64,000 nt of DNA from the human T2T-CHM13v2.0 reference genome, Homo sapiens (GCF_009914755.1 NC_060927.1), one strand, 5' to 3'. Positions 1 to 64,000 are shown, counted from the first letter of the stretch. Notes: a model not told the origin generated them from the letters alone. Program-made: numbers and translations.

Positions 1-500
1 ACATCTGCCACAGGGCCTTTGCACTTGCAGTTCTCTCCCCTGGGAGCATTCTTCCACACAGACCTTCACTCCAAGGTCCCTGCTCCAGGGGAGACCAGGA
101 ACCTTTGAGCCTTAGTTTCCCCATCCATGAAAAGGGGCTAATGATGGTCCCTGCTTCAAGTTGCAGCTCTGGGAATTAAGCAAGATAAAGGTCTTAGCAC
201 ACAGCAGGTGCTCCTCCTTGAGTTCAGGTTCTTGAGTTCAGATAGCCTCTCTGACCATCGTATCTAAAATAGACCCCATGGTCACTCTCTGTCCTCTTAC
301 CCTGTTTTATTTTTCCCTATGTATATTGGTTTCTTGATGTGTATTTACTGCCTGTCTCCCTTGCTGGAGCAGGAGCTTGGGAGGGCAGGGGCCATGTCTG
401 TCTTGTCCACTGGGGGATGCTAGTACCCCCAGTGTCCAGTGCATGGGAGCCCCACTCAAGAAACAGCCGTTGGATGACTGAGTGAATAGATGTATGAAGA
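1..500. mobile_element. Degraded L2 and MIR fragments
   Basis: L2 3'-end-like motifs (cagggcctttgcacttgc; ccccagtgtccagtgcatgg...gttggatgactgagtgaat) and a MIR core (ctttgagccttagtttccccatccatgaaaagggg, ~105-215). Confidence 0.55.
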
Positions 501-680
501 ACCTTCTAATGTGGCCCTCATTAAAATGCCTCATCACCATCATTTTATACCTTTCTTGCACCAAACAAATTGGGAACTCCTTTAGGGCAGGGGCATGTGT
601 TGTCCTGCTACGTGCCCCCAGCACCTATCATCAGGTCTATGTCAGATGATGTGCTCGATAATCCACAATAAATAAGCCAA

Positions 681-920
681 TGTGGTACTGTGTTTGCAAA
701 GACAGCTCCCACAAATTCCTCCCTTCCTGGCCACCATGCCTCTCCAAGGTGGGACGTGTCCCTTCCTCCCACCCATAGCCTGGGCTACTTCCCCTCCCCT
801 TGGACACATGACTTTATTTGGCCAATAGAAGGTGGGGGAAGTGATGGCTGTGCCTCAAGACACCTTGGGGCTTCTGCTTCACTCTTGAAGCACAGCCTCA
901 GATGCCATGCACAGAAGCTG
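681..920 (+). mobile_element. MLT1 (MaLR, MLT1G/H-like) LTR, 5' portion
   Basis: Starts TGTGG and contains MLT1-type motifs cttcccctccccttgg, tgactttatttggccaatagaaggtgggggaagtgatg, gcttctgcttcactcttgaa and gccatg, then runs directly into the tandem array. Confidence 0.75.
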
Positions 921-3900
921 TGATTGGGGCACATGGAGGAGACAAAGGGGACCTTGGTGTGAGAGGCTGGTCTACCACTGGGGTGGGCGCACGACAGGGA
1001 ACTGAGAGGACCACTGAGTGAGGAGGCTGGCCTACCATTGGGGTGGGGGCACATGGAGGAAACTGAGGAGACACCCAAGTTATGGGGCTGGTCTACCATG
1101 AAAGTGGGAGAAGGTGGAGGAAACCGAGAGAACCCCCATATGGGGAGGCTGCTCTACCTTTAGGGGGACACGTGGAGGAAACAGAACCCGCATGTAAGGA
1201 GGCTGGTCTACCATAGGGGCGGGGGCAGGTGGAAGGGACTGAGGGGACTCTCGTATTAGAGGGCTGGTCTACTGTGGGGGTTATGTGGAGGGAACTGAGG
1301 GGACCCCCATGTGAGGAGACTGGTCTACCATTAAGGTGGGGTCACATAGAGGGAACCGAGGGAATGTCCATGAAAACAGGCTGGTCTACCACTGGGGTGG
1401 GGGCACTTGGAGAGAACTGAGGAAACCCCTGTGTGAGAAGGCTAGTCTACCATTGGGGTAGGGGGACTTGGAGTTGAACTGAAAGGACCCCTGTATGAGG
1501 AGGCTGGCCTACCATCATAGTGGGAGCACATGGAGAAAACTGAGGAAGCCCCCATGTTAGGAGGTTGGTCTACCATTGGGGCAAAAATCACGTGGCGATG
1601 ATTGAGAAGACCCATGCGTGAGAAGGCTAGTCAACAATTGGGGTAGGGGGACTTAGAGTAGAACTGAAAGAATTCTTGGGTGAGGAGGCTGGTCTACCAT
1701 TGGCATGAAACGTGGGATGAAAAGGGCAATGTGGAGTTAACTGAGGATAACCATGTGAGGAGGCTGGTCTACCACTGACATGGGGGCACGTGGAGAGGGA
1801 CGGAGGGGATTCTTGTGTGAGGAGGCTGGTCTACCATTGGGGAGGTCACATGGAGGGAGCTGAGGGGACCTCTGGATGAGGCAAGTAGTCTACCATTGTA
1901 GTGGGGCCACGTGGAGGAAACTGAGGGTATACCCATGTGAGAAGGCTGGTCTACCATTAGGGTGGGGGGCCATGTGGAAATAATTGAGAAGGCCCGAATG
2001 TGAGTAGGTCATTCTACCATTGGGGTGAGAGCACATGGAGGGAACTGAGGGGATCCCAGTGTGAGGAGGCTGGTCTACCGTTGAGGGGTCCCCATGGACG
2101 GGAACTGAGGGGAAACCCATGTGAAGAGGCTTGTCTACCATTCGGGGGGCACATGGAGGGAAATGAGGGGACCCCCATATGAGGAGGCTGGTCTATCATT
2201 GAGAAGGCCACATAGAGGGGAACTGAGGGAACCCATATGTGAGAAAGCTGGTCTACTGTGGGGGGGATGTGGAGGAAATTGAGGGGGCCCACATGTAAGG
2301 TAGTTTGTCTGTCATTGGGGTGGGAGCACTTTAAGGGTACTGAAAGGACCCCCATGTGAGGAGGCTCATCTATCGTTGGTTGGGTACATATGGAGAGAAC
2401 TGAAGGGACACCCAAGTGAGGAGGCTGGTCTACCATAAAGGTGAGGGTACGTGGAGGAAACTGAGAGAGCCCTCATGTAAGGAGGCTCATCTACCATTGG
2501 GCTAAGGGCAATATGGAGATAACTGAGAAGGCCAGTGTGTGAGGAGGCTGGTCTACCCTTGGGATGAGGAGGGTTTTCTACCACTGAGGGGCCATGAGAA
2601 GGGAACTGAAAGAATCCCCTTGTGAGAAGGCTGGTTTACCATTAAGAAGGGAATGTGGACAGAAGTGAGGGGACCTCATGTGAGGAGGCTGGTCCACCAT
2701 TAGGGAGGGCCATGTGGAGGGAACTGATGGGACCCCAGTGTGAGGAGGCTGCCCTACCATTGAGGAGGCCGTGTCTAGATAACTGAGTAAACTACTGTGT
2801 GAGAAGGCTGATCTACCACTGGGGGGCCAAGTTGAGGCAACTGAGGGGGCCCCCATGTTAGGATGCTGGTCTACAACTCCGGTAGAGGCATGTGGAGAAA
2901 ACTGAGTGAAAACTTGTATGAGGAGGCTGTTCTACCATTGAAGTAAAGGCACATGGAGGAAACTTAGGGAGAAATAAAGGCACATGTGAGAAAACTGGCC
3001 TACCTTTTGGGGGGTCACCGAAAGCAAACTTAGGGGACCCTCATATGAGGAGGCGGGTCTACCACTGGAAGGGTCTCCATAGAGGGAACTGAAGAAACCA
3101 CCGTGTGATGCAGCTGGTCCACAATTTGCTGGGGTGGGGGGCGGGGTGGGGAGGCACACATGGAAAGAACTGAGGAAATGGCCATGTAAGAAGGCTTGCA
3201 TACCATTGAGGTGGGGGCATGTGGATGGAACTGAGAAGACCCCTGTGTGAGGTGGTTGGCCTTTCATTGGGGTGGCAGCACATGGAGGAAAACAGAGGAA
3301 ACCACTGGTGGGGAGGCAGATCTACTATTGGGAACTGTGGAGACCTTCATGTGAGAAGGCTGGTGTACCATTGGTGGCGCCATGTGGAAAGAAATAAGGG
3401 GATTCCCGTGTGAGGAGACTGGTCTATCATTGGGGGCCAAGTGAAAAGAACTGAGGGGACCCCCACTTGAGGAGGCTGGTCTACAATTAGGGTGGGGGGA
3501 CAAGGAAAAAATTGAGGGATCTGCAATTAGGGTGGGGGGACAAGGAAAAAATTGAGGGACCTTCATGTGAGGAACTGGTCTACTATTATGGGGGCATGTG
3601 GAGAGAACTGAGTGAACCTCTGTGTAAGAAGGGTGGTCTACTATTGAGGGCGCCACATAGAGGGAACTGAGGAAACACCCATGTGAGAAGGAATGTATAC
3701 CCTTTGGGTGGAGGCACATATAGAGAACTGAGGGGACCCCTGTATGAGGAGGCTGGTCTACCATTGGGGTTGGGGCATGTGGAGGGAACTGAAGGGATGC
3801 CTGTGTGAGGAGGCTTGTCTGTCATTGAGGAGGCCATGTGAAGGGAACTGAGGAGACCCCGTGTGAGGAGGCTGATCTACCACTGGGATGGGGGCACATA

Positions 3901-6900
3901 GAGGGAACTGAGGGGTCCCTCGTGTGAGGAGGCTGGTTTACCATTGAGTAAGTTATGTGGTGAGAACAAGGGGACCCCCATGTGAGGAGGCTGTTCTAAC
4001 ATTAAAAAGGTAGGGAACTGAGAGGATCCAGTGTGAGGAGACTGGTCTACCATTGGGTGGGCACTTGAGAGGAGGCTGAGTCAAAACAACTGTGAGGAGG
4101 CTGGTCTACCACCAGGGTGGGAGCACATGGAGGGAACTGAGGAAACTCTTGTGAGAGAAAGCTGCTTTATCATTGGGGCAGAGGCACATAAAGAGAAACT
4201 GGGGAATCCCTGTGTGAAGAGGCTGGTCTTTCATTGAGGGGGCATGTGGAGAGAACTGAGAAAATCCCTATGTAAGGAGGCTGGTCTACCATTGTAGATG
4301 GGGCACATGGACAGAAGCACTGTGTGAGAAGGCTGGTTTACCATTGGAGGGGGGCATGTGGAGGAAACTGAGAGGAACACCATGTAAAAAGGCTGGCCTA
4401 CCACTGTGGTGGGGGCGCGTAGAGGGAACTAAGGAGTCCCCCATGTAAGGTGGCTGGTTTACCATTGAGCAGGCCACGTGGAGGGAAATGAGTGGTCCCT
4501 TATGTGAGGAGGCTGTTCTATGACTGGGGTGGGGCCACCTGGAGAGGAGATGAGTGGACTTTTGTGTAAGAAGGCTGGTGTACATTGAGGGGGGGTCACC
4601 TAGAGGGAACTGAGGAAACACCCCTGCAAGGGAGGAGGCTGGTCTACCATTGGAGGGGACTGTGTGGAGGAAACTGAGTGGGCCCCCTTGTGAGACATCT
4701 GGTCTACCATTATGATAGGGGCATGTGGAGTAAACTGAGGGGTCCCCCATGTGAGGAGGCTGGTCTACTCTTGGGGTGGGGGCCTTGGAATGGAAATGAA
4801 AAAAACCCCATGTAAGGAGGCTGGTCTACCATGGGGAGTACACGTGGAGGGAACTGAGAGGACCCCTAAGTGAGGAAGCTGGTGTATCATTGAGGGTCCA
4901 CATGGAGGGTACTGAAGAGACCCCCATGTGAGGAGGCTCTTTTATTATCGGGATGTGGGCACATGGAGAAAACTGAGAAAAGGCTGGTCTACCACTGAGG
5001 GGGCCCTGTAGAGGGTACTAAGGGGCCCTTCATGTGATGAGGCTGGTCTACTATTGAGGGGGCCAAATGGAAAGAACTGAGGGGACCATCGTGGGAGGAG
5101 ACTGGTATACCATTGAGGTGTAAGCATGTGGAGGAAATTGAAAGAACCCCCAGTTGAGGAGGCTGTCCTACCTTTAGGGAGTCTCATGGAGGGTACTGTT
5201 GGAACCCCCATGTTGGGAGGCTGGCCAACCATTGGGTCTGGGGCACTTGGAGGGAACTGAGGGGACCCTGGTTTGAGGAGGCACCTGTGTGATGGGGGCT
5301 TTGGGAGGAAGCTGAGGTACCCCTGTGTGAGTAGGCTTGTCTACCACTGGGGGAATCACGTGGAGAGAACTGAGGTGACCCTTTTGTGAGGAAGCTGGTT
5401 TACTGTTGGGGTGAAAGCACATGGAGAAAACTGAGGGTACCCCCTTGTGAGGAGGCTGGTCTACCATTTAAAAGGCCACATGGAGAGAACTGAGGGGACA
5501 TCTGTGTATGGAGGCTGGTCTACCAGTGAGGGGGCAATGTGGAAGGAATTGAGGGGACGCATAAGTGAGGTGGCTGGTCTACCATTAAGTTGGGGACATG
5601 TGAAGGAAAGAGAGGGGATCCCCCCCGTGAGGAGGCTGTTCTATCATTGGGGGACCATGTGGAGGGAACTGAGGGGACCCCCCCCGTAAGAAGGCTTATC
5701 TACCACTGGGGTAGCAGCACATTGAAGTAAATGAGGGGACCCCCGTGTGACAAGTCTGGTCTACCTTTGGGGTGGGGGCACATAGAGGGGAACTAAGGGG
5801 ATCCCCGTTTGAGAAGACTGGTCTACCATCAGGGTGGGGGCACTTGGAGGGAACTGAGGAAACCCCTATATGAGGGGATTGGTAGATCACTGGGGTTAGG
5901 AAATGTGTAGGGAAATTGAAATGACCCCTGTAAGGAAGGCACATGAAAAATACTGAGGGGATCCCCGTGTGAGGCAGCTGGTCTACTATTATGGTGAGGG
6001 CACATAGAGGAACCTGAGGGGACCCTCGTGTGGAGAGGCTGGTCTATCATTGTGGTAGAGCCCACATGGAGATAATTGAGAAAACCTGTGTGTGAGGAGG
6101 CTGGTCTACCATTGGGTGGGTACATGTGGGGAACAGAGGGGAAGCCCATGTGAGGAGGCTTGTTTACCATTGGGGTAGGGTAACATGGAGGTGAGTGATG
6201 GGACTCCTGTGTGAGAAGGCTGGTCTACCTTTGGGGTGGGGGCACGTTGAAGGAAACTAAGGGGACCCCTTTGTGAGAAGACCAGTCTACCATTGGGGGG
6301 CACATGGAGAAAGCTGAGGGGATGCCCACGTGAGAAGGCTTGTCTATGATTGGCTTCGGGGCACATGGCCATAACTGAGGAAACCCCAATGTGAGGCGGG
6401 TGGTTTACCATTGGGGTTAGGAAACACGGAGGGCAACTAAAAGAACTCCAGTGTGAGAAGGCTGGCCTGCCATTGGGGGGTACATGGAGGGAATTGAAAG
6501 GATTTCCATTGAGGAGGCTGGTCTACCATTGGGTTGGGGGCACGTGAAGGGGAACTGAATGGATTCCCATGTAAGGAGGTTGGTCTACCATTGTGTGTGG
6601 TGGGGGCACATGGAGAAAACTCAGAGGACATCCATGTAAGGAGGCTGGTCTATTATTGGGGTAGGGACAAGTAGAGGTAACTGAGGGGAATCCCTGTGTA
6701 GGGAGACTGGTCTACCATTGAGGGAGCCCTGTGGAGAAAACTGAGGAAATTCCATGTGAGGAGCATTGTCTACCATATAGGTGAGGGCACGTGGAGGAAA
6801 CTGAGAGAATTCCCGAGTGAGGAGGCTAGTTTACCATTGAGGTAATCACATTTAGGACACCAAGGAAACCCTCATGTGAGGAGGCTAGTATACCACTGGG

Positions 6901-9900
6901 GTGGGGGAATGGGGAAGTAACCGAGGAGACCCCCATGTGAGGAGGCATGTTTACCATTGGGGTGGAGGTACATGAGGGAAATTGAGGGGACCCCCGTGTT
7001 AGGAGGCTTGTCTGGCATTAAGAGAACCACGTGGAGAAAACTGAGGGAACCCACATGGGAGGAAACTGATTTACCATTGGGATGGAGGCACGTGGGGGGA
7101 ACTGGGGGAACCCCCCTGTGAGAAGGCTGGTCTACCATTGAGGAGGTTACGTGGAGGGAACTGAGGGGGCCTACATGTGAGGCGGCTGGTCTACCACTGG
7201 CAGGTAGCACATGGAGGGAACTGAGGGGGTCCTCGTGTGAGAAGGCTGGTCTACCATTGAAAAGGCTACATGGAGGGAACTGAAGGGGCTCCTGTGTGAG
7301 GAGACAGGTCTACCATTGAGGGAATCATGTGGAGGGAAGTGAGGAGACCCTCCTGTGAGGTAGCTGGTCTACCATTGGGTTGGGGGCACTTGAAGGGAAC
7401 TGAGGGGGCCCTTGTGCTAGGAGGCTGATCTATCATTAGGGGGGGTCATATGGAACAAACTGACTGGACACCAAAGTGAGGAGAGTGGTCTACCATAGAG
7501 GTTAAAGCATAAAAAGGAAAGAGAGCCTCTGTGTGAGGAGGCTAGTCTACCATTGATGGGGGCACATTGAGGGAACTGAGGGGATCCCTATCTGAGGAGG
7601 TGGGTCTACCATTGGTGTGGGGAGATGCGGAGGGAACAGAGAGGATTCCTTTGTGAGGAGGCTTGTCTACAACTGAAGTTGGAGCACATGAAGAGAACTG
7701 AGGGAACCCCTCATGTGAGGCAGATGATCTACCACTGAGGAGGGGGATGAGGAGGAAACTGACAAGACCCCCATGTAAGGCCAGTCTGTTATTGGGGTGG
7801 AGGGCACCTGGAGGAAATTGAGGGGAGCCCCATGTGAGGAGGCTTTTCTATCATTGTGATGGGGAAACGTGGAGAGGAACTGGGTGGATCTTCGTGTGAA
7901 GAGGCTGGTCTACCATTGGAGGGGGCCACGTGGACATAACTGAGGAAATCCCCATGTAAGGAGGCTGGTCTACCTTTGGGGAGCCATGTGGAGGGAAGTA
8001 AGTGCACCCCCTTTTGAGGCATCTGGTCTACCACTGTGGTGGGGGCACATGGGGAAAACTGAGAGGATCCCTATGTAAGGAGCCTGGTTTACCTTTGTGG
8101 TGGGGGCACGTGGAGGTAACCGAGGGAACCCCCCTGTGAGGAGGCTGGTCTATCATTGGAGGGTGGTTATGTGGAGGGAATGGAGGAAACCTTCTTGTGA
8201 GGAGGACTGTTTATCATTGGAGATCACATGGAGGAAACTCAGAGAACCCCCTTGTGAGGAGTCTAGTCTACCTTTGAGGTAATCATGCTTAGGGCACTGA
8301 GAAAACCCCCATGTGAGGTGGCTAGTATACAATTGGGGTGAGAGAATGTGGAGGGAACTGAGGGGATCCCCCTGTGTAAAGCGTCTGATCTACCATTGAG
8401 GGTGCATGTGAGGGGAACTGAGAAGATGCCCAAGTGAGGAGGCTGGTCTACCATTGAGGGGGATATGTGGAGGGAACTAAGGGGACCCCTGTGTGGGGAG
8501 GCTGGTCTACCATTGGGATGGGGGCATGTGGTGATAACTGAGGGGACCCCCATGTGAGGAGGCTTGTATACCTTTGAGTGGGCCACATGGATGGAACTGA
8601 GGGGACCTACATGTGAGAGGGCTGGTTTACCATGGTGTTGGGGGCATGTGGAGGGAACTGAGGGGATGCCAATGAAAGAAGTCTGGCCTACCATTAGGAA
8701 TGGGGAATGTGGATAGAAGTGAGGAAACCCTTGTGTGAGGAGACTGATTTACCATTGGGGTGGGGGGACTTGAAGTGGAACTAAAAAGACCCCTGTGTGA
8801 GGAGGTGGGTCTACCACTGGGGGTCATGTGTAGGAAACTGAGAGGATCCCTGAGTGAGGAGCCTGATCTATCATTGAGGGGACCACGTGGAGGGAACTGA
8901 GGAAACCCTGGGTGAGGAAGCTGGTCTACCATTGAGGGGGCCACAAGGATACTGAGGGGACCCCCGTGTGAGGAGGCTGGTCTACCATTGAAAAGGCCAT
9001 GTGAAGGAAACTGAGAGAATGCTTGTGTGATGAGGCTGGTCCACCACTGATGGGGCCACGTGGAGGGAACTGAGGGGTCCCTCTTGTGAGGTGGCTGGTC
9101 TACCATTGGGTTGGGAGTGAGTGAAGGAAACTGAGAGGACCCTTGTGCTAGGAGGCTGTTCTATTATTGTGGATGGAGGTGATGTGGAGGGAACTGAGTG
9201 GACACCCAACTGAAGAGACTGGTTTACCATAGGGGTGGGGGCATGTGGAGAAAACAGAGAACCCCCATATAAGGGGGCTGCTTTTTCACTGAGCAGGGCA
9301 CATTGAGGGAACTGAAGAAATTCCTGTGTGAGGAGGCTTGTCTACCACTCAGTGGGCTATGTAGAGGAAACTGAGAGGACCCCTATGTGAGGTGGCCAGT
9401 CTACCATTGTGGTGGGGGCACATGGAGGAAACTGGGGGTATCCCCTGTGTGAGGTGTCTGGTCTACCATTTGGGTTGGGGCCTTGTAGAGATAAGTGAGA
9501 AAACCTGCGTGTGAAGGGACTGAGGGGAACTGAAAAGAGTGGTCTACCACGGGGTTGGGGGCACCTCAAAGGAAGTAAGGGAACCTTTGTGTGGGGAGGC
9601 TAGTCTACCTTTGAGGGGGGCTACATGAAAGGAAACAGAGGAAACCCATGTGAGGAAAGTGGCCTACCTTTGCAGCGGCCACAAGGAGGGAAGTGTGGGG
9701 ACCACTATGTAAGGAGACTGGTCTATTATTGAGGGGGCCACATGGAGGGGAATAGAGGGGATCAGCATGTGAGGAGGCTGGTCTACCATGGAAGAGGATG
9801 TGGAGGGAACTGAGGGGACCTGCATTTGAGGAGGTTGGTCTACCATTAAGGGTCCACATGAACAGGAACTAAGACATCTGTGTGAGGTGGCTGGTCTACT

Positions 9901-12900
9901 ATTGTTGGGGGCATGTGGAAGAAATGGAGTGGACTTCCCCCTTGTGAGATATCTGGTCCACCATTGTGGTGGAGGCACATGGAGGAAACTGAGGGACTCC
10001 TGTGTGAGGATGCTGGTCTACCATTGGGCTGGGGGCATGTGAAGAGAAACTGAGGGAATCCCCATGTGAGGAGGCTTGTCTACCATTAAAAGGGCCACAT
10101 GGAGGAAAGTGAGGGCACCCTTGTCTTAGAAGGCTGGTCTACCTTTGAGTGAACCACATGAAGTGAACTGAGGGGAACCCCTTGAGAGGTGGCTGGTCTA
10201 TTATTCTTGGGAGCACGTGGAGGGAACTGAGGGGACCCCATGAAAGAAGGCTGGTCTACTACTGCGATTGGGGGGTATGTGGAGAGAACTGAGGAAACTC
10301 GGTAGTGAAGCTGCTTGTCTACCATTGGGTGAGCACATGGAGGGAACTGAGGGGACCCCCATGTGAAGAGTCTGATCTACCACTGTGATGGGAGCATGTG
10401 GAGGGAACTGAGGGGACCCCCATGTGAAGAGTCTGATCTACCACTGTGATGGGAGCATGTGGAGGGAACTGAGGGGACCCCCATGTGAACAGTCTGATCT
10501 ACCACTGTGATGGGAGCATGTGGAGGGAACTGAGGGGACCTTTATGTGGGGAGGCTTGTCTATCACTGTGGTAGGGGCTTGTGAAGGGAAACGACCCCTT
10601 CCCCCACCCCTTGTGAGCACGTTGGTCTACCATTGCGGGGGCTTGAGAAGAAAACTGAAGGAACTCCTGCGTGAGGTAGTTCATATACCTTTGAACAGGC
10701 CACATGGAGGGAATTGAGTGCACCCACGTGTTAAGTGTCTGGTCTACCACTGGGGGAAGCATATTGAGGGAACTAAGGAGATGCCCATGAAAGGAGGCCG
10801 GTGTACCACTGGGGTTGGGTCACATGGAGGGAAATGAGGAAAATCCCATGTGAGGAGGCTTGTCTACCATTGAGGTGGGGGGACTGAGAAGACCCCCATT
10901 TGAGGAGGCTGATTTTTATTCAGTGAGCCACGTGAAGAAAACTGATGGGACCCCCATGTGAAGAGGCTGATTAACCATTGGGGTGGAGCCTCCACTAGGG
11001 TGGAGGCATGTGGAGAAAACTGCAGGAAACTTCAAGTGAGAAGGCTGATCTAACATTTGAGGGAACCCCCGTTTGAGGAGGCTGTTCTACCACTGAGGTG
11101 GGGGCACCTGGAGAGGTAATGGGTGGATCTTTGTGTGAGGAGCCTGGTCTACCACTGGGGTGGGGATATAAGAAGACAAACTGAGGGAATCTCTGTGTGA
11201 GGAGGCTGGTCTTTCATTGAGGGGGCACGTGGAGGAAACTGAGAAGATCACCATGTGAGGAGGCTGGTCTTCCATGGGAATGGGGGCAAGTGGAGAAAAC
11301 TGAACAGGCTCTCATGTGAAGTGTTTGGCCTACCATTATGGTGGGGTCATGTGGAGGAAACTGAGGGGACCCCAATGTGAGGAGGCTGGTCTAACATTGA
11401 GAGGGCACATGGAGAAAACTGAGAGGGTTGCCATATAAGCAGGCTGGTGGTACCACATGGAGAAAACTGAGGTGACTTTGTTGTGAGGAGGCTGGTATAC
11501 CTTTGGGGGGGCCACGTGGAGGAAATTGAATGGACACCCCCTTTGAGGTGTCTGGTCTACCATTGTGGTGGGGGCACGTGGTGGAAACTGAGGGGACCCC
11601 ATCTGAGAAGGCTGTCTACCATTTGGGGGGCTAAGTGGAGGAAACTGAGGGGACACCCATGTGAGGAGGCTGGTCTACCATCGAGGTGGGAGAATGTGGA
11701 GGAAACTGAGAGAACCCCCTTGTGAGGAGGCTTGACTACCTTTGGGGTGGGGGATCATGAAGGGAACTGAGAGGACCCCCATATTAGGAGGCTGGCCTAC
11801 CATTGAGGGAACCATGTGGAGAAAACTGATGGGAACCACACATGAGGAGGCTGATCTACCACTGGTGTGGGGGCACATGGAGGGAACTGAGGGAACTCCC
11901 ATCTGAGAAGGTTGGTCTATTATTGGGTGGGGTTATGTGGAGGGAACTGAGGGAACATTCACGTGAGGAGGCTGGTCTACCATTGGGAGGCCACCTAGGG
12001 AGAACTGAGGGGATCCCCATATGAGGTGGCTGGTCTACCAATGGGGGAATCACGTCTAGGGCACTGAGGAAATCCTTGTGTGAGGAGCCTAGTATACCAG
12101 TGGAATGGGAGTTCTTGGAGGAAATTGAGGGCACCCCTTTGTGGAGGTGCTTGTCTACCATTGGGGTGGGGGCACTTGGAGGGAACTGGGGAGACACCCA
12201 TGTGAGAAGGCTGGTGTACCATAGCGGTGGGGACACGTGGAGGAAACTGAGGAAACCCCTGTGTGAGGAGGCTGATCTACCATTGGCGGACCACCTGGAG
12301 GAAACTGAGAGGACCCCCATGTGAGGCAACTGGTCTTCCATGGTGGGGCACATGACAGAAACTGAGAAGACATTCATCTGAGGAGGCTGGTCTACAATTG
12401 AGGGGGACCTGTGGAGGGTAGTCTGTGTGAGGAGGCTGGTCTGCCCTTGAGGTGGCCGAGTAGAAAGAAGAGAGGAAACCCTCGTGTGAGGAGGCTAGTA
12501 TACCATTGGTGTGGGGGCATATGGAGGGAACTGAGGGAACCTCCTCATGTGAGGAGGGTGGTTTACCATTGGGAAGGCTGTATTGATAGAACCCCCATCT
12601 GGGGAGGCTCATCTAACACTGGGGTGGGGGCACATGGAAGGAACTGAGTGGACCCTTATGTGAGAAGGCTGGTCTACCTTTGTGGTGGGGGCTTTTGGAG
12701 GAACTGGAGGGGACACCCATGTAAGGACACTTGTCTATTATTGGGGTGGGAGCACGTGAAGGGAACTGAGGGGATGCTTCTGTGAGGAGAGTGGTCTTTT
12801 GTTGAGGGGGTCACATGGAGGGAAACCGAGGGAACCCCCGTATGAGGAGGCTGGTCTACCATTGAGGGGGCCACATTAAGAAAACTGAGGGTACCTGATT

Positions 12901-14545
12901 TGAGGGGGCTTGTCTACTATTTGGTTGGGAGGTAACCGAGGGGACTCCTGTGTGATGAGGTTGGTTTACCACTGTGGTGTGGGGCATGTGTAGGGAAGTT
13001 AGGGACCACCATATGGGGAAGCTGGTCTACCACTGAGAGGGCCACATGGAGGAGAACTGAGGGGAAACCCATGTGAGGAGGCTGGTCTACCGTTGCAGGG
13101 GCCACATGGAGGGAAGTCAGGGGACCCCCATTTGAAGAGACCCATCTTTTATTGAGGGGGCCACATGGAGGGAAGTCAGGGGACCGCCATTTGAAGAGAC
13201 CCATCTTTTATTGAGGGGGCCACATGGAGGGGAAGAGAGGGGACCCATGTGTGAGGAGACTGGTCTATCACTGGGGGGGCACATGGAGAAAACCGAGGGG
13301 ACCCCTATATGAGGAGTCTGGTCTACCATTAAGTGTCCACATGGACGGGAACTAATGGGACCCTTGTGTGAGGAGGCTAGTCTACCATTAGTGGTGGCAT
13401 GTAAAGGGAACTTGGACCCCCATGTGAGGCAGCTGGTCTACCATTCATGGGGGGCTGCGGAGGGAACTGTGTGGAGGCTGGTCCACCTTTGAGCGGGCCA
13501 TGTGTAGGAATCTGTGGAGACCCCAATGTGAGGAGGCTAGTCTACCATTGGGGTTGGGGGACAAAAAGGGAACTGAGGGTACCAGTGTGAGGAGGCTGGT
13601 CTGCCATTGATGGGGCTATGTGGAGGGAACTGATGGGCACCCTGTTTGAGGAGGCTGGTCTATCATTTGGGTGGGGAAACATTTAGGGAACTGAGGGGGT
13701 CCCAATCTGAGGAGACTGGTCTACTATTGAGGGGCCCAAGGTGGAGGGAACTGAAGGGACCTCCGTGTGAGAAGGCTTGTCTACTGGTGGAGGCACATGG
13801 AAGAAAGTGAGGGGACCCTTGTGTGAGTAGGCTGGTTTACCATTGAGTGGTCATGTGGAGGCAACTGAGGTGACCCTTGTGTGTGGAGGCTGTTTTTCCA
13901 CTGGGGTGGGCACATGGAGAGAACTGAGGTGGTGGGGGCCAGTGAGTCATCTGGTCTGCCTTTGGGGTGGAGGCTTGGGAAGGAAACTGAAGGGATTCTT
14001 GTGTGAGGAGGCTGGTCTACCATTGATGGGACCACGTGGAGGGAACTGAGTGGGTCCCTATGTGAGAAGGCTGGTCCACCACTGGAGGTGGAGGGGCACG
14101 TGTAGGAATCTGTGGGGACCCTAATGTGAGGAGGCTAGTCTACCACTGGGGTTGGGACACACAAAGGGAACTGAGGGTACTCCTGTGTGAAGAGGCTGGT
14201 CTACCATTGACAGGGTTACATGGAGGGAACTGAGGGGACCCCTGCCTTGTGAGGAGGCTCATCTGCCACTGGGAGGCCACGTGGAGGGAACTGAGGAGAC
14301 CTCTACATTGGGGGGCCATGTGGTGGGAACTGAGGGGACCACCATGTGAGGGGGCTGGTCTACCATTGGGGGGACACTTGGAGGGAACTGTGGGGACTCC
14401 CATGTGAGGGGGCTGGTCTACTATTGGGTTTGGGGACCATGTGAGGAGGTTGGTTTCCCATTGTGGGGGTCACGTGGAAGGAACTGAGGGGGCCCCTGTG
14501 TGAGGATCCTGGTTGGCCTTTGGGGTGGGGGCCATGGGAGAGGAA
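921..14545 (+). repeat. ~13.6 kb G-rich tandem array (satellite/macrosatellite), ~60-61 bp monomer, ~225 copies
   Basis: Continuous recurrence of TGTGAGGAGGCTGGTCTACCATTG and TGGAGGGAACTGAGG about every 60 bp. An exact 61 bp period is visible at 10337-10540. Copy number is estimated as length divided by period. Confidence 0.97.
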
Positions 14546-14746
14546 CTGTCACTCCAGAAGACAGCTAACACCCATTGTGTCTTGAAATTTTCAGCCCAGC
14601 TGAATGGAGCTTCATGGGTGAGTCCAGGCAAGACCAGCCAGAAACCTACCTGTATTTGCTGACTAACAGAATAGAAAGTAATGGTAAATCAGTGTTTTAG
14701 GTTGCCCCATTTGGGGGCGGTTTGTTGCTCAATAGGTCACTGCTCA
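14530..14746 (+). mobile_element. MLT1 (MaLR, MLT1G/H-like) LTR, 3' portion
   Basis: ccagaagacagctaacaccca...ttcagcccagctgaatggagcttcatgggtgagtccaggcaagaccagccagaaacc...ttgctgactaacagaat...gtgttttag...ttgggggcggtttgttgctcaataggtcactgctca matches the MLT1 LTR 3' half and its terminus (-CA). Confidence 0.8.
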
Positions 14747-15094
14747 TGGTCCATGTTCCTAGTTGGAAAACTAAGAGCTCCTGAGGCAGGCCCGGCTTTG
14801 CAAGAGAACCCAGGTTCCCACAGCAGGCTGGCCTATCAGTGACATCCCTTTCAAAGGGAGGACCAGGGATCCGGTGACTGGGATCTGATTATTCATGAAC
14901 TCATTCATTTGGATCTATTTTCTGCCCAACTCAGGGCTGCAGGCTGAGAATCCAGAGATGGTCACAGCCTCTATCCTTGTATGTACTCCCCAATTCATAA
15001 GCGAGACAGACAGGAAAACCACCAATGACAGTGTGAGGTGGGCTGTGAGGGTGATAGTGAGGATGATTACTATCACGATAGTTAATAGAGTGTA

Positions 15095-15250
15095 ATAATA
15101 ACAAGTTATGTGCTCACCATGCCCCAGGCACGCTTCTAAGTACTTCACATGTACCAGCTTATATAATTCTCACAGCAGCCCTAGGAAGAAGATCTTGTTA
15201 TGTTCATTTCCATTTCACAGATGAGGAAACAGAGGGACAGAGAGGTTAGG
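15095..15250 (-). mobile_element. MIR SINE
   Basis: tgctcaccatgccccaggcac...cccatttcacagatgaggaaacagaggg is the reverse complement of the MIR core. Confidence 0.8.
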
Positions 15251-15934
15251 CGACTCTCCTTAGGAAGTGGTGGATCTCAGAGCAGCGAGGGAGCCCAGCC
15301 CAGAGAAAGGCCCAGAGAAGGGAGCGATTATCTGCCAGGAGGAAAGAGGAAGGCTTTTTTTTGGGAGGGGTCATTTGATCTGGCCTTTGAAGGATGCTTA
15401 GGAGTCCACCAACCAGAGAGGCAATGGAAATATGTGCAGGCCTGAGGCAAGAAGAAACCAGAGTGAGCCCAGCCAGAGACATAACACTGGGTCTGCCTTA
15501 TCCTTGGGTATGGGAGCCAGGCAAAAGATGGAATGACAGCCTAAGAGACAGAAGCGGGGAACTGCAGGACCTGGGAGGGCAGTGAGTGGCCTGAGAAACC
15601 ATCTCTGCAATTTAACCCTGGTGAAAATGGGAAGTGACAATGAGGCTGCTCAGCCCCAGAGTCCTCCCCTGACCCTCTCAGGATCCTGATCCTCTGTGAG
15701 GGGCAGCCCTGCCCTGGGAGAGACACAGGGATAGGCTGGGGTGACAAGGGCCTGTGCAGATGAGCAGCATGGGGGGATGTGGCTTTGGCGACCACGTTCT
15801 CTTCTGTATTCACTCTTCGTTTGGCCAATGGTTTGACTCAGGGCATAAATAGTTTTTGCTCCAAGCTAGGGCATTTTGGGAATGAACAGGGGCATGATTA
15901 ACAGCTACCCCAGGATGACAGGTGCAAATCCAGA

Positions 15935-16215
15935 CATTTGGTCACACAGATTACATGGCACCTCTCATGAGCTTGACAATTATTAATCCATTTAATCCTC
16001 CTGAAAACCTCAAAAAGAAGGTTGTTATTATCCCCACTTTGCAGATGATGAAACTGAGGCACAGAGAAAAGAAATGCATGCATATTAGCACCTACTCTGG
16101 ATTGGGCACTGAGCTAGGCCATTTTACATAAATCTTGTTTAACCCTGACAATAGATATGCAAAAGACATGCTGGGAACCCTGTTTACTGATGACAAAACA
16201 GGCTCTGAGACCCAA
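15935..16215 (-). mobile_element. MIR SINE fragments (two)
   Basis: tttaatcctc...attatccccactttgcagatgatgaaactgaggcacagaga, plus a second core tttactgatgacaaaacaggctctgaga. Confidence 0.7.
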
Positions 16216-16571
16216 TCTGTCCAACTGATCCTCAACCTTAGCCTCTTCCGCTGCCCGACTGGGTCTCTTAAGAACATCTGTCCGATCTGAATCTCTGGCC
16301 TGCCTGTGTGTGTGTGTTTTTTAAATTTATTTTCAGTCCCCTCGCCCTCCTTGGATTGCAGCAAGGAAAGAGGTGTGTCTTCCGCAGAAAAATGTGCATG
16401 TTCTTTTAGGTGAGATGGGAACAATGCGGGGAGGGGGCCTGGCTATGAGGGCAGGGGCTGTGGGTGGGGTGGGGGAGTGGACTGTTGGCAGCAGAACCTG
16501 CTAGGTAGGCTCACTAGACTCAGACACGCACGCTCTCTCTCTCTCTCTCAAGAAAACAGGTGCACAAATTA

Positions 16572-16649
16572 TTAGGTTGGTACAAAGTAATTGTGGTTTT
16601 TGCTATTAAAGTAATGGCAAAAACTGCAATTATTTTTGCACCAACCAAA
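16572..16649. mobile_element. MADE1 (Hsmar1-derived mariner MITE)
   Basis: ~80 bp palindrome ttaggttggtacaaagtaattgtggtttttgc...gcaaaaactgcaattatttttgcaccaaccaaa, flanked by TA at 16570-71 and 16650-51. Confidence 0.93.
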
Positions 16650-16849
16650 TACATCCATGTGGATGGGGCAGCCTTTTCCAAGGGATTCCACCATGCAGGG
16701 CTGGATCTGGCCTCCTGGCTGTGTGACTTTGTGCATTGTCCTTCCCTCTCTGGGCTGTGGTGCCCCAGCTGGAACTCCAAGGGCTGAGACTCAAGGGCCT
16801 TGTAGAGCCTTGGCTCTGTACCCAGCTCTGTGGTGGATTCAGGGTTAGG

Positions 16850-17040
16850 GGGCCTGGGTTCAAATCCAGACCCTGCCTTTTCAGATGTGTGGCCTCCGAG
16901 CAAGGTATTTAGCCTGCCTCTATGTGCTCACCTGGAAAATGGGGTGATGAAGAAGATGATGATGATAATGGGAACTCCCTCTTGGAGCTGCTGTGCAGAT
17001 GAAGTGAGTGAATATAAGATGGATGCTTAGAGCAGTGCAC
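16850..17040 (+). mobile_element. MIR SINE
   Basis: cctgggttcaaatccagac...tgtgtggcctccgagcaag...cctggaaaatgggg...gcttagagcagtgc. Confidence 0.7.
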
Positions 17041-18389
17041 GGAAGAGCTGTGCTGTTTGTTATTATCTTCTAGGGGAAACACAAGAAAACCAACTTAGGG
17101 AGGAGGCAGCCTGTCCTGGAAGGGGAGGTCCCCACAAAGAACACTGACTCCAGCCAGCTCCTATCTTCAGGCCAAAGTCCCAGCCCAGGGTTTGCTGTGA
17201 GGTGGGGGCCTCTAGAGTCTGAAGGGCATGTCTGGTGTGGGCAGGCCCAACCTGACCAGGCACCAGAAACAGACAGGACATTGTGCACTGATAGGAGTCC
17301 TACAGGCTGAGGGAGCTGTGCCCGGGCACCCGCTGGGAACCAGGCGGCAGTGGAGGGTGGGGAGTGGGCCTTGTGCCCGGGAATGCGGCCCCACCACCAC
17401 AGCCAGAGATGGAGGGGACTACAGCCCCCAGCCAGCCCGGCGTCTCCCCAGTCTCAGTCAGTTGGGTGCCACCTTTGAGATTTTTGCCTTATGAGTGAGC
17501 ATTACTATAATTTATTTCATGGTTGTCTTAATTTTTAATTTATTTTTACATTTAATTTTTGTTTGGATCTGAGCTGTGCTCACATGGTTCAGAAATCAAA
17601 AGTTTAGTAAGTGCTTTCAGGGGAGTCTGCCTCCCATCCTGTCTCCCACCCCGGCCCCTCCCCCAAAGCCATGATTATTATTTTACATCAACGAATATGA
17701 ACTATATGTATTTGATATATTTTTCCAATTCAAAGACAATTTTTAGTATGCAATGCACACTGCCCTACAACACGCTTTTCTCACTTAGTATTTTTAACTT
17801 CTCTACTTAAGTGAGTGTAAATGAAAAAATACACCACCACCTTCTGTAAACAGAAGGTAGCTATGACAATAGCACATGGTGATGGAGCAAGACCATTACG
17901 TTCCAGTGGGGTCCTGTTGTCTGGGGAGCCCCTGAGCTCAAGGTCTGACCTCTACTCCCTAGTTCCAGAGGGACTAGCAACTGTTGATGGCACACTGAGG
18001 ACACCCAACACCAAGCTGACACTTTGGCCGGGAAGTAATCAAAAGGACTAAAAAGATTTGGACAGGAAATGCCTCTCCTCATCCTGGTCCTGGTGTATAG
18101 CAGCATTGCCATTCCAACAGTGGTGTAAGTCCACACTTTGGGAAACCCTCATCTAGTCCAACAACCCTGGCACTTTAAAGACGGGTAAACTGAGGCTCAG
18201 AAAGGGTGGAGGACTTAAAATGATGCAGCTAGTTGGTGCAGAGCCTGGGCAACACCTCAGGTTCCCAGGACCCTATCTACAGCCCCTGGACTAGGCAAAT
18301 GGGCTTTGTTTGGAAACAAATGTGCCCAATCCCTGCTCCTCCTCAGCCCCCTCCCCAACCCCAAATTTTCATTTAGTGAACCTCTACAA

Positions 18390-23095
<4,706 letters not shown>

Positions 23096-23571
23096 CAAAG
23101 ATATTGCCTCATAATAGTTTTTAGAAGCTACATTACTTCACCTTTCATATTTAGGTCTACGATTCTCCTGAATTTATATTTTTGTATATGATGTGAGGTA
23201 GGGGTCAGGTTTCCTTTTTCTCCTGTATTGAAGAGACCATCCCTTCCCCATTGCCCAGAAGAGTCTCCTTTGTCATAACTCAAATGTTCAAATATGGCTG
23301 GGACTGTTTCTAAACTTTGTATGCTGCTGTACTGATCTATTTATCTATTCTTGTGCCAAGAGCACATTGTGTTAATTATAAAAACTTTGTGATCAATCTT
23401 TATATTGAACTTGGCTATTCTTAGCCTCTTATATATTCGTACAAAATTTAGAATTATTTTATCAATTTTCACAAAATAACCTGTTGTATTTTTTATTGGA
23501 ATTGCATTGATTGATTCTTTAGATTACTTAGGTGTAAACTCTTGAACATGCTTTTATCTCCTTTTATTTAG

Positions 23572-23712
23572 GTCAAGAGTTGGCAAACCATGACTAGTGG
23601 GTCAAATCTTGCTGATAGCCTGTTTTTGTATGACCCTGGAGCTAAGCATCATTTTCATTTTTAAAGAGACTTTTTTATATGAAAAGAATAACATGTGAAA
23701 GAGACCATATCA
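23572..23712 (+). mobile_element. MER58-like hAT MITE fragment
   Basis: caagagttggcaaaccatgactagtgggtcaaatc...gcctgtttttgtatg...gagctaag. Confidence 0.65.
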
Positions 23713-26361
23713 CTGAATTTTAATTACTATTATTTTAAGATTTTTGCTTATTTGTTCATAAATAAGATTGGGCTGTAGTTTTCTTTCTTATGATTCCCTT
23801 GTTGAGTCTAGGGTTTGGACATCAACATTATACTGCTCTCATAAAACTAATGGGGGAGTTTATCTCTTTTTCTATTTTCTGGAAAATTTGCAGAAAATTA
23901 TTTTGTTTCTCCATGGTTTTTGTAGAATTTGCCAGTATATTTATTTTCTGCATGAAAAATATTTAAATACAGATGAAAATTTGAAAATGGTTAAATGACA
24001 TTTCTATTTCTTCTTGTCACCATTTGATACATTGCCTTTTAAAGAAAAATTTGTCCATTTTACCTAATTTTCAAATTTACAGGTATAAAATTGTTTGTAA
24101 CATCATTTTTTAAGTGTCTATAGGATCTATAGAAATATCTCCTTTTTAATTCCTATTATTAATAATTTGTGTATTTACTCTCTCATTTTCTTGATCAGTT
24201 TTGTAAGGAGTTTATTGACCTTATTGCTTTTTTCAAAAAGATAAACTTTTGGCATTATTGATCATCTTTGCTATGTTTTCTGTTTTATTAATTTCTGGTA
24301 TTTATTATTTTCCTTCTCTTACTTTCTTTGGGTTTATTTTGTTATCCTTTTCTAACTTCTTGTGATGGGTCACTGATTTCTCAGCCTTTCTTCTTTTCAA
24401 ATACTAGAAGTATTAAATTAGCCATTAATCATTGCATTAGCTTTAGCCAAAAGTTTTGATATGTAGCATTTTCATTACCTTTCACTTAAATATATTTTCG
24501 AATTTTATTGTGATTCCTTCTTTGATCTATTGGTTATTTTCAAGTGTATTTTTTAATTTCAAAAAAAGTGATAATTTACAATACAATTAAGGTAGAAATA
24601 TATTACCCCCTGCCTCCCTCCCAAATTATTGATTTCTACCTTAATTGTATTTTGGTGACAGAATGTATTCTAGGTGATTTCAAATCTTTGACCTGTGTTA
24701 AAAGTTGCTCTGCAGCTTAAGATATGATCAATTTTTTTATCAATGCTCCATCTGTGTTTGAAAAAAACAAACATTTTGTACTTGTAGATGCAATGTTGTA
24801 TGTGTTAGGTAAATCTGTTTCTTGTAGAAAGCATATAGCTGTATGCATATAGGATCATATTAGTATCTACCCTGCCAATCTGTAATTTACATTTAATATA
24901 ATGACATTTAAATTTAATGTAATTAATTTTTGCCTGGTAAGGGCTATGTCTGCCATTTGCTTTTCGTTTTTTCCCTCTGTTTCTATTTCTCCATTTTTTC
25001 CCTCATTTCCTGTGGTTACTTAGACAATTATTAGAATCACATTTTGATTTATCTACAGTGTATTTGTGTGTATCTCTTTGTATAGATTTTTTGTGGTTAC
25101 TATAGATATTATATGGTACATACATAACTTATCAGAGCCTACTAAGTATTGACATTTTACCAACTTGAGTAAAGTGCAGAAACCTATCTCTCTTCACATT
25201 CCTTTGCCCTCTCTCATTTATAATTTGTCTTAAATATTTGCTCTGCATACATTGAGAACTACATCAGATAATTTTAAAAGTTTTGTGACTCCAACAAAAT
25301 TTTGAAAACTCAAGAGGAGAAAGAACATCTACTGTATTTACCCATACTTTCATTCTTTCTTTTCCTTCTTGATGTTCCAAAATTCCTTTTTTTAAATTAC
25401 TTATTTTCTCTTTCAAGAACTTCCTTTAGCCATTATTTTAGGTTAGGTCTGCTGGTGACAATCTCTTAGTTTTACTTCATCTAAGAATATCTTGATTTTC
25501 TCTTCGTTTCTGAAGAATAATTTTGTTTGGTATAGGATTCTGAGTTAAGTGTTCTGTTCTTTCAGCACTTTGAAAAATGTCATGCCAATTTCTTCTGGTC
25601 TCTATGGTTTCTGATGAGAAATCTACTGTCATCTGAATGGTTTTCTCACATAGGAAAGTGTCATATTTCTCTCACAGCTTTCAAGATTTTTTCTTTGTCT
25701 TTTGTTTTCAGGAGTTTAATTGTGGTATGTCTTGGTGTGGATATCTTTGAGTGTATCTTATCTGGCATCAGCTCAGCTCTTGAGTATTTTCAGTCATTAT
25801 TTCTTTGGATACTTTTTCATCCTCACACTTTTTCCTCTCCTCTGGGGACTTTGATGACATGTTAGTTTTTTTTTTTTTTTTTTTTTTGATAGTCCCATAG
25901 GTTGCAGAGGCTCTGCTGTTTTTTTTTTTTCTGTTTATTTTCTTTCTTTATGCAGATAAGGCAATGTCTATTGCTCTATCTTCAAGTTCATGGATTCTTT
26001 CCTTTACTCCCTCCATTCTGCTGTTGAACCTATCCATTGAGTTTTTAATTCAGTTATGTATTTTCCAGTTATAAGATTTCCATTTTGTCCTTCTATATGT
26101 CTTCTATTTCTTTGTTGAAATTTTCTATTTTTTCACTTGTTTCAAGTATGCTTATAATTGCTAGTGGAAGAATTTTTATGATGGCTGCTTTAAAATCCTT
26201 GTCAGATCATTCTAATTTCTGTGTCATCTTAGTGTTGGCATTTGTTAATGTCTTTTCTCATTCTAGTTGAGTTTTTCTTGGTTCTTGGTGTGATTGTATC
26301 CTGAACATTTTGTGTGATACATTAAGAAGCTCTGAATCTTCAATTAGGAGTGGAGGTCTAG

Positions 26362-26859
<498 letters not shown>

Positions 26860-29244
26860 TAGGCAATGGTGAAAATCTTGTTTTCCACTTGGCCTTCTCT
26901 GACAACACCCAGAGGGGAGAAGGAGGGACAACTTATTATTACTGGGTGGGGACAAATGTCCTGGCTCCCTACTCAACTTTTGCTGATAAGAGTGGGGCTG
27001 AGTACACAGGTTTTTTTGTTTTTTGTTTTGCCATGTAGGAATAGGGCTGTTTGGAGGGCAGTTATTTTCTTAAAATTTTCTGTCTGGCTAGGTTGCTTCT
27101 TTCCTGGTCCTTTGGCTACAGAAATCAGGCTTTAAGTAGGACTTTAAAATTTCTATAACCATTGGTGTTTCTGGTTTTTCTAGCACACAGTCCGAGATCT
27201 AGGAGGCAAAAGGACACTTCAGGGAGCACACTGTTAATGTTGCTTCTTGGGTCTCAAGGTCTTTAGCTGTCTGCTCTCTTCTCTCCACTTTCTGGCGTCT
27301 TACCATTGTTTTACATATGAAATGAGGTTTTTAAGCTGTAGTTAAGAGAAGAATAGGCCAAATTGCAACTACTCCATCTTGTCCTGTGTGAAGATTTTCA
27401 TTCTTAATTCAATTTCTTTATTATAGTTGTATTCAGATTTTCTATTTTTTCTTTAATCAATTTTGTTTATTTGTGTCTGTTGGAAATTTGCCTATTTCCT
27501 CTAAGTTGTCTAATTTGTTGGTATAAAGTTGCTTATAACATTTTCTTATAATCCATTTCAGGGTAAGTAGGGATGTCTCCTCTTTAATTCCTGATTTTGG
27601 TGATTTGTGCCTTCTGTCTTTTTTTCCGGGTCAGTCTAGCTGAAGGTTCATCAATTTAATTAATCTTTTCAAAGAACCAAATTTTGGTTTTATTGATTTA
27701 CTCTACTGTTTATTTCTTATTGATTTCTGTTCTAACCTTTGTTACTTGCTTTCTTCTGTTTTCTTTGCATTTAGCATACTCTTCATTTTCTAGTTTCTTA
27801 AGATGGAAAGTTTAAATGTCCTGCTAAACACTAGTTTAGTGCATCCCATAAATTCTGATATTAAAAAAATTAGGTCAAAATATTTTCTAACTTTCTTCAT
27901 TATTTATTTTGCACTCATGGGTTATTTGGAAGTGTGTGAGTTTCCAAATAGTTGAGGATTTCCCAGGTTTCTTTCTGTTGTTGATTTCTAATTTAATTTC
28001 TTTGTGGTTAGGGAACATATTTTGTATGGCTTCAATTTTAAAAATGTATTGGGACTTGCTTGTGGCCTAACATATAGTTTATCCTGAAAAATGTCCCGTG
28101 TGCACTTGAGAGGAATGTATAGTCTGCTGTTGTTGGGTGGAGTGTTCTATAGATGTCTGTTAGATCCAGTTGGTTGTTCATGTCTGCTATTTCCTTGTTA
28201 ATCTCCTTCCTGAGTGTTCTATCCATGATTAAAAGTGGAGTTTTAAGTCCAACTATTGTTGAATTGCCCATTTCTCTCTTCATTTCCGTCAGTTAAGGTT
28301 TGTGTATTTTAGGGCTCTGTTGTTGGAAAAAATATGTTTACAGTTACATGTTCCTGATAGAATGATCCATCTATTATCATAAAAATGTCCTTCTTTGTCT
28401 CCAATTATTATTGTTGAATTGTCTATTTTTTCTTTCAATTTTATTAGTTTTTCCTTCATTTTGAGGCTCTTATTAGATGTCTATATGTTTATAATTTTAA
28501 AAGTGAGGCAGTTATATCTTTCTGATGTACTTAATTTTTTCATTCTAACATGTCCTTTTTGTCTCTAGCAATATTTTTTTAGCCTGAAGTCTATTTTGTC
28601 TGATATTAATGTAGCCACTGTGGCTTTGTATAGTTATTATTGTACAGTATGGATCTTTTTCCATCCCTTTGCTTTCAACTAATTTGTGTCTTTAACTCTA
28701 AACTTTGTCTCTTATCAACAGTTTATAGTTAGATCTCACTTTTTTAATGCAGTCTAACCATCTGTGCCTTTATATTTGGGTAGTTAAATCATTTGCTTAA
28801 TGTAACTATTAATATGGTTAGACTTAGATTGGCCATTTCACTATTGTTTTCTGTCTCCTGTCTTTTTTATTTCTCTGTTTTTCCTTGACTGCTTTCCTTC
28901 ATGTTAAGTGAATATTATTTAGTGTACCATTTTAATTTCACCGATTTTTTTCTATATTTTTGGTTATTTTCTTAATGATTGTTATAGAGATTTCAATATG
29001 CATCTTAACTTATCACAGTCTACTTCAAAAAATTTTTAAAATTATGCTTTAAGTTCTGGGGTACGTGTGCAGAACGTGCAGGTTTTTTACATAGGTATAC
29101 ACATGCCATGGTGGTTTGCTGTACCCATCAACCTGTCATCTACATTAGATATTTCTCCTAATGCTATCCTTCCCCTAGCCCCCCATCCCCTGACAGGCCC
29201 CAGTGTGTAATGTTCCCCTCCCTATGTCCATGTGTTCTCATTGT

Positions 29245-33070
<3,826 letters not shown>

Positions 33071-33134
33071 TTATGATGCTAGCTGGTTATTTTGCCTTTT
33101 AGTTGATGCAGTTTCTTCATAGTGTCAATGGTCT

Positions 33135-34158
33135 TTACAATTTGGTATGTTTTTGCAGTGGCTGGTCCCAGTTGTTCCTTTCCATGTTTAGTGCTTCCTT
33201 TAGGAGCTCTTGTAAGGCAGGCCTGGTGGTGACAAAATTTCTCAGCATTTGCTTGTCTGTAAAGGATTTTATTTCTCCTTCACTTATGAAGCTTAGTTTG
33301 GCTGGATATAAAATTCTGGGTTGAAAATTCTTTTCTTTAAGAATGTTGAATATTGGCCCCCACTCTCTTCTGGCTTGCAGGGTTTCTTATGAGAGATCCA
33401 CTGTTAGTCTGATGGGCTTCCCTTTGTGGGTAAGCTGACCTTTCTCTCTGGCTGCCCTTAACATTTTTTCCTTCATTTCAACCTTGGTGAATCTGATGAT
33501 TGTGTGTCTTGGGGTTGCTCTTCTCAAGGAGTATCTTTATGGTGGTCTCTGTATTTACTGAATTTGAATGTTGGGCTGTCTTGCTGGGTTGGGCAAGTTC
33601 TTCTGGATAATATCCTGAAGAGTGTTTTCCAACTTGGTTCCATTCTCCCTGTCACTTTCAGGTACACCAATCAGACGTAGATTTGGTCTTTTCACATAGT
33701 CCCATATTTCTTGGAGGCTTTGTTTGTTCCTTTTCATTCTTTTTTCTCTAATCTTGTCTTCTCACTTTATTTCATTAAGTTGATCTTCAGTCTCTGATAT
33801 CCTTTCTTCAGCTTGATTGATTCAGCTATTGATACTTGTGTATGTTTCCCAAAGTTCTCATGCTGTGTTTTTCAGCTTCATCAGGTCATTTATGTTCTTC
33901 TCTAAAGTGGTTTTCTGGTTAGCAATTCCTCTAATATTTTTTCAAGGTTCTTAGCTTCCTTGCATTGGGTAGAACATGCTCCTTTAGTTTGGAGGAGTTT
34001 GTTATTACCCACCTTCTGAAGCCTACTTCTGTCAATTCGTCAAACTCATTCTCCATCCAGTTTTGTTCCATTGCTGGCAAGGAGTTGTGATCCTTTGGAG
34101 GAGAAGAGGCATTCTGGTTTTTGGAATTTTCAGCCTTTTCGTGGTGGTTTCTCCTCAT
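33135..34158 (-). pseudogene. Disrupted L1 ORF1
   Basis: MRRNHHEKAENSKNQNASSPPKDHNS...ENEFDELTEVGFRRWVITN and SLQEIWDYVKRPNLRLIGVPE occur in separate broken ORFs. Confidence 0.92.
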
Positions 34159-35714
34159 CTTTGTGGATTTATCTACCTTTGGTCTTTGATGTTGGTGACC
34201 TTTGGGTGGGGTCTCTGAGTGGACATCCTTTTTGTTGATATTGATGCTGTTCCTTTCTGTTTGTTAGTTTTCCTTCTAACAGTCAGGCCCCTCTGCTGCA
34301 AGTCTGCTGGAGTTTTCTGGAGGTCCACTCCAGACCTTGTTTGCCTGGGTATCACCAGCCGAGGCTGCAGAACAGCAAAGATTGCTGCCTGTTCCTTCCT
34401 TTGGAAGCTTTGTCCCAGGGAGGCACCCACCAGATGCCAGCTGGAGCTCTTCTGTATAAGGTGTGTGTTGGTCCCTGCTGGGAGACATGGGGGTCAGGGA
34501 TGCACTTGAGGAGGCAGTCTGACCCTTAGCAGAGCTTGAATGCTGTGCTGGGAGATCTGCTGCTTTCTTCAGAGCTGTCCGGCAGGGATGTTTAAGTCTG
34601 CTGAAGCTGCACCCACAGGTGTCGTTTCCCCCAGGTGCTCTGTCTCAGGGACATGGGGGTTTTATCTGACTGGGGCTGCTGACTTTTTTTCAGAGATGCC
34701 CTGCACAGAGAGGAGGAATCTAGAGAGGCAGTCTGGCTACAGCAGCTTTGCTGAGCTGTGGAGGGCTCTGCCCATTTGGAACCTCCCAGCGGCTTTGTTT
34801 ACACTGTGAGGGTAAAACCACCTACTCAAGCCTCAGTAATGGTGGATGCCCCTCCTCACACCAAGCTCAAGCATCCCAGGTCGACCTCAGACTGCTGTGC
34901 TGGCAGTGAGAATTTCAAGCTAGTGGATCTTAGCTTGCTGGGCTCTGTAGGGGTGGGATCTGCTGAGCTAGACCACTTGGCTCCCTGGCTTCAGCCCCCT
35001 TTCCAGGGGAGTGAACGGTTCTGTCTCACTGGTGTTCCAGGCACCACTGGGGTATGAAAAAAAAAAAAAAAACTCTTGCAGCTAGCTTGGTGTCTGCCCA
35101 AATGGCTGCCCAGTTTTGTGCTTGAAACCCAGGGCCCTGGTGGTGTAGGCACCGGAGCGAATCTCCTGGTCTGAGGGTTATGAAGACCGTGGGAAAAGCA
35201 TAGTATCTGGGCCAGAGTGCCCTGTTCCTCATGGTACAGTCCTTTACCACTTCCCTTGGCTAGAGGAGGAAGTTCCCTGAACCCTTGGTGCTTCCCTGGT
35301 GAGGTGATACCCCAACCTGCTTCGGCTTGCCCTCCATGGGCTGTACCCACTGTCTAACCAGTTCCAATGAGATGAACCAGGTAACTCAGTTGGAAATGGA
35401 GAAATCACCCACCTTCTGCGTTGATCTCACTGGGAGATGCAGACCGGAGCTGGTCCTATTCAGCTGTCTTGCCAGCAGAAATCTCCTGTCTACTTCAAAT
35501 TATTAATACTGGTAAAATATAAACTCTTTGTTCCAGCATAGCTCTATTTTCATATCTCTCCTTTGTGCTAATATTTCAAAACCTATTATATTCATATATG
35601 TTATAAAGCAAACAATACAGTGTTGCAATTATTGCTTTATGCAATACTATGTATTTTAAAGACGTTAAAGAAATGAGAAATATATATTTATAGTCTTTTA
35701 TATTAATTAATGTG

Positions 35715-38107
35715 CAGGTATACCTTGTTTTATTGCACTTTGGAGATACTGTGTTTTTTGACAAATTGGAGGTTAGTGGCAACCCTGTGTTGAGCAAGTC
35801 TATTGGCACCATTTTTCCAGCAGCCTGTGTTTACTTCATGTCTCTGTGTCAAATTTTGGTAATTCTCACACTATTTCAAAGTTTTTCATTATTTTATCTG
35901 TTATGGTGACTGCAATCAGTGATCTTTGATGTTACTATTGTAATTGTTTTGGAGTGCCACAAACTGTGCTTATATAATACAGTGAATTTAATCGATAAAT
36001 ACGTGTGTTCTGACTGCGCCCCCAACCACCCATTCTGTGTTTCTCTCTCTCTTCTGGCCTCCCTATTCCCTGAGACACAACAATATTAAAGTTACACTAA
36101 TTAATAACCCTACAATGGCCTGAGAGTGTTCAAGTGAAAGGAAGAGTTGTACATCTTTCTCTTTAAATCAAAAACTAGAAATGATTAAGCTTAGTGAGGA
36201 AAGTATGTTGAAAGCCAAGATAAGCCAAAAGCAAGGTCTCTTACACCAGTTAGGCAAGTTGTGAATGCAAAGGAAAACTTCTCGGAGGAAAGTAGAAGTG
36301 CTGCTCCAGCAAACATACATGATAAAAAAGTGAAGCAGCCTTACCGCTGATATGGAGAAGGCTTGAGTGGTCTGGATAGAAGATCAAACCAGCCACAACA
36401 CTTCCTTAAGCCAAAGCTTAATCCAGAGAAAGGCCCTAATGCTCTTCAATTCTATGAAGGCTGAGAGAGGTAAGGAAGCTGAAGAAGGAAAGTTTGAATC
36501 TAGCAGGGATTGGCTCACAAGGTTTGAGGAAAGAAACCATCTTCATAGCAGAAGTGCAAGGTGAAGCAGCAAGTGCTGATGTAGAAGCTGCAGCAAGTTA
36601 TTGAGAAGATCCAGCTATGGTAATTGATAGAGGTAGCTACACTAAACAACAGATTTTCAATGGAGATAAAACATACTTCTACTGGTAGAAAATGCCATCT
36701 AGGACTTTCACAGCTAGAGAGAAGTCAATGCCTGGCTTCAAAGCATCAAAGCACAGGCTGACTCTCTTGTGAGAGGCTAATGAAGTTGGTGACTTTAAGT
36801 TGAAGCCAGTGTTCACTTACCATTCCAAAAATCCTAGGGCTCTTACTAATTATGTTATTAATTAGGCTAAATTTACTCTGCCTGTGCTCTAGAAATGGAA
36901 CCACGAAGCCTGGATGACAGCACATTTGTTACAGCATGGCTTACTGAATATTTTAAGCCCACTGTTGAGACCTACTGCTCAGCAAAAAATATTCCTTTCA
37001 AAATATTACTGTTTATTGACAATGCACTTGGTTGTTCAAGAGCTCTGATACAGTTGTATAAGTAGATTAATATTGTTTTTATGCCTGCTAATACATCCAT
37101 TTTGCAGCCCATGGATCAAGAAGTAATTTTGATTTTCAAGTCTTCTTAATTAAGAAATACATTTCATAAAGCTATAGCTGATATAGATAGTGATTCCTCT
37201 GATGGATCTGGGCAAAGTAAGTTGAAAACTTTCTGGAAAGAATTCACCATTCTAGATGCCATTAAGAACATTCATGATTCATGGGAGGAGGTCAAAATGT
37301 CAACATTAACAGAAGTTTGGAAGAAGCTGATTCCAATCTTGATAGATAGCTTTGAGCGGTTCAAGACTTCAGTAGAGGAAGTCACTGCAGTTGTGGTGGA
37401 AACAGCAAGAGAACTAGAATGAGAAGTGGAGCCTGAGGATGTGACTGAACTGCCACAATCCCATAATACAATTTTAACTGATGAGAAGTTGCTTCTTATG
37501 GTGGTAAAATAAAGTGGTTTCTTAAAATGGAATCTACTCCATTTGAAGATGCTGTGAACATTGTTGAAATGGCAACAAAGGATTTAGACTAATACATAAA
37601 CTTGGTTGATTAAGGCAGCAGCGGGGCTTAAAAAGATTAACTCCAATTTTGAAAGAATTTCTACTGTGGGTAAAATGCTATCAAACAGCACCACGTGGTA
37701 CAGAGAAATCTTTAGTGAAAGAGTCAATCAATGCAGCAAGCTTCACTGTTGTCTTATTTTCAGAAATTGTCACAACCACCCTTCCTTTAGCAACCAACAC
37801 CCTGATCAGTCAATAGCCATCATATTGAGGTAAGATCCTCCACCAGCAAAAAGATTATGACTTGCTGAAAACTCAGATGGTTTTTTTAAAGCATCTTTTA
37901 GCAATAAAAGTATTTTTAAATTAAGGTATGTACATTTGTAGACATAATGCTATTGCACACTTAATAGACTACGGTATAAAGGTATAATTAAACATAACTT
38001 TTATATGCACTGGAAAACCAAAAAGTTTGTGTGATTTCCTTTATTGTGATATTTGCTTTATTGCAGTGGTCTGGAATTAAACCTGCAATATCTTTTATGT
38101 ATGCCTT
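35715..38107 (+). mobile_element. Full-length Tigger1 DNA transposon (pogo/Tc1-mariner), transposase decayed
   Basis: TIRs caggtatacc... and ...gtatgcct followed by TA; ~2.4 kb. Plus-strand ORF fragments [10 protein letters not shown]...[10 protein letters not shown] and [24 protein letters not shown] are Tigger1 transposase. Confidence 0.95.
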
Positions 38108-40149
38108 TATTTACCGTTTCTGGTGTTTTTCATTTCTTTCTGCAGATTTTAGTAACTCTCTGAAGTCATTTCTTTTTAGTTTGGTAGACTTCTTAGAGAA
38201 CTTCTTCTAAGGTAAGCCAGTCAGCAATAGATTCTGTCAGTTTTTGTTTTTCTGGGAATGTTTTTATTTTGCATTAATGTTTGGAGGATAGTTTTTTTGG
38301 GTACAGTAATTTTGGTTGATGGTCTTTTCCTGTCATCACTTGGAATGTGGTATCGCACTGCCTTATGGTGTCTATTGTTTCTAGTGAGAAGTCAGGAAAA
38401 TTAATTTTACTCTTGCTCCCCTATACATGAGTCTATTTTCTCTTGCTGCTGTTAAGATTTTCACTTTCTCCTTAGCTTTCAACAGTTTTACTGTGGTGTA
38501 CCTATGTGCATATGTCTTTGTATATTTTCAGCTTGGGGTTTGTTGAGCTTCTTGGATGTGTAATTAAAAATGTTTAAATTAAATTTAGGAAGTTTTGGCC
38601 AATATATTAATATATTAAAAAATTCTTTCTGCCTCTTTCTCTCTCTCTGTGTATTTTTGGGACTCCCTTTATGCATATATTTGTGTGCTTCATATTGTCT
38701 GACAGGTCTCTGGGGCTCTCTTTATGATTTTCAGTCTCTTTAACTCTTAGTTTTTCAGATTGAATAATTTCTACTGATCTTTCTTCAAGTTTAAGAATTA
38801 TTTCTTCTATCTCAAATATGCTGTTGAACCCTTCTAATGATGTTTTTTCATTTCAGTTATCTCACAAGAGTGCAATAAGCTACCCAGACATAGGAAATCA
38901 GGCTTAAGAGTAAAAACAAGAATAAAAAACTGGACAGAGACATCAGAAGGCACACTGTGTAAGGGAGACAGATATCACACTTTTAACCAGGCAAGTTACT
39001 AAATAAACAGCTCCAGAATTTCATTTTGGTTCTTTTTTTATAACTCATATCTCCTAATCAGTGATCTCTTTTTGTTGATTTGTTGTGGTTATACTTTCCT
39101 TTAGTTCTTTAAATATGGTTTCTTTAGTTATTTGAACATATAGTGTATTTGAAGTATTTTTCTGCTAAGTCGAACATCCAGGAACCATCAGCAATAGTTT
39201 CTAGTGAGAGTCTTTTTCCTGAGTATGGGTCACATTTTACTGTTTCTTTTCATGTCTCATAGTTTTGTTGAAAATTAGACATTTTAGATAAAATATTGTA
39301 GTAACTCTGGATTCTGATTTGTTCACTCTGACAGTTGTTGACACTCTGTTTGTCTGCTTGTTTATTTAGTAAATTGCCTAGTTAAAAGTGTGAAATCTGT
39401 CTCCCTTACACAGTGTGGCCGCTGATGTCTCTGTCCAGTTTTTTATTCTTGTTTTTACTCTTAAGCCTGATTTCCTAGGGGTCATCCCTGTGTCTGGGTA
39501 GCTTAAAATGATCGTGCAGAGGTTGCGCTCACACACTTTGAGCCAGTATGGCTTTTGTCTTCTGCTGATGTATGTGTGTGGGGGAAAGAGTGCATTCAAA
39601 GTTCAGGATGTTTTCAAGTCTGCTGTGGTTTTCACTTTCTTCTGGGCACTGTCATGTCTCTTAGACAACTGTGCATAGACTCAGGGTTGGCCAACATGTG
39701 TGCATAGCCTTCTCCATTCTTTATTTCACACATGCTGCTGGGACTCTCTTTGCCCCAGTCACAACGACAACTCAGAATAGTAGAGCTATTGGCCCGCCTG
39801 TTTCCCCATTCTGAGATTATCACTTTCACCAAGTAGCCATCACACACTGCTCCACATTGAATGAGCCACCTTTAACCATGGCAGCCTCATTTCTGGTTCT
39901 CATACCCTAGAGAACCCTCTGTGTCAACTGGATGGGGGGATTGGGAACAGCCCTAGGCACTATAGTCACAGTCTTACCCTGTTACTAGTTGAATATCAGT
40001 AAGTTTTCAAGCATGACAGCTCTCAAATGGCTGTATGTATATGGCCCGTGTTCAGCATGCCTAAATGGTTGGTCTGTCGGTTTTATCCAGCTCTTCGAGC
40101 AGAGTGTTTGCTCACATCCTCACACAACCATAGCTGGAAGTCTTATGCA

Positions 40150-41330
40150 TTCCCACCACAGCATATTATTTTTATTACTACCCTTCATTTAAAAAATTGA
40201 ACTGATGAAATTACATCTGAAATTATTTCCTTTTTGCCTGAAGAAAACCTATTAGTGTTTCCTTTAGTTCATGTCTGCTAGTGACAATTCTGTAATTTAA
40301 AATGTATCCGAACTTGCCTTTATTCATCTTTGTTCTTGAAAGATATTTTCTCTGGTTATAAAGTTCTTGGGTTGGTAGTTATTTTCTTTGGCACATTGGT
40401 ATTATCATTCTATTGTCCTCTGTCTTTTGTATTTCTTGTGGAAAAGCTAGCACTCATTCTAATTGTTACTTTTTAAAGGTAATTTTTGGGTACTTCTGCC
40501 TGTTTTTAAGACTTTCTCTTAGTCTTCAGTTTTCGGCAGTTTTATTTTGAAATATTTGTGTAGGCTTTGAAAAATTGTGCTTGGGATTTGTTGGAATTTT
40601 TGAATCTATAGATGGATTTTTTTCATCACCTTTGGACAATTCTCAGCCATTTTATCATCATTTATTGCCCCTCTATCTCATAGCTTCTACTGGATTCCAA
40701 TGAAATGTATTTAGACCTTTTACTGTGTTCTCTCTGTCTTTTATTCCCTCATTTGTTTTCCTCTCACAGTTTTATCTCATTGTGCTTCATTTAAGACATT
40801 TTCTTTTTAATCTATCATCTAACTTAATTCTCTCTTTAGCTGTGTCTAATCCACTGTTAACCCATCCATTGTGTTTTTTAATTTCAGTGTTTATATTTTG
40901 AAATTGGGGAATTTATTTATATTTAGCTCAAATCTGCCATTCATTTTTTAAAATATAGTTTTCAATTCTCTGCTGAAATTATCAATCTTTTCTGTTGTCT
41001 CCTGGGACTTATAAACATAGTAATTGTAAAGACTTTTCCTGATCATCTCAATATCCAGAACCTCTGTGTGTCTATTTCTATCGTCTGTTGACTGCTGGTT
41101 TCATTCATGTTGTCTTGTCTCTTCATTTGCTTAGATATGTTTAGCTATTTGGTAGATATTTTATATGCTAAATTGTTTGCCAAAATAACTCGAGGCCTAG
41201 GATTGTAGGTATTCTCTTTCAGAGAATATTTGTGTTTGCTTCTACCGGTATCCTAGTGGACACTAGAATTTGGCATCACCTCAATGCAGTTTCACAGATT
41301 GAGAGCTTCTGGGTGTCCAGATGACTGGAA
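40150..41330 (-). mobile_element. Ancient L1ME/HAL1-like fragment
   Basis: Antisense ORF1-like T-rich motifs (ttcttgaaagatattttctctgg; ctgtgtctaatccactgttaacccatcc). Confidence 0.55.
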
Positions 41331-41869
41331 GCTGGACTCGCCAACTTCCTGTTCACTTCTGCGCATCAGATCTTTGTTAATGCAATCCACATATACAGTT
41401 TGCTTTTTGAACTGGTACCTCCCATGGGCCAGTTAGTATGAGTTAAGGTGAGGCAGGGGCAGCACCAGGGGTGGGAGACCATAGGACAGAGCCAACACCA
41501 GCAGACTTGGCAGGGAGGGAACCAAAAGGAGCAGCTTCCAATTTAGTGTGAGAAAGATTCCTCCCCCTGGAGCTGTCCAGGGAGGGTTTCCCAGGTGGGA
41601 GGAAGCACTTTACCATGGCAGGTGGGGAGCAGGGTTTGGGTGCTGGAGGAAGTGCAGAGGGGAATTTGGGCATTTAATGCGGTATGAGAGACAGGGAACT
41701 GGATTCCTTTGAAGGCCTATGAGGTTCTATGTCTTCCTGGCAGAAACAATTCCATCTGATTGGTGAGAAGCTCCCCCAGGCTGCCTCTTGAGAGCACAAA
41801 TGCCATTTGTATCACCTTAGCACTCAACTCATTGCTGTGCGAAACTCATTTCCCATCAAAGGGAAAGGA

Positions 41870-42497
41870 ATTATTTTTAATTTTAATTTTAGATTTAGGG
41901 GGTACATGTGCAGGTTTGTTATATATTACATGATGCTGAGGTTTGGGCTTCTATTGATCCCTTCACTCAGATAGTGAACACTGTACCCAATAGGAAGTTT
42001 TTCAGCCCTTGCCCTCTCCCTCCTCCTTTTGGAGTCCCTGCTGTCTACTATTGTCATCTTTTTGCCCATGTGTTCCCAGTGTTTAGCTCCCACTTACGAG
42101 TGAGAATGTATTATATTTGGTTTTCTATTTCTGTGTTAATTCACTTAGGATAATGGCCTCCAGCTGCATCCATGTTGCTGCAAAGGCCAGGATTTTATTC
42201 CTTTTTATGGCTGTGTTGTATTCCATGGTGTATATGTACCACATTTCTTTATTCATTCCACCGTTGATGGGCACCTGGGTTGATTCCATGCCTTTACTAT
42301 TGTGAATAGTGCTATGATAAACATACCAGTGTAAGTGTCATTTTGGTAGAACAAGTTATTTTCCTTTGTGTATATGCCTAGTCATGGGATTGCTGGGTCT
42401 AATGGTAGTTCTATTTTCAGTTCTTTGAGAAACTTCCAAACTGCTTTCCATAGGGGCTGAACTAATTTACATTCCCACTAACAGTGCACAAGCATTC
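41870..42497 (-). mobile_element. 5'-truncated L1 (L1PA15-17-like 3' end)
   Basis: ttttagatttagggggtacatgtgcaggtttgtta...tggcctccagctgcatccatgttgctgcaaagg...catagggctgaactaatttacattcccac. Confidence 0.85.
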
Positions 42498-42903
42498 AGG
42501 AAGGTAATCTTTTTTTAAATGAGGCGCAGGACAAGCATCCTGGTTGTTTCCCTCAAGGCCAGCTACCCCATTGCCCATCTTGCCAGCCCCTCCACCTCCC
42601 TGAGCTTGGCTCTAGCCTGTCTTTAATCCTTGCACAGCTGGGCTTGGTCCAGCCTCAGGGCCTTTGCACCCGCTCTTCTCTTGCCTGGGGTGCTCTTTAC
42701 CCAGTTCCTCACAGCTCTCGCCTCGAATGTTATCTGCTCCTGACTACCCAGTCTAAGGTGGATCTCCTTCATTCTCCATCACAGCAATGTCTGCTACTTC
42801 CTCTTTTTTATTTCTCAAATCCCCATCTGCAATTATTTAAATTACATAAGTATTTGTTTCTGGTTTGCCTCTTCCTTTATAAAAGGAAACCCCACAGGCT
42901 CAG

Positions 42904-43273
42904 TGTATTAGTCTGTTTTCATGCTGCTAATAAAAACATACCTGTGAGACTGGGTCATTTATACAGGAAAGAGGTTTAATGGACTTACAGTTCTGCATGG
43001 CTGGGTAGGCCTTACAATCACGGCAGAAGGCAAGGAGGAGCAAGTCATGTCTTACATGGATGGCAGCAGGAAAAGAGAGAGCTTGTGAGGGAAACTCCCC
43101 CTTATAGAACCATCAGATCTTGTGAGACTTATTCACTGTCACGAGAACAGCATGGGAATGACCCACTCCCATGATTCAATTACCTCCCACTGGGTCCCTC
43201 CTACAACACCTGGGAATTGTGGGAGCTACAATTTGAGATGAGATTTGGGTGGGGACACAGCAAAACCATATCC
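42904..43273 (-). mobile_element. THE1B/C (MaLR) solo LTR
   Basis: tgtattagtctgttttcatgctgc...aaccatcagatcttgtgagac...gagatttgggtggggacacagcaaaaccatatc, ~370 bp. The 5 bp flanks are ctcag and cttgg. Confidence 0.92.
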
Positions 43274-43779
43274 CTTGGGGACCTGTCTATCCTTCACATT
43301 GCACTGGGACTGGTGCAGAGCTAATACCCATGCTAACAAATGCAGAGGGAATGGGTAAGTGAATAAGGGAGGTAGAGAGGGAATGAATAAATGAGTCAGT
43401 GATTAGTGCCTGTGATCTTAGAGCACCTTGATGTAAAGCTCCTGGGTGGGGGCAAGAGGAGGGGGCATTTGGGCCTGCCCCCTGCTGAGAACCAGGGATT
43501 CACATGTGTGTAAACCCAGGCTGTGTCTAATTGCCCAGAAAGCTTTATTGGTGGCCTATGATGTGCTGGGAGTGAATCAAAACTGACTGAATTTCCTGAA
43601 GCTTTGGCAAACACAATAAATAACTCCATTATATACTGTCATTTAATATCCTCTATGATAAAACAGCTCCTCTATGTTAGAAATAAAACAGAGAGGGGGA
43701 GAAAGTGCTGGGAGGACCAGCTGCAATTTAAAATCATGTACATATCTCCCCAGGGGTATTACAGAAAAATAAAATATAA

Positions 43780-43990
43780 CACATTGCATGTCATATTCAT
43801 TCTAATATTACAGACAATACATCCCTTGTTATATTTATATGTTATAACACTGTAATATAGTGTAATACAGTAATATGACATATAATACAATATGTTATAT
43901 AACATGTAGGTAATTATAATTATATGATATAATAAATTATATGTGATGATGATATAGAATGATATATTGTATTATGTGCTCTATTACTTA
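43780..43990. repeat. AT-rich low-complexity (TA/TAA)n-like tract
   Basis: Degenerate atataat/tataaca runs. Confidence 0.7.
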
Positions 43991-44432
43991 TATTCATATG
44001 GAATTCTGACCTCCTGCAGGCAGGCTCAAGGCTGACTTCCATGGGAACATGGGGAGTGCCTTGGGCCCCCTAAGATTCAGATACCAGGTAGCCTCAGTTC
44101 TGGTCCCGTGACCATCACTGCATGTCTCCAAGACTCAGCTGCTCACCACAAAGGTTGTGGGGATGATTACATGAAAAGGGATGAGGGAATTATCCTTAAT
44201 AAGCACCTACTGGGTGCCAGTTAATTTTCACACCCAGCAGAATGAGTCTTCCAACATTGCAGGCTGACATTCCTTTTAACTTATTATGATTATTATTGAC
44301 ATTAAGAAACAGCTGAGAATTGGAGGGCCCAGCATAATCATTATACAGACGCGAACTCTCCCGCACCTCTGCCCCAGCAGCAGCCGTTGTTGTCCCATTC
44401 TGCTGCTCTCATTTCATCCCAAAGTCCTTAGT

Positions 44433-44469
44433 TGTGTGTGTGTGTGTGTGTGCACGCGCGTGCGTGCGC
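44433..44469. repeat. (TG)n/(CG) microsatellite
   Basis: tgtgtgtgtgtgtgtgtgtgcacgcgcgtgcgtgcgc, an alternating purine-pyrimidine tract. Confidence 0.9.
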
Positions 44470-46317
44470 CTAGGGGGAGGGGCTGGAATGTTTTTAAGGA
44501 AATCCTGGACTTTACAGATAAGGATTTAAAAAAAAAAGTAACCACAAAACTCTCATGGCATCCAAAAAAATTGACAATAATTCCTTGCTATCTTCTAGCT
44601 TAGTCCATGTTCAGCCACCCATGGTCCTCTCAAGGGTGTTTTTTCACACTCAATTTATTCAAATCAGGATCCCCGTAAGATCCACATAGTGCTTTTGGTT
44701 GATAAGTCTCTTAAGTGTCCCTTATAACATGTGCTCCTCCTGCTTTTCATTTCCATGCCATTTATTTCTTAAACAGGCAGGGTCAAAGTGTGTCCTATGG
44801 ACATGCTTTGGAAATGAATGAATGAATGGTGGAGTGAGTGAATGCATGACGGCTCACACTCATTTCTCTTTGCAGGAAAAGTGGGCAAGTTTTGAGTTCA
44901 ACGTGAGGCCTCAAGGATGTGTGCAACCCATGGTACTTGAATTTACTTATTGACTGTTTTTTGGAAATCCTTATTTCCCAAAACTCGTGGAAGGAGCTGA
45001 CTTCTGGCAGGAAACGTGGAACTGGCAGCGTGTCGTGCAAGCATCTGCAATCCCAGTCCTGAGCTGGACTTCTCAGAGAGGCTGGGCATTATTTATGGAG
45101 ATGTCGGAGTGACAGGGGGAACTTCTGGCCAGGAACTGCCGGTGGTGTCACATCCTTAACCTGGCTGACATCGGAACACCCTGGGGGGAGCATTTCTCCA
45201 GGAAAGGATGGTGGGTCAGGAGCCCGCATGGTGTCTTTTCAAAGCAATAATAAAGATATCAGAAGGGCAATCTGTCAGGCACAGACACTACTGGGCCTTG
45301 CTGAAGCTGGGCAGATGGTGCAGAGGAGAAGAACAGGGCTGGGAACCAGATGTTTCATTTCCTGAAAATAGACATGTCAGGTCTTCGGGGCTGTCAGATG
45401 CCCCCTCATTAGCCCATCAGCCTAAATGGAGCCATTGAGCACTGACATCTCACTCAGCTGTGGCACCTGGCAGAGGACCCAGGCCCAGAGCTGTCCAGCC
45501 TGGGGCCCTGGCCTGGGGTCTGAAAAGGCCGGTAAGGGGCAGCTACAGTGGACAGTCCTTTCCCCTCTACAGATGAGGAAACTGAGGCCAAGAGAGGGGA
45601 CGGTGCTTCAAAGAGTGGCAGCGATTCAATGGCAGAGATGGAATGGACCAGGTTTCAGCTCAGGGGTTCATAGAATTTCAGTGCTCAGAGTCTTTGGGAA
45701 CCCATACGAGAGGGCTTCTGGTTGGTTCAGATGCTCCTGAGTTGTTCTGGAGCTGCCCTGCCCCTTCCTATTTTTGCCATATCCTCGGGAGACTTGTCTT
45801 TGGGCTCATCTTACTTCAAGCACACTCACGTTTTTCCACTTAAGCAAATGGAAACTTGATAAACTGCCTTCAACAACAACAACCCCAAACCCAGCATCAC
45901 ACACCATGCATGCAAGGCAGTGTGTGATGAACACACTGAACAATGAACCCAGTGATTTCTAAGGAGTGGTGACGAATGCTGGCGAGCATGTGTCTCAGGA
46001 TGCCAAGCCTGAGGTCCATTCCCTTGGCTAATAAAGGTGGTGGGCGGACATTGGAGGGCACTAGAGACAGGCTGGCAGCAACCGAGACCTTCCCTATGCA
46101 GCAGTCAGCGGGAGGAGGAGATCATGGACCTTCTCATCAGGCAGGCTCACATTACTTAGTGTTCTGGTCCCATCTAATGGCATATTTTGGGAAACTTGGG
46201 GAACCCAGGCCCAAAGAAGAGGGGGCAAGTTCTTAAAGACCCACAGCAGGAGGCTGGTTCTGAAAGACTCATGGCTAGGGGGCTGGCTCCGCTTTCCAGA
46301 GACCACCAGGTGCTGGT

Positions 46318-46568
46318 GACCACACAGAGAGACACACAGACAGACACACAGATACCAACACACACAGACACAGTCACGCACACACAGAGACACATCCATG
46401 GAAGCACACAGATGCACACACATGCACACACACACACACACAGGTGCAACCAGATGCAGACACACAGATGCACATGGACACACACACAGACACAGACAGA
46501 GACACATGCACACAGATGCACACAGATACACACACAGACACACAGGCACACAGACACACACACACACC
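46318..46568. repeat. Degenerate (CA)n/(CACACAGA)n simple repeat
   Basis: ~250 bp of cacacaga/cacacagatg units. Confidence 0.9.
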
Positions 46569-47169
46569 ACGTAACCGTGACCCTGGGGGAAGCGCCTGCC
46601 CTCTCTGGGACTCAGTTTTCTCATCAGTACAATAGGAACCATAACTCTCCCTTTTCTAGGTTGGTCGTGAGCTGTCATTGGGTCATTCAACAAATACTTG
46701 CTGGACATTGGGTGTGAGGCATGTAGTAGGTGCTCAACATACAGAACCTCCTTCACCTCTCAAAAGAGGCTCTGACCTATGAAGCACCAGGTATCAGCGC
46801 CCACTCTGCAGCAGCACATGGCCAAGGCTTTACCTGCCTGTGCTCATTTGTCTGCCACTCCTTATGCTGGGTGCCATCTAACCATCTAACCCATGAGGAA
46901 ACTGAGGCTCCCATTCATGAAGTCGTGTGCTCAGGCATGAACAGGCGCTCTGGACAGTAAATAAGCTGGAGGCTCCTGGCAGGCAGAGGTAGCTCTGAGA
47001 CTAAGATATGGACCTTGGGACCCAGGAAATAGAGGCCCAGGGAGAACAGCCTCGCCTAGGGCCACCCACCCTCTATGTGAGCATCCAAGCTGCCTGCTGG
47101 TAATTCCAGATTCAGGGAGCTGAATTTCCAGCCCTGGGAGAAGAGCAAAGCCTGTCTCCGAGCCCCTTG

Positions 47170-47410
47170 GGGGAGAAGATGTGTAATTATTTCTGCCGAT
47201 TGAATACTCTGACAAAAAAAAAGAGGGAGGAGGGAACAATTTGCCCCGCTTTGCAGGCCGCTGGTATTTCTCTTGCAATGAGCACTGCAGCCCGAGACGC
47301 TGTAATTAGGCTTTGTAATAACAGGCTCGGTCGCTCCCGCGCCCTGTCAGGGAGAAGAATCCATCTTACAGGTAATTGTAGGGTTGGCGGTCTCTGAACG
47401 TCTCTTTCCG
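47170..47410. promoter_or_regulatory. Candidate non-repeat cis-regulatory element (enhancer-like)
   Basis: Unique sequence with retained CpGs, TAATTA (47184, 47303), TAATTG (47373), AACAAT (47235) and TGACA/TGTCA sites. Based on motifs only. Confidence 0.4.
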
Positions 47411-47799
47411 CTAGCCTGGGCCTTTCCTGGGGGTGGCTGGCAGGGCTTTCTGAGTGAACACTGCCTGGGCCGGGGTGCAGGGAGGGGTGGGGGTGGGGAC
47501 AAGTCTGGAGAAGCCTCCCTAAGAGGTGGGATGAGGAACTTCTCTGCCCCACTCCTGGTTATCTTCTGGTCCAAGCCCCCAGCCCCTGCCTGGATCGTTG
47601 CCACAGCCTCTCAATTCACCCTCCTGTGCTCCCACCACCCTCCTATGATCCCTTTTCCTGATGCAGCCAGAATGCATGCAGCTAAACTGGAAGTCACGGC
47701 ACCTTCCTCCTCTGCTCCACACCCTCCATGGCTCCCACCTTCCTCGGAGGCAGAGACAAAACCCTCCCTCAGGCTGCAGGCCCACATCATCTGGCCTGA

Positions 47800-48200
47800 C
47801 CCTCTCTATCTACTTCCCCTGGCTCACTCTGCCTCAGGCCCACGGCGTCCTATTTCCTGAGCACGTGCCCTCTCATCCTCACCTCAGGGCCTTTGCACGG
47901 GCTGCTCCCTCCTCCGGTGGTGCCTCTTCTCCAGATGCTTGCTCCCTCACCTCCTTCAGGTCCTGGTTCGATGCTCCTTTCTCAGGGGCATTCACTCGGG
48001 CCTCCAGCACTTCCTATTTCCCTGTTCTACTTCATTTTTCTTCGTAGTTCTCACCCCTAACTCACCATATATTTTACTCATAACTTTCTTCCCCACAAGG
48101 CTGTCAGCTCCATGAGGTCAGAGGTTTTTCTCTGGCTGGTTCACTGCGGTACCCCCAGTGGTGAAAACAGTGCCTGTCACGTAGTAGGTGCTTAATAAAT
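47800..48200 (+). mobile_element. L2 3' end
   Basis: cctcagggcctttgcacgggctgctccctc...gtcagctccatgaggtcagagg...aacagtgcctgtcacgtagtaggtgcttaataaat. Confidence 0.8.
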
Positions 48201-48959
48201 GACACAACTCACTTCACTCGCAGCACATGCTCCCCTTCTTCACTGAAAGTTCTGGTCACCACCGAGCCTCCATGCAGAGGCACTCTCCTCCAGGAAGCCT
48301 GCCTGGAATCTCCCATGGGGAACACTTGCCTGCTCTCCCCTCAGCCATTATCTGTTCCTGAGCCTGTTGCTGTGGCCTCCTCTGGGGCAGATCCAAGGCC
48401 GAGTGTCCTCTGTATCTCTAGGAACCAGCATACTCTCAATGGAGAGTGTCCCACGGCCAGGCACTGTGCTGTGGGCCCACCTGAATCCTCTCACTTCATC
48501 TCAAAGTAACCCCATGAGAGAGGCATTATTACCATCATCCCCATTTTGCCAAAAACAGAGGCTCTTTTAGCCAGTGGGGTCCAGACTATTTTGATAGCAC
48601 ACGCTTATCAGCAAAAAAAAAATCCAACTTGATATAGATCCCCATGTTCTGCCATCTATTCATTTATAAATTATGTGCTAGTTTTTATTTATATGTATAC
48701 AGTTTATATTTATTTTATCAAATAATATATTAAAACATTGAATAAACATTTATATTTGTAAAAATAGGTGCTAATAGCTATACAAACAATTGCATAAAAC
48801 ATAATATTAAAGAGATGGATAAAGAGAAAGATGTACTTATGTATTCTTCCTTTCCACCATGGATCATGCCCAGCCTCTGGGCCTGCATATCCCATTTTGG
48901 AGCTCAATATGCTGTGGAAAGGTGAAGCAAGGAGTGAGGGCAGGAGTGAATGCGCGTGA

Positions 48960-49180
48960 ACCATGGTGTTTAGGAGCAGAGGCTTTGGAACCAGATTGCT
49001 TTGTTGCCTTCGTCACTTATTAGCTGTGTGTCTTTGGGCATGTTGCTTAACCTCTCTGAGCCACGGCTTTCTCAGTGGGCATGGTAATAGCCTCAACTTC
49101 AGAGGGCTGTGGTGAGGATTAAATGAGATCATTTATATAGGTGCTTGAAACAGGGCCTGGAATCTTGTTAGGTGTTGCTA
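48960..49180 (+). mobile_element. MIR SINE
   Basis: ggctttggaaccaga...cacttattagctgtgtgtctttgggc...ttaacctctctgagcc...tgaggattaaatgagat. Confidence 0.8.
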
Positions 49181-49589
49181 TTGGGAAAATATTTCATCCT
49201 GGAAATAAGGCTGAAAAAAATAGCGGCAGTCAGAAAGGGAAAGACTGAGAATTCAGGAAAGAAAGCTTGTCATCAGTTCCCTGAATTCCTTGTTAATGCT
49301 GATGTGCACCTGGAGTGAAAGCCCTCTTTTCAGTCAGCATGTGACAAGAGTGGGTGGACTAGGTTGTGTGTGACCAGACCAACTTCCCCATCTGCACAAT
49401 GGGAGAGCAGTGCACAGTGGCTGGGCTGGGAGATGTGGATGGCCTAATGGGAGTGAAAGGGCTTTGCTGGCCTGAGGAGGAGGTGGGGGCTCTGGAAGCC
49501 AGAGCTGCAAACCTGAGTGGCTTTTGGTCAAGTATGTTTCTTGTGAGGGCCATAAGTTATTTACCCTTTGTCCAAATTGCTGGCCCTGG

Positions 49590-49712
49590 AGCTGGGTGCA
49601 GTGGTGCATACCTGTAGTCCCAGGAGGAGGCCTCTGAGGCTGAGGCGGGAGGATCCCTTGAGGCTAGGAGTTTGAGGCCAGCCTGGGCAACATAGAGAGA
49701 CTGTCTCAAAAC
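49590..49712 (+). mobile_element. FLAM (free left Alu monomer)
   Basis: A single Alu monomer, gctgggtgcagtggtgcatacctgtagtccc...gcctgggcaacatagagagactgtctcaaaa. Confidence 0.85.
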
Positions 49713-49724
49713 ATTTTCCCCCTG

Positions 49725-49900
49725 ACTAATCTGTGGGCAGGCTACATGAGAATCACCTAGAGGGCTGTTAAACAAAAACAAAACGAATCCCAGGTCCTGT
49801 CCCAGCCCATTGGAATCACAGGAGTTAGGGCTCAGAAATCTTTATTTATAACAAGTTCTCCCAGGAACTCTACAGCATGGCTGATTTGGAAATGGTTGTA
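49725..49900 (+). mobile_element. MER5-like hAT MITE
   Basis: agaatcacctagaggg...ggaatc...gggctcagaaatctttatttataacaagttctcccagg. Confidence 0.65.
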
Positions 49901-50050
49901 TTACATAATTCATATTACCTGCTTTATGATTTTTGAGAGACTAGGAATCTCTCTCTATGAGGGGTTATGGACCAGTGGTCAGGGTTGGACAAGGCTAAAG
50001 TTCAAATTTTATTAGCAGTATGATCTTGGATATTTTATTTCTTGCTCTGA

Positions 50051-50359
<309 letters not shown>

Positions 50360-50959
50360 TCAGCTTCAGTTTTTTCACCTGTAAGATGGGAATAGTAAGA
50401 GCACATATTTTTTCTAGAAAATGAGGTCTGATTCTTCTGGCAGAGGTCTGTGTCGGAAAGGGCTTGATATGTAAGGAGGCACGGTTATTGCTATCATCAT
50501 CATCATCATCGTTAGTAGTTATTATTGTTGTATTACATGTAAAATATTTCTTCCAGGAATTTAAATTCAGAAAAGGTAAGAGCTTAGATGTCACAGAAGA
50601 AAAAGCCCTTTGCCACCAGTTCAGAGCAAAACAGCATGTAAGCCATTTGCTAAACAGGTAGAGAGAACCCTCAAAGCAAAATTGAATCCTTCCTCCACCT
50701 TCGCATGACTGTAACAGTGTCATGTGTTGTGCGCAGGTGTCAAAACCCATTAATTGCCTCCTCTTTGTTTGCAATAAAAGAATGACTACATACACAGAAT
50801 CAAAGGCTGAAAATAAGACAGCCATATATTGAAACACAGACACTATTCTTCAATGCAAACACATTTTTAACTTTTCAGCAAACTTAAAATGGCCTTAGCA
50901 TAATTTGATACTAGCAAAATCATGGATAGATATAGCAACTCTAAAGTATTTAGGGTTTT

Positions 50960-51237
50960 TTAATTATTTTTATTTTTCAGAAATTTTATTTTGTTGATTA
51001 GGAAATATAACATGGTTCCTTCAAATTTTAGGTGGATAAATTATAAAACAATATGCCCTTTGTTTAATTTCTTTTTTTTTGAAGGTTTTTTTATTATTAT
51101 ACTTTAAGTTCTAGGGTACATGTGCACAATGTGCAGGTTTGTTACATATGTATACATGTGCCATGTTGGTGTGCTGCACCCATTAACTCATCATTTACAT
51201 TAGGTATATCTCCTAATGCTATCCCTCCCCCCTCCCC
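50960..51237 (-). mobile_element. Very short L1PA3/4 3' end plus ~110 bp candidate 3' transduction
   Basis: L1 3'UTR at 51086-51237, then unique sequence with a minus-strand AATAAA (50985-50990) and an A-rich tail. TSD-like flanks are agtatttagggtttt (50945-59) and agtatttaggtcttt (51238-52). Confidence 0.7.
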
Positions 51238-51434
51238 AGTATTTAGGTCTTTAATTGCCTAGAGTCCCTCAGTGAAGGAGCCTGGCCTTGGTAACCCCGT
51301 TCCTCCCTCATTAGTCCATTATAAATAATTTTTAATTGGGCGAAAGGGCATCCTGCAGGTCCCTTGATGGGAGCTGTCAATAATAAACTAGGAACACACT
51401 GAAGAAAATGGGAGCCTGGCACTTGGTATCATGA

Positions 51435-51779
<345 letters not shown>

Positions 51780-52534
51780 TCCGAGTGATTTTTAAAATGA
51801 CTTTATGCAAAGCACTCATTGCATCTGTGGTGATCCTGACAGTTTGACTGAAAACATTTCTTAGGCTTTCACGCAAATATGATTGAAACCACATTGTAAA
51901 AGAATACTTTGCCCTTGAAATCTTGTTCTAAGTGTATTTACACTTAGAGTACTTACAATATGAAACACTCAGTGAAAAGGACCTTTAAAAATCAGCCCCA
52001 AATCAGGGCTTTGGCATCCTGGCTTTCTCTGGAGTAATGGGCAGGCTTGGATGATGCAAAAAATTTCTGTGACATCATCAGAGCCCATCAAAATTTTGGC
52101 CCGGGGAATCTGGGATGTGGGAAACACGAGGTTTAAAAGATCCTTTTCATGTAGCTCGTAGGAAGATAATAATATTATTCTTTAGGCGTTGATCCACGAT
52201 TCCAAAAAAGTCCTGTCCACCCTTTCATTCAAATGTCTTGTCCAACAGCTGTTACATCTGAAGCAGTTTGTCTTTTCTAATATTTTCGAAGGCTACTCAA
52301 TGCTTTAGGTCTTCAACATGCTGGAGAAATATACATGCAACCTCTTTGCACCTCAAAGAAATCAAGGCAAGCTACACTCTTCCTGGATGATCTGAAGAGG
52401 AGTTCTAGCTCTGGGACATTCAGGGTGAACTTGGCTGTCCAGTGGCTCATGGGTATAACCTTCATAGCAGTTGTTCTTTGTGCCTTTCAGAAGAATCACA
52501 CAGTGAGCCCACTATGTTGGGATTTGTAATTTCC

Positions 52535-52655
52535 ACCTTCAGAATTTCAGATACAGGAGGTTTGGAGTGGGGCCCTGAAATCTGCAGCTTATCCCAAGTC
52601 TCCTAGTGATTCTTAGGCAGGAGGCCCGCAAACCACACTTTGGGAAACAGCTATT
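52535..52655 (+). mobile_element. MER5A-like hAT MITE fragment
   Basis: ggagtggggccctgaaatctgcagctt...tagtgattct...accacactttgggaaac. Confidence 0.7.
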
Positions 52656-53109
52656 TGCCAACTCCTGTCTATATTTCCTTCAGTACTGGGTGCGTTTAGC
52701 CCATTAAAGGTCTGGGGGAGGGGTCTTTAATATACTGCACCACTGACAGGATGATTGATTACTCTGTGGGTCACTGGAATAGAGATGCACACAAACATTT
52801 GTGGAATGTCACCAATGGTATTTTCAAGAAGGCCCATCAGAAATGAAAATATGTGCAGTACTGTGATAATACCATTGCCGGATTTTAACGAAAACTCAGG
52901 CATCACTATTTTAATTACGAGAGTTTTAGAACACTTTCTCATATCTGATAAGGCAAGCCTTTAATCTTCTTCAGGTATGTCCTGTCCTGTTTCTTCTTGT
53001 CATATGTATATGTATATGTGTGTACATATATGTGTATTTTTATATATGTAAATGCTATATAAAAATATATATAAATAAAATTTTATATATGTAAATACAT
53101 ATATATGTA

Positions 53110-55340
53110 TTTTTGGTATTTATCCTTTTTAAAAAAATTGAGAGATATTATACAACTCAGGGGCTTTTAGCATATTCACAAGATCGTGTTAGCATTACCG
53201 CAACCAGAACATTGTCATCCCGAAAAGAAACCCTGTCCCTATTAGCAACACTCTCCATTGCTCCAAGCAACCATACATCTACATTCTGCCTCTATGGATT
53301 TGCCTATCCTGGACATTTCACATAAATGGAATCATGTAATACATGGCCCCTGTGTCAGGCTTCTTTCATTCAGCATCATGTTTTCAAGGTTCTTCCTGGT
53401 CACAGCATGTGCCATACTTCATTCCTTTTCATGTCTGCATAATATTCCAGCGTGTGGATAGACCACATTTTGTTCACCCATTAATCAGTTGATGCACATT
53501 TGGCTTGTTCCCACCTTTTGGCTATTGTGAATAGTGCTGTTATGAACATCTATGTACAAGTTTTTATGTGAATATATGTTTTCATGTCTCCTGAGTATAC
53601 ACCTAGGAGTGGAATTGCTGGGTCATATGACAACTCTAATGTTTAACTTTTGAAGAGCTGTCATATTGTTGTTCATAGCTGTCACACCATTTTACATGGC
53701 CACAAGGAATATATGAAGGTTCTAATTTCTCTACACTCTTGCCAGCACTTGCTATTGTTTGTCTTTTTTATTGCAGTCATCCTAGTGGGTGTGAATGGTA
53801 TCTCATTATGGTTTTGATTTGCATTTTTCTTATGACTAATGATGTTGAGTATCTTGCTATGTGTTTTTGACCATTTGTCTTATTTGGAGAAATGTCTATT
53901 CAAATTGTTTGCACATTTAAAATTAGACTATTTGTCTTTTTATTGTTGAATTGTAAAAGTTCTTTATTTATTTATTCTGAATACAAGACCCTTATCAGAT
54001 ATGTGATTTACAAATATTTTCTCCCATTCTGTGGGCTGTCTTTTTCACTTTTTTTCTTTCCTTCTTTTTTGGGGTGGGGGAAATGAGGCCTTGCTCTATT
54101 GCCCAGGCTGGCCTTGAACTTCTGGGTCCATGTGACCTTCCCACCTCAGCCTCCCAAGTAGCTGGAACTGCAGATGTTCCAAGTAGCTGGAACTGCAGCT
54201 GTGCCTGGCTGCACTTTTAAAATGGTATCCATTGAAGCATAAAAGTTTTAAATTTTGATGAAATCTAATGTATCTATTTTTTCTTTGGTTACTTGTGCTT
54301 TAGGTGTCACATATAAGAAACTGTCACCTAACTCAAGATTGCCAGAATTTACTCCTATGTTTTATTCTCAGGGTTTTAGAGTTTCAGCTCTTACATTTAG
54401 GAATTTGACCCATTCTGAGTTAATTTTTGTATATGGTGTGAGGTAGGGGTCTAAATTTATTCTTTTGCATGTGGATTTGCAGTTGCCCCAGGACTATTTA
54501 TTGAAAAAACTATTCTTTCTCCTTTGAATTATCTTGACATCCATGCTAAATATCAATTGATCATAGACGCATGGATTTACTTCTGGGCTTTTAACTTTTT
54601 CCCATTTATCTATGTATCGTTCTTATGCCAGTACCACACTATCTTGATTACTGTAGCTTTACAGTAAGTTTTGAAATTGGAAAGTGTGAATTCTTCAACT
54701 TCGTTATTTTTCAAGATTATTTTGGGTCCCTTACATTTATTTGGGTTCCTTACATTTCCATATAAATTTTGGGATCACCTGGTCAATTTATGCAAAAAAG
54801 GAAGTTAGAGTTTTTATGGAATTGTGTTGTATCTGTATGTCAGTTTGAGGATTATTTCCATCTCAACAGTATTAAGTCTTTTGATAGATGAACATGGGAT
54901 GTTTTCATTTTTTTATTTAAGTTTTAGGGTACATGTGCACAACATGCAGGTTTGTTACATATGTATACATGTGCCATGTTGGTGTGCTGCACCCATTAAC
55001 TCTTCATTTAACATTAGGTATATCTTCTAATGCTATCCCTTCCCCCTCCCCCCACCCCACAACAGGCCCCGGTGTGTGATGTTCCCCTTCCTGTGTCCAT
55101 AACATGGGATGTTTTATGTTAATTTAGGTTTTCAGTATCAACACTGTTTTATAGTTTTCAGTGTACAAGTCTTGTACTTTTTTTTATTAAGTGTATTCCT
55201 AAGTATTTTATTCTTTTTGATATTATTAAAAACAGACTTGTTATCATATTTTCATTTTTGGATTATTCATTGCTAGTTATAAAAACATAACTGGTTTTTG
55301 TATATTGATCTTGTTTCTTACAATTTTGTTTAACTTGTTT
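53110..55340 (-). mobile_element. L1MB-like 3' portion (contains a FLAM at ~54070-54210 and a young L1PA fragment)
   Basis: L1MB-type 3'UTR (aaaagaaaccctgtccctattagc...tctatggatttgcctatcctggacatttcacataaatggaatcat) continuing into antisense ORF2. Confidence 0.8.
54906..55100 (-). mobile_element. Short young L1PA (L1PA3-like) 3' end
   Basis: ttaagttttagggtacatgtgcacaac...ccccttcctgtgtccat, with a perfect 15 bp TSD aacatgggatgtttt at 54891-54905 and 55101-55115. Confidence 0.92.
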
Positions 55341-55664
55341 ATTAGCTCTATTTTTTGTGGGCCAAATAATATTTTGAATCAGCTTGCTAAGGTCCCCAAA
55401 TAAATCTGTTGGGATTTAATTGGAATTGTATTGGATCTATAGACAGTTTGTGGTTAAATTGACATCTTTGCAATATTATATATCCCTATTTATGGTCATA
55501 AAATATCTCTCCATTTATTTAGGTCATCTTTAATATCTTTTAGCAACATTTTAATTTTCTGCATACAAGTGTTGCACATAGAAATTTTTTCTTAGATTTA
55601 TTCCTCGGGAGTTTGTATTTTTTCTACACATTTACAAATGTGTCTTAAAAGGCAACTTTTAAAA

Positions 55665-56335
55665 AACCATTTAGCTTCAGGGGTGCATGTGCAGGTTTGT
55701 CATATAGTGTCATACAGTTACGTGTCACAGGGTTTTGGTGTATATATTATTTCGTCACCAGGTAATAGGCATAGTAGCCCATAGGTAGTTTTTCAATACT
55801 CTCCTTCCTCCCACCTTCCACCCTCAAGTAAGCCCCACTGTTATTGCTCCCTTATTTCTGTCCATGTGTACTCAATGTTTAGCTCCTACTTATAAGTAAG
55901 AACATTTGGTATTTGGTTTTCTGTTCCTACATTAGTTCAATTGTGGTAATGGCCTCCAACTCCATCCATGTCCCTGCAAAGGACATGATCTCATTCTTTG
56001 TCATGGCTTCATGGTATTCCATGGTGTATATATAACACATTTTCTTTATCCAGTCTACCACTGATGGGCATTTAGGTTGATTCCACATCTTTGCTATTGT
56101 GAATAGTGCTGCGATAAACATATGTGTGTATGTGTCTTTATGGTAGAATAATTTATATTCCTTTGGGTACATACCCATTGACAGGATTGCTGGGTTGAAT
56201 GGTAGTTCTGTTTTAAGTTCTTTGAGAAATCACCAACTGTTTTCTACAATGGCTGAACTAATTTATATTCCCACCAGCAGTGTATCAGTGTTCCCTTTTC
56301 TCTGAAACCTTGCCAGTATCTGTTATTTTTTTGAA
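55665..56335 (-). mobile_element. 5'-truncated L1 (L1PA15/16-like)
   Basis: The minus ORF 55927-56178 (THMFIAALFTIAKMWNQPKCPS...EIMSFAGTWMELE) is the ORF2 C-terminus, followed by the 3'UTR. Confidence 0.88.
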
Positions 56336-57482
56336 AAAGGTAATGTTTTGAAATGTTTTTTGTTGGTATATAAAATACAATTGCCTTTTTCGTATTGATC
56401 TTATAGTTAGTAACCTTGCTAAGCTTTTACATTATGTTTAGTAATTTATCTATAGACTCTTTGAGTTACGAAGAGTCCAGGATTAAGATTAATCAGATTC
56501 TGTGTATTTGAGAATAGGACAAAGGGAAAGAACAAAACTGATGTCAATTTAAGTAAAATATTATTTGTTTCCTGATGGCATCACACTGAACTTAAACACA
56601 GTAAGCCATGCAATAGCATGGTCTATGCTATTAAAACCTTCATCTCTATTGGTTCTTTTATTGATCATGGGCTTGGATGTAATTCAAGAGGTGCAGAAGC
56701 TTATCCTCATCATGGGTGGAAGCAGAGTCTACAGAGGGCAGAACAGGAAGAGCAGAATTGGCCCTGAATTTCTCCTAGTAAAAGTTGAGGGGGGCAGTTA
56801 ATGGAGTTAGACAGGAATTGTCATGGCACCATGCAATGGAGGATTCATTTTGTGTTTGCACTCAAGCAGGAAGAGACTACTCCTCAAAGCCACTGAACAA
56901 ACCTATTTTCTGGTACAGAGATTTCGGGGGCCACAGTCCACAGGCATGGGTGAGTCTGAGTGAGAAGACAGAAGACATAATCCTCCACTCACCAAGCCAA
57001 GACCTAGAGCACCCTGAATTTGGAATTAAGGCCTGAATTGAGGAAGTAGGTAGGGCTATTGCCTTGCATAACTCAATCTGGATACACAATCCACATTGCA
57101 TTCTAGAATTACCATTTAATGGGCACTTACTCTGACCCAGTCCTGTTCCAAGTCTTTTACTCCAAGGGCTTATCTCATCCTGCCCACATCCTTACTATTC
57201 TATTATATTATCCCTGTTTGTGTGATGAGGAAACTGAAGCTTGGAGGAATAAAAGGGCAGGTTTAAAGTCACCATCTAGTAAGCAGCAGAGCAGGGGCAG
57301 ATTCTAGAACCCTGGCTCTCAATGGCTGTACTATATGACTTCCCAGCCAGGAATAGAGAATATGAAACAGAGAAAGCCCCAGGGAGAAAGAAAGAGAGGG
57401 GCTCTGTCTGGATTTCCCCTGAATTTCCAGGTCTTAGCTCCTTTCACTTCTCAACCATTCTAATAAATCACTTGAAATTGCT

Positions 57483-57710
57483 TTTTCTTTTTTGAGACAA
57501 GGTCTTGCTCTGTCACCTAGGCTGGAGTGCAGTGAGGTGATGACAGCTCACTGCACTCTTGAACTGCTGGGCTGCTGAAGCAGTTCTCCCACATTAGCCT
57601 CTCAAGTAGCTAGGACTACAGGCGTGCAACACCATGCCTGGCTAATTTTTTAATGTTAATTTTTGTAGCAATGGGGATCTCGCTATGTTGCCCAGGCTGC
57701 TCTCAAGTCC
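57483..57710 (-). mobile_element. Truncated AluJ
   Basis: gagacaaggtcttgctctgtcacctaggctggagtgcagt...ctcgctatgttgcccaggctg. Confidence 0.85.
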
Positions 57711-57805
57711 TTTCTTGTCCATCCCTCTTCATGATGCTGTCTCCTCCATCTGAAAAGTCTCGCCACATTTCTCTTGCTGAAAAACCTGCTTCAAAATCTG
57801 GTGTA

Positions 57806-59140
57806 CCATGGAACAGAATACAGAGCCCAGAAATAATGCCGCACACCTACAACCACCTTATCTTCTACAAAGGTGACAAAACCAAACAATGGGGGAAAGG
57901 ACTCCCTATTCAATAAATTGTGCTGGGAGAACTGGTTAGCCACATGCAGAAGATTGAAACTGGACCTCTTCGTTATACCATACACAAAAATCAACTCAGA
58001 TGGATTAAAGACTAAACGTAAAACTGAAAACCATAAAAACCCTGGAAGATAACCTAGGAAATACTACTCCAGACATAGGCGGTAGCAAAGATTTCATGAC
58101 AAAGATGCCAAAAGCACTTGCGACAAAAACCAAAATGGACAATTGGGACCTAATTAAACTAAAGAGCTTCTGCACAGCAAAAGTAATTATCAACAGAGTA
58201 AATAGACAACTTACAGAATAGGAGGAAATATTTGCAAATTATGTATCCAACAAAGGTCTAATACCCAGAATCTATAAGAAACTTAAACAAATTAACAAGA
58301 AAATAATGAACAACCCCATTAAAAAGTGGGCAAAGGACATGAACAGACACTTTTCAAAAGAAGGTATACACGTGGCCAACAAACGTATGAAAAAAATGCT
58401 AAACATCACTAATCATCAGAGAAATGCAAATCATAATCACAATAAGATTCCATCTCATACCAGTCAGAATGACTATCACTAAAAAGTAAAAAAATAACAG
58501 ATGCTGGTGAGGTTGCAGAGAAAAGAGAATGTTTATATATTGCTGGTGGAAATGTAAATTAGTTCAGCCGTTGTGGAAAGTGGTGTGATGATTTCTTAAA
58601 GAACTCAAAACAGAATTACCATTCACTGGGTATATGCCCAAAAGAATAGAAATCATTCTACCATAAAGACACATGTACTTGTGTGTTCATTGCAGCACTA
58701 TTCACAAGAGTAAAGACATGGAATCAGCCTAAATGCCCATCAACAGATAAAGAAATTGTGGTTCATATACACCATGGAATAGTACACAGTCATAAAAAGG
58801 AATGAGATTATGTCCTTTGCAGCAATATGGATGGAGCTGGAGGCCATCATCCTAAACAAACTAACACGAAAACAGAAAACCAAATACCAATTGTTTTCAC
58901 TTATAAGTGCGAGCTAAACGTTGAGTACAGATAGACAAAAAGAAGGGAACAATAGATACTGGGGCCTATATGAAGGTGGAAGGCGGGAGGAGGGAGAGGA
59001 TTAAAAAAACCTATCTATTGAGTACTATGCTTATTACCTGGGTGATGAAATAATTTGTACCCAAAACCCCCACAACACAAAACACCTATGTAACAAACCT
59101 GCACATGTACCCCTTAACCTAAAATAAAAGTTAAAAAAAA
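57806..59140 (+). mobile_element. 5'-truncated L1 (L1PA15/16-like), sense orientation
   Basis: ORF2 3' region through aacctaaaataaaagttaaaaaaaa. TSD tctggtgta at 57797-57805 and 59142-59150. Confidence 0.9.
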
Positions 59141-59147
59141 GTCTGGT

Positions 59148-59790
59148 GTATTCCATTGAGTCTAAAACATCACTGATTGTAAGATGCACCTTTATTATAT
59201 ACACATCTGAGGAAAAAACATTCTGCCACTTGAACTTTGATGCAATGATTTCTTTTGAAAGCATTGGCGTAATGCTTATCTTAAAAATTCACTTGGAATT
59301 CTTATTTCATTTAAGAGCTCTTCTGTACATAGGTTTTTTCATTCATCCCTCTGGTGCGTAAAAAGAAAGAGAGTAATACATTGGTTAGGTTAGTCCTAAA
59401 GCTTTTTTACACTCAGAGTCTGAGTGTTTTGAATAATTTTTGACTCAGTCGTTGATGTCTGGTTTTCTATATAGTATTGTCTGTGTCATCAAGGTCATTG
59501 ATGCTGCAGCATTTCTAAAAACTTCTGACACCCATTCTGCATGTTCCTGTGCTGGTGTTTTCTTGCTTGGTGTGTGGTGGTCAACCAACTCACATGGTTC
59601 AGTAACAGAAGGTGACAGAGCTTTGTCTGTTTGTGGAGATCTTCCCCGCTGGGGCCTGGTAAAGTACTTGGTGGTCACTCTTCAAGAAAATATGATGATT
59701 CCTCCTATGGAAACATTTGCTTCACTAATGTTGCCTTTATACTCTATTTCCAGAGGCAGTTGACAGCCGCACTCCACATATACCTGGTGA
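59148..59790 (-). mobile_element. Ancient Tigger/pogo-family deletion derivative (Tigger13-like)
   Basis: TIR-like gtattccattgagtctaaaacatcactgattgtaagatgcacc. Minus-strand peptide HHTPSKKTPAQEHAEWVSEVF resembles the pogo transposase C-terminus. Confidence 0.55.
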
Positions 59791-60989
59791 TGAGGATGGT
59801 GAGCTGCTGAGGTTCCTTCTCAGAGATGTTAGAGAAAAACAGGTGCATGGCAGAATTAACAAAATACACTATCAGATGCTGCCTGCTGCCAGGAGGTGCC
59901 TGTGCTGGCTGGCATTCTGTTGTCTTGTGGCTGTGTGTTTACCTGATGAGCCCTCTGAAGATGGTGAGCTCCTGTGGGCAGGTGATATGGCCCATTTTTC
60001 TGGTACCCCCAGGGCCTGGCCCAGGGAAGTGTTTTGGGGCAAATAGATGAATTGAGTTAGACACACAGTAGCTGAGGGCAGAGATGGTGTAGAAAGATTC
60101 CAGAAAACACTACAAAGCAGATGTGAGAACTCAAATCACAGAAGTCTGGGGCCAGGTTGTGTAGGGTCAACATGCCCACTTTGCCTGAAATAGACTCTGA
60201 AAGTGTCACAGCTTTCCAGCACAGAAAACGGTTGGTAATGATATAAAGGCAGACCTGAGAGGCTCCTAAGAGATCTTGTCCAACCCTCACCAGATAATTT
60301 ATGGAGGATCCAAGATTCAAACGTAAGTGGGCCTGGCTCCAACCATGGTGCCACTGTTCGCCACCTGTGGCCAAGCAGGGCTGCCTTGGGTAGCACCCAG
60401 CTCCCTGACACTTGAGGTTTACAGGTAGTGGCAGGAAACTTGGAAACTGGACCCAGTTCCACCTTTGGCAGTAGACAAAGGAGGCTATGAGATGTCCAGC
60501 ATTTGGAAGTCTTACCAAATAAGTTTAGCCCAGCTTGAATGTTTTATGGATGAGAAAATGGGCTCAAATATCACCTCCTTTAGGAAGCCTCTCCTTCCTC
60601 TTCCAAACACCCTTCAGTGCCCCAGGCCATTTGCCACTCGGTTGGTGGTTTGCCTGTTCCTCTGCCATAGTGTACCAGCCATTCATGTCTGAATTTCTCT
60701 CCCTGACTATATAATAAACTTCAATAAAGACCCCATCTCCTTAGAGTGGCCACATGATCTGGTGGAGGGAGGGTTGACTTTGAACCACTTATACAGCTGT
60801 GTAATATTGGGAAAGTTACCCATAGTATCCATGCCTCAGTTTCTCCCATCTGTAAAATGGGGACTAAATGAGTGGACTAAATGAGATTAATAGTGGGAAA
60901 ATGCCCCAAAGAGTGCAGGCGTTATGAACTGAGTTCTCAGTAAATGTGAGGTTTGAGTCATCATCACCCTCATCATCTAGGCTTTCTCC

Positions 60990-61530
60990 ATAGTGTTTGT
61001 CTCTGCAGCACCCATTACTCCTTCTCTGGCACATGCCCCATCTTGTTTTGTGAATTCACTCCTCTACATACAATGGCTAGTCCCCAGGCTCCTGGTGGGT
61101 TCCACCCTGGCTCAGTGGCTCTGGCCCCATACAATCTGTGCATCACTTCCTCAGCCACAGTGATTGGTTCGAGGATTATCACATACCTGAGGTCTAGCCA
61201 ATCAGAAATTACAACAATTCCAGGTCTTTGTGTTGTCTTTGCCCCCAGGGACTTTGAGCTGGGAAGATATAGTGTTGATACCTCTATAGTCCTCCCTTCG
61301 CCCCAAAAGAAGAGCCTGCCTGAGAATGGAGCCAGTACAGAAGGTGTAGACCCCATAGAAGGAGTAAGAGACATCCGTGCCAGTGACATCATTTGACCCT
61401 GAAGGCAGATCCATACCTTTTAAATTATGTGAGCAAAAGAATAACAAAATAAAATAATTAAAAGTTGTTAAAAATCCCTTCTAGGTTAGGTTAGGTTTTC
61501 TGTCACATGCAACTAAAAGGGTCCTACACA
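60990..61530 (+). mobile_element. Old MaLR LTR (MLT1K/L-like)
   Basis: gccacagtgattggttc...tagccaatcagaa...gagcctgcctgagaatggagcca...ggttttctgtcacatgcaactaaaagggtcct. Confidence 0.75.
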
Positions 61531-62059
61531 ATAGTTATTCCAAGTCTGTATGACAGACCAATTTACATATATTTCTAATTGAATTTTTAAAAGAACTTAC
61601 GCACATATGTAAAACACAGTGCAGTCAGTGTGGAGATCACAAGATACTTGCCTTTGACTGGCTTATACATACAAATGCCTGGCTCTGTGCCTGCGTGGAA
61701 ACCCGGTCGCCTGCTTCCCTCCACATCCTCCACAGGGTCTGAGCTGCAACCAAGCTGTCTTGTGCTAACACTGCTACCCTGTGGCCAAGGGCTGACTCAA
61801 CGTCCTTCCCACGCCTTTCTTCACTGTGTCCCAGGAGGAAATTATCATCATCTGTAACCTCGTAGATCTTTTTATATATATAGTCATCTCAGCTCAATCC
61901 AGGCAATTTGGTAAGTTGTGGTTTGCTTTAGGAGCTCCCTTCATCTTCTCCTATCCTCACCTCTGCCCCTATCTGTTCCCTAGACAGTGTCATTTTGAGC
62001 CACCTTCTGGGCTAGGCTCCCATGGCTTAGAGCTCAAACTGCTGTCTCCCCTTTCAAAC

Positions 62060-62780
62060 AAGTATATTGTAATGGTTCCTTTTCTCTCCAGAAATCAAAT
62101 TCTGCATAATATTATCTACTTGCAACCCATAATTTAAACAAAACAACATAATTCCCCAGTTGTCGTATTAAAGTGAAATAATAAGAAAAATAACCTGTGA
62201 GAAAATAACATGTATTTCGTTACATAAATGCTTGATTAAGACTACTCCAAAAGGGAGGATAAAGTTGTCAAATGATTGCGCCTGTTTAATAATGAATACA
62301 TGTAGATTTAAGAGAAATAAGACACTCTAACTGAATAATGTGACCCTTTGAAATAAAGGGCTAAAAATATACATTTATACATATGCATAGAGTTCACCAC
62401 GAATACAACAACGGCAAACACAGACAGACACAGGGATGGTTCATAGGTTACTGGGGGCTGCAGGTGATTTTCTGAAAGAGTGAAGCATTCTTGGAAAAGT
62501 CCTAGGAATAGAAAGCATAGCTATCCTTGGATACCTGCTATCATACCTGGTAAGTTCATGTGCGTTAAAAAACCTTGCAAATAATAAAGCTACTCTGTTT
62601 AAATGGAAAATTGAGTGAAACTCTGGACACTGGTCATCATAGGTCCAATGTCCAGCATCCCAGGATGCTCTCTGCAAACTGGGAGTAGCTCCACCTGCCA
62701 ACCACTGGTCGGCATAGACACCCCATAAATGTCCACATGCCCCTGGGGCGATACAACTGCCTTTGAAAAGCTCTAGTCTA
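62060..62780. mobile_element. Degraded hAT/Charlie-like DNA transposon fragment
   Basis: Charlie-like motifs (aaataacatgtatttc; ggtgattttctgaaa...ttcttgg; aaatgtccacatgcccctggggc). Confidence 0.4.
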
Positions 62781-63689
62781 GAAAAGAGTCTGACAGCTGC
62801 AGGAACCACGGTGGACTCTGCGTAGCCATGGGCAGACTGCTCCCTGAGCCTCGGTTTTCTGCTCTGTAAAGTGGGGCTTTTTAATGTCAGGTAAGATGGT
62901 GCATTCACAGCAGGCAGGCACTCAGCAGACAGTTCTCCTCTTGTCTCTTCTGCGGTCCTCAGCCAGGCCCTCCATCCCCCGCCCTTCCTTGCACTCCAGG
63001 ATGCTGGGTATCAGGCCCTCCTAGCCCTGCCTGCTTTAGCAGCCTCCGTGGGTTGCCTCACATTGCTTCTAAGCTCCCTCATCCCCCGAAAGGCCAGTGT
63101 CATCATCCAGAAGCCTGAAGTGATCTCTAACGGTCTCTAGCTGTCTCCCTCCAGCATTGCCCGGACACCTGCTGTGTGTCCCAAAAGCCCAGTGAATATA
63201 TAACAGAAGTCACAGACTAGGGCTCAGATGCAAGGCTCAACACAGGCCCTGTGCTGTTTCAAGGCAGTATAGAGGGCTTCCTGGAGGATGAGGAACTGAG
63301 CAGGGCCCTGATGGTGAAGAGGGCTTAGGTGTGGAGTCTGAGAAGGACATTCTGGGAAGAAGTGTTGGAGCCAACATCTGAGAGGCTTGAACATGGAAGG
63401 GAATGGAAAATCACTCTGCTTACTACCTGCCTGTTTCAGGTGATAACCACTCCAATCTGCACTATTGCAACAATTCCTCCTGGCCCCAGCTGTGCCCCTC
63501 CAGTCCAGCCCTGACACTTTCTGCCAAGAGGAAATAGTCCCCAAATTCGCAGTTAACCTTGCTTGTCTAGACCCCGCTCAATCAGACCCTAAGTCGCTCC
63601 CATCTCTCGTTGGACACTCAGGTCCTTGGTGCCTTGGACCCACTGATTGTTCCAGATTCTACCCCATTACTTCCTGCCCTCACCTGCTA

Positions 63690-63900
63690 GTTTATTCATT
63701 TCTTCATTCAACAAATATTTACTGAGCACCTACTGTCTGCCAGACCCTGCTCTAGAGGCCAGGTATAGAGTAATGAATCTGAACAGACAGATTCCCCATC
63801 GCATGAAATTGATACTCCAGTTGGGAGATAGAAGATAAAGCAAACAAAAAAAAATAAGATTATGTGGAGTTAAGAGCAGACAAGAAAAATATAGCAGGAT
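63690..63900 (-). mobile_element. L2 3' end
   Basis: ttcattcaacaaatatttactgagcacctactgtctgccagaccctgctctag. Confidence 0.8.
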
Positions 63901-64000
63901 CAGGGAGCAGAATGTGAGAAAAGAGGTTTTAAAAATGTGTATTTTAAAATGTAAGGGTTTATCAGAAACGATTTTGTTTTTGCTGGTTTAAAGAATACAG

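What the first reader, a model, noticed from the sequence alone, without database searches (positions are those of the whole stretch)
681..14746. A 13.6 kb satellite that appears to have been born inside a single MLT1 solo LTR
Seen: the array is flanked by the 5' part (681-920) and 3' part (~14530-14746) of an MLT1-type LTR in the same orientation. The LTR reads into the first monomer (gccatgcacagaagctg...gggcacatggagg) and out of the last (gccatgggagaggaactgtcactccagaagacagctaacacc). From recalled family knowledge, the MLT1G/H middle segment reads roughly ccatgt..gaag..ggtcta.c...ccacgtggagg.gaac.gagg...cccc(agccgacagccagcacc), which is the monomer. The two flanks plus one monomer total ~515 bp, a normal MLT1 LTR length. 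Inference: one ~60 bp internal LTR segment was amplified ~225-fold in place, expanding a 0.5 kb LTR to 14 kb. It does not resemble the human satellites I can recall (alpha, beta, HSAT, SATR, MSR1, CER, gamma), but I cannot confirm it is unnamed. Tandem repeats expanding within MaLR LTRs have precedent in mouse (Ms6-hm, Hm-2).
Basis: partly seen in the sequence, partly recalled or inferred. Interest (0 to 1): 0.9.

Follow-up and report, generated by a model that had tools for sequence, protein, structure and literature searches.

The report
Fossil tandem array inside one LTR
A 13.6 kb run of about 230 decayed 60-base repeats on human chromosome 3 grew long ago from a short repeat already present inside one ancient retrotransposon LTR, and it now looks like inert, neutrally decaying DNA.

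Summary
Window 919-14548 holds about 230 head-to-tail units of 58-61 bp, all on the + strand. The array lies between the two complementary halves of one LTR, at 689-918 and 14549-14746.

- A second copy of the same LTR lies 694 kb away (locus L001). It carries 2.4 of the same units at the same place, with identical entry and exit phases.
- More distant relatives of the LTR carry about one unit.
- The array therefore grew in place from a native internal LTR repeat that was already duplicated into two variant units, L and S. Both variants fill the array.
- Two independent genome-wide probes find the unit only in this array and in L001, so this is not a multi-locus satellite.

The array is old and frozen.
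- Units are about 20% diverged from their consensus.
- Pairwise identity is the same at every distance (0.655-0.660).
- Both CpGs decayed independently in each unit.
- There is no higher-order structure and no site-specific constraint.
- Unit divergence is about equal to the per-lineage divergence of the LTR itself. This points to one short burst soon after insertion, followed by neutral decay.

The MLT1 subfamily label could not be tested because no Dfam library was available. A human precedent exists: the MLT1D-flanked minisatellite at 16q24.1. This is a new member of a known kind, of modest interest.

The parts
683..688 (+). Candidate upstream target-site duplication (TGGTAC).
   Evidence: Read from the sequence. 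It matches 5 of 6 bases with TGGTCC at 14747-14752. The LTR start could be 689 or 691, so this is suggestive only.
689..918 (+). 5' unique part of the LTR. It starts with TG.
   Evidence: Colinear with L001 1283-1502: p-distance 0.25 over 220 aligned columns. Homology with L001 and with the relatives L008, L018 and L006 stops at this start. A genome search with 681-960 finds only itself and L001.
919..966 (+). Truncated first unit, which forms the entry junction.
   Evidence: The same internally deleted first unit occurs in L001 at 1503-1545. The 21-base junction signature is exact only at these two loci. Six other matches with 2 mismatches show no LTR homology.
967..14506 (+). Body of the array: about 225 units of 58-61 bp, of two intermixed types L and S.
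   Evidence: There are 231 profile hits, 182 of them full length. By type, 78 are L, 76 are S and 28 are unassigned. The type markers are linked, Fisher p 2e-23. Identity to consensus is 0.775, and pairwise identity is 0.655-0.660 at all distances.
14507..14548 (+). Last, partial L-type unit, which forms the exit junction.
   Evidence: It leaves the unit at the same phase as the last partial L unit of L001, at 1608-1648.
14549..14746 (+). 3' unique part of the LTR. It ends with CA.
   Evidence: Colinear with L001 1649-1835, but poorly conserved: p-distance 0.42, with 63 gap columns. It is the best hit in the window to the 3'-terminus profile of 15 dispersed copies, at 14645-14726, E 0.0015. 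The terminus aligns with the family end.
14747..14752 (+). Candidate downstream target-site duplication (TGGTCC).
   Evidence: Read from the sequence. See the upstream partner at 683-688.

Best explanation
One solo LTR of an old MaLR-type family (MLT1-like by recall) inserted at window 689..14746.

Its source element already carried a short internal tandem repeat: a truncated unit, an S-type unit and a partial L-type unit, about 2.4 units of 60 bp in all. That pre-existing duplication let out-of-register pairing occur, by replication slippage or unequal sister-chromatid or homologue exchange.

In one short episode soon after insertion, the S and L units were multiplied about 100-fold and shuffled into a 13.6 kb array of about 227 units. 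The outermost truncated units and both LTR halves were left untouched.

Turnover then stopped. Each unit has since decayed independently and neutrally, with methylated CpGs lost and a symmetric GC-to-AT bias, for a time about equal to the age of the LTR itself. From recalled human-lineage rates that is on the order of 100 million years.

The array has no detectable function. It is intronic filler in LINC00620.

Shown: the anatomy, the homology of the unit to the LTR middle, the single-locus distribution, the star-like decay and the lack of constraint. Inferred: the exchange mechanism, the shortness of the burst and the absolute age.
For: Anatomy
- The two flanks are complementary, same-strand halves of one LTR.
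- The entry and exit junctions are in the same unit phase as in L001.
- Sequence outside the LTR is not homologous between the two loci. Only two non-colinear hits of 19-24 bp were found. The two loci are therefore independent insertions, not a segmental duplication.

Origin of the unit
- L001 has 2.4 units (period 58, 2.3 copies), typed S then L.
- L008 and L007 align one unit with high posterior. L004 has a 68-column deletion in the unit region, and L019 a 61-column deletion.
- The array holds 78 L-type and 76 S-type units with linked markers, Fisher p 2e-23. Their order is near random: 58 of 103 adjacencies alternate, against 0.50 expected, p 0.20. This argues against rolling-circle copying of one fixed monomer or dimer.

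Single locus
- A 21-mer with up to 1 mismatch gives 42 matches: 41 in the array, 1 in L001, 0 elsewhere, control 0.
- A 23-mer with up to 2 mismatches gives 29 matches: 27 in the array, 2 in L001, 0 elsewhere, control 1.

Burst, then freeze
- Mean pairwise identity is 0.652-0.662 at lags 1-12 and 0.655-0.660 in six distance bins.
- The best match lies within 200 bp for 2.2% of units, against 2.1% at random.
- With gaps treated as missing, the variance of pairwise identity is 0.00345, against 0.00330 +/- 0.00019 for column shuffles. 44 of 200 shuffles reach the observed value.
- The top 1% most similar pairs are not closer together: median distance 4042 against 3937 bp.

Age
- Non-CpG K2P distance to the type consensus is 0.185 (L) and 0.168 (S).
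- The window and L001 5' LTR parts differ by K2P 0.31, or 0.155 per lineage.
- CG is retained in 29 of 182 and 15 of 182 units at the two CpG sites. TG and CA products are about equal.
- CpG observed/expected is 0.13 in the array, against 0.13-0.19 in three control segments.

Neutrality
- G>A is 0.152 and C>T is 0.163, so there is no strand asymmetry.
- The apparent conservation of one block disappears when the unit is re-phased.
Against: - Units are somewhat more diverged than the per-lineage value of the 5' LTR flank. Raw unit divergence is 0.167-0.184, or 0.149-0.161 without CpG, against about 0.125 for the flank. Either the array mutates faster, or the burst drew on templates that were already heterogeneous. 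A faster rate would make the array younger than stated.
- No interspersed repeat has inserted into 13.6 kb (largest unmatched gap 45 bp). That is what a younger array would also show. The scarcity of L1-endonuclease-type sites offers another explanation: 3 in the array against 25-46 in equal-length control segments.
- When gap-gap columns are counted as matches, the variance of pairwise identity exceeds every shuffle (0 of 300). The star-like result therefore depends on treating gaps as missing.
- A few later local duplications exist: a 40-bp unit at 97% at 3480-3559, and units 10372 and 10494 at 90%.
- The target-site duplication is only 5 of 6 bases and depends on which LTR start is chosen.
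- The family name was not tested against any labelled consensus.
- No other species could be examined.
Confidence: 0.75

Rival explanations
1. The expansion is much younger than the LTR, for example primate-specific. The high divergence between units would then reflect an elevated mutation rate in a G-rich tandem array, not great age.
For: Units are about 1.3-1.4 times more diverged than the per-lineage divergence of the 5' LTR flank. No Alu, L1 or other insertion interrupts the 13.6 kb. G and C sites change about twice as often as A and T sites: 0.23 against 0.12-0.13.
Against: The spectrum is the ordinary symmetric GC-to-AT decay. CpG depletion equals the genomic background. Both CpG sites are near saturation. 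A young array would normally still show more similarity between neighbouring units, and none is seen. The lack of insertions can be explained by the lack of target sites.
Confidence: 0.12
2. The array belongs to a named or unnamed multi-locus satellite family that landed inside, or next to, LTR fragments. It is not an in-place product of the LTR.
For: None found.
Against: Two independent probes find the unit only in this array and in the L001 LTR. Both junctions are in the same phase as in L001. Relatives of the LTR carry one unit at that position. Three unit strings give 0 papers in the full-text search.
Confidence: 0.02
3. The flanks come from two different LTR copies, either the two LTRs of one element or two separate insertions. 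The array would then have formed between them.
For: The 3' flank is much less similar to L001 than the 5' flank: p-distance 0.42 against 0.25.
Against: The flanks do not overlap. Together with the units they reconstitute one colinear LTR of normal length: 230 + 198 bp plus units, against 553 bp for the L001 LTR. No internal retrotransposon sequence lies between them, since the profile covers 13,073 of 13,630 bases. There is a candidate matching target-site duplication.
Confidence: 0.03
4. The array is kept because it functions. It could act as a block of about 230 E-box and CCAAT-like modules serving as an enhancer or insulator, or as a structural element of the LINC00620 intron.
For: The ancestral unit contains CACGTG and, on the other strand, CCAAT. 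The array holds 29 CACGTG against 0-2 in equal-length controls, and 63 CCAAT/ATTGG against 13-28. The array has survived undeleted for a long time.
Against: There is no position-specific constraint once ascertainment is removed. The E-box CpG has decayed in 153 of 182 units. Per-unit mutation load is homogeneous: sd 0.049 against a binomial 0.053. The RefSeq functional-element rows supplied with the finding list nothing in the array.
Confidence: 0.05

Closest known systems
The 16q24.1 large minisatellite upstream of FOXF1, flanked by MLT1D ERVL-MaLR sequence (PMC4411736; passages read)
   Same: It is a human, single-locus, multi-kilobase array of short units sitting between MaLR LTR sequence. 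In the genome held here it is again one locus: 104 matches of the 33-base unit, all on one stretch of contig 16.
   Different: - The unit is 33 bp and unrelated to the 60-bp unit here.
- Its immediate flanks show no similarity to the profiles of this LTR.
- It is homogeneous and active: 90-92% matches, and the paper reports it as polymorphic and evolutionarily unstable.
- The chromosome 3 array shows 63-67% matches and no sign of turnover.
Mouse minisatellites Ms6-hm and Hm-2, derived from a MaLR LTR (seen only as a row in the table of the review PMC9659126; the details are recalled)
   Same: They are tandem arrays that arose within a MaLR LTR.
   Different: By recall, they have very short units (pentamer-type) and are hypervariable, with germline instability that continues today. 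The array here has 60-bp units and is frozen.
TE-derived satellites such as SST1 (mentioned in the Hoyt et al. preprint 10.1101/2021.07.12.451456; passages read)
   Same: They are tandem arrays whose unit derives from a transposable element.
   Different: SST1 is multi-locus with long units, and it carries distinct methylation and transcription profiles. The array here is single-locus, has short units and is decayed. That preprint has 0 occurrences of 'MLT1' or 'MaLR' in its main text. Its supplements were not available.
Variable-number direct repeats inside retroviral and LTR-retrotransposon LTRs (general knowledge, recalled)
   Same: A short internal LTR segment is duplicated in some copies of a family: one unit in L008 and L007, and 2.4 units in L001.
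   Different: Such repeats normally number 2-4. Here one copy ran to about 227.

Membership tests
MLT1 (ERVL-MaLR) solo LTR | TG...CA termini bounding a unit of a few hundred bp. | tested here: met
   The window LTR starts with TGTG at 689 and ends with CA at 14746. The L001 LTR starts with TGTG at 1283 and ends with ACA near 1835. Unique parts plus 2.4 units come to about 574 bp, against 553 bp in L001.
MLT1 (ERVL-MaLR) solo LTR | The conserved 3'-terminal block shared by many dispersed copies of the superfamily. | tested here: met
   The last ~58 bp of the L001 LTR match 15 dispersed loci at 79-91%. A profile of those 15 ends has its best hit in the window at 14645-14726 on the + strand, E 0.0015, with the next hit at E 2.9. 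The ends align in register. That this block is the MaLR terminus is recalled; no labelled reference was used.
MLT1 (ERVL-MaLR) solo LTR | Contiguous alignment of both flanks and the unit to one named Dfam or Repbase MLT1 subfamily consensus. | not testable with these tools
   No Dfam or Repbase library was available. As a substitute, colinearity was shown with an independent genomic copy, L001, and with more distant copies L004, L008 and L026. The flanks of the 16q24.1 array, which its paper labels MLT1D, do not match these profiles, so this is not MLT1D.
MLT1 (ERVL-MaLR) solo LTR | A short target-site duplication flanking the whole element. | tested here: inconclusive
   TGGTAC at 683-688 against TGGTCC at 14747-14752 agree at 5 of 6 bases. 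This holds only if the LTR starts at 689 and not at 691. L001 shows no recognisable duplication.
MLT1 (ERVL-MaLR) solo LTR | Membership of a dispersed multi-copy family. | tested here: met
   A 20-mer from the 5' part with up to 2 mismatches gives 36 genomic matches against 3 for the reversed control. A second 20-mer gives 15 against 0. L004, L008 and L026 carry the 5' and 3' parts in order. The close subfamily with the duplicated unit was found at only 2 loci.
TE-derived tandem array expanded in place | The flanks are the two complementary parts of one TE copy in one orientation. | tested here: met
TE-derived tandem array expanded in place | The unit is homologous to the TE segment that lies between those two parts in unexpanded copies. 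| tested here: met
   L001 has 2.4 units, 87-88% identical to the array consensus. L008 and L007 each have one unit aligned with high posterior. The unit profile alone is too diverged to detect the single units: no hit at E <= 0.01 in 48 loci, and L026 only at E 0.013.
TE-derived tandem array expanded in place | An unexpanded orthologous locus in an outgroup species. | not testable with these tools
   Only this one human assembly was available for this window (one search states that it has no relatives here).
Satellite DNA family (multi-locus, homogenised) | Arrays at several loci or chromosomes. | tested here: not met
   All 42 and all 29 probe matches lie in this array or in the L001 LTR.
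Satellite DNA family (multi-locus, homogenised) | Concerted evolution, meaning higher-order repeats or greater similarity between neighbouring units. | tested here: not met
   Identity is flat across lags 1-12 and across all distance bins. The variance of pairwise identity equals the column-shuffle null when gaps are treated as missing.
Hypervariable minisatellite (Ms6-hm or 16q24.1 type) | High identity between units, reflecting ongoing turnover. | tested here: not met
   The long Tandem Repeats Finder rows here show 63-67% matches. The 16q24.1 array in the same genome shows 90-92%.
Hypervariable minisatellite (Ms6-hm or 16q24.1 type) | Length polymorphism in the population. | not testable with these tools
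   Only a single haplotype was available.

The most novel reading that the evidence does not exclude
The array is a frozen relic of one brief amplification burst that happened before or around the placental radiation. On this reading it is shared, in decayed form, by most placental mammals.

That would make it one of the oldest intact single-locus tandem arrays in the human genome. It would also be a natural experiment: about 230 copies of one 60-bp sequence, each decaying independently. The burst may have been driven by a transient recombination hotspot that later died.
Probability: 0.3. Interest if true: 0.5.

Novelty: new member of a known kind. Interest (0 to 1): 0.3.

Why it matters
This is a clean, fully bounded example of how a tandem array is born from a transposable element. 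Every stage survives in one genome: one unit in distant LTR relatives, 2.4 units in a sister copy, and about 227 units here.

Amplification stopped early, so the roughly 230 units are near-independent replicates of one sequence. They could be used to read long-term neutral mutation spectra and CpG decay at one locus.

The array also shows that a large tandem array can persist for a very long time without homogenisation, deletion or insertion of other repeats. It changes nothing about known mechanisms, and it has no demonstrated function.

Tried and rejected
- Naming the LTR from a labelled reference. The flanks of the published MLT1D-flanked 16q24.1 array were fetched. They show no similarity to this LTR's profiles next to that array. 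The only hits, at E 0.005-0.016, lie more than 700 bp away on the other strand. This rules out MLT1D but gives no positive name.
- The founding MaLR paper. Two look-ups with identifiers I recalled found nothing. A citing paper gave only age context.
- Higher-order repeats. Tandem Repeats Finder lists periods of 120, 122, 180 and 295. However, lag analysis shows no excess identity at lags 2, 3 or 5, and the L and S types do not alternate significantly. Higher-order structure is rejected.
- A conserved block within the unit. The apparent 90% conservation of the anchor block was an ascertainment artefact of how units were cut. Re-phasing moved the apparent conservation to the new anchor.
- Excess variance of pairwise identity. 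This was traced to gap-gap matches, and it disappears when gaps are treated as missing.
- G-quadruplex potential as a driver. There are only 3 canonical motifs and 21 with loops up to 12 in today's sequence, against 0-1 and 1-3 in controls. The sequence is too decayed to argue from.
- Further members of the duplicated-unit subfamily. A junction-signature search gave six extra places, all without LTR homology.
- Literature. Six full-text searches found no description of this array. The single paper holding both 'LINC00620' and 'tandem repeat' is a review of face prediction (listing only).


Full report
**1. What is in the sequence**

Tandem Repeats Finder reports a continuous set of overlapping rows from 958 to 14540. 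Periods are 57-62 and their multiples. The long rows show only 63-67% matches, for example 5952-9480 (period 61, 58.8 copies, 65%) and 9718-13091 (period 122, 63%).

An 11-base anchor with up to 2 substitutions occurs 186 times on the + strand of the window. Of these, 181 lie between 900 and 14600, with modal spacings of 61, 59, 58, 62 and 60. It occurs only 9 times on the reverse strand.

GC skew is +0.28 to +0.38 throughout 1001-14000 and falls outside the array.

A profile built from 119 seed units finds 231 hits in 919-14548, covering 13,073 of 13,630 bases. Ten gaps exceed 12 bp and the longest is 45 bp. Nothing foreign is therefore inserted in the array. The 4 hits elsewhere in the window have E >= 0.5.

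**2. The flanks are two halves of one LTR**

A whole-genome search with 611 bases of the array returned one other place on the same chromosome, 694 kb upstream and on the same strand (locus L001). Reading it shows a complete LTR of 553 bp (L001 1283-1835) whose middle holds 2.3 copies of a 58-bp unit.

- Window 709-1067 aligns to L001 1301-1648 at 78% over 361 columns, E 1e-75. The alignment runs without a break from the unique 5' LTR part into the units.
- The alignment shows the same internally deleted first unit in both copies.
- The last unit is left at the same phase in both.
- The 3' parts are colinear but poorly conserved: p-distance 0.42, with 63 gap columns.
- Independent support for the 3' flank comes from a profile of the 3' ends of 15 dispersed LTR copies that matched the L001 terminus. 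Its best hit in the whole window lies at 14645-14726 on the + strand, E 0.0015, with the next hit at E 2.9. The termini align in register, ending at 14746.
- Sequence outside the LTR limits is not homologous between the two loci. They are therefore separate insertions, not a segmental duplication.
- Six bases before the LTR (TGGTAC, 683-688) match 5 of the 6 bases after it (TGGTCC, 14747-14752). This is suggestive only, because the LTR could start at 689 or 691.

**3. The unit is the LTR's own middle segment**

The three unit pieces of L001 are 87-88% identical to the array consensus.

More distant relatives were found through shared 20-mers: 36 genomic matches against 3 for the control, and 15 against 0. 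They were also found through the L001 query. They carry the 5' and 3' LTR parts in order.

- L008 has one unit-equivalent in the middle, aligned with high posterior. An Alu sits upstream of it.
- L007 also has one unit-equivalent aligned with high posterior.
- L004 has a 68-column deletion relative to L001 in the unit region.
- L019 has a 61-column deletion there.

The unit profile alone does not detect these single, diverged units at E <= 0.01 in any of 48 loci. L026 reaches only E 0.013.

The series is therefore one unit, then 2.4 units, then about 227 units.

**4. Two ancestral unit types**

Four variable columns are tightly linked (Fisher p 2e-23). They define an L type (78 units) and an S type (76 units), with 28 units unassigned.

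The full unit of L001 is S and its last partial unit is L. The last partial unit of the window is also L-like. The common source therefore already carried a truncated unit, an S unit and a partial L unit.

In the array the two types are intermixed almost at random. 58 of 103 informative adjacencies alternate, against 0.50 expected, p 0.20. This fits repeated out-of-register exchange or slippage. It does not fit rolling-circle copying of one fixed monomer or dimer. That step is inference.

**5. Single locus**

A 21-mer with up to 1 mismatch has 42 genomic matches: 41 in the array, 1 in L001, and 0 for the control.

A 23-mer from the other half of the unit, with up to 2 mismatches, has 29 matches: 27 in the array, 2 in L001, and 1 for the control.

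The entry-junction signature is exact only at the two loci. Six other places with 2 mismatches have no homology to any of five profiles at E <= 0.1.

**6. Burst, then freeze**

- Identity to consensus is 0.775 with gaps counted as mismatches, or 0.80 without them.
- Mean pairwise identity is 0.652-0.662 at lags 1-12 and 0.655-0.660 in six distance bins from under 100 bp to over 6 kb.
- The best-matching partner lies within 200 bp for 2.2% of units, against 2.1% at random.
- When gap-gap columns count as matches, the variance of pairwise identity exceeds all 300 column shuffles.
- When gaps are treated as missing, the variance is 0.00345 against 0.00330 +/- 0.00019, and 44 of 200 shuffles reach it. 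The most similar 1% of pairs are no closer together than the rest.
- Per-unit load is homogeneous: sd 0.049 against a binomial 0.053.
- Exceptions are minor: a 40-bp duplication at 97% at 3480-3559, and two units 122 bp apart at 90% identity.

**7. Age and neutrality**

Substitutions against the consensus are 0.192 per site, K2P 0.226. G>A is 0.152 and C>T is 0.163, so there is no strand bias. A and T sites change at 0.115-0.13.

Two ancestral CpGs have decayed independently in each unit. CG survives in 29 of 182 and 15 of 182 units, with TG and CA products about equal. CpG observed/expected is 0.13, like the surrounding DNA.

The non-CpG K2P distance to the type consensus is 0.185 (L) and 0.168 (S). 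The 5' unique LTR parts of the window and L001 differ by K2P 0.31, or 0.155 per lineage. The burst is therefore about as old as the LTR.

MLT1 families are described as active before the mammalian radiation. Individual copies are syntenic across placentals at 90-98 million years or more (PMC3836709, passages). The conversion to about 100 million years rests on recalled human-lineage rates.

The apparent conservation of one block within the unit was an artefact of how units were cut.

**8. Why nothing has inserted**

The array has 3 TTTTAA/TTAAAA sites, against 25-46 in three equal-length control segments. It has 78 TTTT/AAAA runs, against 355-557 in the controls. Insertions dependent on the L1 endonuclease would therefore be rare. 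This is an inference.

**9. What is known**

A human 8.7 kb minisatellite of 33-bp units flanked by MLT1D is in print, and is reported as polymorphic and unstable (PMC4411736, passages).

In this genome that array is again one locus and shows 90-92% matches. Its flanks do not match this LTR's profiles.

Mouse Ms6-hm and Hm-2 are listed as MaLR-LTR-derived in a review table (PMC9659126).

The T2T repeat preprint has no occurrence of MLT1 or MaLR in its main text. Its supplements were not visible.

No paper holds any of three unit strings. Searches found no description of this array.

Whether RepeatMasker or TRF tracks already annotate it could not be checked. The repeat-mask rows supplied with the finding list no long masked stretch inside it.

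**10. Verdict**

The array is a single-locus, ancient tandem array that is not homogenised and is apparently inert. It is a new member of a known kind, of modest interest.

Noticed in passing
window 919-14548: No interspersed repeat interrupts 13.6 kb of apparently very old sequence; the largest unmatched gap is 45 bp. The array has about 10 times fewer L1-endonuclease-type sites than equal-length neighbouring segments: 3 against 25-46.
   Followed up: partly
window 3480-3559 and 10372-10555: There are two small later duplications inside the otherwise frozen array. One is a 40-bp unit repeated twice at 97%. The other is a pair of units 122 bp apart at 90% identity.
   Followed up: no
G000 contig 16, about 91470265-91477535 (loci L069, L070): In this assembly the published 16q24.1 MLT1D-flanked minisatellite spans about 7.3 kb. 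The paper gives 8,688 bp for the reference. This fits the reported length polymorphism. Its units are 90-92% alike.
   Followed up: partly
L008 about 1040-1360: A distant relative of the LTR carries an Alu-like insertion between its 5' part and its single unit. The Alu identity is by eye and from recall.
   Followed up: no
window 14549-14746 against L001 1649-1835: The 3' part of the two sister LTRs is far more diverged than the 5' part: p-distance 0.42 with 63 gap columns, against 0.25 with 10 gap columns. No reason for the asymmetry was found.
   Followed up: no
window 919-14548: The ancestral unit carries an E-box (CACGTG) and a CCAAT box on the other strand. 29 CACGTG survive in the array, against 0-2 in control segments. 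No sign of constraint was found.
   Followed up: partly
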